From NCBI GenBank assembly GCA_965203095.1, contig OZ241877.1, positions 608,001 to 672,000 on the forward strand: a stretch of 64,000 nucleotides of DNA. The letters run 5' to 3'. The first letter of the stretch is position 1; every line of letters begins with the position of its first letter. This document shows positions 1 to 64,000 of the stretch, in pieces. The position numbers and the translations under genes are program-made. Under the pieces are notes generated by a model. It did not search any database and was not told the DNA's origin. It saw nothing but the letters and a program-made list of their open reading frames with translations. This DNA comes from Bdellovibrionales bacterium (GTDB lineage Bacteria; Bdellovibrionota; Bdellovibrionia; Bdellovibrionales; UBA1609).

Positions 1-25
1 ATAACTTAAAGCACAATAAATAAGT

Positions 26-751
26 ATGGCATTAAAAATAAATGGTAATACACATTTTTTCATATATTTTATGACTCTCACCATGTGTTTTGGCCTTCAG
101 CCTCTATCTTTAGCGGATGACTGCCAGAAATGGTTCGAACAACAAAGCTTAAAAAAAGGAGGGGATTGTCAAATTGAATGTTCTATTGCAGAAACAGATA
201 TGGGGACTTTCCATTGTCCTGAACAATGTGTAAAACTTTGCAAAAAAAAGCCAAAAGAGCAAATTTATTTGGCTCTTTCCAGATTTTACCCTACACTGAC
301 TCCAGCGGAGCGTGACCTTGTGGCTAAGTATCCAAAAGAAATGTTACGGGCCTATAAAATAAATTGGGAAGCTGAAAACCTATGCTCAACTCTTTTTAAG
401 GAAAGTATAGCAAATGATGATAGTGATGCTTGCCGGCATTTTGTTGGAGCGGCACTTCTATATAAAAAATTTGGCCGGAAGCTCAGTCAGACCATCTTGG
501 ATGCTCATGAAAAAAACCCAAGACAACCTTCCGCTGAAAAACTAATGGACAAGGCGAATAATCATTTAGGACTAATAACAGCCACACAACTTAAAAAGAA
601 AAATAAATTAAATAAGAAGGAAATTTTAAAATCTTTTCAAGAGAATTTAAAGGCTGGAAACTTTGTAATTCTTAATCCGGGAGCAAAAAAAACATCTTTA
701 AAAGACAAAAAGAAATATAAAAAGTCCAAAGAACAAAAGGAGGTAAAATGA
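26..751 (+). CDS. Secreted Cys-rich protein with DUF6973-like C-terminal domain
   Basis: Hydrophobic N-terminus, then a Cys-rich segment (CQKWF..C..EC..C..C..C). The motif DACRH...AHE...MDKANN..G resembles the DUF6973 pattern D.FRH/AHE/MD..NN. Confidence 0.55.
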   Translation: MALKINGNTHFFIYFMTLTMCFGLQPLSLADDCQKWFEQQSLKKGGDCQIECSIAETDMGTFHCPEQCVKLCKKKPKEQIYLALSRFYPTLTPAERDLVAKYPKEMLRAYKINWEAENLCSTLFKESIANDDSDACRHFVGAALLYKKFGRKLSQTILDAHEKNPRQPSAEKLMDKANNHLGLITATQLKKKNKLNKKEILKSFQENLKAGNFVILNPGAKKTSLKDKKKYKKSKEQKEVK

Positions 752-1167
752 AAAAAATATTTTTAATCTCAGGAGTCTTTATTGTTTTCTGTATCGCTCT
801 TATTTATGCTGTAGCAAAAATATATTTGCGACCAATGGAGTATATGAGCCTCAAAAAAGTCTGTCGCCGATGGGGAGATCGGCCTTTTGATGAGGCAAAG
901 TTCAAAACAGCTGTTGAAAATAGAACCATCCGAGCAAAAATGACCTGCTCTCTTTTAAAAAATCAAAAAATGTATATTGGATTGGACAGCCTTGAAATAA
1001 GAGAAAGGCTTGGAGATTACTCCGGATATTTTTTCAGTGAGTCCTTTCCGGCTTATATAATTAATGAGGCAACAGAAGAAGACAGAAATGTCTGGCAGAT
1101 CCTTTTTTTTGTTGATGAGGATCATAAAGTTTCAAAAATTGTTGTCCATAAAAACTGTTGCTATTAA
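748..1167 (+). CDS. Membrane-anchored hypothetical protein, possible immunity partner of the upstream gene
   Basis: ATGA overlap with the upstream stop, strong SD (AAGGAGG), and an N-terminal transmembrane helix. Confidence 0.55.
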   Translation: MKKIFLISGVFIVFCIALIYAVAKIYLRPMEYMSLKKVCRRWGDRPFDEAKFKTAVENRTIRAKMTCSLLKNQKMYIGLDSLEIRERLGDYSGYFFSESFPAYIINEATEEDRNVWQILFFVDEDHKVSKIVVHKNCCY

Positions 1168-1290
1168 ATGTATGGTTGCAGGATATGAGGGCATTTGTGG
1201 ATGTTTTTGATCTTGTGTTAATTTGAAAGGATAAAAAAATATGAGTAAAAATTTTTTATAAAAAAGTTAGAAAGGAGCAGTTAAAAAACA

Positions 1291-2382
1291 ATGACAAAAA
1301 AATCTTTTTCGGGAAAAGTTTTAGAAAAATCTAAAGGTCAGATCCTCATCTATCAAACAGAAGGAGGGCAAACCAAGCTGGAGGTCCGGTTAGAGGGGGA
1401 TACTGTTTGGCTCACTCAAAAAGCTATGGCAGAGCTTTATCAAACCAGCAAGCAGAATATCAGCCTCCATATCCAAAATATCTGTAATGAAGGGGAGTTA
1501 TCTGAAAATTCAGTTGTCAAGGATTTTTTGACAACTGCCACAGACGGCAAAAATTATCGGATAAAATTCTACAACTTGGATATGATCCTCTCTGTGGGAT
1601 ACCGCATCAAATCCCACACAGCGACCCGTTTTCGGCAATGGGCCACAGTGCGACTGAGGGAATATATCGTCAAAGGCTTTCTTTTAGACGATGAAAGGCT
1701 TAAAAACCCCCACCAAACTTTTGATTATTTTGAAGAGCTACTTCATCGCATTCAGGACATCAGAACCTCCGAACGGCGGTTTTACCAAAAAATTACTGAT
1801 ATTTACGCCACCAGTGCCGATTATGACCCCACGGAAAAGATAAGCCTTACTTTCTTCAAGACTGTTCAAAACAAACTGCATTGGGCCATCACTGGCCGGA
1901 CTGCGGCTGAAATTGTCCACCAAAGGGCCGACAGCAAAAAAGCCAATATGGGTCTTACCAGTTGGAGGGGCGAAAAAATCCGAAAGGCAGATGTAGGCAT
2001 TGCAAAAAATTATCTTAATGAAAAAGAGCTGAAAGCTTTAAACAACTTGGTTGAGCAATATCTTTTGTTTGCTGAAGGGCAGGCTATGAGACGAAAGCCT
2101 ATGTTCATGAAAGACTGGGTTAAAAAATTAGATAGCTTTCTTCAAGTGAATGAAAGGGATATTTTAAGCCATGCGGGAAAAATCGCCCATGAGACAGCCC
2201 AAACCTTTGCGAGAAAAGAATATGACAAATTTCAAATCAAAAGGATAAAAGCAGATGATAAAAAGAAAAGTGATTTTGACAAATTTACTAAAAAAATATC
2301 AGCTCAAAAATCAAAAAGAATCCCAAGCAGGACCTTTGCCGGAAATCCTAAGAGCCGTCAAAAAAAGAACAAACGGAAATAA
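1291..2382 (+). CDS. rhuM: Virulence RhuM family protein
   Basis: Motifs TVWLTQKAMAELY, YNLDMILSVGYR, ATRFRQWAT..LREYIVKGF.LDDERLK and SERRFYQK. Confidence 0.9.
   Translation: MTKKSFSGKVLEKSKGQILIYQTEGGQTKLEVRLEGDTVWLTQKAMAELYQTSKQNISLHIQNICNEGELSENSVVKDFLTTATDGKNYRIKFYNLDMILSVGYRIKSHTATRFRQWATVRLREYIVKGFLLDDERLKNPHQTFDYFEELLHRIQDIRTSERRFYQKITDIYATSADYDPTEKISLTFFKTVQNKLHWAITGRTAAEIVHQRADSKKANMGLTSWRGEKIRKADVGIAKNYLNEKELKALNNLVEQYLLFAEGQAMRRKPMFMKDWVKKLDSFLQVNERDILSHAGKIAHETAQTFARKEYDKFQIKRIKADDKKKSDFDKFTKKISAQKSKRIPSRTFAGNPKSRQKKNKRK
1607..1682 (+). repeat. rhuM internal segment, copy 1 of a ~76-bp direct repeat
   Basis: Near-identical to 5623-5706. Confidence 0.9.
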
Positions 2383-2536
2383 AAGACCAGACTTTTTATA
2401 GGGCTTAGGAGGTTTTATTGTGACAATTTTAACCAGCTTTGTTATGAGAAAAGGCTCAATAAAAACAATGCAAAAGGCCAGTTTTGACACACAAACAGGT
2501 ATGGCATTATAAGGAGGGCTAAACTGGCAAAAAAAT

Positions 2537-4648
2537 ATGAGTAAAAATTTTGACAAAAAATTGATTGAGCTGTTGGAAACAGATCCAAGTTTTACAGATC
2601 AAAACGGGAAGTTGATTAAGAGGATTGTCATTGATAAGGCTTGGAGGACAGATAAGCAATTGGTCCGGCTTTTGCTTTCTGATACAGAAGTCAAAGCAAA
2701 GTTTTTTGATAAAATTGCCGGGCACTATGTTTTTAACATCAATACTTTGATTGATTATATTTCCAATAAAAAATTTTTAGGCAACTCCTATACTCGTTTT
2801 AGAAATAAAATTGGCCTGAACATTGACGGGAAATTCCTAAAAGAGCGGGGCGAAGTCTCCCTTGTTTGGCCCTATAAAGACTGTGTGTTAGAAGGAGGGC
2901 AAACCAAAGAGGAAGAGACACGAAAAGAAATCTTTTTTAATGAGATTTTAGCCCATGATGAAATCAACAGGCTTTTTGATCCGAAAGTTCTTACCAACTG
3001 GAAAAGGCATACAGTTAAAGGAACGGAGCCAGTATCAAAAATAAAAAGAGACAAAAACGGAACTCTCCGGGAAAATTTTATTGTTAAGGGAAACAACCTT
3101 TTGGCCCTTCATACCCTGAAACAACAGTTTCAAGGAAAAGTAAAACTTGTTTATATGGATCCGCCCTTTAATACAAAAGGAGATGCCAATACATTTTTAT
3201 ACAATAATAACTTCAATCATTCCGGCTGGCTTACTTTTATGAAGAATAGGCTTGAAGTTGCAAGAAAGTTGCTTTCTGAAAATGGAATCGCAGTTATAGC
3301 AATCGATCATGCAGAACTATTTTATATCGGAGTTTTAGCAGATGAGATTTTTTCAAGAAAAAATAGAATTGGCATTATCTCTGTTCAAACAAATCCCGGT
3401 GGCAGAAGTGACGCAGAGTTTTTTGCTACATCCTCTGAGTTTTTCTTAGTATATGCTAAGGAAAGGGAGATAGCATCCATCAATCTTTTACCTCTAACAG
3501 AAGAGCAAAAAGCTGTTTTTAAATTCAAAGATGATTTTTCTCCCTACAGATGGTGTCCATTTCGGAGAGGTGGTTCTAACTCCACCCCGGCAGACAGGCC
3601 CAATTTATTTTACTCCATTTTTTACAATGAGAAAACTGGTTATATCGGCCTTGAAAAAACAAAAGAGTCAGAAAAAATTATTCCATTGGACTCTAATGGT
3701 GTTAAACGAGTATGGCGTCAGTCTAAAGAGAGATTTATGGAGGCAGTAGCAAAAGAAGATATAAGAATAAAAAAGGGGCCGAGAGGCTATATTGTTGATT
3801 TAAAGGACAGGATCAAAAAGGGGCGAAAGCCAAAAACAATTTGGATAGATCCCTCTTACGACGCCTCTTCTCACGGGACAAGAATTTTAAAAAATATATT
3901 TCAAAAAAATAATATTTTTAGTTATCCAAAATCAAAACATTTGATGAAAGACATTATTAAAATCACAACTGAAAAAAATGCTTTGATTTTGGATTTTTTT
4001 GCTGGTTCTGGAACAACGGCGTCAGCTGTTTTAGAATTAAACCAAGAGGATAAAGGAAGTAGAAAGTTTATCCTCTGCGAACAAATGGATTATATAAATA
4101 AAGTCACAGTCCCCAGAGTTTGCCATGTGGCAAAACAAAATCTTAAAGAAGATTTTATTTATTGTGAGCTGATGAAATATAATGAAGTTTTTATGGATAA
4201 GATACAAATGGCAAAATCTTCAAAGGAGTTGGTGAAACTTTGGAAGGATATTTCTAAAAACTCTTTTCTCAACTGGTATGTAAATCCTGAAGTCCCGGAA
4301 GATGCCTTAAATGATTTTGTAAAAATCGGGGAGGAGGATTTTTCCCGGAACCAGAACCAACACAAATCCGGAGAATCCAAAACAAATACTTCCGGCAAGA
4401 CCAATGGTCTAAAAGCAGGCACAAAGCAAAAGAAACCGGAAGAGTGGAAAAACCAGAAGTATATAGAAAAAACTTTTGGAGCCGTTTTGGAAAAAAACAA
4501 AACCGGTTTGGAAAGACAAAAAAATCTTTTAGCAGAGCTATTGAACAAAAACCAACTCTATGTCCTCTATTCAGAAATTGATGACAAAGATTTTAAAGTG
4601 AGCCAGGAGGACAAACATTTAAACCAACTCTTTTATGGAGAGAATTGA
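2537..4648 (+). CDS. mod: Type III R-M modification subunit (N6-adenine DNA methyltransferase, beta class), no adjacent res
   Basis: DPPF catalytic motif precedes DFFAGSGTT. The N-terminus (WPYKDCVLEGGQTKEE..EIFFNEILA) is typical of type III Mod proteins. Confidence 0.85.
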   Translation: MSKNFDKKLIELLETDPSFTDQNGKLIKRIVIDKAWRTDKQLVRLLLSDTEVKAKFFDKIAGHYVFNINTLIDYISNKKFLGNSYTRFRNKIGLNIDGKFLKERGEVSLVWPYKDCVLEGGQTKEEETRKEIFFNEILAHDEINRLFDPKVLTNWKRHTVKGTEPVSKIKRDKNGTLRENFIVKGNNLLALHTLKQQFQGKVKLVYMDPPFNTKGDANTFLYNNNFNHSGWLTFMKNRLEVARKLLSENGIAVIAIDHAELFYIGVLADEIFSRKNRIGIISVQTNPGGRSDAEFFATSSEFFLVYAKEREIASINLLPLTEEQKAVFKFKDDFSPYRWCPFRRGGSNSTPADRPNLFYSIFYNEKTGYIGLEKTKESEKIIPLDSNGVKRVWRQSKERFMEAVAKEDIRIKKGPRGYIVDLKDRIKKGRKPKTIWIDPSYDASSHGTRILKNIFQKNNIFSYPKSKHLMKDIIKITTEKNALILDFFAGSGTTASAVLELNQEDKGSRKFILCEQMDYINKVTVPRVCHVAKQNLKEDFIYCELMKYNEVFMDKIQMAKSSKELVKLWKDISKNSFLNWYVNPEVPEDALNDFVKIGEEDFSRNQNQHKSGESKTNTSGKTNGLKAGTKQKKPEEWKNQKYIEKTFGAVLEKNKTGLERQKNLLAELLNKNQLYVLYSEIDDKDFKVSQEDKHLNQLFYGEN

Positions 4649-4676
4649 AACTGTCCAAAAAACTCTGAACTTGTTG

Positions 4677-4856
4677 TTATGACTTGTTTTTAAGTTTCTT
4701 GATTTCTCGAATAGGCAGACCCGTCACTTTAGAGATGAAAGAAAAATCAGCTTTTTCCTTCAACATATTCAAAATAAGCTCTTTATCTCTTTCCAGCCGA
4801 CCTTCTTGACGACCTTCCCACCGGCCTTCCAGCCGAATTTCCTCTTTTATATCCAT
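4677..4856 (-). CDS. Putative RpnS small C-terminal protein (59 aa) from an internal start
   Basis: AGAAAGGAGG SD at 4870-4861, 4 nt before an in-frame ATG at 4856. Encodes MDIKEEIRLEGRWEGRQEGR...ISKVTGL. Confidence 0.7.
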   Translation of the reverse strand: MDIKEEIRLEGRWEGRQEGRLERDKELILNMLKEKADFSFISKVTGLPIREIKKLKNKS

Positions 4857-5520
4857 ATAGCCTCCTTTCTTTAATAAAGCTTTCTTAATAGCTTCTTCCT
4901 CCAACTTGTTCCAAAGTTTAAAACTCACCCCCGCCGACCTCAAATACTTGGCCACAGCCAATATCCACTCATCACGCTTAAAAACCCTAAAAAAAGCAAA
5001 CAATACCTCCCGCAACTCCCCCTCATTATCCTTTAAAAACCACACACGGTCCAACAACTGCAAAACCCGACCCGTCTTAAAACTCCGATCATCAAAAACC
5101 CTCTGAACCCTCTTATCCCCTGTATTCAATAAGCTCAAACCATAATTTAACATGTTTTTTCTAAAAGATCGAGGAATTTTTAAAAAAAACTCTCCTAAAA
5201 CAGCCTCCTGAAAAGACAACTTCCAACTCCAAGGGACTTTTCCGTGATAAAACAAAACAGGGATTACCGCTATCCTCTGTTGAGATTGCTCGTAGAGCTT
5301 TGTCTGATACCTTAAAACCTGCTTAAAGAGATTTTTGTCATATTTGGACTTGTGCTCAAACAGGACGACTATCCTGATCTGGCTTTTAGGAAAGTTTTTT
5401 AGGGGAAAGGACAGAACCAAGTCCATTTGCTTATCTTTTAAAGAATTTGTCGTGGTGGTTTCCGGGTTTTAATACTGAAAATTTCTCAAGTTCTTTTTTA
5501 GTTTCAGTTTTTATTGGCAT
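4677..5520 (-). pseudogene. Rpn/YhgA-like (Transposase_31) PD-(D/E)XK nuclease, frameshifted by an internal deletion
   Basis: SD plus ATG at 5520 encodes MPIKT..NHHDKFFKR*, containing the Rpn HDxFFK motif, with the stop at 5431-5433. The rest (DLVL..LFEHKS..YQ..PVLFYHG..EGRxEGR) is in another frame. Confidence 0.85.
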
Positions 5521-5622
5521 GTTGCTCCTTTTTGTTGATTTAGCTGAAAGTTCAAAAAAATAGTATAGAATGGTTTTTATAAAAAAGCAAGCTATGGGTA
5601 GTGCTAATTTAAGGTCTGCTTT

Positions 5623-5706
5623 TCAAATCCCATACAGCGACCCATTTCGGCAATGGGCCACAGTGCGACTGAGGGAATATATCGTCTATATCGTTAAAGG
5701 CTTTCT
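5623..5706 (+). repeat. Degenerate copy of the rhuM segment (copy 2)
   Basis: Matches 1607-1682 with a few substitutions, a 1-bp deletion and a 9-bp tandem duplication (tatatcgtc/tatatcgtt). Confidence 0.9.
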
Positions 5707-5714
5707 GTTAAAGC

Positions 5715-5743
5715 TTGACATAGTGGTTATGCAAATCTAAACT
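5715..5743 (+). promoter_or_regulatory. Putative sigma70 promoter of the parA-like gene
   Basis: TTGACA-17 nt-TAAACT. Confidence 0.55.
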
Positions 5744-5877
5744 GACTTTAGCTAAAAATGAATGAGTGGCTTATGGAGCACTGCGTCAAACCCTTAAAAC
5801 TACTCATTTTTGGGAAAGATTTGTAAAAAATTGAGAAAAAAATACTTATCGAGAAACTGTTTACAAGAATATAAACC

Positions 5878-6894
5878 ATGACAACAGAAACTATGAGATA
5901 TGCCATTTGGAACAATAAAGGAGGGGTAGGCAAAACCTTCCTCACTTTTATGCTGTCCTCAGAATATGCTATCAAACATGAAAACAAAAAAATCGTGGTT
6001 GTGGATATGTGCCCGCAAGCCAATCTTTCTGAGATTTTACTTGGCGGAAATGGACCCGGTTCAGAAAAGCTGGAACAATGTATAAAAGAAAAAAAAACAA
6101 TAGGGGAATATATCAACTTAAGAATCGAAAGCCCGCATCAAAAATTAGGAAGAGAAACAGATTTTTTTATAAATGTTTATGAATTTAACAAGGAAATACC
6201 AAAAAATTTATACCTTATAGTGGGTGACCCCCAATTAGAAATTCAAGCCCAAGTAATGAATCAAATAAGCAGTCAGGATCTGCCTGAAAACTCGTGGAAG
6301 AATGTTCATTCTTGGCTTATTGATCTCATCATAGCCGGTGAAAAAAAACATGGCAATACAACAACTTTCATAGATTGTAACCCCAGCTTTTCCTCTTATA
6401 CAGAAATTGCCTTATTGGCGGCTATGAAAATTATCATTCCCTGCTCCAGTGATGGTTCATCTGCAAGGGCTATTGACAACGTGGCCTCTCTTGTATATGG
6501 GCAGAATTTACCGGAAAATTTGAAGTCTGCTAGTTTTTTTACAAAAGCTAAAAAATTCGGCATGAGCCTGCCGGTAATTCATTCTGTTTTGCTAAATCGT
6601 TCCACTCAATATGACAAAAAAGCAAGTAAAGCCTTTGGTGCTATGTTTAAAGAAATCAAAAACAGGGTGGAAAGGTTTAAAGACTCCAATAAACAATGGT
6701 TTCATAGTCATTTTGAATATTTTGATATCCCTGATGCACATTCCCCTGCCATTGTATGTTCTCATAAAGGTCTTCCTATCAGCAAATTAAAAGCAGGACA
6801 CCATAAAGTGCATAAGACAATGCCACAAGTGAATCCAGAACCGTTGAAAAGATATAAAGAAGCTATAAAAAAACTGGTTAATGTTTTAAACTGA
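5878..6894 (+). CDS. ParA/Soj family ATPase (no parB nearby)
   Basis: Deviant Walker A NNKGGVGKT, plus VDMCPQANLS and IDCNPSF. Confidence 0.85.
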   Translation: MTTETMRYAIWNNKGGVGKTFLTFMLSSEYAIKHENKKIVVVDMCPQANLSEILLGGNGPGSEKLEQCIKEKKTIGEYINLRIESPHQKLGRETDFFINVYEFNKEIPKNLYLIVGDPQLEIQAQVMNQISSQDLPENSWKNVHSWLIDLIIAGEKKHGNTTTFIDCNPSFSSYTEIALLAAMKIIIPCSSDGSSARAIDNVASLVYGQNLPENLKSASFFTKAKKFGMSLPVIHSVLLNRSTQYDKKASKAFGAMFKEIKNRVERFKDSNKQWFHSHFEYFDIPDAHSPAIVCSHKGLPISKLKAGHHKVHKTMPQVNPEPLKRYKEAIKKLVNVLN

Positions 6895-7262
6895 TTAAAA
6901 ATCTTCATTTTTTACTATAAGAAGACCAAGGTGACTAAGGTTTTTTAAATCTGGATCTGATGTTTTGACTTAATAGCCCGGCAAAAAAAGCTTGTTTTCT
7001 TGAAAGCCTTTAAAATTAGGGCTTTCGTTCCGTTTATCCCGTGCCACATTGTGCTGCAATGTCTTTTATGAAAAGATAGCAAAATAATGGGCATGAACCA
7101 AAGCCTTTATTCTGCCTTAAACGAAGCCTAATTCAGTTAATCAAAAAAATCCATAAAACCAACAGCTCAACTAACTCTGAATCTAAGAATATATTGAGAA
7201 ACTAAAACAAAAATTGAAGATCGTTAAATGGAAAGAAACAAAACAAATGAAATAAATTAAAA

Positions 7263-7339
7263 TGGTCGGGGAGACAGGATTTGAACCTGCGACCCCCTGG
7301 TCCCAAACCAGATGCGCTACCGGACTGCGCTACTCCCCG
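7263..7339 (-). tRNA. tRNA-Pro (TGG)
   Basis: Reverse complement reads CGGGGAGTAGCGCAG...TTTGGGA...GGTTCAAATCC...CCCCGACCA: a cloverleaf with encoded CCA. Confidence 0.97.
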
Positions 7340-7579
7340 ATAAGAGGGACTATATCAAAAAATCCTATGATTCTGCAAAATAAAAATGCATTGCTTTCAG
7401 TTATATTGATCCTATTTAAAATTTCCGGTCAAAATAGAGTCCAGAAAGTAGGAATTTTTCAAACACAATCGGTATAAATGTTCGTTTTTTTAAGCTTATT
7501 AAGGGAAATGGACCCCTGTTGGCCTGGGAGCTAAAAAGCGGAGGCTTCTTTTTAGGACAAAGCTGAGCAGGAAGAACCA

Positions 7580-9508
7580 TTATTGAGGCAAGATCCATTT
7601 TAGGTTTTGAAACTCATCGTTTTTGAGTAAGAGTCCATTTTTCTTTTTTCGCTCTCCAAAAAAATAATCTCTGAGGGTAGACATATTTTTATAGGTCACC
7701 TTTTGATTCCCTTTAAAAATTTTGTTTGCTATTCTTTTTTGCCCTTCTTGCCCTTGGTAGCCTTCAGGATAGTGATTTACAAAATCCTCAATTAAGGCTA
7801 AAAACTGGCTGGAAGTTCCGGTTAGGCTTTTCCAAGCCAATTCCTGAAATTGAGATGAGTCTAAAGAGGCAGATACATTGATGAAAGTTCTTAGCATATA
7901 TCCATCTTCATATTTTTCGGCAAAGCGAACATAACCCTCTATACCGATAAACTCTGGTCTCAGTTCCCCCTTTTCATTTAGAATTTTTTCCCTATAAGTT
8001 CGGAATTTAGTAGTAGATCCTTGAAATTGTTGCCAACCGAGTTTTTTTAAAATATCTTTGTCTAATATGGCGGAAACATTGTTAAAAGCTCTGCTCATTT
8101 TTCCATCTTCGTATTTTTCCGTAAAGTGTGCATAGCCTGCCATACCGGTAAATTCTGGTCGCAATTCCTCACTTTTTGGATCCAGTATTTTTTCTCTATA
8201 AGCTCGGAATGTGGCTATACTCCCATGAAAGGCTTTCCATCTTAACCCTTGGAACTGTTTTTTACTTAGAATAGCGGAAACATTGCTAAAAGCTGTTCGC
8301 ATGGCCCCATCTTCATATTTTTCGGCAAAGTGAGCATATCCATCTATGCCGATAAATTCTGGCCTCAGCTTTCCTTCTTGATCTAAAATTTTGTTTCTAT
8401 AAGACTTAAATTTTTCTACATTTCCGTGAAATTGTTGCCAGCCTAAGTTTTTAAACTGTTCTCTATTCAAGACAGAAGAGACATTAAAAAAACTTTTATG
8501 CATATTTCCATCTGCATATTTTTCGGCAAAGCGAGCATAGCCTTCCATACCTACAAACTCCATTCTAAAAGAACCATCCTCATGCAAAATTTTAGATTTT
8601 TGCCTTCTAAATTCTCTCACATCCCCTCTAAAAATAGACCAACCTAATTTTTTAAACAAAGCTTTATCTAAAACAGCAGATACACTGCCAAAAGCTTTAT
8701 GCATTTTTCCTTCTTCGTAAAGGTCTGCAAAGCGAACATAGCCCTCCATCCCGATAAATTCTGGCCTGAGCCTCCCCTCTTCATCAAGGATTTTAGATTT
8801 ATAAGATCTAAACTCCAGCACAGATCCATAAAAGCTTTTCCAGCCTAAGTTTTTAAAGTCAATTTTATCAAGAATAACAGACACATTTTTAAAAGCTTTA
8901 TGCATTTTTCCTTCTTCGTAAAGGTCTGCGAAGCGAGCATAGCCCTCTATCCCGATAAACTCTGGCCTCAGCTTTCCCGTTTCATTCAGAATTTTCTCTC
9001 TATAAGTCCGGAATTTAGTAGTAGATCCGTAAAATTGTTGCCAGCCGAGTTTTTTAAACAGAGTTTTATTCAAGACAGCAGATACATTGCCAAAAGCTTT
9101 ATGCATTTTTCCTTCTTCGTAAAGGTCTGCAAAGCGAACATAGCCCTCTATCCCGATAAACTCTAACCTCAGCTCCCCTTTTTCATTTAGAATTTTTTCC
9201 CTATAAGCTCTATATTGCTTTACATTGCCGGCAAAATATTGCCAACCGAGTTTTTTAAACAGAGTTTTTTTCAGAGTAGTAGAAACATTGTTAAAAACCG
9301 TTTGCATGGATCTATATCCATTTTGTTCGGCAAAGAGGGCATAGCCCTCCATACCTTGAAATTCTGGGCGGGGCTGTCCTTTTTCATCAAGGATTTTACT
9401 TGTTAGCCTTTGAAAAACTGTGGAACATGCTGTGGGAACTGTTGAGGGATGAGCGAAAAGAGAATAAAAAGCCAAAAAAAGAAATAAGATAAGATTTTTA
9501 AAGTTCAT
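7580..9508 (-). CDS. Secreted protein with 8 tandem ~67-aa repeats of unrecognised family
   Basis: Signal peptide, then a unit KIL.E.G.LRPEF.G.EGY..FA..YE.G.M..AF.NVS..L....FK.LGW..F.G. The DNA period is 201 bp (matches at 8691, 8892, 9093). Confidence 0.85.
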   Translation of the reverse strand: MNFKNLILFLFLAFYSLFAHPSTVPTACSTVFQRLTSKILDEKGQPRPEFQGMEGYALFAEQNGYRSMQTVFNNVSTTLKKTLFKKLGWQYFAGNVKQYRAYREKILNEKGELRLEFIGIEGYVRFADLYEEGKMHKAFGNVSAVLNKTLFKKLGWQQFYGSTTKFRTYREKILNETGKLRPEFIGIEGYARFADLYEEGKMHKAFKNVSVILDKIDFKNLGWKSFYGSVLEFRSYKSKILDEEGRLRPEFIGMEGYVRFADLYEEGKMHKAFGSVSAVLDKALFKKLGWSIFRGDVREFRRQKSKILHEDGSFRMEFVGMEGYARFAEKYADGNMHKSFFNVSSVLNREQFKNLGWQQFHGNVEKFKSYRNKILDQEGKLRPEFIGIDGYAHFAEKYEDGAMRTAFSNVSAILSKKQFQGLRWKAFHGSIATFRAYREKILDPKSEELRPEFTGMAGYAHFTEKYEDGKMSRAFNNVSAILDKDILKKLGWQQFQGSTTKFRTYREKILNEKGELRPEFIGIEGYVRFAEKYEDGYMLRTFINVSASLDSSQFQELAWKSLTGTSSQFLALIEDFVNHYPEGYQGQEGQKRIANKIFKGNQKVTYKNMSTLRDYFFGERKKKNGLLLKNDEFQNLKWILPQ

Positions 9509-9627
9509 ATTTTTATTTACCTGTAAAAACTCTTATTAAAAAGCTCTGGATTTTTAACTGTCGTGAAAACAAAAATCCAAATACCTTGCTTTGCAAAAAA
9601 AAACCATTTTCACAATGTCTGGCTTTC

Positions 9628-9654
9628 CTGGATTCCCATTTTCACGGGAATGAC
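9628..9654. repeat. dRS3/REP-like palindrome ATTCCC-N8-GGGAAT (copy 1)
   Basis: ctggATTCCCattttcacGGGAATgac; a near-identical inverted copy is at 48800-48825. Confidence 0.75.
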
Positions 9655-9869
9655 AGACCTGGCAGGAACAATGGGAATCCACCCGACAAAACCCATAGCC
9701 ATAGAGCAAAACCCTACAAAAAGGTCTCTACTCTCTTAAGTTTTGCAAGCTATAGCAAGCAAAAATAGATTTTTCAATAATTTTGAAAAAAATTCCTTCT
9801 TTTTCTTGATTCTTACCTTTATATTTGTTAAGAGCTTTTAGGGAAGAGGGCTAAAACCCTCTTTTTCTA

Positions 9870-10451
9870 ATGTTTTCTAATGAATGGAGGGATGTTTTGA
9901 CAGAATTTTTAAAAATTAAAGAAATCACCAGTCAAGCTGTCCGGCAAAATGACTGCCGAGTTTATGATATTTATAAGCACAGGGATCGTTTGCAGGTGTT
10001 TATTGATAAACAATCAAAAGAGCATGTTGTGAATCTAAAAGACTGTGAAAATGTTTTCCATAGTCTGCGATTCCTCCTTCGCTCAGCTTTGCCTCATATT
10101 TTAGAAAAGCGGTATTTAGAGGTATCCACCCCAGGGATAGAAAAGCCACTGAGAGAAAAATGGCATTTTGAAGAATCCATTGGCGAGCGGATTCAACTCA
10201 GCACAAATTCCCCCATTACGGCTCAAAACCGGAAAACGGGGGTAAGATTTCGCTCTCAGTCTTTTAAGGCTCAATTAATTTCTGTATCCCAGCAAAAACT
10301 CAATTTACAGAACCCCTTTATGGAATGTGAAGTGCCTTTTTCCGAAATAAAATCCGCCCGATTGCTTTTCCCTTTTAAAAACTCAGCCTCTTTTTCCACA
10401 AAAAAAAGAGGAATACAAAACAAAAAACGAGGAGGTTCTCATGTCTCTTGA
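9870..10451 (+). CDS. rimP: Ribosome maturation factor RimP
   Basis: Motifs LQVFIDK, DCE and LEVSTPGIEKPL..WHF; lies directly upstream of nusA. Confidence 0.85.
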   Translation: MFSNEWRDVLTEFLKIKEITSQAVRQNDCRVYDIYKHRDRLQVFIDKQSKEHVVNLKDCENVFHSLRFLLRSALPHILEKRYLEVSTPGIEKPLREKWHFEESIGERIQLSTNSPITAQNRKTGVRFRSQSFKAQLISVSQQKLNLQNPFMECEVPFSEIKSARLLFPFKNSASFSTKKRGIQNKKRGGSHVS

Positions 10452-12195
10452 TTTTTTATCCAACTTGGGCCGTGTCATTCAGCAGGTCAGTAAGGACAAA
10501 GGCGTCAGCCAGGAGGTGGTAATTAACTCTGTGGTTCAGGGAGTTTTATCCGCCGTGAGGAAAAAGTATGGAACTTACCGGGACATTGAAGTCAAATACA
10601 ACGAACAAACAGGCGAGTTAGAGCTTTTCGAGTTTAAAAAAGTAGTTCCCGATGAAGAGTTTGAAGATGAGATGATAGAGATCAAATACAGCACTGCCAA
10701 AGATTTAGATCCCTCAGCCCATTTAGGAGATCAAATTGGTGCCCGTTTGGATCTCAAAGACTTAGGTAGAATTGACGCTCAAGCCGCTAAGCAAATTATC
10801 ATTCAAAATTTAAGAAGTATTGAGCATGAGATCATTTTTAACGAGTTTGAAAAACGAAAAGGAGAGATAGCCAGTGGTGTAGTTCGCCGAGCTGATCCCG
10901 GTATGATTGTTGTGGATCTGGAAAAAACAGAAGCTTATATCCCCAGAAAAGAGCAGATCCCCGGAGAGCAATACAAATCCGGAGATCGCATTCAAGGCTA
11001 TCTTTTAGAAGTGCGACAAACCACAAGAGGCCCTCAAATTATTATGTCCCGATCACATGAGCAGTATTTGATTAAACTTTTTGAAGCAGAGGTGCCGGAA
11101 GTGAGTGAAGGAATTGTGAAAATTGTCTCCGCCGCCAGAGAACCGGGGCAAAGGGCAAAGATGTCTGTCTATAGCACAGATCCTGCTGTGCATCCTGTGG
11201 GATCTTGTGTAGGAGTTAAGGGAAGTCGTGTTCAAAATATTACTCAGGAGCTTAAAGGGGAAAGGGTGGATGTGATTATATGGGAGGAGGATACCGTTCA
11301 GTATATTTGCAATGCCTTAGCTCCAGCTAAAATTTTAAAAATTTTAATGGATGAAGATCAAAAACAAATGCAGATCATTGTTCCTGATGATCAGTTGTCT
11401 TTAGCTATTGGAAAAAAGGGGCAAAATGTCCGTTTGGCCTCTAAGTTGACGGGATGGAGTTTAAATTTAATCTCAGAAGAGGAATCCAAACAGGCGAAAA
11501 AAGAGGCTTTGTTCAATTTGTCTTTACTGCCAGAGCTGTCTGAAACAAAAGCACAAATCTTATTTCAATACGGTTATTCTAATTTGAAACAGCTGTCCGA
11601 GGCCAGCCCCTCTGAGTTTAAATCCATTCCAGAATTTGAGAATGAGAGCAAAGCCAAAGAGCTTATTCAATCAGCTAAAAACCTACTTAAAAAATACGCT
11701 AAAGAAGGGAAAGAATTACCTAAGCTGGAAGACTCTCAAAAGGATAAAAAGCCTTTGTCCTCCCATCTCAAAGAGCAAGCAGAAGAGATTTTAAAAAGGG
11801 AATTGGCCCAGTTAGAGGGGGAAAAAGCCAATAAAACAGAGGAAGAGGCAAAAACAAATCCTGTGGGAGAGAAGGAAAGCCATAAACCAAAAGATCCATC
11901 GGTTTTAGCAAAGGAGGCGGAAAGCTCTCAAAAAGAATTAAAAGAAGATAAACCCACTGCTGAAAAAACAGAAGAACTATCAGAAAAAAAGACAAAAGAA
12001 GCTTTAGAAAAAAACAAAGTGAAAGAGCAAAAAGAAGATAAACCCACCGCTGAAAAAACAGAAAAACCATCAGAAAAAAAGACAAAGAAGACTTTAGAAA
12101 ACAAAACGGAAGAGAAAAAACCAGAGGATAGCACTAAAGAATCTACAACAACTAAAGATAAAAAGCTGTCCTCAAATAAAAAAAATGAGGGATAA
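10441..12195 (+). CDS. nusA: Transcription factor NusA with long K/E-rich C-terminal tail
   Basis: S1/KH motifs AAREPGQRAK, GSCVGVKGSRV and LSLAIGKKGQNVRLASKLTGW. Confidence 0.95.
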   Translation: MSLDFLSNLGRVIQQVSKDKGVSQEVVINSVVQGVLSAVRKKYGTYRDIEVKYNEQTGELELFEFKKVVPDEEFEDEMIEIKYSTAKDLDPSAHLGDQIGARLDLKDLGRIDAQAAKQIIIQNLRSIEHEIIFNEFEKRKGEIASGVVRRADPGMIVVDLEKTEAYIPRKEQIPGEQYKSGDRIQGYLLEVRQTTRGPQIIMSRSHEQYLIKLFEAEVPEVSEGIVKIVSAAREPGQRAKMSVYSTDPAVHPVGSCVGVKGSRVQNITQELKGERVDVIIWEEDTVQYICNALAPAKILKILMDEDQKQMQIIVPDDQLSLAIGKKGQNVRLASKLTGWSLNLISEEESKQAKKEALFNLSLLPELSETKAQILFQYGYSNLKQLSEASPSEFKSIPEFENESKAKELIQSAKNLLKKYAKEGKELPKLEDSQKDKKPLSSHLKEQAEEILKRELAQLEGEKANKTEEEAKTNPVGEKESHKPKDPSVLAKEAESSQKELKEDKPTAEKTEELSEKKTKEALEKNKVKEQKEDKPTAEKTEKPSEKKTKKTLENKTEEKKPEDSTKESTTTKDKKLSSNKKNEG

Positions 12196-14695
12196 AAAAT
12201 TTATGAAAGTTTATGAGTTGGCTAAAAAATTAGAAGTCAAAAGTGTTTTTTTAATGGACAAGATCCGGAAAGAGTGGAAGCTCCCTGTGAGAACTCACAT
12301 GGAATCTCTCACTCCGGAAATGGCTAAAAAAATTGAGAAAAAGTTTTACGCCACTCAAAGGTTAAAGAATCCTCCTCTTAAAAAAACTAAAAAGCCAGTC
12401 AAGAAACTGGTCAAAAAAACCCGCGTTGCTAAAAAAAAGCCATCATCCTCCACCACTAAAAAGTCAACTATTAAAAAGCAAAGCTCTGCACCATTGGAAA
12501 GCCCTCCACCAATAGAGGAAAAAACAAAACAGCAGGAAAAACCTTCGCCTCAAAAAAAAATTATAATCCGCCGTAAGGCGAAAGAGACTCAGCCTGTAAA
12601 GCGTCGTCCAACCGCTAAATCAAGCTCTCCAAAAGTTTCAAAACCAAAACAAAAACTTACTCCAGGTGCTCTTGCCAGTTCTAAAAGTATTCGTATGGAT
12701 CTGGTTTCTGTTAAAAGTAGAGATCCTTTGGACGAAAGTTTTTGGGATAAAACGGAAGAAGAGGAAAAGCCAGTTCAAAAACAACCTAAAAAACCTCTGG
12801 CAGAAAAAGATCTTTCGTCCAAATTCCACGCGACAGACTTCAGAAAAAGGGAAGTGATTTTTCAACCCAGGAAAAAACGAATGGCCCTTACTGGAGACTT
12901 CAAAAGCACTATCATCACTACCCCTAAATCCCATAAAAGAGTCATAAAAGTTTATGGGGAAATGAGTATAGAGAACCTTTGTAAAAAAATGGGAATAAAA
13001 AGGAGATCTCTTATTAAAAAACTCAAAGAGGAGGGGGTAGATTTTAAAGAGCTTTCTGTTTTGGATTTTGATACCATTGCCCTTATTGTTCCCTCTTTTG
13101 GCTTTGAGGCCAAAAACACAAAAACAACAGAAGAGGAAATTTTAAAGCGGATGGAAAGCCCCACAACTCATAAAGAGCTACAGCTTAAACCCCCAGTGGT
13201 GACTGTTATGGGCCATGTCGATCACGGGAAAACCACTCTGTTAGATAAAATTAGGAAAACCAAAGTGGCTGAAGGAGAAAGTGGAGGTATTACCCAGCAT
13301 ATTGGAGCTTACAGTGTTTCTTGGGAAGGAAAGCCCATCACTTTTATAGATACCCCTGGCCATGAGGCTTTTACGGCTATCCGTTCCCGCGGTGTTCAGG
13401 TGACAGATATTGTGGTTCTTCTTGTTTCCGCAGTGGATGGGGTCCAACCACAAACTTTAGAGGCTTTAAATCATGCACAAGCTGGAAAAAGCCCTGTCAT
13501 TATCGCCATCAGTAAAATGGATGCCCCAGGGGCTAATCCTGACAAAATCAAAAAACAGCTGGCCGATCGAGGGCTTACTCCTGAAGACTGGGGAGGGGAC
13601 ACCAGTTTTATCCCTATATCCTCTATTAAAGGTGAGGGGATTAAAGAGTTGTTGGAGCAAATTCAAATTTTAGCGGAACTACAGGAGTTAAAATACCAAA
13701 GTTCAGCTCCGGGCAGTGGTGTGGTTTTAGAGGCAAGAAAAGACAAAGGCTCAGGTGCTGTAGTCAGCCTTTTGTTAAAAGATGGAACTCTTAAAACAGG
13801 GCAACACATTGTGGCTGGAGAACAATTAGGAAAGGTCCGCCAGATGAAAGACGATCAGGGAAAAGTGATCTCCACTGTAAGAGCTGGTTTTCCGGTGGAG
13901 GTGATGGGTTTTTCTGATCTCCCTCAAGCCGGTGATAGCTTTTGTGTTGTGACGGACAGTAAAACAGCTAAAAATATTTTGCTTTTAAGAAGAGACAAAG
14001 GCCAGGCGGAACAAGTCGCCCCAGCCCCACTTTCCCCAGAGGAATTATTATTAAAAATGCAAAGTCTTGATGAGGAAAGGCGAGACCTAAATCTTATCGT
14101 TAAAGCCGATAGGGAAGGCAGTTTAGAAGCTCTAAAAAACAGTTTGGAAAAACTTCCCTCAAAAGAAGTTTCAGCAAAAGTCATTCACTCCGGGACAGGA
14201 GCTATTACGGAAAGCGATGTCCTTTTGGCCTTTACAGTTTCCGGTATTGTTTTGGGTTTTAATGTTCGCCCTGATGGGAAAACGGCACGCGTGGCTAAGG
14301 AGAAATCTGTTGATATTCACACAGGTTCTGTAATTTATAAACTCTTAGATCAGGTCCGAACACTTATGTTGGGCCTTTTAAAAGATGAATTTGTGGAAGA
14401 GGACCAAGGCTCAGCTGAGGTGCGAGAGATCTTTCATATTTCCAAAGCGGGAACAGTGGCGGGCTGTTATGTGACTGAGGGGCAAATACTCCGATCTTCT
14501 TTAATCCGATTGGTTCGTGATGGGCGGGTAATGTATGACGGGGCTTTATCCAGCCTCAAACGGTTTAAAGATGATGTTCAAAAAGTGGGAGAGGGTTTAG
14601 AGTGTGGTATGACTTTAAAAAATTTTAATGACATAAAACCAAAGGATATTTTATCCGCCTACACGAAAAAGAAAAAAATTAGAACAGAGCTTTAA
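12185..14695 (+). CDS. infB: Translation initiation factor IF-2
   Basis: Motifs GHVDHGKT, GGITQHIGAY, DTPGHEAF and SLKRFKDDV..V..G.ECG. Confidence 0.97.
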   Translation: MRDKKFMKVYELAKKLEVKSVFLMDKIRKEWKLPVRTHMESLTPEMAKKIEKKFYATQRLKNPPLKKTKKPVKKLVKKTRVAKKKPSSSTTKKSTIKKQSSAPLESPPPIEEKTKQQEKPSPQKKIIIRRKAKETQPVKRRPTAKSSSPKVSKPKQKLTPGALASSKSIRMDLVSVKSRDPLDESFWDKTEEEEKPVQKQPKKPLAEKDLSSKFHATDFRKREVIFQPRKKRMALTGDFKSTIITTPKSHKRVIKVYGEMSIENLCKKMGIKRRSLIKKLKEEGVDFKELSVLDFDTIALIVPSFGFEAKNTKTTEEEILKRMESPTTHKELQLKPPVVTVMGHVDHGKTTLLDKIRKTKVAEGESGGITQHIGAYSVSWEGKPITFIDTPGHEAFTAIRSRGVQVTDIVVLLVSAVDGVQPQTLEALNHAQAGKSPVIIAISKMDAPGANPDKIKKQLADRGLTPEDWGGDTSFIPISSIKGEGIKELLEQIQILAELQELKYQSSAPGSGVVLEARKDKGSGAVVSLLLKDGTLKTGQHIVAGEQLGKVRQMKDDQGKVISTVRAGFPVEVMGFSDLPQAGDSFCVVTDSKTAKNILLLRRDKGQAEQVAPAPLSPEELLLKMQSLDEERRDLNLIVKADREGSLEALKNSLEKLPSKEVSAKVIHSGTGAITESDVLLAFTVSGIVLGFNVRPDGKTARVAKEKSVDIHTGSVIYKLLDQVRTLMLGLLKDEFVEEDQGSAEVREIFHISKAGTVAGCYVTEGQILRSSLIRLVRDGRVMYDGALSSLKRFKDDVQKVGEGLECGMTLKNFNDIKPKDILSAYTKKKKIRTEL

Positions 14696-14719
14696 CTTTT
14701 ATTCTTAAGAGGAAGTATT

Positions 14720-15001
14720 ATGGATCCATCTGTTTTAAAGCTGAGCGAACAGGAGTTAAAAGCTCTTATCGAAAAAGGGGAAAGTGAAAATGTAGAATTT
14801 TGCGAATCCCCGAAAGACAAAGATAAAATTGCTAAAGCGATATGTGCCTTCTCCAATAATATCGCTGATTTAGGCTTTGTGGAACGGTTTGGCTTTGGCT
14901 TGCCTCAAGCCCGAAAAGCCCTTAAGGAAAATGGAAATCCAGAATTGGAGTTAAAAGCAGAACTTTCTTTTATTTGTGCTTTTGTGAAAAAAGCCTCTTA
15001 A
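14720..15001 (+). pseudogene. Internally deleted Schlafen/AlbA_2 + RecG-C-like (HATPase_c_4) gene remnant
   Basis: LIEKGESENVEF..KIAKAICAFSN (AlbA_2 start) joins directly to LGFVERFGFGL..ARKALKENGNP (typical C-terminus of that family). Confidence 0.65.
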
Positions 15002-15023
15002 ATACTCATGGATTTTAATTGGT

Positions 15024-15992
15024 ATGTCTCAAAAGGTTTTTAGTGGTGTTTTGCTTATCAATAAGGATAAGGATGGCACCAGCCATCAGATTGTAGATGA
15101 AGTCCGAAAAATCCTTAAGCAAAGAGCTGTGGGTCATGCCGGCACTTTAGACCCTACGGCCAGAGGGCTGATGGTGATTTTATGTGGTATGGCTACAAAG
15201 CTGAGCCATTATTTCTTGAATGCTGACAAAAGATATAAATTGAGCTTAAAGTTTGGCTTGGAGACTAACACTTTTGATCTCCAGGGAAAGGTTTTAAAAT
15301 CAAAGGAAGTTTCTTTAAAAAAAGAAGAAATAGAAAATCTTTTAAAAAAAGAAAGTAGAGAGTTGGAGATCCCTGTTCCTGTGTTTTCTGCTGTAAAAAT
15401 TAAGGGGAAAAAGCTCTATTCTTATGCCTTTGCTGGGCGAGAAAAGGAAGTGGATCTACCTGTAAAAAAAATGTCTTTTTGGGATTTAGATATTCATTCC
15501 ATTCAAAAAGATAGTGCGAGCTTGAGTATTTCTGGATCTAAAGGCTCTTACATTCGCTCTTGGGTCCATTATTTAGGGCAAAAAATGAAAACAGGAGCCT
15601 GTTTAATACAGTTGGAGAGGCTTTCTTCCGGAAATTTTAATGTTCAGGATAGTTTGACTACAGAGGAGTTAAAAAACAAATTATCTAAAAATTTTCCTGA
15701 AGAGGAAGAAGGGTTAAAATCCCTTTTAGGGGATAGTTTTTTGTTCCCTGGTTCCGCTTTAAGCCAGTTCCCGGAAATAGAACTCAACGGCAAAAACGCC
15801 AAACTCCTCCAACAAGGGAAATTGCCTTTGTATGTTTTGTCCGCCAGCCAAAAAGATCAAATTAAGGTCAATAAAAAGGGCCAATCTCAAATTTTAAAAG
15901 CAGTTAAGGGGGGAAAACTAGTGGCTCTTTTAGAAATGCAACCTTTTAAAAAAATAAAAATTTTAAAAAATTTTCCTCAGCAAAAATTTTGA
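15024..15992 (+). CDS. truB: tRNA pseudouridine(55) synthase TruB
   Basis: Motifs VGHAGTLDP, PVFSAVKIKGKKLY and SKGSYIRS. Confidence 0.95.
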   Translation: MSQKVFSGVLLINKDKDGTSHQIVDEVRKILKQRAVGHAGTLDPTARGLMVILCGMATKLSHYFLNADKRYKLSLKFGLETNTFDLQGKVLKSKEVSLKKEEIENLLKKESRELEIPVPVFSAVKIKGKKLYSYAFAGREKEVDLPVKKMSFWDLDIHSIQKDSASLSISGSKGSYIRSWVHYLGQKMKTGACLIQLERLSSGNFNVQDSLTTEELKNKLSKNFPEEEEGLKSLLGDSFLFPGSALSQFPEIELNGKNAKLLQQGKLPLYVLSASQKDQIKVNKKGQSQILKAVKGGKLVALLEMQPFKKIKILKNFPQQKF

Positions 15993-16007
15993 AAAAGGAT
16001 CAATCCC

Positions 16008-17603
16008 TCACTCCCCAAAAAGGAAATGATCCCAACCCTGCCAATCCTCTGGATAGGCTTTGGAGGGATCGGGAGGAAGCCCCTCTCCCTCTTCTTTTGA
16101 TTGTGACAAGCTAAAATAATCTTCCGGGCTGAGCACATTTAAAAACTGAACATAAACTTGAGCGGATTTAAAATCCATCCATTGGATCCCTAAAAAATTT
16201 TCTACATTTATCCATTGATCCTCATAAGCAATATGAGGCTGTCGGGGGAAGTTTTTTGGCCTTTGATCGGTTTTAAGCCATTGATAAAACTCTTCAGCTG
16301 TCATGTTTTTCTTTCGGATATAGGCACGAGCTTTTTTGTATGGCATTATGGGCTGTTTTTGGCCTAAAAAGGATCTCCAACCTTTCCAATAATAGGAATA
16401 AACTTCCCGCGGGTGAAAAGGGATATCTTCTGGCCGATCTCCTGACACACTCCACCTTTCATATTCCTTTTGAGTCCTTATTCCTAAAGACTGGACATGA
16501 TCTTGGGCCTCTCGGTAAGGCCTCCACTTTTTTCTGCGTTTATTTCCTGTGCCAAGGAAGATCTTCCAGCCCTCCCACTCTTCTTTGTAGATTTTTTGAG
16601 GGTCAGAAGGGATATCCTGTGGCCTCTCTCCGGATTTGCTCCATTCATTATATTCCTTTTGAGTCCTTATTCCCATGGATTGGACATGATCTTGAGCCTC
16701 TCGGTAAGGCCTCCACTTTTTTCTACGTTTATTTCCTGTGCCGAGGAAACTTCCCCAGCCTTCCCATTCTTCTTTGTAAACACTTTCGGGGCTTGAGGGG
16801 ATGTCCTTCGGCCTCTCTCCGGACTGGATCCAAACTCTAAATTCTCTCCTGTTTTTTAGGCCAAGGGATCGGATATACGCTTTAGCCTTTTGATAAGCTC
16901 TCCACTTTTTTTTGTGTTGGTTTGCCGTTCCAAGGAAGATCCCCCAACCTCCCCACTCTTCCTTGTAGATTTTTTGAGGGTCAGAAGGGATATCTTTTGG
17001 TCGATCTCCGGATTTGCTCCACTCATTATATTTCCGTTTAGTTTTTATACCGAGGGATTGGACATGGGCCTGAACTTCTGAATAAGATCTCCACTTTTTT
17101 TCTTCCCTCCTTGGGCCTAAAAAAACCTCCCAGCCCTCCCATTCCTCTCTATAACTCACTTGAGGGCGACTGGGGATATCTTCCAGCCCACTAGATCTTC
17201 TCCATTTTCGATAGCTATCCTCATTTTTTATTCCATGGGCTTGAACTAAAGATTGGACTTCCCTATACGGCCTCCACTGTCTTTTCTTTACCCCTAAAAG
17301 AAAAACTGTCCATCCTTCCCACTCTTTTTTATAAACTCTATTGGGGTTAGAGGGGATGTCTTGGGGTCGATCTCCGGATTTGCTCCACTCATTATATTGC
17401 TTTTGAGTTCTTATTCCCAAAGACTGAACATGGTTTTGAGCTTTTTTGTAGCTGATCCATTTGGAGCTATGGGAAAAACTTTGCCGGCACCCTTCATCCG
17501 CTGGAGCAGGTAAAAAAACCAATAGGCAAAGGCACAGCACAATCCCTCGAATAAGTTTGAAATGATCAGATAAAAAGATTTTAAAAAATAATTGTAATCT
17601 CAT
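16008..17603 (-). CDS. Secreted integrase-repeat-like (INT_rpt-type) tandem repeat protein, ~8 units
   Basis: Hydrophobic leader ending LPAPA-DEGCRQSF; unit W..Y.EA..HVQSLGI.T..EY..WSKSG.RP.DIPS.P...YKEEWEGW..FLG. Confidence 0.8.
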   Translation of the reverse strand: MRLQLFFKIFLSDHFKLIRGIVLCLCLLVFLPAPADEGCRQSFSHSSKWISYKKAQNHVQSLGIRTQKQYNEWSKSGDRPQDIPSNPNRVYKKEWEGWTVFLLGVKKRQWRPYREVQSLVQAHGIKNEDSYRKWRRSSGLEDIPSRPQVSYREEWEGWEVFLGPRREEKKWRSYSEVQAHVQSLGIKTKRKYNEWSKSGDRPKDIPSDPQKIYKEEWGGWGIFLGTANQHKKKWRAYQKAKAYIRSLGLKNRREFRVWIQSGERPKDIPSSPESVYKEEWEGWGSFLGTGNKRRKKWRPYREAQDHVQSMGIRTQKEYNEWSKSGERPQDIPSDPQKIYKEEWEGWKIFLGTGNKRRKKWRPYREAQDHVQSLGIRTQKEYERWSVSGDRPEDIPFHPREVYSYYWKGWRSFLGQKQPIMPYKKARAYIRKKNMTAEEFYQWLKTDQRPKNFPRQPHIAYEDQWINVENFLGIQWMDFKSAQVYVQFLNVLSPEDYFSLSQSKEEGEGLPPDPSKAYPEDWQGWDHFLFGE

Positions 17604-17621
17604 GTTTTTATTTTCTTATCC

Positions 17622-19721
17622 TTATTTCCCGAAAAGGAAATGATCCCAACCCCGCCAATCCTTTTGATAGGCTTTAGAAGGATCGGGTGGAAGCCCCTCT
17701 CCCTCCTCTTTTGATTGTGACAAGCTAAAATAATCTTCCGGACTGAGCACATTTAAAAACTGAACATAAACTTGAGCGGATTTAAAATCCATCCATTGGA
17801 TTCCTAAAAAATTTTCTACATTTATCCATTGATCCTCATAAGCAATATGAGGCTGTCGGGGGAAGTTTTTTGGCCTTTGATCGGATTTAAGCCATTGATA
17901 AAACTCTTCAGCTGTCATGTTTTTCTTTCGGATATAGGCACGAGCCATTTTGTATGGCATTATGGGCTGTTTTTGGCCTAAAAAGGATCTCCAACCTTTC
18001 CAATAATAAGAATACACTCGATATGGGCTGGATGGGATGTCCTCTGGTCGATCTCCGGACTTGCTCCATTGCTCATACTCATGTTTAGTTTTTATACCGA
18101 GGGACTGAATGTATGCTTTGGCTTTTAAATAAGATCTCCACTTTTTTTTGAGTTGATTCCCTGTGCCAAGGAAAATACCCCAACCTTCCCATTCTTCTCT
18201 GTAGATTTTTCGAAGGTTAAAAGGAATGTCCTTTGGTCGCTTTCCGGATTGATTCCATTTTTCATACTCCTTTTTGGTTTTTATTCCCTGGGATTGAATA
18301 TAAATTTTAACTTCTTGATAGGGTCTCCATTCTGTTTTTGTCCCAAGAAAAGAGGGCCAGCCCTCCCACTCTTTGTATGTTTTGTCCGGCCGAAAAGGGA
18401 TGTCTTCTGGTCGATCTCCGGATTTGCTCCACTCTTTATATTCCCGTTCAGTTTTTATTCCCAGGGACTGGACATGATCTTGAGCTGATTGATAAGACCT
18501 CCATTCTTTTTTGCGTTGGTTCCCTGTTCCGAGAAAGATCCCCCAACCTTCCCACTCATTATAGATTTCATGAGGGGCTGAGGGAATATCCTCTGGCCTT
18601 TGTCCGGATGTGCTCCACTCCTTATATTCCCGTTTGCTTTTTATACCGAGGGATTGGACATGAGCTTTAGCTTTTAAATAAGACCTCCACTTTTTTTTGT
18701 GTTTGTTCCCTGTGCCAAGAAAAATCCTCCAGCCTTCCCATTCTTCTCTGTAGACCCTGTCAGGGTCAGAAGGGATATCTTTTGGTCGATCTCCGGATTT
18801 GCTCCATTCATTATATTCCCGTTCGGTTTTTATGCCGAGGGATTGGACATGAACCTGAGCCTTTGCGTAAGGTCTCCACCTATTTTGTTTGTTCCCTGTG
18901 CCAAGGAAAATGCCCCAGCCTTCCCATTCTTCTTTATAAACACTTTCGGGGCTTGAGGGAATGTCTTCTGGTCGATCTCCGGATTTGCTCCACTCCTTAT
19001 ATTTCCGTTTGCTTTTTATACCGAGGGATTGGACATGAACCTGAGCCTTTGCGTAAGGCCTCCACCTATTTTGTTTGTTCCATGTGCCAAGAAAAATCCT
19101 CCAGCCTTCCCATTCTTCTTTATAAACACTTTCGGGGCTTGAGGGAATGTCTTCTGGTCGATCTCCGGATTTGCTCCACTCCTTATATTCCCGTTTGCTT
19201 TTTATACCGAGGGATTGGATGTATGCTTTAGCCTCTTGATAAGGCATCCATTCTTTTTTTGTCCCAAGAAAAGAGGGCCAACTCTCCCATTCTTCTCTAT
19301 AGACCCTGTCAGGGTCAGAAGGGATATCTTTTGGTCGATCTCCGGATTTGCTCCATTCCTCATATTCCTCTTTAGTTTTTATACCAAGGGATCGGACATG
19401 AGCTTGAACCTCTAAATAAGATTTCCAGTTTGTTCCAAAAAAACGGGGCCAGCCCTTCCACTCTTCTTTGTAGACCCCTTTGGGGTTAGAGGGGATATCC
19501 TTTGGTCGATCTCCGGATTTGCTCCATTCTCTATATTCCTCTTGAGTCCTTATCTTTAAGGATCGGATATAAGCCTGAGCCTCTGCATAAGGCATCCACC
19601 TGTTTTGTTTGGAGAAGCTTTGCCGGCACCCTTCATCCGCTGGAGCAGGTAAAAAAACCAACAGCCCTCCCCCACATACAAGAAGGCAGAAAATCTTTAA
19701 AAATACAATTTTTGATCTCAT
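17622..19721 (-). CDS. Paralogous secreted integrase-repeat-like protein, ~11 units
   Basis: Same leader motif and near-identical C-terminal ~130 aa as 16008-17603. Start reassigned to ATG 19721 (MRSKIVF) because the longer ORF begins inside a MITE-like repeat. Confidence 0.8.
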   Translation of the reverse strand: MRSKIVFLKIFCLLVCGGGLLVFLPAPADEGCRQSFSKQNRWMPYAEAQAYIRSLKIRTQEEYREWSKSGDRPKDIPSNPKGVYKEEWKGWPRFFGTNWKSYLEVQAHVRSLGIKTKEEYEEWSKSGDRPKDIPSDPDRVYREEWESWPSFLGTKKEWMPYQEAKAYIQSLGIKSKREYKEWSKSGDRPEDIPSSPESVYKEEWEGWRIFLGTWNKQNRWRPYAKAQVHVQSLGIKSKRKYKEWSKSGDRPEDIPSSPESVYKEEWEGWGIFLGTGNKQNRWRPYAKAQVHVQSLGIKTEREYNEWSKSGDRPKDIPSDPDRVYREEWEGWRIFLGTGNKHKKKWRSYLKAKAHVQSLGIKSKREYKEWSTSGQRPEDIPSAPHEIYNEWEGWGIFLGTGNQRKKEWRSYQSAQDHVQSLGIKTEREYKEWSKSGDRPEDIPFRPDKTYKEWEGWPSFLGTKTEWRPYQEVKIYIQSQGIKTKKEYEKWNQSGKRPKDIPFNLRKIYREEWEGWGIFLGTGNQLKKKWRSYLKAKAYIQSLGIKTKHEYEQWSKSGDRPEDIPSSPYRVYSYYWKGWRSFLGQKQPIMPYKMARAYIRKKNMTAEEFYQWLKSDQRPKNFPRQPHIAYEDQWINVENFLGIQWMDFKSAQVYVQFLNVLSPEDYFSLSQSKEEGEGLPPDPSKAYQKDWRGWDHFLFGK

Positions 19722-19850
19722 ATTTTTTAGTTGGTTTAAGATTATGTGTTTTTTTGTTAAAATCAAAATAATGAGTTTAAAATGAAAATATTTCCCTTCA
19801 GAAATGGGTTTTTTCCACCACTTCTTTAAAGGCATGGGTATATTACTAAT

Positions 19851-20008
19851 TAGTCGTCCGTGAAAAAGCTGGACAAAAAACCTCGTCCTCTTTTTCCTGC
19901 TTTTGTCCAAAGGCCATTCCATGAGGGTCCAAGGTATTGCCGTCCCGAAATGGAATGGTCCTTTAGATAAAAAAAGTTAAAAAAACAAAGGTTTTTCACG
20001 AGCGATTA
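19851..20008. mobile_element. MITE-like element (~158 bp), copy 1
   Basis: Terminal inverted repeats TAGTCGTCCGTGAAAAA ... TTTTTCACGAGCGATTA; near-identical to 37439-37595. Confidence 0.8.
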
Positions 20009-20203
20009 ATTACAGCTGAATTTTCCAGTCAAAATAAAATAGAGAAAGCAGAAATTTTCAAAAAAATGGCATAAATGCAAAGTTTTGTTAAAATTTAGCC
20101 TTTGTGGGCCTTTACTGTTTTTTGACAAAAGGGAAGGCCCAGTTAAAAACTTGTGGCAATATTTTTAATCTTCTCTATAATATCAACTCTAAGGGAGTTT
20201 AAA

Positions 20204-21571
20204 ATGAGCAGAAAAACCATAATGGAACCTTACAAAATAAAGACTGTCCAACCGATTCAAAAAACCACAAGAGAGGACCGCCGTCATGCCCTTCAAAAAG
20301 CTTTTTTGAATTTGTTTTTGATCCCCTCAAAAGATGTCTTGATTGACCTTTTAACAGATTCGGGCACAGGGGCTATGAGCGATAGCCAATGGGGGGCTTT
20401 AATGCAAGGGGATGAATCCTATGCCGGGGCCAAAAGCTTTTTTGAATTTGAAAAAACAGTTCAAGACATTACCGGCCTGCCTTTTGTGATACCCACTCAT
20501 CAGGGTCGCTCAGCAGAGAGAATCCTTTTGAATTATCTAAAATCCCAGGGAGAATATATTGTCTCCAACATGCTTTTTGACACCACAAGAGCTAACGCTG
20601 AGGACATGGGCCTTAAAGTTTTGGATCTCCCCTGCCCGGAATCTTTTGAGGATTTAGAGCACCCCTTTAAAGGGAATATTGATTTGCCGGCTTTAGAGAA
20701 AAGCTTAAAAGAAAAAAATCTGGCCGGAGTTTTAATCAGCATCACTAATAACTCTGGAGGGGGGCAACCTGTTTCTCTAAAAAACCTGCAATCTGCCCAG
20801 AGGCTTTGTAAAAACCATTCTGTCCCTCTGATTTTAGATGCCTGTCGTTTTGCAGAAAATGCTTGGTTTATAAAACAAAGAGAGAAGGCTTTTAAAGGGC
20901 AAAGCCCACAGCAAATCGCCCGTGCGACTTTTGATACAGCGGATATGTGTTTTGTCTCGGCAAAAAAAGATGGCTTGGCTAACATTGGAGGTTTTATTTG
21001 TGTCCGTGACGAATCCTTGAGTCTGTTTTGTAAAAATCGTTTGGTATTGACAGAGGGCTTTCCCACTTATGGAGGGCTGGCAGGAAGAGATCTTTCAGCC
21101 ATTGCCATAGGTTTAAAAGAGGCTTTAGAGCCTTCTTACCTTGAGCAGAGGATAGCCTCTGTATCTCACCTGCATGAGCAGTTAGCTGAAGGGAGCATCC
21201 CTTTACTAAAACCTCCCGGCGGGCATGCTGTTTATATTGATGCTAAAAAACTTTTGCCTCATATTCCTGTATCAGCTTATCCTGGGCAAGCTTTAGTTTC
21301 GGGCTTGTATGAATACTCTGGGATTCGCAGTTGTGAGATTGGTTCTGTAATGTTTGGTAAGACATTAGCCAATGGGGAGAAAACATATCACTCCAAAGAG
21401 TTGGTCCGGCTTTGTTTGCCCCGCCGGGTTTACACTCAGTCCCATATAGATTTTGTGGCGGAATCCATTATTTCCTTTGCTCAAGGGGAGGCCCTTCAGT
21501 TAAAGGGTGTTAAATTTATAAAAGAACCTCCTTTTTTACGCCATTTCACTGGTCATTTTGCATGGATATAA
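20204..21571 (+). CDS. tnaA: Tryptophanase (PLP beta-eliminating lyase)
   Basis: Motifs IDLLTDSGT, GDESYAG, PTHQGR, SAKKD and EGFPTYGGL. GIRSCEIG and LRHFT favour tryptophanase over tyrosine phenol-lyase (ERG/LRFFT). Start placed at the SD-preceded ATG 20204. Confidence 0.85.
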   Translation: MSRKTIMEPYKIKTVQPIQKTTREDRRHALQKAFLNLFLIPSKDVLIDLLTDSGTGAMSDSQWGALMQGDESYAGAKSFFEFEKTVQDITGLPFVIPTHQGRSAERILLNYLKSQGEYIVSNMLFDTTRANAEDMGLKVLDLPCPESFEDLEHPFKGNIDLPALEKSLKEKNLAGVLISITNNSGGGQPVSLKNLQSAQRLCKNHSVPLILDACRFAENAWFIKQREKAFKGQSPQQIARATFDTADMCFVSAKKDGLANIGGFICVRDESLSLFCKNRLVLTEGFPTYGGLAGRDLSAIAIGLKEALEPSYLEQRIASVSHLHEQLAEGSIPLLKPPGGHAVYIDAKKLLPHIPVSAYPGQALVSGLYEYSGIRSCEIGSVMFGKTLANGEKTYHSKELVRLCLPRRVYTQSHIDFVAESIISFAQGEALQLKGVKFIKEPPFLRHFTGHFAWI

Positions 21572-21578
21572 ATGATTT

Positions 21579-22187
21579 ATGTTGAATACACTTTATAAAC
21601 TTCCCAAGGCCCTTTTGGCCAGCCTTTTTATAGGGGGCGGAATTTTGTTTATTATTATGAACGACCCTCCTCATCATTTTTGCGACAGTCAAATTGAGCA
21701 TTTTAAAAAGGTTCAGAAGGGGCTCCTCTTTGATAATTCTGAAGATTTTCGGAAAGAAAAAAAGATTTTAAAAAGAAAGCAGACCCTTTGCAAAAAAGAG
21801 AACACTCCCGGAGCTTGTTATGAGTATTTTGCCTATTTAAAAAAAATATTAAGGGGCTTTGATCTTATTTCCCAGGACTGTCTATCTTTGGTTTATTCCC
21901 AACCGGAGGTGAAGGGAGCCTTTTCTTCCGCCCTTATGCTGATGACAGCTGTGGCTTGGAGGGAAGAGGCTTTGACTGGCCGAGTGAGCCGATACCACTG
22001 GCTGACCCGATCGGATTTGTATTTGTTTTGTGAAGTGAAAAACAAATACATCATGCAATATGGACAGGACAGCTATCAGTTGTTGGAAAATCAAATTTTA
22101 AAGCTTTTACCTGTTTCAAAAAAAGTGCCCATTCAGCAGTTGATGAAAAAAACCATTTTGCATGAATCCTGCTTAGCTTATAGATAA
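21579..22187 (+). CDS. Hypothetical membrane-anchored protein
   Basis: N-terminal TM helix and several Cys; 7 nt after tnaA. Confidence 0.65.
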   Translation: MLNTLYKLPKALLASLFIGGGILFIIMNDPPHHFCDSQIEHFKKVQKGLLFDNSEDFRKEKKILKRKQTLCKKENTPGACYEYFAYLKKILRGFDLISQDCLSLVYSQPEVKGAFSSALMLMTAVAWREEALTGRVSRYHWLTRSDLYLFCEVKNKYIMQYGQDSYQLLENQILKLLPVSKKVPIQQLMKKTILHESCLAYR

Positions 22188-22334
22188 TTCTCAGTAAAAA
22201 AACCTACACTTTTAATAGAAAAAAGATATAGAGATTTTAAAAGATGGACAAAACCGCTTTGATAAAGAGCTTAAAGAAAGAAAAGCTGGATCAGATTTTA
22301 GAAAAACAACAAAAATAAGGTGTTTAGTAGTGTA

Positions 22335-22601
22335 TTATTTATATTTGAAAGGTTTATGAGATATCATCTCTGGTCGCCCAAAATCGTCAAAAGATTGAAA
22401 ATGGGTGGGAAGAAGACCCAAATTTCTGGCTTTTTTAATGGCCTTTTTCATTAACCTTTCCTGCTTGCTGGTTAAGCCATTAGTTCGAGCTGGGGTGATT
22501 TTTGCCCCTTCAATAAAGCCGTAAAGGGATAATGGGTCTTTATAATCAAAATGAAGATGATGACGGCTTTGTTTAACTGGCTTTTTTTTCTCAAACAACA
22601 A
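22335..22601 (-). CDS. rpsR: 30S ribosomal protein bS18 (divergent, Cys-free)
   Basis: DYKD..L..FI..AKI.PAR..GL..KQ.R....AIKKAR.LGLLP. Confidence 0.85.
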   Translation of the reverse strand: MLFEKKKPVKQSRHHLHFDYKDPLSLYGFIEGAKITPARTNGLTSKQERLMKKAIKKARNLGLLPTHFQSFDDFGRPEMISHKPFKYK

Positions 22602-22823
22602 AATGATCTCCTATTTCAGCTCTTTAAACCTATTTTTTAGGGAAAAGTCAATCCTCTCTTGATAATTTTTTAAAAAAATAGAAAAAGCCTTAGTTTTCTC
22701 ACTATGACAGCAAACTTCCAGTAATAAAAACACAATTTTTATTTGCTATATCAAAAAAAAAATGATAAGTGGAATGAAATTTTTACTTTTTTAAGGTAAA
22801 ATAACTTTTAAGAGGATAAGCCG

Positions 22824-23123
22824 ATGGCCAGTTGTGAATTGAGCGGGAAAGCTCCTGTAGTTAAAAATTTAGTGAGTCACTCTAACATTAAGACCAAATC
22901 CAAAGCTTTGCCCAATATTCAATCTAAAAAATTTTTTAGCTCTCGCCTCAAGCAGTTTTTTAAATTAAAAGTAGCTGTGAGTGCTATTCGGAATGTAGAT
23001 AAGGTGGGTGGTTTTGACCTATTTATTGTCCAGCAAAAAGACAGCTTGCTCTCTCCTAAGGCTTTAAAAATTAAAAAGCAAATTTTAAAAAAAAGAAAGG
23101 TCAGTCATGAAGTTAAAAATTAA
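22824..23123 (+). CDS. rpmB: 50S ribosomal protein bL28
   Basis: CELSGK.P...N.VSHSNIKTK...PNIQ. Confidence 0.92.
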   Translation: MASCELSGKAPVVKNLVSHSNIKTKSKALPNIQSKKFFSSRLKQFFKLKVAVSAIRNVDKVGGFDLFIVQQKDSLLSPKALKIKKQILKKRKVSHEVKN

Positions 23124-23379
23124 AGTGGGAGACGAAGTTCAGGTCACTGCTGGAAGTGATAAAGGGCGAAAAGGTTCTGTTTTAGAGATTCAGCCCATTC
23201 AACAAAAAATACGGATTAAAAATGTTCGTGTTCAAACCTGTTTTGATAAAGAAAAAGGGATTCAAAAGCGAGAGGGCTTTATTCATTACTCTAATGTGAA
23301 ACTTGTCAAAAAAGCTGAAACCAAAGCCTATAAAAAATCTAAAAAGAATTCTGGCAAACAGGGAAGGCTTTTTCGCTAA
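23107..23379 (+). CDS. rplX: 50S ribosomal protein uL24
   Basis: KOW motif KIKVGDEVQVTAGSDKGRKG and GI..REG.IHYSNVKL. Confidence 0.88.
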   Translation: MKLKIKVGDEVQVTAGSDKGRKGSVLEIQPIQQKIRIKNVRVQTCFDKEKGIQKREGFIHYSNVKLVKKAETKAYKKSKKNSGKQGRLFR

Positions 23380-23702
23380 TGATATTCAGTTTTATCAGCT
23401 GGGCTTATTTTTCTTTTCAGGCCGGTTGGGCTTTGGAGCTACCGGTTAAAAACTATTTTTTTTGTTTGCGGGAAAAGGCCATCGCGGTAGAATCCCGAAC
23501 TATTAGAGTGCAGGAGTTTCCCGAAAAGGAAAATTTTTGTGCTGTAATTTACTCTGTTAAAGGTCAAGACAAAATAGTGGCACAAGGGCGATGGCTTGCT
23601 TTTTGTGAAAAGGCGGCAAAAAAATTAAAAACCCGCCTTCAGCAAAACTTGTGGAAGTGCAACCAAAAAACTAAAGTTCAAGTTTTTTACTCTTCTTCAT
23701 AA
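23379..23702 (+). CDS. Hypothetical exported protein
   Basis: Overlaps the rplX stop; signal-like N-terminus and four Cys. Confidence 0.6.
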   Translation: MIFSFISWAYFSFQAGWALELPVKNYFFCLREKAIAVESRTIRVQEFPEKENFCAVIYSVKGQDKIVAQGRWLAFCEKAAKKLKTRLQQNLWKCNQKTKVQVFYSSS

Positions 23703-25550
23703 AGAGAAGTGCTTGTTTTTAAAAGCTTCTCTCCCTCTATAAAACCCCTCTTGCCCTAATTCCTCCTCTATACGAAGCAAGCGGTTGTATTTTGCTGTTC
23801 TCTCCCCTCGCGACACACTGCCGGCTTTAATCTGCTCTGTGCCCCAAGCTACAGACAGATCGGCAATGCTACTGTCTTCCGTCTCACCACTCCTGTGGGA
23901 CATAATGCAGGAAAAACCGGCGGACTTGGCTTTTAAAACCGCCGCTTGGCTTTCTGTAATAGTGCCCGCCTGATTAAATTTCACAAGTAAAGCATTGCCT
24001 GCCCCCTGTTCAACCCCCTTTTTTACACGGTCTTTTTGACTCACGAATAGGTCATCCCCCACAAGCTGAATTTTTTTTCCCAATTTTTTAGTCATTCGCC
24101 CCCACCCTCCCCAATCCTCCTCTGCTAAACCATCCTCTATACTGATAAGGGGATACTGCTGGGACCACTTTTCATAAATGGATATCATCTGATCGCTATT
24201 TAGAGACTTCCCTTCAAAATGATAGCATTGATTTTTATAAAATCCCGAAGAGGCACAATCTAAAGCTAAGGCCATTTTTCCCGTATAAGAACATTTTTCT
24301 ATAGCGGATAAGATCAGGTCAAAAGCCTGAGTGGAAGAAGAAAGTGCCGGAGCAAAGCCCCCTTCATCCCCTACAGAGGTAGAAAAACCCTTGGATTTTA
24401 GCTGGCCCTTCAAATGATGAAACACCTCGCAACCGGCCCTTAAGGCGGATTTAAAAGATTCAAAACCAAAAGGAACTATCATAAATTCCTGAATGTCCAT
24501 ATTGCCCCCTCCGTGAAGGCCACCATTGATAACATTCATTAAAGGAACAGGAAGAAAGAGATCCTGCCCCTTAAGTGCCGCATGCTCATAAAGTGGTTTT
24601 TTAACGGCACAGGCCGCTCCTTTTAAACAAGCCAGAGAAATACCTATTAAAGTGTTGGCCCCTAAACGAGCTTTTAGTGGGCTGGCATCTTTTGTCAAAA
24701 GAGTTTTGTCAATCATCGCCTGATTTTGTATATCTTGGCCCTTTAGGGCGGGCAAAAGTGAGCGAACATTTTGGCAAGCTTTTTTTAAACCCTTAGAGAA
24801 AAAATACTGAGGATCCTCATCTCTTAGCTCTTTGGCTTCATACTGGCCTTTAGAAGCTCCACTGGGCACAGATCCTCTACCTAAAAATCCATCTTCAGTT
24901 AAAACATCCACCTCTAAGGCCGGTGTGCCCCGGCTGTCAATGATCTCTCTGGCTTTTAAATCAGATATAATGTTGGACTGAAAAGCACTTTTTAAACCAA
25001 TTAAAGGGAGAGGTAAAGTCCGTTCCCTTTCATGATAAATTTTCACTATCTCACTTTCCCAGTTCACCTCCGTTGGATCTTGGCCTAAGAAAACAGGAAG
25101 AGTCTCTAACACGGATTGCAAATAATCCCTCACTGTGGAGTATTTGGCTTTATTGAAATCCGTTTTAAAGGAGAAAAAATCCTTCCCGTCCGCCTTCCCG
25201 TAAATGGACATATTAGGGGATACAAAAAAACTCAAAAATTTGTCTATTTTATTATAAATGGCTTTGGGACTGTTAAAAAAATGAAGAGAACCCTCTAAAC
25301 CACCCCAAGATTTTAAATGGGGGGCATTATGCCCCACGGTGGCCACCAGATCTTTGTCTATAAATCTCTGCTGATAAGCCCTTCGAATATTCCTCAACAA
25401 GAGTTCCACTTGCTCCGCATCCATCCAAGAGTGGGGGTCGCGGATAAAATCAATTTCTAAAGGAGTCATTTCAAAAAACCGGCTGGTATCTAATTCATAC
25501 CGGCTCAAAAAAGTGAAAAAAGAGTTGGTGATTTTCCCGCTAAAGTGCAT
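23697..25550 (-). CDS. eno: Enolase with ~190-aa N-terminal extra domain
   Basis: Motifs AREIIDSRG.P, VPSGAS.G..EA.ELRD, DIQEFMI, GDEGG, GDDLF, SHRSGETED and KYNRLLRIEEEL. Confidence 0.92.
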   Translation of the reverse strand: MHFSGKITNSFFTFLSRYELDTSRFFEMTPLEIDFIRDPHSWMDAEQVELLLRNIRRAYQQRFIDKDLVATVGHNAPHLKSWGGLEGSLHFFNSPKAIYNKIDKFLSFFVSPNMSIYGKADGKDFFSFKTDFNKAKYSTVRDYLQSVLETLPVFLGQDPTEVNWESEIVKIYHERERTLPLPLIGLKSAFQSNIISDLKAREIIDSRGTPALEVDVLTEDGFLGRGSVPSGASKGQYEAKELRDEDPQYFFSKGLKKACQNVRSLLPALKGQDIQNQAMIDKTLLTKDASPLKARLGANTLIGISLACLKGAACAVKKPLYEHAALKGQDLFLPVPLMNVINGGLHGGGNMDIQEFMIVPFGFESFKSALRAGCEVFHHLKGQLKSKGFSTSVGDEGGFAPALSSSTQAFDLILSAIEKCSYTGKMALALDCASSGFYKNQCYHFEGKSLNSDQMISIYEKWSQQYPLISIEDGLAEEDWGGWGRMTKKLGKKIQLVGDDLFVSQKDRVKKGVEQGAGNALLVKFNQAGTITESQAAVLKAKSAGFSCIMSHRSGETEDSSIADLSVAWGTEQIKAGSVSRGERTAKYNRLLRIEEELGQEGFYRGREAFKNKHFSL

Positions 25551-25621
25551 ACTTATAACTTAGCCATGAAAACGAAAAAAGTCAATTTTCTTTAAAAGAC
25601 CTTTCTCTTCCCAAGATAATT

Positions 25622-26245
25622 ATGAGTTGGCCCAATATGGATTTTCGTTCTTTTTCCCCTCAACCGGTTGTGGGTGTGGACGAAGCCGGGCGAGGTTGCT
25701 TAGCTGGGCCTGTTTTTGCAGGAGCGGTCATTTTGAACTTCCCTCAACTGTTTAAAGACTCCAAGCAAATCAGTGCAAAACAAAGACAAATTATGGCTGA
25801 AGAAATTAAAAAACAGCACCGTTTTTCCATTGGAACAGCCAGTGTGCAAGAAATTGAAACACTCAATATTCATCAAGCGAGCCTGCTGGCTATGAAAAGG
25901 GCTGTGGAGGGGCTGAACCTCACTCAAGGCCATATTCTTGTTGACGGGGCATTCCCTATCCCCTCACTACCCCATATATCTCAAACCCCTATTATCCAAG
26001 GAGATAGAAGGTTTGCCCCTATCTCTGCAGGAGGGATTTTGGCAAAAACAGAAAGGGATAAGTTGCTTTTAAAATATAGCCAACAGTATCCTCAATACGG
26101 TTTTGAAAAGCATAAAGGCTATGCAACAAAAAGCCATAGAGAGGCTGTAAAAAAATATGGCCCCTGTCCTATTCACAGGAAAAGTTTTTCTAAGGTTAAG
26201 GAGTTTATAAATTCAGATCAGATGATACTGGACCACAAAATATAG
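25622..26245 (+). CDS. rnhB: Ribonuclease HII
   Basis: Motifs GVDEAGRGCLAGPV, DSK and HKGYAT..H. Confidence 0.95.
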   Translation: MSWPNMDFRSFSPQPVVGVDEAGRGCLAGPVFAGAVILNFPQLFKDSKQISAKQRQIMAEEIKKQHRFSIGTASVQEIETLNIHQASLLAMKRAVEGLNLTQGHILVDGAFPIPSLPHISQTPIIQGDRRFAPISAGGILAKTERDKLLLKYSQQYPQYGFEKHKGYATKSHREAVKKYGPCPIHRKSFSKVKEFINSDQMILDHKI

Positions 26246-26559
26246 GGCTTCTGGCACTTTAAGCACCGCCAGGGCCACAGGATAATCTTTTGAGAAAGGC
26301 TTTGGATTATTTTTTAAAGTGCTGATCAATTTTAGATTCAAGCTTATCAATCTTTTTGTTTGTGTCTGTTATATGATTGGTTCATGGGTATTCTCAATAT
26401 AAGATTTTGTAAGAAAGCTTTGTTTTCAATGCTTTTAAACTTTTTTTCTTCCTCAATGGGCGAACTCAGGAAAAAAAATAGGAAATTTTTTCACTGAGCT
26501 TGATTTTTTGTATTTTTTTGCTTATCTATTTAACCGTTTCAATCAGCAGGAGGAAAATT

Positions 26560-27396
26560 ATGAAGATTATCTTAATTATTGGTGCTTTTATTTTTGCTGA
26601 GATGTTTTTCAGCAAGTCAGCTCTTGGTTCAAGCTCATGTATAGATGCATGTCCAGAGGAAAAAGAAGACAATAGTCAGAACGAAACAAACGAAGAGGTT
26701 TTGTTTTCTGCTATCCATTCAGGGGACTTATCAGCTGTTCAGGCTGTTTTAGAAAAAGGAGTGAATATAGAGGCCAGAGATGAAAAAGACCGGACCCCTT
26801 TGCATGTAGCCAGTCTCTTGGGGTATCCAGAAGTTATCCGTATTTTATTGGACGCGGGAGCAGATATAGAGGCCAGAGATGAAAAACACTACTGGACCCC
26901 TCTGTTGATGGCCAGCTTTTTGGGACATCCAGAAGTTGTCCAAACTTTAATAGAGGCAGGAGCCAACATAAATGCTGAAGATGATTATGGAAAGACCCCT
27001 TTGTATGTCGCCAGCCATAAGCAGAAATTAAAAGTTGTCCGTATTTTATTGGACGCAGGAGCCAACACAGAGATCGCAGGAGGTATGGGTCTAGTAGCGT
27101 CCACCCCTTTGCTGATAGCCAGTCTCTTAGGGCATTCAGAAATTGTCCGAGCTTTATTGGACGGAGGAGCCAACATAAATGCTGAAGATAGTTCTGGAAA
27201 TACCCCTTTGCATGTCGCCAGCATACAAGGGAATGTAATAGTTGTCCGTATTTTATTATCAGCAGGAGCAGACATAGAGGCTGAAGATAATTTTGGAAAG
27301 ACCGCTTTAGAACGAAGCAAAAACAAAAGGGTTATCCAAATTTTAAAGCAAAGGGGAGCAAGAGAGACCACAAGCTGGTGGGACTTTCTTTTTTAA
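26560..27396 (+). CDS. Secreted ankyrin-repeat protein
   Basis: Repeated TPLH.AS..G..EVVRILL.AGA.I.A.D units and a signal peptide; AGGAGG SD before ATG 26560. Confidence 0.9.
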   Translation: MKIILIIGAFIFAEMFFSKSALGSSSCIDACPEEKEDNSQNETNEEVLFSAIHSGDLSAVQAVLEKGVNIEARDEKDRTPLHVASLLGYPEVIRILLDAGADIEARDEKHYWTPLLMASFLGHPEVVQTLIEAGANINAEDDYGKTPLYVASHKQKLKVVRILLDAGANTEIAGGMGLVASTPLLIASLLGHSEIVRALLDGGANINAEDSSGNTPLHVASIQGNVIVVRILLSAGADIEAEDNFGKTALERSKNKRVIQILKQRGARETTSWWDFLF

Positions 27397-27411
27397 CAAA
27401 GAAACTTATTT

Positions 27412-28707
27412 TTAAGCCGCTTTCAAGATTTTTTGATAAACATGAGGCTTAAAAAACTCAGAGACCAACCGTTCAGAATTTTTGATCTCCTCTATGGAAA
27501 AAGTCCTCATACTGAGACCTACAAAAACCAACTTTAACTCCTGTTTTTCATCTTTTATTGGAATAGCTGTAATGTGTTCAGAGTATTTCTCCCAACCTAT
27601 TTTATTAAAAAACTTTTTGTGGGCCGGAGTATCCACAATAAAACCATGATAGGGATGGCCTTTTCGAACCATTTTAAATAAAGAATGATCGTTCAGATCC
27701 GCAAGCTCTTCGTCTTTTTGATCCACCTGCATCCTTCCAAACCAAGACAAAGGGTAAATTTTGTCTTGTTTGACTGCTAAAAGCATAGCCGAGCAAAAGA
27801 GAGATTTCGTCTTTAACCACAAGTCATCATAGTTAGGAGTCTGAACCTGAACTGTTGTAATTTGAGTTTTTGAGTTTTCTAAATAGGCAGAGCTTTCAGA
27901 AGAGCGATCTTTTTGAGCTTGAGACTGAAAATTACCCATAATCAAGTTATCATTTGTCTCTTGAGGGGAACGGCCGGGGAAAGTGGCTTGTTCTACCTCA
28001 GTAAGCCTCTCTTCCTCCTGCTCTGGGAATAAATCTTGGGCTTTTAATTGGGGACCATCTGTTTTCCCATGATCTTGATCGCTTGAAGTAGCCTTTTTAA
28101 AAACAGGAATAGAAGGTTGCTGGGTAAAAGGCTCTCCTAAAGGATGTTTATGCCCTGGAGAAGTTTTAGCAGAAAAAGCCTGATCTTGAGCAATAACTGT
28201 TTCTTCTTCTGAACGAGGAGGGCTATCCTTCACTTTTGAAGGCTTGCTCGTATGCAGTGAGGAAGGGGAAACTTCATCCTTCTTAATGGTTTTAGTCAGC
28301 TCACTGGTGAATCCATGGATAAGCTTTAAAGCTTGATAACTAACCAAAACATGACGACATTTAAAGGGAAAGCTTTCTTCCTTTTCTGCCGTGCCCTCCA
28401 CTGAACCAACAAAAACAATATCTCTCCAACAAGCTACTGGCAAAAATTCCGGTGTCCAATTTGACAGATCTTTTATCTCTTCCCACTGTTTTTTAGGCAT
28501 TAGATTTTGCTCAAAAAACATATCCTGTAGAAAAGGTATCTTATAGTATTCCACAGCCCATTCAAAATAGAGATTTGAGGGGATCAGGTTGTTTTTTAAA
28601 GACCAAAAGGTAAAACTCTCACCATGGCCTTCAGTTTGCCATTTTATAAAATCCTTTGATGAGATTTTTAGATTTTCTGTCCAAGGATAACTTTTTATCG
28701 TTTCCAT
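27412..28707 (-). CDS. Hypothetical protein
   Basis: 431-aa ORF with a low-complexity central linker; no motif recognised with confidence. Confidence 0.65.
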   Translation of the reverse strand: METIKSYPWTENLKISSKDFIKWQTEGHGESFTFWSLKNNLIPSNLYFEWAVEYYKIPFLQDMFFEQNLMPKKQWEEIKDLSNWTPEFLPVACWRDIVFVGSVEGTAEKEESFPFKCRHVLVSYQALKLIHGFTSELTKTIKKDEVSPSSLHTSKPSKVKDSPPRSEEETVIAQDQAFSAKTSPGHKHPLGEPFTQQPSIPVFKKATSSDQDHGKTDGPQLKAQDLFPEQEEERLTEVEQATFPGRSPQETNDNLIMGNFQSQAQKDRSSESSAYLENSKTQITTVQVQTPNYDDLWLKTKSLFCSAMLLAVKQDKIYPLSWFGRMQVDQKDEELADLNDHSLFKMVRKGHPYHGFIVDTPAHKKFFNKIGWEKYSEHITAIPIKDEKQELKLVFVGLSMRTFSIEEIKNSERLVSEFFKPHVYQKILKAA

Positions 28708-28748
28708 ATTTATTTTTTCGGCTTTTTGAGCTAAAAACTTAAATAATT

Positions 28749-29909
28749 ATGTTTAATTTTTCCCGTTCTCGCGTTTATTTGGACTATAATGCCACAACAG
28801 CCCCCGCAAAAGAGGCCATTAAAAGTGCGAAAAAAGCTATGAAATTTTGGGGGAACCCCAGCAGTGTCCATCAAGATTCCAGAATGGCCAAAGCCTTGCT
28901 ATGGACTGCTCGCCAAAACCTCAGCCAGCTCCTGCATTGTCACCCTTTAGAGATTATTTTCACCAGCGGGGCCAGCGAATCCAATAATCATGCGATAAAG
29001 AGCCTGTTTCAAAATCCTCCAAAAAAACGGGGGGAATTGTTGATCTCCTCTGTGGAGCATCCCAGTATTTTGTCTCCGGCGGATTTTTTGGCCCAACAAG
29101 GTATCAAAGTTCATAAAATTCCTGTCTCAAAAAAAGGCTTTTTGGATGAGGATTTTTTTGAAGAGCGACTGAGTGAAAAAACTCTTTTGGTTTCCATAAT
29201 GACTGCTAATAATGAGACTGGCACATTGTTCCCCATCCCAAAATGGGTTCAAAAAGCCCATGAAAAAGGAGCTTTATTCCACAGCGATATGGCTCAAGTT
29301 TTAGGGAAAACAGCCATCCATCTCAAAAATTGGGATGTGGATTTGGCCAGTTTTTCTGCCCATAAATTTTACAGCTTAAAAGGTTGCGGGATTCTTTACT
29401 GTAAAAAAGGAGTGGAATTACAGCCCCTGATCCACGGAGGGCCTCAAGAAAGGCAAAGAAGGGCGGGAACAGAAAATCTCCCCAGTATCTCCGCCTTTGG
29501 TGCTGTCGCGAAAAAAGGCCAGAACATTGAACAAAAAAACCAAAGGCTCAAGTCCTTAAGAGATAGTATGGAGAAAAATATATTATCCGCTATCCCCAAT
29601 GCTCAAGTGGTGGGTTTTGAGGCCCCCAGGCTAAACAACACCTCTTGTATGATTTTCCCTGGTATTGAAGGGGAGACTCTGCTTATGAATTTAGATTTGA
29701 AGGGAATTTCTGTTAGTGTGGGGTCTGCTTGTGGTTCCGGCAAAATGGAATCCAGTAGAGTTTTAAAATCTATGGGCTACTCTGAAGAGATGGTCCGTAG
29801 TGCTGTTAGAGTGAGCCTCGGATGGGATAGCACTAAAAAACAAGTGACATACTTCCAAAAAATCTTGATAGAGTGTGTCCATCGGCTAAGCCAACTGGCT
29901 CAACATTGA
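28749..29909 (+). CDS. iscS: Cysteine desulfurase (IscS/NifS class)
   Basis: Motifs YLDYNATT, GNPSSVH, FTSGASESNN, SAHKF and GSAC.SG. Confidence 0.9.
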   Translation: MFNFSRSRVYLDYNATTAPAKEAIKSAKKAMKFWGNPSSVHQDSRMAKALLWTARQNLSQLLHCHPLEIIFTSGASESNNHAIKSLFQNPPKKRGELLISSVEHPSILSPADFLAQQGIKVHKIPVSKKGFLDEDFFEERLSEKTLLVSIMTANNETGTLFPIPKWVQKAHEKGALFHSDMAQVLGKTAIHLKNWDVDLASFSAHKFYSLKGCGILYCKKGVELQPLIHGGPQERQRRAGTENLPSISAFGAVAKKGQNIEQKNQRLKSLRDSMEKNILSAIPNAQVVGFEAPRLNNTSCMIFPGIEGETLLMNLDLKGISVSVGSACGSGKMESSRVLKSMGYSEEMVRSAVRVSLGWDSTKKQVTYFQKILIECVHRLSQLAQH

Positions 29910-30038
29910 GTGGGAATCCCTACCCATAAAGCAAATAAAGTTTTTTGTCTAAAATTTTCACAAAAACAGAATATTTTACAAATTAAGAAAAAATAAGTTT
30001 ACAAATTCCATAAAAAAAATTTATTATGAATAAACATA

Positions 30039-31934
30039 ATGAACCAATATATAAAAAGTTTTTTGTTTTTCTGTAGTCTTTTTTCTCTCAATGCGGTTTC
30101 AGCTAAAGAGGACAGCTCCACAAAAGAGCACTTTACAGTTAAAGCCTTAACTCAACCTTTAAATCATAAACAAAGGCTTATCTCCATGACAGTTATCACT
30201 AAAGAGGATATTAGGAAATGCATTGGCTGTGACCTCACTGATCTTTTAGAAAGAGCGGGGGTTCAAGTCCGAAGATATCATTCCCAATTTTCCCAATCCT
30301 CTGATACCGATACAACTGTTGTCTCTCTTAGAGGAGTGACGGACACTCAAACCCTTTTGTTAGTGGACGGCGTCCGGCAAAAAGACAGCATGACTTCTGA
30401 TCCTTTTTGGGATTTTATCCCCATTCATCACATTGAGAGAATTGAAATTGTCAGAGGGCCTTCAGCTGTCATTCAAGGGGACTCCGCTATAGGAGGGGTG
30501 ATTCATATTTTCACCCAAAAACCAAATTGCCCCTTGGAAAAAACTTGTGTGAGTGGAGAGACACAAATTTCAAACGAATCCAACACCGGAGGCGAGGCTT
30601 ACTTTAGTGCCTCTCATCAAAGCCAGCCATTGAGCTGGCGTTTAGGGGTCCAAGCCGACAAAAGCAAAGATCCTGAAAAAACAGGTGATTACAAGGAGAG
30701 AGCCTTAAGCTTTAACTTAGAGAGCCGATGGAATGATCAATGGCTAATAGAAAGTAGTTCTCTTATATATGATGGCCAAAGCCAGGGAGAACCCTTGCCT
30801 TTTATTGAAAAAGGCGGTTCTGATATAGCGAGTTTAGGAGTCACTTACTATATGTCTCCTGAGCTGTTGTTTAAATCTCTTGTGGGATACAATCAAGAAA
30901 CACAAAGCTGGACAGATGATGACACAAAATACATTAGCCGGCGAATATCCATTCAACTCATTGGGGAATATCACTTTGAATTTGCTGGAGGGAATTACAC
31001 CTTAACCACTGGTTTAGAAACGGAACAAGATCGCATTGATTCCCAACCTGATGAAACTTATGATCAAAAAGAAAGAGATAGCCATTCTGTTCGAACCAGC
31101 TTAAATGGAGGACAAGGCCCTTTTAACTATCAAGCCTCTGTCCGCATGGACAGCCTCACTGGTGACATAAAAGAAAAGGTTTGGACATGGGGAGGGGCAT
31201 TATCCTACCATGTTGCACAGATATCTGCCCATGATATTTTTCTAAGAGGTGGAGCGAGAACGGGTTTTCGTGCCCCCGGATTTGATGAGCAGTATTTAGG
31301 CAATTATTATCCTGCGGATTCTGATCAGGAGTTTGATTTATTATTCGAGGGAAATCCCGATTTGATCTTGGAAAAATCCAAAACTTATGAAATCGGTATC
31401 CGGCTGGAGAGAGACAATAAGTATTTTCTTGATCTGACAGCTTTTGAAACCACATTGGAAAATCCTGTTCGTCGCACAGAGCGAAGGTTATTCCCTAATG
31501 AACAAGATCCTCTTTATTATTTAATCACTTGGGAGCAAACATCCGAGGCAAAACTAAAAGGGGTGGAGACATCAGCACGGTTTAATCTGGAACCTATTAG
31601 CGGGAAGGCTCAATACACTTGGACAGAAATCGACCAAACAGACCTGCTGAGAGGGCATAATCCTGTTCAGCATTTGGCTTCTATAAGGCTGGATTTTTCT
31701 GCTACAGAAAGTTTGGGTTTTGGAGCGGAATTGACAAGCAGAGGAACACGGGAAAATAAGGACATTTCAGGAGAGGCTGTAAATATAGTGGATCTTTATT
31801 CTTACTACGATCTGAATGATAATGTCCATTTTGGAGTGGCCTTAAAAAATGTCACAGACAAAAAATATGATCTTTACAACCTCACAGACGGCCCTCGCCG
31901 AACTTTATGGTTAAGGTTTAAAGTAAATAACTGA
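30039..31934 (+). CDS. TonB-dependent receptor (BtuB-like)
   Basis: Signal peptide; plug motifs LRG..TLLLVDG and IERIEIVRGP...AIGGVIHIFT; also GFRAP, GNPDL..E and NVTDKKY. Confidence 0.85.
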   Translation: MNQYIKSFLFFCSLFSLNAVSAKEDSSTKEHFTVKALTQPLNHKQRLISMTVITKEDIRKCIGCDLTDLLERAGVQVRRYHSQFSQSSDTDTTVVSLRGVTDTQTLLLVDGVRQKDSMTSDPFWDFIPIHHIERIEIVRGPSAVIQGDSAIGGVIHIFTQKPNCPLEKTCVSGETQISNESNTGGEAYFSASHQSQPLSWRLGVQADKSKDPEKTGDYKERALSFNLESRWNDQWLIESSSLIYDGQSQGEPLPFIEKGGSDIASLGVTYYMSPELLFKSLVGYNQETQSWTDDDTKYISRRISIQLIGEYHFEFAGGNYTLTTGLETEQDRIDSQPDETYDQKERDSHSVRTSLNGGQGPFNYQASVRMDSLTGDIKEKVWTWGGALSYHVAQISAHDIFLRGGARTGFRAPGFDEQYLGNYYPADSDQEFDLLFEGNPDLILEKSKTYEIGIRLERDNKYFLDLTAFETTLENPVRRTERRLFPNEQDPLYYLITWEQTSEAKLKGVETSARFNLEPISGKAQYTWTEIDQTDLLRGHNPVQHLASIRLDFSATESLGFGAELTSRGTRENKDISGEAVNIVDLYSYYDLNDNVHFGVALKNVTDKKYDLYNLTDGPRRTLWLRFKVNN

Positions 31935-32012
31935 GCCTGAGGCCAGCCTTTAATCATTGCTACTACTCATAAAAAACTAAAAAACTTTCCTATTTTTTGT
32001 GGTGGATCATCA

Positions 32013-32861
32013 TCAAATAATTTTTACAGGGATTTGCATTCTTTTTGAAACAATACGGATAATCTCCCCTGCTATCTCTTCTAAGGCAATATCGGTCACA
32101 TCTAAGATCGGCCATTTTTGTTTATGAAACAAAGTCTTTATAGCTGAAACCTCTTTATAAACTTGCTCCTTACTGGCGTAATCCCCACCAGCGGGATCAT
32201 ATCCAAACTTTTCTAAACGATTCTTCCTGATTTTTAAAAGATAATCGGGGTGAATAGTTAGTGCCACTATTTTTTTTTGATCCACTGTGAAAAGATTTTC
32301 TGGAGGAGGAATATTATAAACTAAAGGGACATTCGCCACCTTCCAACCCTTATTACTTAAAAAGAGAGATAGTGGAGTTTTGCTGGTCCGGCTCACCCCT
32401 ACAAGAATAATATCTGCCAGATCTAAATCTTTAGACCGTTGCCCATCATCGTGCTTTAGAAAAAAATCCATAGCTTCAATCCGCTTAAAATAATCCTCAT
32501 TAACTACCCTTAAAATTCCCGCCTGCTTTTTTTTACTTTTTAAAGAACGATCAAAAATACCTATCAGATCTGCTAAAAGATCCACCCTTTGCACATTGTA
32601 TTTTTCACACAGCCGACCAATGATTTCCCTACTTTCAGATAAAATTAAAGTGTAAACTACTAAAACATCTTCATCTTCATTCCTACTGAGTTTTTTAAAA
32701 ATGGCCTCTATTTGTTCTTTGGTGCGAATATTCCTATGCCTGGATATACGAACTCGCTCTTCATGCTCATACTGAACCAAAACCGCCTTTAAAACCGCAA
32801 GGGCTGTCTCCCCAGTGCCATCAGATAAAATTTGAATGTTAAGCTGATTGTGGAATTTCAT
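32013..32861 (-). CDS. PPDK/PEP synthase regulatory kinase-pyrophosphorylase (DUF299)
   Basis: Motifs SDGTGETA, YFKRIEA, HDDG and GVSRTSKTPLS; AGGAGG SD before ATG 32861. Confidence 0.9.
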   Translation of the reverse strand: MKFHNQLNIQILSDGTGETALAVLKAVLVQYEHEERVRISRHRNIRTKEQIEAIFKKLSRNEDEDVLVVYTLILSESREIIGRLCEKYNVQRVDLLADLIGIFDRSLKSKKKQAGILRVVNEDYFKRIEAMDFFLKHDDGQRSKDLDLADIILVGVSRTSKTPLSLFLSNKGWKVANVPLVYNIPPPENLFTVDQKKIVALTIHPDYLLKIRKNRLEKFGYDPAGGDYASKEQVYKEVSAIKTLFHKQKWPILDVTDIALEEIAGEIIRIVSKRMQIPVKII

Positions 32862-32862
32862 T

Positions 32863-33234
32863 TCAATCCTCCTTATAATATGATAAGTGAGACCCAACAG
32901 ATGAGGGAAAAATAGAATTGAGTCTTCCCTCATCACAACCTGAAGGCACAAACACCCGCAAAGAGGGCTTGCCCAATTGCTTCCAACATTTGTGAGCATC
33001 TATAAACCAAGATTTTTTTTGCAAGGGGAGGCACACTAAAGAACTCACAGGAAAAGCATTTTGAGAACCCGTTAAAATGGGCTGAGAAAGAGATTTTTTG
33101 CCCTTAAGACCATGTAAAAGAAAACCCATTCGCCAGTTGATCTGTTTAAATAAATCCCTTTCCGGTTCGAAAAAAATGAGCCAAAGCTGGGCACCGGGAT
33201 AAAATTTTTGAGACGAGCTGACAAGCTCCAACAC
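32863..33234 (-). CDS. Hypothetical protein
   Basis: Fills the gap between nusB and the DUF299 gene with 1-2 nt spacing. Confidence 0.6.
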   Translation of the reverse strand: MLELVSSSQKFYPGAQLWLIFFEPERDLFKQINWRMGFLLHGLKGKKSLSQPILTGSQNAFPVSSLVCLPLQKKSWFIDAHKCWKQLGKPSLRVFVPSGCDEGRLNSIFPSSVGSHLSYYKED

Positions 33235-33236
33235 AG

Positions 33237-33641
33237 CTAAATCTCCTGTTTGCTTTTTAAAACTTGATTCAGTATACCGTTAATAAAAGGCACAGAGTTT
33301 TCCCCCCCTAACTCTTTAGCCAGCTCCAAAGCCTCGTTGAGGGCCGCTTTATCGGGAATATCTGCACAAAACAAAATCTCAAAAACCGCCAATCTCATAA
33401 TGTTCAGATCCACTAAAGAGATTCTTTCCAACTTCCAGTTTTGAGAATATTTTTTTATAATCTGATCGATAGACGACTTATGAGCCTGAATGTTTTTTAA
33501 AATATCTAAAGCAAAACAGCGATCCCTTTGGTTGAGATTTTTATAAAAAAAATCATTATCCTCTTTTTTGTTAACACTTTGATGAAACTCATCCCGATAG
33601 AGGTTTTGCACTACGGCTTGCCTGGAACTTCTTCTCGACAC
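33237..33641 (-). CDS. nusB: Transcription antitermination factor NusB
   Basis: Motifs RRSSRQ.., NWKLERIS.VD.NI.RLA.FE, NEALELAK and FINGIL. Confidence 0.93.
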   Translation of the reverse strand: MSRRSSRQAVVQNLYRDEFHQSVNKKEDNDFFYKNLNQRDRCFALDILKNIQAHKSSIDQIIKKYSQNWKLERISLVDLNIMRLAVFEILFCADIPDKAALNEALELAKELGGENSVPFINGILNQVLKSKQEI

Positions 33642-33691
33642 AACAGATCTACCTCAATTTACTTAGTCGCTCGTGAGAAAACTCTATAATT

Positions 33692-34303
33692 TTAAAAGCC
33701 AAAAGTAATACCCAAATGGCCAAAAGTTTCAAGATAAATTTCCAACTCGCTTAAAGGATAATGCATTCTCAAGTTAAACTCTGTGAAAAAACCCAAATTA
33801 TAGTAAAAATCAATAAAACGCAAACCCATAAAAAACTGACTGTTGAAAGACATAGCAGAAATTTTGCGAACAATATATCGAGGGTGAAAGCCCATACCTG
33901 CCCCACACCCCACATAAAGGGGAAAAGCGGATTGAACTTCGGGAAAAGATATACGAGGGCTTATTTCTAAAAGAGCGGATTTTTGCCGGGCCATGTGAGT
34001 GGAAAACAATGAGACCTGCAAACTAATATCAGCACCCCATTGAGGCAGTTCTTCTATCCTTTGGTTAAAACCCAGCACAAAAGAGGAAAAAGGATTAAAG
34101 GGGATTTTGGCACTTTCCCTGTAAAAAGATATTCCGCTAAAAAGGGAAAATCTTTTAGAATATTCTGTTCTGTTTTTTTTGGAAAAATACTTCTCAATTA
34201 TATATCCGTAGCCCGACTCTGAGGTGCTATCCTGAACAACATCCTCACCAAAAGAAGTGAGGGGGAAGAGAATGCAAAAAATAAAAACTATTGTTTTAAA
34301 CAT
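33692..34303 (-). CDS. Hypothetical exported beta-barrel-like protein
   Basis: Signal peptide from MFKTIVF, alternating aromatic/hydrophobic strands, C-terminal Phe. Confidence 0.6.
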   Translation of the reverse strand: MFKTIVFIFCILFPLTSFGEDVVQDSTSESGYGYIIEKYFSKKNRTEYSKRFSLFSGISFYRESAKIPFNPFSSFVLGFNQRIEELPQWGADISLQVSLFSTHMARQKSALLEISPRISFPEVQSAFPLYVGCGAGMGFHPRYIVRKISAMSFNSQFFMGLRFIDFYYNLGFFTEFNLRMHYPLSELEIYLETFGHLGITFGF

Positions 34304-34313
34304 ATATTCCCTA

Positions 34314-35657
34314 TTAAACATCATCAAACTGAATAGGACAACCCGAAGGCTCGCCCAAAGTCTCACCTTCAGCTATTACTTTTTTCCCATAGAGAAATAC
34401 AAACAGAGGCCAGCCCCGGACAGACCAACCTTCAAAAGGTGACCAGCCACACTTGCTGGCCAGCCATTGGGCCTCAATCCGCTTTTTGGCTTTTAAATCC
34501 ACAAGGGTAAGGTGAGCCTTGTATCCTTCCTTAATTTTCCCCTGATCCTTTATTTTAAACCTTTGTGCGGGGTTATGGGCCAAAAGCCGAACCAACAATT
34601 TTAAATCCAAACGACCTTCGTTAATGTGATTGAGCATAAGAGGGAGCAAAGTTTGTGTCCCCGGCATACCGGAAGGCGATTGGGGGTAAGGTTTTTGCTT
34701 TTCCTCCATAGTGTGAGGTGCGTGATCAGAGCCTATCATATCCACAAGCCCTGATTGCAAGGCTTTCCAAAGGCCCTCCTGATGATTTTTATCCCTAATG
34801 GGAGGGTTCATTTGAACAAGAGAACCATACTCCTCATAACAGTCAGGGGCATGAAGGCTCAAATGCTGAGGAGTCACCTCTACAGAGGCAATGTCCTTAT
34901 GATGAGCTAAAAAAGCCATTTCCTCTTTTGTGCTGACATGCAGGATATGCACTGGGGCTTTATGTTTTTGAGCTAAGCTAATTATTCTTTTAGTGGAAAT
35001 CAGGCCAGTTTTCGCGTCTCGCCACAAAGGATGGTTTCGCGGATGAGGGGGATGGCTCAAAGCGAGAGCCTGCCTTGCTGACAGCCGGGAGTTGTCCTCT
35101 GAATGAATGGCAGTCACTTTTTGACGGTGGGAAAGGGCGGTATTAAGGGAGTCTTCATCCTCTAAAACCAAGCCTCCTGTGGAATGGCCTAAAAAAATTT
35201 TCACTCCAGGGCAGGCTGGGCTTTTTTCTATCTCATTTAAAAAGCTTTTATTTTTACCTGTTCCGGCCAAATAAAAAGCAAAATCACACCAACTGCTTTG
35301 TTTTGCCCTTTGGATTTTATCCTCTAAATCCTGAACTGTGGCTGTGGGAGGAGAAGTGTTAGGCATTTCAAAAAAAGCAGTTATTCCCCCTTTTAGGGCA
35401 CTGAGACTTCCATGGTAAATGTCTTCCTTATGTTCCATCCCGGGCTCTCTAAAATGCACTTGGGTATCAATAAGTCCAGGAAGAACATACAAACCACTGG
35501 CAGAAAACTCTTTAGCCGACTGAGCTTTAGATAAGGAGCCAATCTGTTTTATTCGCCCTTTTTGGATTCCAATATCTACTTCCTCCTCCTTCAACTCATC
35601 AAGCTTTTGAGGATGAGGCAAAAGGCAAATTCCTTTTCTTATAATTAAGTCAAACAT
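34314..35657 (-). CDS. pyrC: Dihydroorotase (multifunctional-complex type)
   Basis: Motifs PGLIDTQVHFREPG, EMPNT.P, MNPPIR and GSDHAPH. Confidence 0.9.
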   Translation of the reverse strand: MFDLIIRKGICLLPHPQKLDELKEEEVDIGIQKGRIKQIGSLSKAQSAKEFSASGLYVLPGLIDTQVHFREPGMEHKEDIYHGSLSALKGGITAFFEMPNTSPPTATVQDLEDKIQRAKQSSWCDFAFYLAGTGKNKSFLNEIEKSPACPGVKIFLGHSTGGLVLEDEDSLNTALSHRQKVTAIHSEDNSRLSARQALALSHPPHPRNHPLWRDAKTGLISTKRIISLAQKHKAPVHILHVSTKEEMAFLAHHKDIASVEVTPQHLSLHAPDCYEEYGSLVQMNPPIRDKNHQEGLWKALQSGLVDMIGSDHAPHTMEEKQKPYPQSPSGMPGTQTLLPLMLNHINEGRLDLKLLVRLLAHNPAQRFKIKDQGKIKEGYKAHLTLVDLKAKKRIEAQWLASKCGWSPFEGWSVRGWPLFVFLYGKKVIAEGETLGEPSGCPIQFDDV

Positions 35658-35735
35658 GCGTTTTATTTCCTATTCTCTTTCAAAAATATCTCAAGCTTTA
35701 TGAAAATACCAAGTTTTTCCTTTTTTTCAAATTAT

Positions 35736-35769
35736 AAAAAAAGCCTGTGAGGGAACTCACAGGCTTTTT
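35736..35769. terminator. Intrinsic terminator after the porin gene (bidirectional shape)
   Basis: AAAAAGCCTGTGAG-ggaa-CTCACAGGCTTTTT. Confidence 0.85.
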
Positions 35770-35792
35770 AAAAAATCGATATTGCAAAATTA

Positions 35793-36950
35793 TTAGAAGT
35801 GAAAAGTCAACTCGCCATGAAGGCTGTTGGCTTCATCAGAGTCCACTCCATCAGTTAAGTTGTGGGCAAACTTGGCAACAAAATTAGTGTTGTCCCAAGG
35901 GTTATATTGTGCCCGAACAGCAATGCCTTTACCAGCACCTGTGAAGTAATCTCTGTTAAGTAAATCAGTGTTAAAATGATTGCCATCAATTTCATGGTAG
36001 CTTACAGCCAAACCAAAGTCGTTAGCTGACCCTGGAGACGCTTTGCCAGCCTCTCCAGCATAAACTCCACCGGTAAAATTAAGACCTTCGCCTAACTGAT
36101 CAACATTTGTCATATAAGCACCAAACACACCAACGGGAATACCCATATCCGCACTCACATGAACACCCACTTTAGCTAAAGTGACATCATTAGTGCTTTC
36201 TGTAGTAGCAGGTTCTTCTTCAGCTCCTGCTTCATCTGCTGTTTCGTCCGCAGTGTCTACTGTGGCAGTGCTTTCGACAGTTTTGTTAAAAAGACCGCCG
36301 TAATCAGCAGATACATAAACACCCGCTTTTACACCTTCAGCAAATTCAAACTTAGCACCCACTTTTCCAAATAAAATACCCCCTTCAGAAAAAGGGCCTT
36401 TGTAAGCTGTATCCAACTCATAAACACCCACTTTGCCGTAAAAACTGGCAGGGTCCTCATCTTCTCCATGACGATATTTAACCCAAGCCCCCGCAGGGTA
36501 AAGGTCTTCATCGTAAAGAACTCCCACTTTGTGAAAGCTGGGTTTAAAGGATTTTTTACCCGCTAATACAGAGAAGTTTTCCACTGGTGAATAAGAGACA
36601 TAAGCTTGTTCTAAAGCTATTGGAGTCACACCAGGGCCACCAAATACGGAATTGACTATACTCTTACCACTCATATCCCCTGAACTGCTACTAACACCCA
36701 CAGCCCATTTAACGGATTCATTCACATTACCTTGCCAACCCAATCTGGCTCTGTAAGAAGCCTCCCTTTCTTGTAAAACATCCCCATATTTTAGCTCAAC
36801 AGAACCTGTAAAGCCACTTTCTTCCTCCTCCATAGAACCGGTATCGCTTATCATATCAGACATGTGATCCACTTCTGTATGCGAATGCATTTCCGCAACA
36901 GAACTGAAACCAAATACAGCTGATATAATAAAAATAGATTTTTTAAACAT
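35793..36950 (-). CDS. Putative outer-membrane porin
   Basis: AAGGAGG SD, signal peptide, Gly/aromatic-rich beta strands (YRARLG, LEQAYVSY), C-terminal Phe, own promoter and terminator. Confidence 0.7.
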   Translation of the reverse strand: MFKKSIFIISAVFGFSSVAEMHSHTEVDHMSDMISDTGSMEEEESGFTGSVELKYGDVLQEREASYRARLGWQGNVNESVKWAVGVSSSSGDMSGKSIVNSVFGGPGVTPIALEQAYVSYSPVENFSVLAGKKSFKPSFHKVGVLYDEDLYPAGAWVKYRHGEDEDPASFYGKVGVYELDTAYKGPFSEGGILFGKVGAKFEFAEGVKAGVYVSADYGGLFNKTVESTATVDTADETADEAGAEEEPATTESTNDVTLAKVGVHVSADMGIPVGVFGAYMTNVDQLGEGLNFTGGVYAGEAGKASPGSANDFGLAVSYHEIDGNHFNTDLLNRDYFTGAGKGIAVRAQYNPWDNTNFVAKFAHNLTDGVDSDEANSLHGELTFHF

Positions 36951-36985
36951 ATCTACCTCCTTAAGGTTATTTCTCATTTAGGGAT

Positions 36986-37014
36986 AGTTAATACAAGTCA
37001 CGGTGACTTGTCAA
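36986..37014 (-). promoter_or_regulatory. sigma70 promoter of the porin gene with overlapping palindromic operator
   Basis: Minus strand TTGACA-17 nt-TTAACT; perfect palindrome ACAAGTCAC-G-GTGACTTGT at 36993-37011. Confidence 0.7.
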
Positions 37015-37438
37015 ATGCTGGCCTGCTTTTTTTAGGACTATGGATAAAAAAGCTATCTTCAGGGCAAAAAAAGAGAAAAAGCCTATAAAATAGGCTTTTT
37101 AGGGCCTATTTTTTGTTTTTATCAGCACCTTTTTTACATTCTGCAACATTTTTTTTAAAAAAAATATAAGATTTTTTCGTTTTTTTCTCAAAAAAAGACT
37201 GTTTTTGGCTATTTTCCCAAAAAAAACCTTTTTATTGGCTTTAAACTGCCCCACAGTGGGCTTTTTTATAAATCCAGCAGGAAAAATTCAGCCAAGATCG
37301 GATTTTAAAAAAGAGACGAATGGGGAAATACCAACCGATTATATACTTTACAAATGGTTTACTGAAAAGACAGCCGGCTTAAATTGAAGATGGCAAAAAC
37401 AAATCCCAGAGGGATTGGCCGGATAAGCAGGGAATAAA

Positions 37439-37595
37439 TAGTCGTCCGTGAAAAAGCTGGACAAAAAACCTCGTCCTCTTTTTCCTGCTTTTGTCCAAAG
37501 GCCATTCCATGAGTGTCCAAGGTATTGCCGTCCCGAAATGGAATGGTCCTTTAGACAAAAAAAGTTAAAAAACAAAGGTTTTTCACGGACAACTA
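37439..37595. mobile_element. MITE-like element, copy 2
   Basis: TAGTCGTCCGTGAAAAA ... TTTTTCACGGACAACTA; near-identical to 19851-20008. Confidence 0.8.
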
Positions 37596-37830
37596 AATAG
37601 ATTATTGCTTGGCTAAAAGCTTATCCAACAAAGGGGCTGAGCCGTGCATTTAAAAAGCAAAAGCTCCCTTAAGGAGCTGATGCTTGGATTTCAATAAACT
37701 AAAACCATTAAAGGATTTATCATTTATTATTATCATCCAAAGTGGCAAAAAAGTAAAGTAAAAATTTTAAAAAAATCAAAAGCCTTATTCTATGCGGGTT
37801 CTGGGGAAACTGTGGCCAGAGGGAAAGCAC

Positions 37831-37856
37831 AAAAAAAGACCTTTCAGGGAAGGTCT
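37831..37856 (-). terminator. Putative intrinsic terminator without a cognate ORF
   Basis: Minus strand AGACCTT-loop-AAGGTCT followed by a T run. Confidence 0.55.
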
Positions 37857-38069
37857 AAACTACCACAGCACTTTAAGGAAAATCCTTTTGGCTGGTTTTT
37901 ATTTTTGAGTCTACAAGTGCCCCTTCAAAGTTTGCTCTGTATGTGTTCGCTATTTCGCTGACAAAATTTGCCTAAAAAACCGCTGGGCCTTTAGGCAAAC
38001 CTGGCTGAGCTTTTTCACAAGACCCTATTTAATAATGTCAAAAAGATTTAAAAATAAACTATCTGAACC

Positions 38070-38098
38070 TTGAAAAGACAGGCAAACAAAGGTATATC
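38070..38098 (+). promoter_or_regulatory. Putative sigma70 promoter of tRNA-Asp
   Basis: TTGAAA-17 nt-TATATC just upstream of the tRNA. Confidence 0.45.
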
Positions 38099-38110
38099 CT
38101 TTAATAATGT

Positions 38111-38187
38111 GGGGTGGTAGTTAAGTTGGTTATAACGCCGGCCTGTCACGTCGGAGGCCGCGGGTTCAAGTCCCGTCCACCCCGCCA
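38111..38187 (+). tRNA. tRNA-Asp (GTC)
   Basis: GGGGTGGTAGTTAAG...CCTGTCACG...GGTTCAAGTCC...CACCCCGCCA. Confidence 0.97.
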
Positions 38188-38333
38188 TTTAACCTCATAG
38201 CCAGCTCCCAGTATTTTACTAAGTGTCCCATAAAGAGCAAAAACCTTTTAAAAGAAACATTATTTTGAAAGGCTATAAATTGCCACTAAAATTTATTGCT
38301 TTAAGGCAAAAAAACATAAATACTTAATGTATC

Positions 38334-41183
38334 ATGGCAATCAACCAGAAAGAACATCAAGAGAAAATTAAAGCTTTTTTAGCTTGGTTCAAAAACTGTA
38401 AAGGTTCTGAAAAGGGAGAAGGTCAAATATTTTTTGACCGTCTTCTTAAAGCTTTTGGTAATACAGGCGTTATAGGAGCTGGAGCTGTTTGTGAACCACC
38501 AGTCAAAAAACAAAAAGGGAAAGGTGTTATTTTTCCCGATCTTGTTTGGAAGCCCAGAGTAATTATTGAATTAAAGAAGAGAGGCACCGCCCTTCAAAAG
38601 CACTATGATCAAGCTTTTGATTACTGGATTACTTTAGTCCCTAATCGTCCGAAATATATGATTTTATGTAATTTTGATGAATTTTGGATATATGATTTAA
38701 ACAGTCAATTACATGATCCTGTCCATAAACTAAATACAAAAGACCTCCAAACAAACTGGGGAGCTTTAAAGTTTCTTTTACCAATAGAAGAAGAACCTTT
38801 ATTTGACAATCATAATGTGGCTATCACAGAACAAGTTGCAAAGACTGTCGGTGCAATTTATCTATCTATGGTTAAAAGAGACATATCAAAGGATAAAGCT
38901 CAGAGATTCGTTTTGCAATTAGTTATAGCTTTGTTTTCAGAAGATGTTGGGTTAATGCCTCAATACACATTACATGAGATTTTAAAAAAATGTCTTACTG
39001 ATCTTCCAGCTCAAAAAGAACTATCTCTTTTATTTAAAGCTATGGCAAACAAAAATAAATTTGATAAACCTAAAAAATATAAACACATTGAATATTTTAA
39101 TGGAGGGATTTTTAAGAAAACTAACGCAGTGGAACTATCTTATAAAGAGGTAGAATTATTACATGATGCCTCAAAGCAAAATTGGGAAAAAGTTAGGCCC
39201 TCTATATTCGGTTCTCTTTTTGAGGGAAGTATGGATCCAAAAAGAAGGCACGGTCATGGTATTCACTATACTCATGAATTGGATATATATAAAATTGTTG
39301 GACCTTCTATTGTCAGGCCATTTCAAGAAAAAATAAACAAAGCAAAAACAAAAAGAGCAAAAAGAAAACTGTTGAAAGAAATACAGGAATTTAAAGTCTT
39401 AGATCCTGCTTGTGGTAGTGGGAACTTTCTTTATATTGCTTTCAGGGAGTTAAGAAAACTGGAAATGGAAATTTTAGAAGATTTAGGAGAGGGTAGACAA
39501 ATTCGTGCCTCAGAGCTGGGCTTGCTTGTTTCCCCAAGAAACTTTTATGGCATTGACACAAACAAATTTGGTTTAGAGTTAGCAAAAGTGGCTTTATCTA
39601 TTGGTCGAAAACTTTTGGCCGATGAGTTTAATATCCAAGATCCCTCTTTGCCTCTTGATGATTTAGACAATAATTTTTTATCTAAAGATGCTTTATTTAC
39701 TGAGTGGCCTAAAGTAGATGCAATTATTGGCAATCCTCCTTACCAATCCAAAAATAAAATCCAACAGGAAATGGGAGTAAGTTATATAAATAAATTGCGA
39801 AAAACGGAACCGCTTGTTCCGGGAAGAGCAGATTATTGTGTTTATTGGTTTAAAAAAGCTCATGATCATCTATCAAAAAAAGGTATGGCTGGATTGGTCG
39901 GAACAAACACAATAAGAGAAAACTATTCCAGAGAAGGAGGTTTGGATTATATCGTCCAAAATGGTGGCATCATTACAGAAGCTGTGTCCAGCCAAAAGTG
40001 GTCTGGTTCAGCGGCGGTTTATGTGTCCATAGTAAATTGGACAAAAGATGAATTTTATAGGCAAAAAATAAAAAAGCTTTTTATAAACCAGGGTAATGAA
40101 CCAAATTTTAAAGTCTATAAACGAAAAAAAATAAATTCTGCTTTATCTGTTGATATAGATGTCTCTCAGGCTAAAGTGTTAAATGTTAATAAAAAATCTA
40201 AAACGGCTTATCAAGGCCAAACCCATGGACATTCAGCTTTTTTAATACATAAAAAAGAGGCTGAAAAAATGATTTTCAAAAAACCAATTCTGAAGGATGT
40301 TTTAAAGCCTTTTTTAACAGCTCATAATTTTATAGCTGGAAAAACCTCTTTGCCTCAAAGATATGTCATAGATTTTTCAGATAAAACCCTAATACAGTCT
40401 CAAAAATATAAAGAATTATATAAAATTATAGAAAAAGCGGTTTTGCCAAAAAGAAGAGAAGAAGCAGAAAAGGAAAAGGCCAGAAACAAAACATTATTAA
40501 AAATAGATCCTAAAGCTAAAGTGAATAGACATCATAAAAATTTTTTAAAAACATGGTGGCGGTTATCTTATCCAAGAACAGACTTAATGAAGAAAATCAG
40601 AAAAATAAAAAGGTATTGTGTTTGTGGTCGTGTCACACAAAGAGGCATCTTTGATTTTGTCCATTCAGATATAAATCCAAATGATGCTTTGGTTGCTTTT
40701 GCTTTTGATGATGATTATTCTTTTGGCATTTTACAGTCCAGTATGCATTGGACTTGGTTTATTCATAGGTGCTCCACTTTGGGAACAGGTCCTCGTTACA
40801 CGATTAACACAGTATACGACACTTTTCCCTGGCCACAAAAACCTACTCTAACTCACATAAAGGCAGTGGCTAAAAAGGCTAAAGAATTAAGGAAAGCAAG
40901 AACAGAGATTTTAAAACAGGAAGAGGTAAGTTATCGCGACCTGTATCGCTCTATGGAATTGCCTGGAGATCACAAACTGCGAAAATATCATAAGGCTTTG
41001 GATAAAGCTGTTTATTCTGTTTACGGCTGTAAAAAAACTCAAGATGAGCTTGATTTTCTTTTGAAGTTGAATTTAGATTTATCTAAAAGAGAGGCCAGAG
41101 GAGAAAAGATCACAGGGCCAGGTTTGTCGCATATTGTCAAAAGCCCAACGGAGTTAATTACAAGGGATTGTATTTCTTTATAG
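38334..41183 (+). CDS. MmeI/YeeA-like fused restriction-modification enzyme (type IIL/IIG)
   Basis: N-terminal PD..IELK nuclease motif, plus IFGSLFE, G.HYT, DPACGSGNFL and GNPPY. The C-terminal FGILQSSMHW.W..RY.....TFPWP is typical of the MmeI family. Confidence 0.88.
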   Translation: MAINQKEHQEKIKAFLAWFKNCKGSEKGEGQIFFDRLLKAFGNTGVIGAGAVCEPPVKKQKGKGVIFPDLVWKPRVIIELKKRGTALQKHYDQAFDYWITLVPNRPKYMILCNFDEFWIYDLNSQLHDPVHKLNTKDLQTNWGALKFLLPIEEEPLFDNHNVAITEQVAKTVGAIYLSMVKRDISKDKAQRFVLQLVIALFSEDVGLMPQYTLHEILKKCLTDLPAQKELSLLFKAMANKNKFDKPKKYKHIEYFNGGIFKKTNAVELSYKEVELLHDASKQNWEKVRPSIFGSLFEGSMDPKRRHGHGIHYTHELDIYKIVGPSIVRPFQEKINKAKTKRAKRKLLKEIQEFKVLDPACGSGNFLYIAFRELRKLEMEILEDLGEGRQIRASELGLLVSPRNFYGIDTNKFGLELAKVALSIGRKLLADEFNIQDPSLPLDDLDNNFLSKDALFTEWPKVDAIIGNPPYQSKNKIQQEMGVSYINKLRKTEPLVPGRADYCVYWFKKAHDHLSKKGMAGLVGTNTIRENYSREGGLDYIVQNGGIITEAVSSQKWSGSAAVYVSIVNWTKDEFYRQKIKKLFINQGNEPNFKVYKRKKINSALSVDIDVSQAKVLNVNKKSKTAYQGQTHGHSAFLIHKKEAEKMIFKKPILKDVLKPFLTAHNFIAGKTSLPQRYVIDFSDKTLIQSQKYKELYKIIEKAVLPKRREEAEKEKARNKTLLKIDPKAKVNRHHKNFLKTWWRLSYPRTDLMKKIRKIKRYCVCGRVTQRGIFDFVHSDINPNDALVAFAFDDDYSFGILQSSMHWTWFIHRCSTLGTGPRYTINTVYDTFPWPQKPTLTHIKAVAKKAKELRKARTEILKQEEVSYRDLYRSMELPGDHKLRKYHKALDKAVYSVYGCKKTQDELDFLLKLNLDLSKREARGEKITGPGLSHIVKSPTELITRDCISL

Positions 41184-41260
41184 CCTGTATGGAACATTTT
41201 TTGCTTTATAATCGTATGGTTTTGTGATTAATAAAGAGTAAAGATATAGGAGCAAGTCAA

Positions 41261-41533
41261 ATGTATGAAAAGATATTAGAAGTCAAAGGGCCAGCAAAAG
41301 GGGCTATTCGGCGAGTAATGCCAGATATTGGCTTTGGTGCTATTTGGGATAAAAAGAATAAGCAGGATGTATATTTTTCGACTGTAACAAAATTCATCAA
41401 TACTTCTTATGAGGAGCTTAACGAAGGTGATATAGTAGAAGTCTTGGTTGTCAGAACAGCCAGGGGTCTATTTGCCAAAAATCTTTCTTTAAAAACAGCT
41501 CGCCCTCCTCAAGAAGTTAGTCCAAATCTATAA
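41261..41533 (+). CDS. Cold-shock-domain (OB-fold) protein
   Basis: GFGAI..(RNP1-like), DVYF (RNP2-like), L.EGD.VE...RGL.A.N; SD present. Confidence 0.7.
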   Translation: MYEKILEVKGPAKGAIRRVMPDIGFGAIWDKKNKQDVYFSTVTKFINTSYEELNEGDIVEVLVVRTARGLFAKNLSLKTARPPQEVSPNL

Positions 41534-41555
41534 AATGGTTTATCTTTTTTGTTGC

Positions 41556-41599
41556 TTAAAAATGTTGAGGAAAAGGTCCTTTAAATACCCATGAACCAA
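41556..41599 (+). repeat. Left inverted repeat flanking the four-gene cassette
   Basis: TTAAAAATGTTGAGGAAAA (41556-41574) plus ATGAACCAA (41591-41599); the inverse is at 46254-46286. Confidence 0.7.
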
Positions 41600-41639
41600 A
41601 AATAATGTTGAAACCCTAAATTATTAAGGAAAAAATACT

Positions 41640-42926
41640 GTGAAAATATCAAATTTAAAAATTAAAAACATTAAGTGCTTTAAAGAAATTGAAATTCCAT
41701 TTGAGGATAATGGAGAAATAAAAAAATGGTCTCTTGTTGTGGGAAACAACGGAGACGGCAAAACTACTATTCTAAGGTGTCTTGCACTTGGATTGTGTGA
41801 TGAATCTGGAGCCTCAGCCCTTTTAGCAGAATTATATGGCTTTTTACGAGAACATGAAGAAAAAGGCTCTATTGAAGTTATTTTAAAGGATGAAAATGAA
41901 AACAAAAAATACCAAATAAATACAGAGATAACTCTAAAAGGAAACAACGAATCTGTTTCTCAAAAGATATATCCCTTAAATTCTAAAAATGAACGAGATA
42001 AAGAAATAACTGCAACAGAATTAAATGATCTCAGGGATAAAATTTTTGCTATTGCTTACGGATCAGGTAGAAGCATCACCGGCACAGAATCGTATGAAGA
42101 ATATGCAGTTGTTGATTCTGTATATTACCTTTTTAATTATAAACATCCTTTACAAAATGCAGAACTTGGAGCACGGAGAATAGAATCTAAATCTAAAAAA
42201 CAACTCAATGAATTAACAAATTGTCTAAAAAAAATATTAATGTTAAAAGATAACGATGAGATTATACTGAACCCAAAAGGTTTGTTTATGAAAACGAACC
42301 AATGGGGGCTTAGGTCTTTTAATTCCTTAAGTGATGGTTATCAATCACTTACAACTGTGATCATAGATTTTTTAAGCTGGAGGCTTTTGTATGACAGCAA
42401 AAGTTTTGATTTAAGCAAAACTTCAGGCATTTTTATTATTGATGAAGTGGAGCAACACTTGCACCCTAAGTGGCAAAGAAACATTATAAACATTCTTGCC
42501 CAACAGTTTCGGAATATACAATTTATAGGTGGCACACATACTCCTATTTGTGCTTTAGGACTTAATGACTTAGAATGCAAATCACAACTTATTAAAACCT
42601 CTTATGTGAATAATCACAGTGAGGTGGAGAGTTTGGATATGAAGGAAACCTATAAAGGCTACAGAGTGGATCAAATATTGACCTCCGATATTTTTGAATT
42701 AACAAGTGCAAGAAGTAAAAAAATGCAAAAAACCCTTGAAGATTATCAGAATATTTATTTAAAAAGAGAGAATGAAAGAACCACACAAGAGATAGAAAGG
42801 ATGAAGCAAATAGAAAAAGAGCTTAAAGATCTTCCAATGTGGGATACCCTGCGGGATAAAAGGATAAGAGAGCAACTGTCTCACTTGCTTGAACAAAATC
42901 AAGGCACTAAACATGATAAAGATTGA
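41640..42926 (+). CDS. ABC/AAA_21-type ATPase, PtuA (Septu/retron I-A effector)-like
   Basis: Walker A GNNGDGKT, AYGSGR, signature LSDGY, Walker B IIDEVEQHLHPKWQ, and GTHTP. Confidence 0.85.
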   Translation: MKISNLKIKNIKCFKEIEIPFEDNGEIKKWSLVVGNNGDGKTTILRCLALGLCDESGASALLAELYGFLREHEEKGSIEVILKDENENKKYQINTEITLKGNNESVSQKIYPLNSKNERDKEITATELNDLRDKIFAIAYGSGRSITGTESYEEYAVVDSVYYLFNYKHPLQNAELGARRIESKSKKQLNELTNCLKKILMLKDNDEIILNPKGLFMKTNQWGLRSFNSLSDGYQSLTTVIIDFLSWRLLYDSKSFDLSKTSGIFIIDEVEQHLHPKWQRNIINILAQQFRNIQFIGGTHTPICALGLNDLECKSQLIKTSYVNNHSEVESLDMKETYKGYRVDQILTSDIFELTSARSKKMQKTLEDYQNIYLKRENERTTQEIERMKQIEKELKDLPMWDTLRDKRIREQLSHLLEQNQGTKHDKD

Positions 42927-43689
42927 ACGCAATAAAGTGCCTCAAAACACCAGCATGGATCAGAAGAAAGCTACAGAGCTTGAAAAGATCAAAAAAGCCA
43001 TTGATAAGAAAAGCAAACCACAATTTGTGCCTTTATGGACAAGAGACAGGAAAGTAAAAGAATATCTTGGTAAGTCTCAATATGGAAAATGTTGTTATTG
43101 TGAGCAAAAAAGGAATCTGGCGGAATCTGATGTGGAGCATTTCCGGCCTAAAGCTGAATTAAAGGAAAACAAGAAGCACCCGGGCTATTGGTGGCTGGCA
43201 TATAGTTGGGATAATTTACTTATATCATGTAAAAAATGCAATAATCGTAAAGGGACAAATTTCCCTCTCAAAGATGAAAGTAAAAGAGTTTTCTCTGAGA
43301 AAGATGACCTACAAAAAGAAGAACCCTTTTTAATTAACCCTTTAACTGAAAACCCGGAAAAATTTATAAAATATGATATTCCTGAGAATAACACAAAGCC
43401 ACCGATGATAAAAGCCATTGGAAAATGTGAAAGAGGGGATAAAACAGTAAATGAGCTGACAGGAATAAACTCTGAAAATGTTCCTTTAAGGAGGGCGGAA
43501 AAGTTTGAGCATTATTTATATTTATGCAAGTATCTTGCCTTACTTAAAAAAGATAATTCAAACAATTGTGCTGAAATAGAGCAAGTTAAAAAAGATATGA
43601 GAAAAATGCAAGATTCATCCAGTGAATTTGCAGGTCTGGCCAGAGATTATTTTATTCGAGTTCTAGGCTTAAGAGGCTTAAATGATTGA
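42913..43689 (+). CDS. HNH endonuclease, PtuB-like
   Basis: KCCYCE, VEHFRPK, WLAYSWDNL..SCKKCN.RKG..FP, LINP. ATG 42913 overlaps the ATPase 3' end. Confidence 0.88.
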   Translation: MIKIERNKVPQNTSMDQKKATELEKIKKAIDKKSKPQFVPLWTRDRKVKEYLGKSQYGKCCYCEQKRNLAESDVEHFRPKAELKENKKHPGYWWLAYSWDNLLISCKKCNNRKGTNFPLKDESKRVFSEKDDLQKEEPFLINPLTENPEKFIKYDIPENNTKPPMIKAIGKCERGDKTVNELTGINSENVPLRRAEKFEHYLYLCKYLALLKKDNSNNCAEIEQVKKDMRKMQDSSSEFAGLARDYFIRVLGLRGLND

Positions 43690-44845
43690 GAAACTTCCAT
43701 ATAAAAACAATTTGCCACCAAACACACCGTATTTTCTTTTTGATAAAGAGAATTTAAGAGAGAGATTATTCTTACATAAAACAATAGAGAGAAAATCAAA
43801 TATTAAATTAGTTTATTCTATTAAATCTCTCTCGCATATAGAAATTCTTAAAGAAATTGCAAAACATATTAAAGGTTTTTCTGTCAGTTCCCTTTTTGAA
43901 TCAAATTTAGTTAAATGTATAACTAATAAACAACATACAATTCATTTTATAAGTCCCGGGATTAAAGCTGGCCAATGGGATATGATCTCTAAAACAGCTC
44001 ATTTTGTGACATTCAATTCTGTAGAACAGTTTATGAGGTTTAAAAACAAGCTAAAATCTAAAACAAGTTATGGGATTCGTTTAAATCCTGAAATATCTTT
44101 CATTTCCGATTCTCGTTATAATCCTTGCAGAAAATCTTCTAAATTAGGAGTGCCTCTATCAGATATATTAAAATTTTTAGAAAAATCAAGATATGCCAAA
44201 CAATTAAAAGGGCTACATTTTCATAATAACTGCGATAGTCATAATTTATCTGAACTCACAAAAACTTTTAAACAAATTGAATTTTATTTAGGGAAATATC
44301 TAAATAAATTTGAATGGATTAACCTTGGAGGAGGATACTTATTCAATAACTCAAATGATATAAATACCTTCTATTATTTAATACAATATATTAAACAAAA
44401 ATATAAATTCAAGAATATCATTATAGAACCTGGAAGTTCTTTAGTGCGAGATACTGCTTATCTTGTTTCCTCAGTTATTGACATATTCAAAAGAGAGGGA
44501 AAAAACATAGCCATTTTAGATACAACAACTAATCATTTGCCAGAAGTTTTTGAGTATCAATATACCCCCAATATAGTAGAATCTAACACTTCAGGTCCTT
44601 ATGAGTATATGTTAGCAGGTTGCAGTTGCTTGGCAGGAGATATTTTTGGAACATATTTTTTTAAAAAAAAGCTTAAAATAGGTTCAAAGATAACATTTAA
44701 TAAAGTAGGAAGTTATTCTCTTGTAAAAGCTAATATGTTTAACGGAATTAATTTACCTGATATTTATTATTTAGAAAATAACATGCGGTTAAAAAATATA
44801 AAAAATTATACTTTTAATGATTATATGAACTATTGCGGAGGATAA
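43682..44845 (+). CDS. Carboxynorspermidine decarboxylase-like PLP enzyme (alanine-racemase fold, group IV)
   Basis: TPYF, PLP Lys in YSIKS, SSLFE, RLNPE..YNPC..SKLG, GLHFH..C, WINLGGG, EPG, GCSCLAGD and VK.NMFNGINLP: the NspC motif set. Confidence 0.8.
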   Translation: MIEKLPYKNNLPPNTPYFLFDKENLRERLFLHKTIERKSNIKLVYSIKSLSHIEILKEIAKHIKGFSVSSLFESNLVKCITNKQHTIHFISPGIKAGQWDMISKTAHFVTFNSVEQFMRFKNKLKSKTSYGIRLNPEISFISDSRYNPCRKSSKLGVPLSDILKFLEKSRYAKQLKGLHFHNNCDSHNLSELTKTFKQIEFYLGKYLNKFEWINLGGGYLFNNSNDINTFYYLIQYIKQKYKFKNIIIEPGSSLVRDTAYLVSSVIDIFKREGKNIAILDTTTNHLPEVFEYQYTPNIVESNTSGPYEYMLAGCSCLAGDIFGTYFFKKKLKIGSKITFNKVGSYSLVKANMFNGINLPDIYYLENNMRLKNIKNYTFNDYMNYCGG

Positions 44846-44848
44846 AGT

Positions 44849-46249
44849 TTGATGAATTTTTTTGAAAAAGAAATTTTAATATCAAAAGTTAAAAATAATA
44901 AAAAATTGCTTTTTTATCTTAAAGAAAAAATTTCCTCCATATTAGGTAAAGAAGGGCTATTTCCTATTAGATTCATTATTACAAATAGTTCCAATCAAGA
45001 ATATAAATGTGAAGTTAGTGTTTTAGATACAAAAAATATGAGTGGGTTTAAAGAAGCAGAATATTTATTTGAATTTCAAAAACGCCAGTTTGAAAACACA
45101 AAAACTTTTAATGTCGTTTTTATAGTTCCTACAGGAATAGGAGCTGAAATAGGAGGCCATGCAGGGGATGCTACTCCAATCGCAAGGCTAATAGCCTCTG
45201 CTTGTGACACTTTAATTACTCATCCCAATGTTTGTAATGCATCAGATATCAACGAAATGCCAGAGAACAGTATGTATGTTGAAGGGAGCACTATCTGTCG
45301 TGTGATGATGGGCACAATTGGCTTACAACCAGTAAGATCAAATAGAATTTTAGCTGTTATAGATAATAATGAACATAAAATTTTTGAGAATACTGCCATA
45401 AACTCTATAAATGCGGCAAGAGCTACTTTAGGTATTAACTGCTCAAAAATTATAAAATTATTACCGCCTATTTCAATGACATCAAAATATTCATCTTCTA
45501 AAAGAGCTGTTGGAAATATCAAAGATATAAATAATCTATTTTCTATTATAAAACAACATCAAGGAGATCATGACGCTGTTGCTATTTCATCTATAATTAA
45601 AGTTCCTAAAAATTATCATAAGGATTATTTTCTTAGTAAAGGAGACATGATTAATCCTTGGGGAGGAGTAGAGGCTATGCTAACTCATGCTCTTTCATAT
45701 AAATTTAATATACCTTCCGCACACTCTCCAATGTTTGAAACTCCTGAAATTGCTAATATGGATCCTGGAATCGTAGATGTTAGAATGTCTGCCGAAGCTG
45801 TTTCTGCCTCTTTTTTCCATTGTGTTCTTAAAGGCTTGCACAAGAGTCCAAAAATTATAACTGAGAAAGATGCATTCTACTCCGACGGTATTATATCAGC
45901 AAAAGATATTTCTTGTTTAGTAATACCCGATGGTTGTTTAGGACTTCCAACTCTTTCAGCTTTAGAGCAAGGAATTAAAGTTATTGCTGTAAAAGAAAAC
46001 AAGAATTTAATGTGTAATGACTTATCTACTTTACCATGGAGTAAAGGGCAGTTTTTCCAAGTTGAAAATTATTTAGAGGCTGTTGGTATATTAAATGCAA
46101 TAAAAAATGGCATCAATCCAAAATCTGTAAGGCGTCCATTTCAAACATTATCAAGTGAATGTGAAATAAACCAAGCATTGACAAAACAAAATAAACAAAA
46201 CAAGCATACAATATTATCTGTATTTCCTAAACTATGGCAAAAGCATTAA
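44849..46249 (+). CDS. DUF3326 family protein with N-terminal extension
   Basis: Motifs VPTGIGAEIGGHAGDA, LITHPNV.NASD, YVEG, NPWGGVEA, AHSP, R.SAE and V.NYLEA.G. Confidence 0.8.
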   Translation: MMNFFEKEILISKVKNNKKLLFYLKEKISSILGKEGLFPIRFIITNSSNQEYKCEVSVLDTKNMSGFKEAEYLFEFQKRQFENTKTFNVVFIVPTGIGAEIGGHAGDATPIARLIASACDTLITHPNVCNASDINEMPENSMYVEGSTICRVMMGTIGLQPVRSNRILAVIDNNEHKIFENTAINSINAARATLGINCSKIIKLLPPISMTSKYSSSKRAVGNIKDINNLFSIIKQHQGDHDAVAISSIIKVPKNYHKDYFLSKGDMINPWGGVEAMLTHALSYKFNIPSAHSPMFETPEIANMDPGIVDVRMSAEAVSASFFHCVLKGLHKSPKIITEKDAFYSDGIISAKDISCLVIPDGCLGLPTLSALEQGIKVIAVKENKNLMCNDLSTLPWSKGQFFQVENYLEAVGILNAIKNGINPKSVRRPFQTLSSECEINQALTKQNKQNKHTILSVFPKLWQKH

Positions 46250-46253
46250 ATTA

Positions 46254-46286
46254 TTGGTTCATAAATATTTTTCTCAACATTTTTAA
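46254..46286 (-). repeat. Right inverted repeat flanking the four-gene cassette
   Basis: Reverse complement TTAAAAATGTTGAGAAAAA-tattt-ATGAACCAA; matches the left copy at 18/19 and 9/9. Confidence 0.7.
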
Positions 46287-46533
46287 TATAAAAAATCTAC
46301 TACATCTTCCTGAAAGGATTGGGCTTGTTTTCTCAAACATATTTCCAAAAAAGAACCTCGCACTAAATCAACTTGATCTCTTAGAGAGTCTGAAAATTCT
46401 TTAGCTCCTTTTGCCTTAAAAAACTTTATAAGTTTTTTGTAGTATTCCTAAAACTTGCAAGATAAAATGAACTATTATATTTTTTTTCACTCTGCCATTT
46501 TTCTCTTGCAAGTATAAGCCAATATCAACCTGC

Positions 46534-47868
46534 TCAGTAACGGTAGTTTTGTGATTTGAATGGCCCTTCCTGAGGCACATTCAAGTATTCTGCCTGTGAC
46601 TTACTCAGTTTTGTAAGTTGAGCCGATAGTTTCCCTAAGTGCAAACGAGCCACCTTTTCATCTAAAATTTTAGGCAGAACATGAACACCAACAGGATAGT
46701 CTCTATGGTTTTGCCAAAGCTCTATTTGAGCCAAAACCTGATTGGTAAAAGAAGTGCTCATTACAAAAGAAGAATGCCCTGTCCCGCAAGCCAAATTAAC
46801 TAAACGGCCCTCTGCCAAAACAATAATTTCCCTCCCATTAGAGAGGCGATGGATTTGGACCTGATCTTTAACCCGCCGGGACTGGCTGTTTGCCTTAAGC
46901 CACTTCATATCCACTTCCACATCAAAATGGCCAATGTTGCAAACAATAGCTCCTGATTTCATTTTTTCAAAATGCTCTTTTTGAATGACCCCCTTGCAAC
47001 CAGTAGCTGTGACGAAAATATCCATCTCATCAGCCACATCCTGTAGCCGAACCACCTCATACCCCTCCATACGAGCCTGAAGGGCACATATCGGATCAAT
47101 TTCTGAAACAAAAACCCTGGCACCAAAAGAACGCAAACTTTGGGCAGAACCTTTGCCCACATCTCCATAACCAGCCACCAAAGCCTTTTTTCCGGCTATC
47201 ATAATATCTGTTGCTCTTTTTAAACCATCAGCTAAAGACTCCCGGCAACCATAAAGATTATCAAATTTAGATTTTGTCACAGAGTCATTCACATTGATAG
47301 CTGGAACTTTTAAACGGCCTTTTTGGTTCAATTTTTTTAAGTATTGAACTCCTGTAGTGGTTTCTTCTGAAAGCCCCCGGACATTTTTCATCAAACTCGC
47401 CTGCCCGTCTTCATGCATAAATTTTGTAAGGTCCCCTCCGTCATCAATGATCAAATCAAAACCCTTCCCGCCCCAACCATAAACAGACTGCTCGATACAC
47501 CAATGATACTCTTCTTCTGTCTCCCCCTTCCAAGAAAAAACGGGAACTCCGGCCTGAGCTAAAGCCACCGCGGAATGATCTTGTGTGGAGTAAATGTTAC
47601 AGGAAGACCACCTCAGCTCAGCTCCTAATTTGAGCAAAGTCTCTATCAAAACGGCGGTCTGAATAGTGACATGAAGGCAACCTGTGATTTTAGCCCCTTT
47701 TAGAGGGGCGAGAGGCCCATACTCCTCTCTTAAAGCCATAAGCCCAGGCATTTCCACTTCAGCTAAGCGAATCTCCTCCCGCCCCCATCGAGCCAGCTCT
47801 TCAAACTGCTTTTTGTTCCCCATAGAGGCGACCTTATAATCAGAAAAAATATTTTTAGCAGGGATCAT
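46534..47868 (-). CDS. ahcY: S-adenosylhomocysteine hydrolase
   Basis: Motifs [44 protein letters not shown] and GRLVNL.C.TGH. Confidence 0.97.
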
Positions 47869-48028
47869 TTTATTTTTATAATGTCTTTGTAAAGATATGT
47901 CTACAAAATCCTTTGGCTTTTTGGAGTTTTCTCACAGAAAATCATAAAAGCACTAAACAGTGGCCCGTGAAAAACCTCTATAATTCAAAGGGGATTTTTC
48001 AGTTTCTTTGCCTAAAGGCCGTCTTTCC

Positions 48029-48787
48029 TTATTGCTGAGAGAGGTTTTTTATTATTCTCCAGCTCTCATCCTTTGAACATTGTAAAGCTATATAACATTC
48101 CAAACAAAAATTATCCTGCTCAGCGATCTTCAAAGGGAGATTATCAAAAATGTCGTCAATACAAAGTTGAGCTGAATCATAGTTTTCCGCATTCACAACA
48201 ATTCCTTTTTCCTCATTAGTAATTCTATAAGAGGAATGGCTAACAAGCTCCATAAGCATAGTTTCCACTTCTTCTGGATAATTCCAACGAATATAGTCCC
48301 AAGGGCTGGCCCCATATACATCCAATATATCTAAATCCGCTCCGGCCTCCACTAACATTGTAATAATTGAGACATCCACCTCAAACATTAAAGCTTTGTG
48401 CAAAGGGCTTTCACCGTCTTTATTCAAAACATTTACACTTGCCCCTGCATCCAATAAAAGTTGAGTCATCTTAAAGCTGTTATGGCTAAAAACAGATAAA
48501 TGCAAAGGAGTATCACCTTTACTATTCTGAGCGTTCACATTCGCACCTTCTGACAGCAAAAATTGAGCCACATTGGGATCAATATTGAATCTAACTGCCC
48601 CGTGCAAAGCGGTCCCTATGTCACCTCTGAAGTTTATGTCAGCACCTTCAGCCAATACCTCTTGCACCTCCTCTACAGTCCCCAACTGAGATAAATTCAG
48701 AAGAGCTGTTCCCAACTCGTTGGGAGTCCTATCGGAAAAAGCCATAAAAGGACCTGCAAATAACACAATAGCTAATAAAATCCTCAT
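48029..48787 (-). CDS. Secreted ankyrin-repeat protein
   Basis: TALH, GDTPLH and GESPLH ankyrin units. The true start MRILLAIV follows AAGGAGG; the longer ORF start lies inside the palindromic repeat. Confidence 0.88.
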   Translation of the reverse strand: MRILLAIVLFAGPFMAFSDRTPNELGTALLNLSQLGTVEEVQEVLAEGADINFRGDIGTALHGAVRFNIDPNVAQFLLSEGANVNAQNSKGDTPLHLSVFSHNSFKMTQLLLDAGASVNVLNKDGESPLHKALMFEVDVSIITMLVEAGADLDILDVYGASPWDYIRWNYPEEVETMLMELVSHSSYRITNEEKGIVVNAENYDSAQLCIDDIFDNLPLKIAEQDNFCLECYIALQCSKDESWRIIKNLSQQ

Positions 48788-48799
48788 AACAACCTCCTT

Positions 48800-48825
48800 A
48801 TCATTCCCGTGAAAACGGGAATCCA
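48800..48825. repeat. dRS3/REP-like palindrome (copy 2)
   Basis: tcATTCCCgtgaaaacGGGAATcca. Confidence 0.75.
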
Positions 48826-48915
48826 AAATTATTTGTCTGTTTTATAACTTACATTTCCTTAAAAATCAATTTTTTTTCTAAAAAGTGAAAATTTTACAAA
48901 AGACAAAGAATATAA

Positions 48916-49005
48916 TGGCGGAGAGGGAGGGATTCGAACCCCCGAGACCTGTGAAGGTCTGCCGATTTTCAAGACCGGTGCAATCAACCGCTCTGCCACC
49001 TCTCC
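48916..49005 (-). tRNA. tRNA-Ser (TGA)
   Basis: Reverse complement GGAGAGGTGGCAGAGCGG...CTTGAAA...long variable arm...GGTTCGAATCC...CTCCGCCA. Confidence 0.96.
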
Positions 49006-49093
49006 AAAAAAAATCTTTTTTATTAACTTCCTGCTTTTAAACTCAAAATAAACTTTGTCCTACCACTTCTCAAAAAAAAATTCTGTTAAAAAT

Positions 49094-49351
49094 TTAAGCC
49101 ATAACTATTACCGTATAAAATTTCAGAGAGACAAGCAAAAAAGCTAAACATATATCTAAAACTAAAAGGCGGGGCCACTTCCAACCCTTTACAAACTGCA
49201 AAAAAGCCCAACTGATAGAAATCATCAAAAAAACAAAAGAAAACAAGCCAAAAGCCAAAAACTCCTGCCCGATAAGAGTCAAAATATAAGCGACACAAAG
49301 GGCAGAGCCAAGCTTAAGTATCGATAAAGCTATTTTTTTTATAGACTTCAA
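49094..49351 (-). CDS. Small membrane protein
   Basis: Three hydrophobic segments; abuts the TPR gene. Confidence 0.6.
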   Translation of the reverse strand: MKSIKKIALSILKLGSALCVAYILTLIGQEFLAFGLFSFVFLMISISWAFLQFVKGWKWPRLLVLDICLAFLLVSLKFYTVIVMA

Positions 49352-52306
49352 TCACTCCCCCTTCCCTGTATTGGACAAGTTTCGCTTTTCCTTAATCAAC
49401 CGTTCTATCCGGCTCTCAATTTCTTTTCTATCATCAGCTCCTGGCCGAAGATTAAAATATTCAGAATAGTAAGACCTCGCTTTGTAATATTGATCTTTGA
49501 TTTCATAAATAATACCTATTTCCTTATAAAGTTCCGGATGGCCGGAAAGTTCCTCTGTCCGAACCAACTGCTCTGCCAGTTGTAAAGCCGAATCCAAATC
49601 CCCTGCACCTTTATAACACTCAATAAGCCCAATGGAAATATCAATATTATTTCTAAAATATTTTGCGGCTTTTTGATACTCCTTTACACAAAGTTTATAA
49701 ATGGCCTGTTTTTCGACAAGATCACTAAAAGCTCCTTTGGATTTTAACCTGTAAATATCACCGGCCAGTTGATAGGGGAGAAAATTATTAGGAGTTTTAG
49801 CCGACTGAACTTTAGCAAACTTTAAAGCTTTTTTTAAATTATCTGCACCTTGTTGATGAAAATTAGCCAAACCTATATAATAATGAATGAGCGGATAATT
49901 GGAGTTGATTTGTAAAATTTTTTCAAATTCAGCTTCTGCCTGTTTATAATTCTCATGTTGCAGGTGAGCTTGTCCAACATAAAACACAGGCTCAGGATCT
50001 GATATATCCAATAAAGAAGCCTCTAAAAAATATCTTAAAGCTTGTTGATACTTCTCCCCTTGTTTTCCTTCTTTATAGGCTAAATAATCGTAAATTCTTC
50101 CCAAATAAATATAGGCCGGTTTGAACTTAGGATCTTTTTCAATAATACCAGAAAATTGATCCAAAGCCATATCATACATTCCTTTTTCAAAATAATATTC
50201 TCCTAAAGCTTGAGGATATTCCATCATCATCTCAAAACCATCAATTAATTTTTTAAACTGTTTTATTGCATGGCTGGAACCAAAAGCCAAATCCAAAGCA
50301 TACGCATAAGCTATTTGTGCTGAAATACTGTTCATATCATTTTGCACAGCCTTTTCCGCATAGCTAAAGGATTTATGAGCCTGCCCCAAAACACGATAAG
50401 CCCGGCTCAACAAAACATAAAGATCTATGTCTGAAGTGTAAAACTTCAAAGCCCTTTCAGCATAAGCAACAGCTGATGAGTATTCTTTTTTATGAAAATA
50501 CAAAAAAGCATAAGCTTTAAAAAGATCATAATTGCTGGGTTTTTGGCTTTTAACAGCTTTTAAAATTTCTTTAGCATTTTCAAAGTCATACAGTTCAGCA
50601 AGATATCTGGAGAGCAAAAAATAAGCCTCTAAAAACTGACCGTCAACATTGATGGCTCGTTTAAGCCAACGAATGGCCTGACCAAAAGCTCCGGCCAGCC
50701 AATAGCATTGAGCCAACTTAAAAGCGGCTTGAGCATTCTTTTTCCCGCCAACATTATAAGCTTTTTTAAAGTATTTTTTAGCTGAAGAGCAGTCCCCCTG
50801 ATCAACAAGCATATCCCCTTTATAAATTAAACTTGTGGGGTTAAGCTCTTCTTCAATAGAATCACTCTTTTCCCCAAGTTGGGATTTTAAAAGGTTAACA
50901 TTGGAATTTTCAGGATCCAAAGTGTAAGCCAAATTGGCATATTTTAAAGCCTCTACCTTATTAGCCCGTTTGATATAAATGTTAGCTAAAGCAAGATAAG
51001 CCTCTATTAAAATATCTGGCGGGACAAAATAATTTAAACGAACTAATAAAGACCTAAGTCTCTTTTCACTATTTCCAAATTTTTTAAGGATTTTGTATTC
51101 CAAGATTCCCATTCTCAAATTGGCCATATCATGACCTGGGAAAATATCCAGAACTTTTTGGTATGATTTTATAGCTAAATCATATTTACGATGTTCATAA
51201 AATATTTTCCCGGACAATAAATAAGGAGCTGTCCATTTTGGTTTTGTTTTATTTATACTTCGAATAAACCCTCCCGCCGGTGCTGTTTTGTTAAGAGCCT
51301 TAAGTGCCTGAGCCTTCATATAATAAAAATAAAAATAAAAAGGAGGAGGTTTATCCCCCATGGGGTTTAAAATACTATCAGTGATCATTAAAGACTGTGC
51401 CGGAGCTTTATTTATAAAAGCTTGAACCGATCGGCATATTGCCGAAAAAAAACCTCCTGAATCATATTCATTGGCCATTTCAATAGTCTTTTTAATAGCG
51501 TTCTTATCCCTCCTATCCTGATGTGAAAAAGGCCAAAGCTCTAAATAAGTAAGACAAAGGTAAAGATAAATTCCTTTCTCTTCTGGATGACTTTCCAACA
51601 ATCTAATATAATGTGTCTGAGATTTTAGATAGTTGGGAACGCCCCCTTTTAAAAACAAAGCCAAAGCTGTTTTTAGCTTGGCCTTTTTCTCAGACGGCGA
51701 CAAAGGCTCTCTTATTTGATCAACAGAAAATAAATGAACGGGGCCTTTTTCTGGCTGATGTTGTGTGTCCTGAACAAAAAAAATCACAGCACATACTACT
51801 AAAAAGAGAGTTAAGAAAGCCAAAAGAGGGACTTTAAAAGATTGTTTAAGTTTATCAAAAAAACCTTCCTGAATATCCTCCATTTCAATAATCTCACTGA
51901 CTCCCTCTTCTTCTAAAACGCTTTTTTTAAATTCTTTAGATAACTTTATTTTGATTTTTTTATCCTGAAAGTTTTTAGAAGATTCACTGCCTGATTGGGT
52001 ATTGATAACGCGAGTAGGCTCTATCAGCTCTTCTTTAGAGATGGACTCATCTAAGGACTCTTGTCCGCTTGTTGATTTTTTAGAAGAAGAGTGGCCAGAA
52101 TCACTTTTACTATGAAGAGAAGATAAAATCTTTTTATAAAAAACAGGATGAGTGGATAAAGGCTTCCATCTCCCAGAGGGATAAGAGGAAAAAAACTCTT
52201 CCCCTTTAAACTCTTTTTCCTCAATATAAAAACAAACTTCCCCTTCAGTATAAGGGCCAAAAATTCTGCCTTTTTTATCTTTTATTAACCAAAGCTTATC
52301 TTCCAT
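49352..52306 (-). CDS. Membrane-anchored TPR protein with N-terminal GYF_2-like domain
   Basis: W......IFGPY...V motif, one TM helix and many TPR units; AGGAGG SD before ATG 52306. Confidence 0.8.
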   Translation of the reverse strand: MEDKLWLIKDKKGRIFGPYTEGEVCFYIEEKEFKGEEFFSSYPSGRWKPLSTHPVFYKKILSSLHSKSDSGHSSSKKSTSGQESLDESISKEELIEPTRVINTQSGSESSKNFQDKKIKIKLSKEFKKSVLEEEGVSEIIEMEDIQEGFFDKLKQSFKVPLLAFLTLFLVVCAVIFFVQDTQHQPEKGPVHLFSVDQIREPLSPSEKKAKLKTALALFLKGGVPNYLKSQTHYIRLLESHPEEKGIYLYLCLTYLELWPFSHQDRRDKNAIKKTIEMANEYDSGGFFSAICRSVQAFINKAPAQSLMITDSILNPMGDKPPPFYFYFYYMKAQALKALNKTAPAGGFIRSINKTKPKWTAPYLLSGKIFYEHRKYDLAIKSYQKVLDIFPGHDMANLRMGILEYKILKKFGNSEKRLRSLLVRLNYFVPPDILIEAYLALANIYIKRANKVEALKYANLAYTLDPENSNVNLLKSQLGEKSDSIEEELNPTSLIYKGDMLVDQGDCSSAKKYFKKAYNVGGKKNAQAAFKLAQCYWLAGAFGQAIRWLKRAINVDGQFLEAYFLLSRYLAELYDFENAKEILKAVKSQKPSNYDLFKAYAFLYFHKKEYSSAVAYAERALKFYTSDIDLYVLLSRAYRVLGQAHKSFSYAEKAVQNDMNSISAQIAYAYALDLAFGSSHAIKQFKKLIDGFEMMMEYPQALGEYYFEKGMYDMALDQFSGIIEKDPKFKPAYIYLGRIYDYLAYKEGKQGEKYQQALRYFLEASLLDISDPEPVFYVGQAHLQHENYKQAEAEFEKILQINSNYPLIHYYIGLANFHQQGADNLKKALKFAKVQSAKTPNNFLPYQLAGDIYRLKSKGAFSDLVEKQAIYKLCVKEYQKAAKYFRNNIDISIGLIECYKGAGDLDSALQLAEQLVRTEELSGHPELYKEIGIIYEIKDQYYKARSYYSEYFNLRPGADDRKEIESRIERLIKEKRNLSNTGKGE

Positions 52307-52422
52307 AACACTAACCTCCTGCCCATCGCACAAAAGGCTCTCTTAAGAAAAGTGTCCCAATTATTTAAAATCGCAGGGACAAAAGTATTTTAATCACAAA
52401 AAGCCATAATGAAAAGGTCTTT

Positions 52423-53718
52423 TTAAAAACCATTGCCTCCATCATAAAGCTCAACATTTGCAGAAAGGGATTTGAGCTTTAAATAAAAGCTTTCATAGCC
52501 TCTTTCAATATGATGAAGACCTGAGATCCGGCTTTCCCCCTCAGCCAACAGGCCAGCTAAGGCCAAGCCGGCTCCAGCTCTTAGATCTGTGGCCCTCATA
52601 TCATGCCCTTTCAAAACCACTGGCCCCTGGACAAAAGCCTTGCGACCTTTAACTGAAATACAACTTCCTAAAAGATTAAGTTGCTCCACATAACGGAATC
52701 GGTTTTCAAAAACAGTTTCCTCTAAAGAGGAAACTCCCTTAAGCTGAGTCATTAAAGCCATAAGTTGAGACTGCAAATCTGTTGGAAAGTCAGGATAAAC
52801 CCCTGTTTGAACACTCATAGCCGGATGATTTCTTCCATTTTTTTTTAAAAATATCTCTGAAGGGCTTGTTTTTATGACAAATCCCACAGCTTTTAATTTT
52901 TCCAAAAGAGAGGTCATAAGCTCTGGCCGGCAAGACTTTATTAAAAGCTCTCCCTTTGTGCAGGCTCCGGCAATCAACCAAGTGCCAGCCTCAATGCGAT
53001 CGGGCACAATTTTATAAGGCCGACCACAAGATTTTAACTCAGGAGTGCCGGTGATTTTTAATTCCCTCAAAGCTTTTTTTTCAATTTGAGCACCCAGGCT
53101 TTTTAGATAATTTATAAGCTCTAAAATTTCCGGCTCACAGGCTATGTTTTTAAGATAGCTTGTCCCTTCAGCTAAGGTGCTGGCCATGATCAAATTTTCT
53201 GTCGCTCCCACACTGGGGAATTTAAGTTTTATTTCACCAGCTTTTAACTTTTTAGGAGCTGAGGCATGAATTATCCCTTCTTCCACTACAATTTTTGCCC
53301 CCATAAGCCTTAGCCCTCGCAAGTGAATATCTATAGGTCGAGAACCAATATCACAACCTCCAGGGAGAGGGAGTTTCACTTGGCCAAACCTTGCCAACAA
53401 AGGTCCTAAACACAAAATGCCAGCACGAAAAGATTGAGCACTTTCCGGACAAGGGCTTTCCCCCACATAGCCTTCATTTTTAAGTCTCACTTTGCCGGAA
53501 CTGCTTTCATAAACTAAACCCAAAGAGGAGAGCATTTTTAAAGCTGATTGAACATCTTTTAATTTAGGGACATTGTGAAACTCATGCTCTCCATTAGCTA
53601 AAAGGCTGGCAAATAAAAGAGGGAGGGCAGAATTTTTTGCACCTGAGACACAAACCTCTCCTTGGAGAGGCAAGCCTCCGCGAATTTTGAGATAATGTTG
53701 TGGGCGATGGGTTTTCAC
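52423..53718 (-). CDS. murA: UDP-N-acetylglucosamine 1-carboxyvinyltransferase
   Basis: Motifs SGAKNSALP, LPGGCDIGSRP, SVGATEN, PDRIEAGT, FPTDLQ and DLRAGA. Confidence 0.96.
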   Translation of the reverse strand: MKTHRPQHYLKIRGGLPLQGEVCVSGAKNSALPLLFASLLANGEHEFHNVPKLKDVQSALKMLSSLGLVYESSSGKVRLKNEGYVGESPCPESAQSFRAGILCLGPLLARFGQVKLPLPGGCDIGSRPIDIHLRGLRLMGAKIVVEEGIIHASAPKKLKAGEIKLKFPSVGATENLIMASTLAEGTSYLKNIACEPEILELINYLKSLGAQIEKKALRELKITGTPELKSCGRPYKIVPDRIEAGTWLIAGACTKGELLIKSCRPELMTSLLEKLKAVGFVIKTSPSEIFLKKNGRNHPAMSVQTGVYPDFPTDLQSQLMALMTQLKGVSSLEETVFENRFRYVEQLNLLGSCISVKGRKAFVQGPVVLKGHDMRATDLRAGAGLALAGLLAEGESRISGLHHIERGYESFYLKLKSLSANVELYDGGNGF

Positions 53719-54584
53719 TATGTGTTTCCCTTTTTAAAAGTAATAGCTATGCGAGGACGGCCTAACATATCTTTATGTATTTTATAAAAGCTCAGCTGTT
53801 TTTCCCGGCTCAAAAATTTTTTTACTGGCTCTAACTGATTCCCTCCCAATTCAAAAATATAAATCCCTCCGGGAGTCAAAAGCTGAATAGCTTTTTTAAA
53901 CCAAGAGATAATATGCCCCATCCCTCCTTGGTCAGAAAAGATCGCCAAAGGAGGATCAAAAAAAAACACTTCATCACTCAAACTCTTATCCTGGGGATCA
54001 ACATAAGGGGGATTGGCCACTATAAGAGAGGGGGCTTGCCCTAAAAAGGCAATTAAATCTTTTTTTTGTAAACAAGAAACATCTTTTTTCAAAATTTTTA
54101 ACCTCTGATGGAGTTTCATGGTTTGGCTGTTTTTTTTCAAGCAGAAGATCGCCTTAGAGCTTATCTCCACTGCTACAAATTGGCTATTGGCTAAGCTGGA
54201 CAAAATGGACAAGCACAAAGTGCCAGAACCTGCCCCTAAGTCCACCGCTTTTAAATTGTTATCTGAAATATTGTTTAAAACCCATTTTACAAGAGTCTCT
54301 GTCTCTTGACGCGGGATAAACACTCCCGGCTCAACAAAAAATTTCTGATTTAAAAAAAACTTTTCCTGCAAAATATGCTCTAAAGGTTCTTTTTGTTTCC
54401 TCCTTTGAATTTTATCCCAAAAAAAAGTTTCATTATTTTTTGTCACCTCATCAGTTTTAAGATATATCTCAGTGGCAGAACATTGTAAAACCTCGGAAAG
54501 TATCCAAAGGCTTTCCTGATAAGGATTAACTGCAACCTCTTGAAGTTGCTTTCGAGCTTTTTGAAGGAGATCTAAAGTTTTCAT
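53718..54584 (-). CDS. prmC: Release factor glutamine methyltransferase
   Basis: Motifs VFIPRQETE, DLGAGSG and NPPY; downstream of prfA. Confidence 0.92.
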   Translation of the reverse strand: MKTLDLLQKARKQLQEVAVNPYQESLWILSEVLQCSATEIYLKTDEVTKNNETFFWDKIQRRKQKEPLEHILQEKFFLNQKFFVEPGVFIPRQETETLVKWVLNNISDNNLKAVDLGAGSGTLCLSILSSLANSQFVAVEISSKAIFCLKKNSQTMKLHQRLKILKKDVSCLQKKDLIAFLGQAPSLIVANPPYVDPQDKSLSDEVFFFDPPLAIFSDQGGMGHIISWFKKAIQLLTPGGIYIFELGGNQLEPVKKFLSREKQLSFYKIHKDMLGRPRIAITFKKGNT

Positions 54585-55639
54585 TTTAACTCTAAGCTTT
54601 GATAATACTGCCTTAAGGCAGAAAACAGATCAGACAGATCCCCCCCCATAATAGCAGAAAGATTCTTTTTCGTAAAAGGAATGCGATGATCTGTCAGGCG
54701 AGATTGAGGGAAGTTGTAAGTTCGTATCCTTTGGGATCTGTCTCCTGTCCCTATTTGGCTTTGCCGTTTTTGGGATTCCTCTTTTTTCTTTTTTTCTGTT
54801 TGCAAGTCTAACAATCGGGCGTAAAGTATTTTCATGGCCTTTTCTTTATTGGCATGTTGAGATTTTTCCTGCTGGCAATACACCGTGATTTTTGTTGGAA
54901 GATGAACCACCCGAATAGCCGAGTCAGTGGTGTTGACATGTTGCCCGCCAGAACCACTGGATTTACAAGAGTCTATCCGCAAGTCTGAAGGATTGATTTG
55001 AACATGAATAGGGTCGGCCTCTGGCAAAACAACCACTGTGACTGTGGAAGTGTGGAGTCGCCCTTGGGATTCTGTTTTAGGCACCCTTTGCACCCGGTGA
55101 ACTCCTGATTCATATTTTAAAACACTATAAACTTCGTTCCCGATAATGTGGGCGATAACCTCCTTATAACCTCCAAGATTGCCTTCAGAGATAGAGATAA
55201 TGTCTATTTTCCAAGACTGAGACTCCGCATAAGAGCTGTAAGCCGAAAAAAGCTCTTGAGCAAAAAGGCTGGCTTCATCCCCACCGGCACCGGCACGAAT
55301 TTCTAAAATAATGTTTTTTTTATCATTAGGGTCTTTTGGCAAAAGATGAATTTTAATCTCCTCTTCCTTTTCTGCCAATTTTTGAGAAAGATTTTGAATC
55401 TCCTGTTTAGCCAGTGATAAAAGCTCAGGATCTTTTTCCTTTTTTAAAATAGATTTGCTGGCTTGTATTTGCCTCTCTATATTCTCGCATTGGCAAATCA
55501 ACTGGTAAACTTTCTCTCTACCGCTTAACTCCCGGCCCCAATCAGACAGAATTTTAGGATTTTTCGCGTTTTTTGGATCATTGAGCTTTTCTTTGATTTG
55601 TAAATACTCTTGTTTGAGTTGTGCAAAATGTTTTTTCAT
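54581..55639 (-). CDS. prfA: Peptide chain release factor 1
   Basis: Motifs EIRAGAGGDEA, PKT anticodon-mimic, GGQHVN and RIRTYNFPQ. Confidence 0.97.
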   Translation of the reverse strand: MKKHFAQLKQEYLQIKEKLNDPKNAKNPKILSDWGRELSGREKVYQLICQCENIERQIQASKSILKKEKDPELLSLAKQEIQNLSQKLAEKEEEIKIHLLPKDPNDKKNIILEIRAGAGGDEASLFAQELFSAYSSYAESQSWKIDIISISEGNLGGYKEVIAHIIGNEVYSVLKYESGVHRVQRVPKTESQGRLHTSTVTVVVLPEADPIHVQINPSDLRIDSCKSSGSGGQHVNTTDSAIRVVHLPTKITVYCQQEKSQHANKEKAMKILYARLLDLQTEKKKKEESQKRQSQIGTGDRSQRIRTYNFPQSRLTDHRIPFTKKNLSAIMGGDLSDLFSALRQYYQSLELK

Positions 55640-55711
55640 AAAAACCTCTGTTCATCTTAAGGACAAGGCCCCAGTGCAGGAAATAAAATTAAGAAAAAGA
55701 TTTTAAAGAGG

Positions 55712-57166
55712 CTAACTGCTCATGTTGTCAAGAAAAGCTTGATTCGTTTTGGATGCCTTGAGCTTGTCAAGTAAAAACTCTAAACTGTCAACTACTCCCA
55801 TTGGAGCCAAAACTTTTCTTAAAACAAATAGACGATCCATCTCTTTTTTAGCGGTTAGCAGTTCTTCTTTCCGTGTTCCGGATTTGTTGATGTCCATACA
55901 AGGGTAAATTCGCTTTTCCATAGGTTTTCTGTCCAAATGGATTTCAGAGTTCCCCGTCCCTTTAAACTCCTCAAAAATCACTTCATCCATACGGGAGCCA
56001 GTATCTACTAAAGCTGTAGCCACAATGGTCAAACTGCCCCCTTCCTCAATGTTCCGGGCGGCACCAAAAAATCTTTTAGGCTTATGTAAGGCATTGGAGT
56101 CCACCCCTCCAGAAAGGATTTTTCCCGATGGGGGGATGACAGTATTATAAGCTCTGGCCAAACGGGTAATGGAATCTAAAAGCACCACCACATCGTATTT
56201 ATTTTCCACCAACCTTTTAGCCTTTTCAATCACCATTTCGGCCACTTGAACATGCCTTTGTGGAGGCTCGTCAAAGGTAGAAGATACCACTTCCCCCTTA
56301 ACATGCCGGGACATATCGGTCACTTCCTCCGGCCGTTCATCAATAAGCAAAACAATTAAAACCACTTCGGGATGATTTGCGGAAATGGCATTGGCAATAC
56401 TTTGCAAAAGCATGGTTTTCCCTGTGCGAGGCGGAGCCACAATTAAAGCCCTTTGCCCTTTGCCTAATGGAGCCATTAGATCCACCACTCGAGTAGTTAA
56501 CTCTTTAGGCTGAAATTCTAAACGAAAACGATCTTGAGGATATAAGGGAGTTAAATTGTCAAAAAGATTTTTATCTCGGCTCTTTTCTGGTGGATTAAAA
56601 TTTAACTGCTCAATTTTTAAAAGAGCAAAATACCTCTCCCCTTCTTTAGGAGAGCGAATGGTCCCACTAATGCTGTCTCCACTTTTTAAGCCCCATCTCC
56701 TGATTTGAGAAGGACTAACATAAATATCATCCACAGAGGGCAAATAATTGTAATCCGGAGAGCGAAGGAAGCCATAGCCCTCAGATAAAACCTCTAAAAC
56801 CCCGTTGCCTAAAATATCCCCTAACTGGCCGGCCCTTTTTAAAATTTCAAAAACCATGTCCTGCCGTTTCATCCCGCCGGGACTTTCTATTTTTAGTTTG
56901 TGGGCCAATTTTGTAAGGGAATGAATGTCTTTTGATTTGAGGTTTTTTAGATCTAACTCCTTTTTTTCCTCCTCTGTCAATTTAATACTGGACAGATCCA
57001 CAGGGGGAGAAGGCTCTCGGTAAGCGGATTCCCCTCCGGGGCCATTTCGTGTATTGCCACGAAGACCATACCGTGCTCTTTTCCCGCCATTCCGGCTATA
57101 GGAATGAGGTTTTTCACGGCTCGGAGCAGGTGCTCCAGAAGGAAAAGGAGGTTTGTCTTTTTCCAT
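55712..57166 (-). CDS. rho: Transcription termination factor Rho
   Basis: Motifs [33 protein letters not shown] and FEEFKGTGN. Confidence 0.98.
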
Positions 57167-57301
57167 AATAGATAGACGCTTCTGAAATAAAATTGGTGGT
57201 TTTACCTTTGAAGACTACCCAACAACTTAATTAAAAAAATTGACTTTGTCAAATAAAAAAATCAATAAAATAAATTTTTTTATATTTGACGAAAATATTA
57301 C

Positions 57302-58546
57302 TTATACCTCAATATTTGTTGCCGTATAATCAAAATCCCTCTGCCTTCGTTTTTTAAGAATTAAGCGGATAATCAAAATCAGCACAACAACTATGCCGAT
57401 CAAGGCCACAAGCAACTCTTTTTGACCTAAAATAGCTTGAAAAAGCCCAGGTTTTTTGTCTTTTTCCGGAGAAACTAACTTATCACCGGGGGGCAAAGGG
57501 GGGAAATCGTCTTTCAATTCAGGAGAAGGAGGCTCTAAATTTTCCAAATTTTCATCCGTTCCGGCTGGAGGCAAAGAAGAAACTGATTTTTCCTCCTCCA
57601 CTGCGGTTTCTTTTTTATCCTCCACAGGGGGGGCTTTAGCCACCGTTTCCTTTGGCCAATATATAATATTTACACTTTCTGTAATGTCCCCCTTGGATTT
57701 CAGGTTGGGATTGGTCGCCCAAATCTCTTTCCAGCTGTTAGGATGGCCTAAAAGCTGAGCAGACACTTTTCGAATATTATCCCCAGGAGAGAGGCTATGG
57801 ACAGAGCTGGAGGCATTGATATCTTGATAGTAAAACAACAACTGCGAGCGATCCTGTGCCCGTGTAGGAGAGTTGTAATAGATTTTATCCCCCACTTTCA
57901 CCGATCGAGATTTCAGCTGAGGGTTGATTTTAGACAAGCTATCTAATTGTGAAGAACCATAGATTTTTTGGCTGATAGACTCTAAAGTGTCATTAGGACG
58001 AGCAATGTAAACCGCATTGACTAAATATCCTGCCTTTTCATACGGAGCTGTAGCTATCTTTTTCAAAGGGATAACAGAGGGTTTAGGAGGTGCTGGAGTT
58101 GAGGGCTGAACAGTAGGGGGGCTTTCTTCCGGTGGGGCTAAAGGGCTTATTTCCTCAGAGGACTCCTCTGATTCTTCTGAAGAAAATTCCTCCTCTTCAG
58201 CATAATCTTCCTCCTCTCCAGTTTCTACAACAAAACCATTATCGCTATCCTCTTCACCATCGAGAGGAAATTCCTCTTCATCTTCATCTGAAGAACTAAA
58301 AATACGGCTAAAAAAGCCTATTAAGCCACCCGATTCCTCTTCTTCTCCTTCAGAAAAATCCTCCTCATCTTCCTCCTCTTCCACAAGCAGTTCTTCTTCA
58401 TCCTCTACAAGCTCTGGATCCTCATCCATTTCCTCTTCGTCATAAAGATCCTCTTGTGCCGAATCCTCTTTTCCCCCAAGAAAAGCACATGAGGATAAAG
58501 AGACAGAAAGCAATGATAAAAAAAAGAAAAAAATAAGCTGTTTCAC
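57302..58546 (-). CDS. LysM-domain lipoprotein with acidic region and C-terminal TM helix
   Basis: Lipobox LSSC, an E/D-rich tract, and two LysM-like units (Y...PNDTL..IS.KIYG; GDNI..VS..LLG...W.EIW..NP). Confidence 0.75.
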   Translation of the reverse strand: MKQLIFFFFLSLLSVSLSSCAFLGGKEDSAQEDLYDEEEMDEDPELVEDEEELLVEEEEDEEDFSEGEEEESGGLIGFFSRIFSSSDEDEEEFPLDGEEDSDNGFVVETGEEEDYAEEEEFSSEESEESSEEISPLAPPEESPPTVQPSTPAPPKPSVIPLKKIATAPYEKAGYLVNAVYIARPNDTLESISQKIYGSSQLDSLSKINPQLKSRSVKVGDKIYYNSPTRAQDRSQLLFYYQDINASSSVHSLSPGDNIRKVSAQLLGHPNSWKEIWATNPNLKSKGDITESVNIIYWPKETVAKAPPVEDKKETAVEEEKSVSSLPPAGTDENLENLEPPSPELKDDFPPLPPGDKLVSPEKDKKPGLFQAILGQKELLVALIGIVVVLILIIRLILKKRRQRDFDYTATNIEV

Positions 58547-58726
58547 AGCAAAACTTCCCTGTTGATTCCAATCTAAATCAAAAACAAGACTGAAGGGAAG
58601 TGGAAAGAATCTATATTCAGACCATAGTCCTAATTTTAATTTGAAAATTTTTTGTTTGAATCAATAAATAGTCAATCCTGAAAGACAAAGTATTCTCCCG
58701 CTTAAGGCAAGAACCAAAAAATTGTC

Positions 58727-61700
58727 TTAAACCAGGTGAGCTGAAATATCCTTAGCCTTCATATCTACAGACACAATTTGAGAAACCCCCGGCCTCTCCA
58801 TTGTGACGCCATAAAGCTTCCCGCAAGCCTGCATACTGTGTTTGTTATGGGTAATTACAATCACCTGGCTGGCCCTTGACATTTCTTTAAGAATGGAGAG
58901 GAACCGGATCACATTGGAATCATCTAAAGGGGCATCGGCCTCATCAATTACACAAAAAGGCGATGGCCTAACTAAAAATAGAGAATAAACAAGACAAATT
59001 CCTGCCAAAGCCTTTTCCCCTCTGGAAAGCAAGCTCACACTTTGGTTTTTTTTGCCCGGAGGCTGTATCAAAATATCCACGCCCGGCTCTTCCTGACTTT
59101 CCGAATCTTCTTTTAAAATGAGTTGTGCTTTGGCCTGCTCTCCGGGAAAAATCACAGAGAAAACCTGTGAAAATCGCTTATTGATCTCCTCCAACATATC
59201 GTTAAATCGGGCACTGCAAATTTTATCAACATGAGCAATCACTTTCATAATTTCTTTTTTAGAGTTAAGCATATCCTCTTTTTGCCCATTTAAAAAGAAA
59301 TTCTCTTTAGATAGCTTTTCATATTCCTCTAAGGCCAAAAAATTGACTTCCCTGATCCGGCTCAGCTGTTTTTCATAATGATCCCTTTCTGCTTTGAGTT
59401 TCTCTAAAGGGATCTTTTCTGGTGAAGGGCTGTAGTCCTCAATACGGGACTGACAATTTTCTAAAAATTGAGCTTTAATATGTGTTTTTTCCAGCTCCTT
59501 TTTTTCCTCCTCGGATTGTAAATTGTTAATTTCCAATTTGATTTGAAAAACTGTAGACTCCATCTCCTTTATAGATTTTTCCTGATTTTCCTTAAGCTCC
59601 CGGCTTTGCTGATAATCATCCTGACAAAAAATAAGCTGTCTTTCTAATTCTTTCTTTTTTTTCTGAATGAACTGCAACTCTTGCTGGCCATTTCCATCAG
59701 CTTTTCCATCGGAGTTATCCTGTGGAGCTGACTTTTCACGACCTTCTATATGATCCATTAAACCCAGTAAAAGGGATATTTCCCGTTCTCTGTTTTTTTG
59801 CTGGCTTTGATTATCTAATAACTCCTGTTCTTTTTGGATCTTAATAACATTTTGAGCCTTAAACGCTCTTACTTCCTCTAACTGCTTTTTCCACTGAGTT
59901 TCTTTAAGAGAAAGGTTGGCCCCTACTTTTTGAATTTCCTTATGGCCAGCAGACTTCTTTAAAATCAGGTTTTGTTTCTCTTTTTCAAAATGAATTATTT
60001 TTTGCTCATTCTTTTTACGACTTTCCGAAAGTTTTAAAATATCTCTCTCTTTATGTTCTAAATCCTTTTGAGCTGAGATCAAGCTTTCAAAATTTTGGTT
60101 AAATGCCTCCGCCCAACTTTGCTTTTCACTTTGCATGTGGCTCAACTGCTTATCAAGAGCTTCTAAGTTCATCCTTTTGACTTTAAGTGCGGTTTTTTGA
60201 TCCATTAGCTTTTCTGAAAGCTCCTCAATTTGAGAGTGAATCTCGATCAAACCCGCTCCTTGTTTAACAGATCCGGCATAAACAAAAGAATCCCTGGCCA
60301 CAAAATCCCCGTCCTGCGTGACGAACTGAAAAGCCGGAAATTGCCTTTTCAGATCAAAAGCGGAGGGCAGGTCAGAGACAACAGCTGTTTGTTCTAACAG
60401 AGCTTTAAGAGGCTCTGTGTGAATATTCCATTTTACTTTTTCATCTAAAAAACAAATGAAGGCAGGATAATCACGCAATTTTTTTCGAGAATCGGCTGAA
60501 ATCGGCATAAAAGGAAGAGAGCTTAAAAAACAAGCCTTCCCTTTATTGCCCGTTTTCAATCTTCTAACAGCGGGAATAATATCTGTCTCCTCTTTAGGAA
60601 TGAGAGCTTGAGCTGAAGGCCCTAAAACAGCTCCTAAGGCAGAAATATACTGAGGGTCTATCTTTAAATTTTGAAATAGAGGCTCAAACTCCCCCGGCTT
60701 CCATTTATTTAAATCCCCTGCCCCTTCACTAATTGATTCAAAATGACTTATGAGCTTTTTCATCTCCTCTATTTTACTCTGTAAGGCAGAAATGCTTTGG
60801 TTCATGTTGTTGGCCTCTGTTTCCATATTCTGTTTTTTATCTAAGAGGTTTTGCTTTTTCTCCTCTATAAGGCATAGGCTTTGCTCTAAATCCCAACGAG
60901 CATTTTCCCGCTTTTTTAAAAGACCCCTCAGTTGATCTTTTTCACCAATGCTCTCTTGGATTTGTGTTTGAAGACTGCCTTTTTCCTCCAATAATTTCCC
61001 GATCTCTCTTTCAATAAAATCCAATTGTGCCCGCAAACTCTCAATGTCAGCCATAGCGGATTTTTTGGTTTGAAGAGCCTCATCTATTTGATGTCGGATC
61101 CGCCCAAGGGAATCCTCTAAATCCTCAATATCCGGCTTGTTTTTAAAAAAAGATTGGATTTCCTTCAGTTGGGATTGAAGGGCCTTTTCCCGATCCTTTA
61201 AATCCTTTTGTTTGCCTCTTATGCTTTCCACTAACTCAGAGGCTTTAAGCCGACGAGTTTTTAACTGCTCTCGGCTTTCCTTTTTCATATTTTCAATTAA
61301 CTCTAAAGCCCCCACTCGATCCCGCAAGCGAGTCTCCTCTAAAGTCTGATTCATAATGTCCTGTTTGATAGCAGAGATTTTGGAATTTCCCTCTTCTATT
61401 TGATTTTTTGTTGTTTGGATCTGGGCTTGCTTCTCCTTAATTTTTTCCTCCAAATCCCTCGCCTTTTGTGTTTTTTCTAACTTGTCTGCTTTTAAAAAAA
61501 CCTGCTCCCTTTTTAATTTTTGATAAGTGCGAAAAATATTCTCTCTCTCATTTTGTTTGATTTTTTGTTCCCGAATTTCAATTTCTTTTTTGAGTTTTCT
61601 ATATTTTTCCGCTGTTTTGGCTTGGTTAGATAACTGGCCCAGTTGAGTCTCCTGAAGTTTTAAAACATCTTTAAGCCTTTGCAAATTTTGGCTGACCAAA

Positions 61701-62257
61701 TTCAATTTTCTAACCGATTCTGATTTTCTGTTTTTAAATTTTGAAATACCTGCGGACTCCTCAATAATGACTCGCCTTTGGTTTGGCTGAGCGGTGATGA
61801 GTCTCTCTATAGCCGTTTGTTCTATCAAACTAAAACCTCTACAGCCCACTCCTGTATTCATAAAAAATTCCTTAATGTCTCTTAAAAGGCAATCCTCCTG
61901 ATTGATAAAATATTCACTTCTCCCATCACGAAAAGCCCGCCGACTGATCCTTATTTCAGAAAATTTTTTATAGTTTTCCGGAAAGCCACTCCGGCCCGGT
62001 CTTAAAGTGAGATGAACTTCTGCTAAATTTCCAGAAGGCTCAGGCCCTGCACCAGCAAAAATCACATCAGAAAATGACTCCCCCCGGAGTTGTTTTGGAG
62101 AACTTTCCCCCATCACCCACAAAAGTGCATCCACTACATTAGACTTGCCACAACCGTTAGGCCCTACAATTCCAGTAATCTCATGATTTTCAAACTCCAA
62201 AACCGTTTTGTTTTTGAAGGATTTGAAACCAAAAATTTCCATTTGTTTTATGAACAT
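58727..62257 (-). CDS. smc: Chromosome segregation protein SMC
   Basis: GFKSF, GPNGCGKSN, long coiled coils, a hinge region, LSRGEK and DEADAPLD. Confidence 0.93.
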   Translation of the reverse strand: MFIKQMEIFGFKSFKNKTVLEFENHEITGIVGPNGCGKSNVVDALLWVMGESSPKQLRGESFSDVIFAGAGPEPSGNLAEVHLTLRPGRSGFPENYKKFSEIRISRRAFRDGRSEYFINQEDCLLRDIKEFFMNTGVGCRGFSLIEQTAIERLITAQPNQRRVIIEESAGISKFKNRKSESVRKLNLVSQNLQRLKDVLKLQETQLGQLSNQAKTAEKYRKLKKEIEIREQKIKQNERENIFRTYQKLKREQVFLKADKLEKTQKARDLEEKIKEKQAQIQTTKNQIEEGNSKISAIKQDIMNQTLEETRLRDRVGALELIENMKKESREQLKTRRLKASELVESIRGKQKDLKDREKALQSQLKEIQSFFKNKPDIEDLEDSLGRIRHQIDEALQTKKSAMADIESLRAQLDFIEREIGKLLEEKGSLQTQIQESIGEKDQLRGLLKKRENARWDLEQSLCLIEEKKQNLLDKKQNMETEANNMNQSISALQSKIEEMKKLISHFESISEGAGDLNKWKPGEFEPLFQNLKIDPQYISALGAVLGPSAQALIPKEETDIIPAVRRLKTGNKGKACFLSSLPFMPISADSRKKLRDYPAFICFLDEKVKWNIHTEPLKALLEQTAVVSDLPSAFDLKRQFPAFQFVTQDGDFVARDSFVYAGSVKQGAGLIEIHSQIEELSEKLMDQKTALKVKRMNLEALDKQLSHMQSEKQSWAEAFNQNFESLISAQKDLEHKERDILKLSESRKKNEQKIIHFEKEKQNLILKKSAGHKEIQKVGANLSLKETQWKKQLEEVRAFKAQNVIKIQKEQELLDNQSQQKNREREISLLLGLMDHIEGREKSAPQDNSDGKADGNGQQELQFIQKKKKELERQLIFCQDDYQQSRELKENQEKSIKEMESTVFQIKLEINNLQSEEEKKELEKTHIKAQFLENCQSRIEDYSPSPEKIPLEKLKAERDHYEKQLSRIREVNFLALEEYEKLSKENFFLNGQKEDMLNSKKEIMKVIAHVDKICSARFNDMLEEINKRFSQVFSVIFPGEQAKAQLILKEDSESQEEPGVDILIQPPGKKNQSVSLLSRGEKALAGICLVYSLFLVRPSPFCVIDEADAPLDDSNVIRFLSILKEMSRASQVIVITHNKHSMQACGKLYGVTMERPGVSQIVSVDMKAKDISAHLV

Positions 62258-62300
62258 AAAAACTCACTCCGTCAGGGTTTATTTAATATTTTGTAGTTTT

Positions 62301-63998
62301 TCATTTTTCTTGGTTCTTTTTTATAGCACATTGAGCCGCTGACAGGCGGGCAATGGGCACTCTATAAGGCGAACAACTCACATAATCTAAACCTATCTCA
62401 TTAAAGAAAAATAAACTTTGAGGATCACCGCCATGCTCTCCACAAACACCAATCTTTATATCTTTTTTTGTTTGTCTTGCTTTTTGAACAGCTATCTTCA
62501 TTAAAGCCCCCACACCCTGAATATCAATTTGTGAGAAAGGGTCTTGATCTAAAATTTCTTTCTGAATGTAAGAGGGTAAAAATTTCCCGCAGTCATCTCT
62601 GGAAAAACCAAACACAGTTTGAGTGAGGTCATTAGTTCCAAAACTAAAAAAATCCCCTAACTCTGCCAGATGATCTGCCTCCAAACAAGCTCTGGGAAGT
62701 TCAATCATTGTCCCTATGGATAAGGGGAGTTGGATTTTAAAATCCTGTTCCGCCCTTTGGATTTCAGATTGAGCCATATTTTTTAAAAGCTCTAACTCCT
62801 TTTTAGAGCAAATTAAAGGGATCATAATCTCTGCCTGTATTTTTTTGTTTTTCTGGATAAAATGAGCCACAGCAGAACTTAAAGCTTTCACCTGCACCAA
62901 GTAAATTTCCGGAAAAGTAATGGCCAAACGGCAACCTCGATGGCCTAACATGGGATTGCTCTCTGATAGATTTTTGATTTTAAAAGCCAACTCTTCCTCG
63001 TTGAGATCCATTTGAAGAGCCAACTGTGCTATCTCTTTTTGGCTTTGAGGCAAAAACTCATGAAGGGGGGGGTCCAACAACCGGACAGTCAGAGGGTAGG
63101 GGGATATAATATCTAAAATTTCAACAAAATCAGCTTGTTGGGCTTTAAAGAGATCTTTTAGGGCTTGCTCTTTGTCGTCTACGCTTTCTGACAAAATCAT
63201 TTTCCGCATAATATGTATGCGATCCGGACCAAAAAACATGTGCTCTGTCCGGCAAAGCCCTATTCCTTGGGCTCCAAATTTTTTAGCTTTTTTAACATCT
63301 TCCGGTGTTTCTGCATTGGCCAAAACTTTCAACCGGGCATATTTGTCAGTCAAATCCATAAGCTTAAAAAAATTTTTATCTAAAACGGGGGCTTTTGTCT
63401 TCACTTTTCCCAAAAAAATCTCTCCTGTAGAACCATTCAAACTGATTTCATCTCCCTCTTTTAAAACATGATCTTTAAAATAAAGCTCCTTTTTACCTTC
63501 ATCAATCCGGGCTGTCTCACAACCCACAATGCAGGCTTTGCCCATACTTCTCGCCACCACAGCGGCATGAGAGGTCATCCCCCCACGGGCAGTAAGAATG
63601 CCTACGGAGTGAATCATCCCGTTTATGTCCTCTGGTGAGGTTTCTGTCCGGACCAAAATCACAGACAAGCCCCTTTTGCCCAATTCTTCTGCCCTCTCAC
63701 TGTCAAACACAATTTTTCCTCTTCCAGCACCAGGGCTGGCGGGAAGGGCTTTAGCCAAAATTGTTTTCTCATCTGAGCTGTCAATAGACGGATGCAAAAG
63801 GACAGTCAAAGAGGAAGGATCCACTTGGGATAAAATATCTTTATCTGTTAAAAGTCCTTCTTGTTTTAAATCAAAAAGAATTTTTAACTGTGCCCTGGGG
63901 TTGCATTTGGCATTTCGGGTTTGCAAAAGCCACAGTTGGCCCTTTTCCACAGTCCATTCAATATCCTGAACAAAATGATAATGCTGTTCCAGCTTTTC
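62301..63998 (-). CDS. ppdK: Pyruvate phosphate dikinase (3' part; start outside the window)
   Basis: Motifs QDIE....LQTR, GGMTSHAAVVAR, GIGLCRTEHMFF, ESNPMLGHRGCRL, SFGTNDLTQ and GVCGEHGG; the frame stays open to the window edge. Confidence 0.96.
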   Translation of the reverse strand, partial: EKLEQHYHFVQDIEWTVEKGQLWLLQTRNAKCNPRAQLKILFDLKQEGLLTDKDILSQVDPSSLTVLLHPSIDSSDEKTILAKALPASPGAGRGKIVFDSERAEELGKRGLSVILVRTETSPEDINGMIHSVGILTARGGMTSHAAVVARSMGKACIVGCETARIDEGKKELYFKDHVLKEGDEISLNGSTGEIFLGKVKTKAPVLDKNFFKLMDLTDKYARLKVLANAETPEDVKKAKKFGAQGIGLCRTEHMFFGPDRIHIMRKMILSESVDDKEQALKDLFKAQQADFVEILDIISPYPLTVRLLDPPLHEFLPQSQKEIAQLALQMDLNEEELAFKIKNLSESNPMLGHRGCRLAITFPEIYLVQVKALSSAVAHFIQKNKKIQAEIMIPLICSKKELELLKNMAQSEIQRAEQDFKIQLPLSIGTMIELPRACLEADHLAELGDFFSFGTNDLTQTVFGFSRDDCGKFLPSYIQKEILDQDPFSQIDIQGVGALMKIAVQKARQTKKDIKIGVCGEHGGDPQSLFFFNEIGLDYVSCSPYRVPIARLSAAQCAIKKNQEK

Positions 63999-64000
63999 AC

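Follow-up and report, generated by a model that had tools for sequence, protein, structure and literature searches.

A recurrent four-gene cassette in which a Septu-type PtuA/PtuB nuclease may be controlled by a putative polyamine-forming enzyme pair

PtuA and PtuB of the Septu systems form an abortive nuclease that nicks DNA and causes the loss of tRNA-Tyr. Stand-alone Septu already works, controlling itself without a partner, and the pair can also come under a separate control module. In type I-A retrons, PtuAB is joined to a separate module that could restrain it (PMC12819146). The only functional data that we found on the DUF3326 family come from pavettamine synthesis, in which PavA, which has a CASDC-like domain, and PavB, a DUF3326 protein, make N-(5-aminopentyl)pentane-1,5-diamine, a free polyamine, and both proteins are needed for this triamine (bioRxiv 10.64898/2026.06.12.731819). 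Pyruvoyl AdoMetDC homologues, for their part, can be ornithine or arginine decarboxylases (PMC10407285).

We analysed a window of 64,000 nucleotides from a Bdellovibrionales bacterium (contig OZ241877.1, positions 608,001 to 672,000), in which a PtuAB-like gene pair is followed by a decarboxylase gene and a DUF3326 gene. The features of this region, in positions of the window, are as follows:

38111..38187, + strand: tRNA-Asp, at the left end of a low-G+C island
38334..41183, + strand: type IIG (MmeI-like) restriction-modification (R-M) gene, a neighbour outside the conserved unit
41261..41533, + strand: small cold-shock-domain ORF of 90 aa, a neighbour
41556..46286, no strand: inverted repeat of 14 nt without mismatches, with one arm at 41556-41569 and the other at 46273-46286, on either side of the four genes
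41640..42926, + strand: PtuA-like ABC ATPase, 428 aa, without an N-terminal extension (PADLOC PtuA, 5e-61)
42913..43689, + strand: PtuB-like HNH nuclease, 258 aa (PADLOC PtuB, 1e-54)
43682..44845, + strand: NspC/CASDC-like PLP-dependent decarboxylase of a DUF3326-linked clade, 387 aa
44849..46249, + strand: DUF3326 protein (PavB family), long form, 466 aa (PF11805, 1e-94)

The four ORFs of this 4.6 kb cassette lie on the same strand and are all intact, with overlaps of 14 nt between PtuA and PtuB and of 8 nt between PtuB and the decarboxylase and a gap of 3 nt before the DUF3326 gene, in agreement with the co-oriented, overlapping or near-abutting arrangement described in a first-pass annotation of this DNA. 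The length of PtuB is counted from an ATG, and a TTG upstream, at 42889, is likewise open. The same annotation placed the cassette in an AT-richer island 3′ of tRNA-Asp and beside the MmeI-like gene, and its G+C content, 31.1%, is indeed below the average of the genome (38.3 ± 2.8), a value as low being reached in 5 of 386 windows of equal size. It did not mention the cold-shock-domain ORF between the R-M gene and the cassette; the gene after the cassette is sahH-like and lies on the opposite strand. Among 48 loci examined, none has an MmeI-like gene beside the cassette, and the cold-shock-domain ORF is not conserved alongside it. R-M or BREX genes flank the cassettes of loci L003, L007, L014, L072, L078, L082, and L083, as well as that of this window.

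It is possible that the inverted repeat marks the boundary of the cassette. Repeats of at least 14 nt were reached in 5 of 2000 shuffles of the flanks, a frequency that applies to a feature picked after being seen, and no such bracketing repeat was seen at the loci of nine relatives. A duplicated 3′ end of tRNA-Asp was looked for and not found, and the sahH neighbourhoods of four genomes of the same genus are not syntenic to the window; therefore, no empty site is definable. Metagenome contig joints skipping parts of the island had sides shorter than 30 nt and were excluded. A contig from a public run spans 41393-46747 with zero differences, possibly originating from the source sample and thus not independent. 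A promoter scan gave 35 sites, against 33.6 expected, and is thus uninformative. The absence of a retron, as first read from the window, extends to the whole genome, in which PF00078 finds no reverse transcriptase, and to an Rfam scan of 36000-48000, in which the tRNA is the sole match and no msr-msd appears; genome-wide absences, including that of a dehydrogenase discussed below, are limited by a genome completeness of 90%.

The absence of the four-gene order from other genomes was the first of the outcomes that the first-pass annotation named as counting against its proposal, and the order does recur. Among 384 genomes of the order, all 8 that are PtuA-positive carry the full cassette, and in a PtuA-seeded search of metagenomes, a decarboxylase lies within 2 kb after PtuB at 39 of 48 scorable loci; DUF3326 is present at 33 of these 39, and the other 6 run off the contig. 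The median gap between PtuB and the decarboxylase is 30 nt (51 loci), PtuA distances correlate with those of DUF3326 (rho 0.46) and of PtuB (0.49) across 31 loci, and the linkage persists at a median PtuA identity of 37% and at G+C contents from 31 to 64%. At the level of sequence, this shows a four-gene unit that stays together in different phyla and is no accident of location, with the decarboxylase slot kept while its occupant changes. Two phylum-wide samples gave matches in 2 genomes out of 401 and in 3 out of 301, and no additional cassette.

Seen from the side of DUF3326, the association is looser. Linkage to the ATPase and the HNH nuclease, which the first-pass annotation suggested surveying, is found at only 10 of 48 DUF3326 loci, and the two enzymes frequently occur where PtuAB is absent: within the order, no match to PtuA was obtained in 8 of the 16 genomes that have DUF3326, and linked and unlinked proteins are interleaved in the DUF3326 tree. 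At five loci (L010, L013, L016, L018, and L172), the pair stands behind an unrelated membrane protein, as would be seen if effectors were swappable. We also sought a toxin-first pattern of decay and saw no clear signal, with PtuA split at 3 of 51 linked loci and DUF3326 at 2 of 45 (L070 and L109, where PtuA and PtuB are unbroken). In viruses, 41 of 50 DUF3326 loci have an AdoMetDC-like gene, PtuA is absent from all 50, and genes for heads or packaging lie no more than 3 kb away at 21 or more of them. Searches of GenBank phages and PLSDB plasmids gave no DUF3326 match.

The effector genes themselves are familiar. PtuA has a Walker A motif at 35, a Walker B motif at 267, and an H-loop motif, and PtuB has HNH motifs at 74 and 106 and a TIGR02646 score just above the cut-off. 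The best PDB match of PtuA is the PtuA of 8ee4 (5e-17), and the alignment with stand-alone PtuA begins at its first residue, while that with Ec83 PtuA begins at about residue 60 of the latter. It scores 114 bits against NF041760, for which the cut-off is 500. Plasmid Septu-like ATPases share less than 28% identity with it among the 30 matches listed, and its clade is split from five of these with an SH-aLRT of 99. The expectation that PADLOC would give at most a Septu call proved correct, given that PtuA and PtuB were its best models. The effector is a Septu clade, which makes the cassette a variant of a known system.

For work on the trigger of stand-alone Septu, this clade provides a natural comparison, as the same ATPase occurs either with a TIR or STAND fusion or with the enzyme module. 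More than 100 extra N-terminal residues are found in 0 of 45 module-linked but 7 of 9 unlinked PtuA proteins, counts that do not amount to 54 independent events, since the unlinked loci fall mostly in one subclade. The fused domains are TIR in four proteins, STAND/EAD1 in one, and HNH in one, and two unlinked proteins (L129 and L097) have no long fusion; the linked ATPases are shown by their sequences to carry no fused sensor. Because the enzymes and the N-terminal fusions are nearly mutually exclusive on the same ATPase clade, the enzymes stand in the place of a control module. The idea that they replace the retron in this role is thus upheld as regards position, while the gating of the nuclease is something that we infer.

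The decarboxylase scores 299.6 bits against TIGR01047 (nspC), below the cut-off of 409, as do two other linked copies (273 and 308 bits); it matches the CANSDC structure 3n29 at 1.5e-58 and has its PLP lysine motif, YSIKS, at 45. As the suggested phylogeny against housekeeping NspC reveals, a single branch separates 38 cassette-linked from 29 housekeeping-type proteins (SH-aLRT 100, in a quick tree with one distant outgroup). The NspC-like enzyme, however, which the first reading took as a defining component, is only one of two interchangeable occupants with unrelated folds and the less common of them, with 9 loci against 30 for a pyruvoyl AdoMetDC-like enzyme, and at least six swaps between them are placed on the PtuA tree. 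As judged from its sequence, the pyruvoyl enzyme may act on SAM, ornithine, arginine, or lysine. The AdoMetDC-like tree (123 columns) is poorly resolved between phage and cassette copies. No CASDH-type dehydrogenase accompanies the decarboxylase, as had been noted for the window, and the sole match to PF03435 in the genome is a ThiF protein. Apart from the cassette, the host genome encodes an AdoMetDC, SpeE, and a SpeA-sized decarboxylase, and therefore the cassette pair is not the housekeeping route of the host.

DUF3326 had been described as lacking a known function, a view that the PavA/PavB data correct. The cassette protein has about 85 extra N-terminal residues and conserved polar residues at D107, N127, E275, H292, and E316, and its AF2 models are confident. 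The proposed Foldseek comparison gave no whole-protein match, and neither did sequence searches of the PDB or VIA-align, in which the full model reached a best Z of 6.6 and the core one of 9.8. The match to the core (rmsd 3.1, 129 of 346 aligned) is to generic Rossmann-like domains, and saccharopine reductase, at Z 7.8-8.1 against the core, is level with unrelated rows. Neither DUF3326 nor an accessory protein of 385 aa had a usable match in the ESM Atlas. The lack of a whole-protein match does not show that the fold of DUF3326 is new, nor does it reveal what the protein does. We consider DUF3326 to be probably an amine-coupling enzyme, and the cassette offers a route to the function of a family that is widespread in bacteria and phages and has no clear structural relative.

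It is probable that the four genes form one functional defence unit, by whatever mechanism. Our preferred account of it, in which we have about as much belief as doubt, is an anti-phage operon whose Septu-type nuclease is controlled by a non-canonical polyamine made by the cassette. DUF3326 would couple a diamine with either a basic amino acid or another diamine. Decarboxylation would act on the coupled product where the enzyme is NspC-like and on the precursor where it is the pyruvoyl type, and the resulting polyamine would set the activity of PtuAB. As for direction, we tentatively favour an off-switch, in which a constitutive amine keeps PtuAB quiet until phage DNA replication and packaging take up the amine or use up its precursor, which would set the nuclease free; the opposite direction, an activating signal induced by infection, is somewhat less likely. 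It is a speculative possibility that here, for the first time, bacterial immunity depends on a polyamine, with a triamine holding PtuAB off and its depletion by replication and packaging unleashing the nuclease. If so, phages with a decarboxylase-DUF3326 pair in their head-packaging module might both condense their own DNA and restore the inhibitor. Other effectors, such as the membrane protein family, might be under the control of the same module, so that the systems would form a class, and polyamine synthases of a new type would be represented by DUF3326. A specific signal is harder to achieve with polyamines, given their abundance and promiscuity.

Several other explanations deserve consideration. 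The cassette might hold two co-regulated but independent arms, an ordinary Septu and a polyamine that impedes the replication of phage DNA or protects the DNA and tRNA of the host while the nuclease is active. Polyamine accumulation inside P. aeruginosa is reported to inhibit phage replication (10.1101/2022.04.01.486733), the enzyme pair does occur alone and with other partners, and such arms would explain why either decarboxylase is selected for at this position, but they leave unexplained both why PtuA is so rarely found without the module and why the module is missing chiefly from loci in which PtuA is fused to another domain; we regard this as a minority possibility. It is improbable that the enzymes are hitch-hiking metabolic cargo, co-inherited with an ordinary Septu after a single ancient fusion and functionally unlinked to it. 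The low-G+C island is mobile, the pair has non-defence contexts, and co-inheritance alone produces correlated distances; nevertheless, neutral linkage rarely survives such divergence as this one has outlasted, with its short gaps and repeated non-homologous replacements.

The first-pass annotation also raised self-marking by an amine modification of DNA. In this reading, widened to tRNA, the enzymes would add an amine to the nucleic acids of the host, and PtuAB would cut what is unmarked. The DNA of phage phiW-14 contains putrescinyl-thymine, the neighbourhoods are restriction-like, Septu-family nucleases attack tRNA-Tyr and DNA, and MfnB-like and nucleoside-deoxyribosyltransferase-like accessory genes flank some cassettes. 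Nevertheless, the lone characterised DUF3326 pathway gives a free amine, the core unit has no nucleic-acid-binding or base-activating gene, and the phage copies are mostly among packaging genes; the idea finds little support here, and we consider it quite unlikely. Least probable, and very much so, is control at the protein level, in which DUF3326, through its N-terminal extension, or the pair would bind PtuA as a retron does, catalysis being secondary or serving to sense a substrate. The retron is a precedent, and the PtuAB-linked DUF3326 copies are of the long form while most phage copies lack the extension. Yet long-form DUF3326 is also found without any effector, PtuA has no N-terminal extension like the retron-binding one, and the free swapping of two unrelated decarboxylase folds suits a diffusible product.

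We found no published description of the four-gene cassette, and the work of Krishnan et al. (2020) on conflict systems with ABC ATPases may bear on its novelty. The small-molecule controls of anti-phage effectors that we found described are nucleotide-derived, and amine control would add a new chemistry. Compared with type I Septu (stand-alone PtuA-PtuB; PDB 8ee4; Septu Ec-B88), the cassette has the same ABC ATPase gene followed by an HNH nuclease gene, with intact motifs and the same PADLOC models, but its PtuA is a distinct clade with a two-enzyme module in the same operon. Like type I-A retrons (Ec78/Eco7 and Ec83), it joins PtuAB to a separate module that could restrain it (PMC12819146), but its PtuA has 428 aa instead of 540-550 and lacks the retron-binding extension, and the genome has no reverse transcriptase. 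With the CASDH/CASDC (NspC) pathway for spermidine and norspermidine, it shares the decarboxylase fold and PLP motifs, but DUF3326 stands in place of the dehydrogenase partner, and its NspC-like enzyme forms a separate clade under the family cut-off. The pavettamine pathway (bioRxiv 10.64898/2026.06.12.731819), matched by family names, likewise sets a CASDC-like domain beside DUF3326; the cassette decarboxylase, in contrast, has PLP-enzyme domains only and not the Rieske domain of PavA, and a nuclease pair forms its context instead of a JmjC-like PavC hydroxylase. Therefore, a hydroxylated toxin is not expected, and the substrate of the cassette enzymes need not be that of PavA and PavB. Finally, Panoptes (mCpol-2TM; PMC12657230) resembles the proposed off-switch in logic only, in that a small molecule is made constitutively and its loss frees a toxic effector; the two share no homology, and the signal is a nucleotide there and presumably an amine here.

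The first-pass annotation had correctly placed four intact open reading frames of one orientation at this locus. The first two junctions are overlaps of 14 and 8 nt and the third is a gap of 3 nt, and we found the catalytic motifs in the products.

Genes of the cassette (41640-46249, + strand), in order, with their best matches
Gene 1, + strand, PtuA-like ABC ATPase (PADLOC, 5e-61)
Gene 2, + strand, PtuB-like HNH nuclease (PADLOC, 1e-54)
Gene 3, + strand, NspC-like PLP decarboxylase (TIGR01047, 299.6 bits, below the cut-off of 409)
Gene 4, + strand, DUF3326 protein (1e-94)

PADLOC had been expected to give a Septu call at most; it matched PtuA and PtuB and has no model for the two enzymes. The AT-richer island was also borne out, with a G+C content of 31.1% for the cassette versus 38.3% for the genome, a value equally low in 5 of 386 windows. 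On the 5′ side are a tRNA-Asp, a type IIG R-M gene and, between the latter and the cassette, a 90-aa cold-shock-domain ORF (41261-41533) with a weak match to the effector model of retron Se72. The cassette lies between the arms of a perfect 14-nt inverted repeat (41556-41569 / 46273-46286), which is present 3 times in the genome, is equalled in 5 of 2000 flank shuffles and is absent at the cassettes of relatives, the nearest named of which are Bdellovibrionales MAGs.

The cassette is real and conserved. The earlier proposal depended on the four-gene order being present elsewhere, and it recurs in 10 of 48 genome loci retrieved from the DUF3326 side (PtuAB is missing from the other 38) and in all 8 genomes of the order, among 384 and including our own, with a PtuA match at E ≤ 1e-30; five of these 8 repeat DUF3326-side loci, so the two counts overlap. 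DUF3326 itself occurs in 16 of the 384. Six of the 10 full loci carry the NspC-like gene (L002-L007, where L numbers denote retrieved loci; Bdellovibrionales and one Thermodesulfobacteriota MAG), and in four a pyruvoyl AdoMetDC-like gene of 123-134 aa fills the slot (L012, Deltaproteobacteria; L014, Proteobacteria; L017, Syntrophales; L026, Ca. Oxydemutatoraceae). Among the best 80 of 351 confirmed metagenome loci, a sample with a few duplicates (L017 = L078) that is skewed toward our own PtuA clade, the group in question, by its seed alignment of 7 linked PtuAs, a decarboxylase lies within 2 kb 3′ of PtuB in 39 (30 AdoMetDC-like, 9 NspC-like), with DUF3326 visible in 33 of them; the module is absent despite at least 700 bp of room in 9, while 24 were too short and 8 had no visible PtuB. 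The gap between PtuB and the decarboxylase has a median of 30 nt and is at most 150 nt in 45 of 51 cases. At L006:2285-6840, one enzyme module serves two tandem PtuA-PtuB pairs that are sisters on the tree, and in L025, L166-L168 and L170, all from same-family genomes and lacking PtuAB, the genes for the NspC-like enzyme and DUF3326 point toward each other from opposite strands, separated by a few genes.

On a 69-row PtuA tree (quick IQ-TREE, LG+G4, with five plasmid ATPases for the outgroup and without most of the rows whose state was unknown), decarboxylase type changes at least six times and module presence four times. That the fold changes while the slot keeps a decarboxylase points to selection for the chemical step. 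Over 31 loci, PtuA-DUF3326 distances correlate about as well as PtuA-PtuB distances (rho 0.46 and 0.49), which shows co-inheritance and says nothing of function. More than 100 extra N-terminal residues were found in none of 45 module-linked PtuA rows versus 7 of 9 unlinked ones (TIR in L085, L095, L099 and L132; STAND/EAD1 in L128; HNH in L139; one unannotated), with L097 and L129 as exceptions to this exclusion; since L132 and five of the nine unlinked loci share one subclade, few independent events are involved. In L085, L095, L099, L132, L128 and L102, PtuB follows a PtuA relative that carries a fused TIR, DUF4062+TIR, STAND/EAD1 or cold-shock domain, and these are possibly undescribed Septu variants.

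DUF3326 had been described as lacking any known function, which no longer holds: according to a preprint (bioRxiv 10.64898/2026.06.12.731819), N-(5-aminopentyl)pentane-1,5-diamine requires PavA, whose annotation includes a carboxynorspermidine-decarboxylase domain, together with PavB, a DUF3326 member and the only one for which we found functional data. The pavettamine pathway includes hydroxylases that are missing from the window, so that, judging by family name, a plain triamine would be the expected product here. In the suggested phylogeny, a single branch (SH-aLRT 100) divides 38 DUF3326-linked NspC-like enzymes from the 29 NspC of housekeeping type; DUF3326 is absent within 1.5 kb of all of the latter, and 24 of them lie near a dehydrogenase-like sequence, as judged by a crude motif. 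AdoMetDC homologues can be ornithine or arginine decarboxylases (PMC10407285), and polyamine coupling has several separate origins (PMC13625781). DUF3326 may make the C-N bond, with decarboxylation afterwards by the NspC-like enzyme or beforehand by the pyruvoyl one, a reading that fits both module versions. The proposed structure prediction gave a confident DUF3326 core (pLDDT 95.5; two alpha/beta domains, invariant polar residues), and structure searches with this model returned no clear relative.

Among 50 viral DUF3326 loci, an AdoMetDC-like gene is nearby in 41, and an NspC-like gene and PtuA in none; most of these DUF3326 proteins lack the N-terminal extension and are placed apart on the tree. 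Terminase, portal, capsid or connector genes lie within 3 kb in at least 21 of the 50, from a scan covering 68 of 300 neighbour clusters. This packaging context suits a DNA-condensing polyamine, and phage infection could thereby plausibly alter the pool of that amine.

The reported lack of a reverse transcriptase and dehydrogenase in the window extends to the whole genome (90% complete), in which we found neither a reverse transcriptase nor a CASDH-type dehydrogenase, nor any homologue of deoxyhypusine synthase. The host's spermidine route is separate from the cassette, comprising a SpeA-sized decarboxylase and a eukaryote-like (class 2) AdoMetDC whose gene adjoins speE (L226, G000:C1:740873-742718 of the host genome), with no PF02675 match in the host. 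An apparent operon of a ubiquitin-like protein, an E2-like protein and a JAB-ThiF fusion, adjoining a methyltransferase (L225, G000:C1:314600-317000; ThiF called by NCBIfam, the rest judged by eye), is likely another defence locus, and a solitary 427-aa ABC-type ATPase gene lies 3′ of three tandem tRNA-Ile calls (L283, L285; G000:C1:1739618-1740898).

The enzyme pair also has other partners. An unrelated membrane protein of ~400 aa, without PADLOC or NCBIfam match, precedes it in five loci, and L118 has both this protein and PtuAB (effector position in L010, L013, L016, L018, L118 and L172). An MfnB-like aldolase gene (PF04476, 4-HFC-P synthase) lies directly 5′ of PtuA, in either orientation, in 13 loci (L012, L017, L068, L070, L072, L078, L079, L086, L104, L105, L110, L116, L126), in none of the 9 unlinked loci and nowhere in the window's genome; its product may supply an aldehyde or be a fifth component. 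Two further recurrent accessory genes encode a 273-aa protein weakly matching nucleoside deoxyribosyltransferases (L012:7942-8760, L017, L072, L078) and a 385-aa protein without family match (L066:5308-6462, L071, L092, L117). R-M or BREX genes neighbour L003, L007, L014, L072, L078, L082 and L083, in a scan of 86 of 146 flanking proteins in which most had no defence match.

The reading that we rate highest, at about even odds, is that an amine made by the cassette controls PtuAB, which can be tested. Tentatively, we favour an off-switch, in which the amine would keep PtuAB off until infection drains it, over the less probable converse, in which the amine would activate PtuAB. Against amine control, the enzyme pair often occurs without PtuAB, and PtuAB-linked and unlinked DUF3326 are intermixed on the tree. 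Toxin-first decay is also not clear: PtuA is broken and the enzymes whole in L003, L004 and L007, and a transposase lies 5′ of the enzyme pair in L001, but in L070 and L109 it is DUF3326 that carries a frameshift, while PtuA and PtuB are each in one piece. Of the rivals, a polyamine arm acting independently beside PtuAB (compare 10.1101/2022.04.01.486733) is unlikely. That the enzymes are neutral cargo seems improbable, that they mark self DNA or tRNA slightly more so, and control by direct protein binding very improbable.

The cassette had been put forward as a new system. We found no publication on this composition, nor on PtuA and PtuB with polyamine; the DUF3326 papers found do not concern defence, in a search of main texts with most subscription papers outside its reach, so that it is unpublished as far as searched. 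The decarboxylase in 10.1101/2024.01.29.577857 is a domain of HEC-07, unrelated to the cassette. The effector of the cassette belongs to a Septu clade, and the cassette is thus a new Septu variant, with a probable polyamine module. As precedents for its control, retron Ec78 restrains a toxic PtuAB, whereas stand-alone Septu controls itself (PMC12819146); Septu Ec-B88 cleaves tRNA-Tyr and depends on the active sites of both proteins (PMC13096335); and in Panoptes, an inhibitory molecule is made constitutively (PMC12657230).
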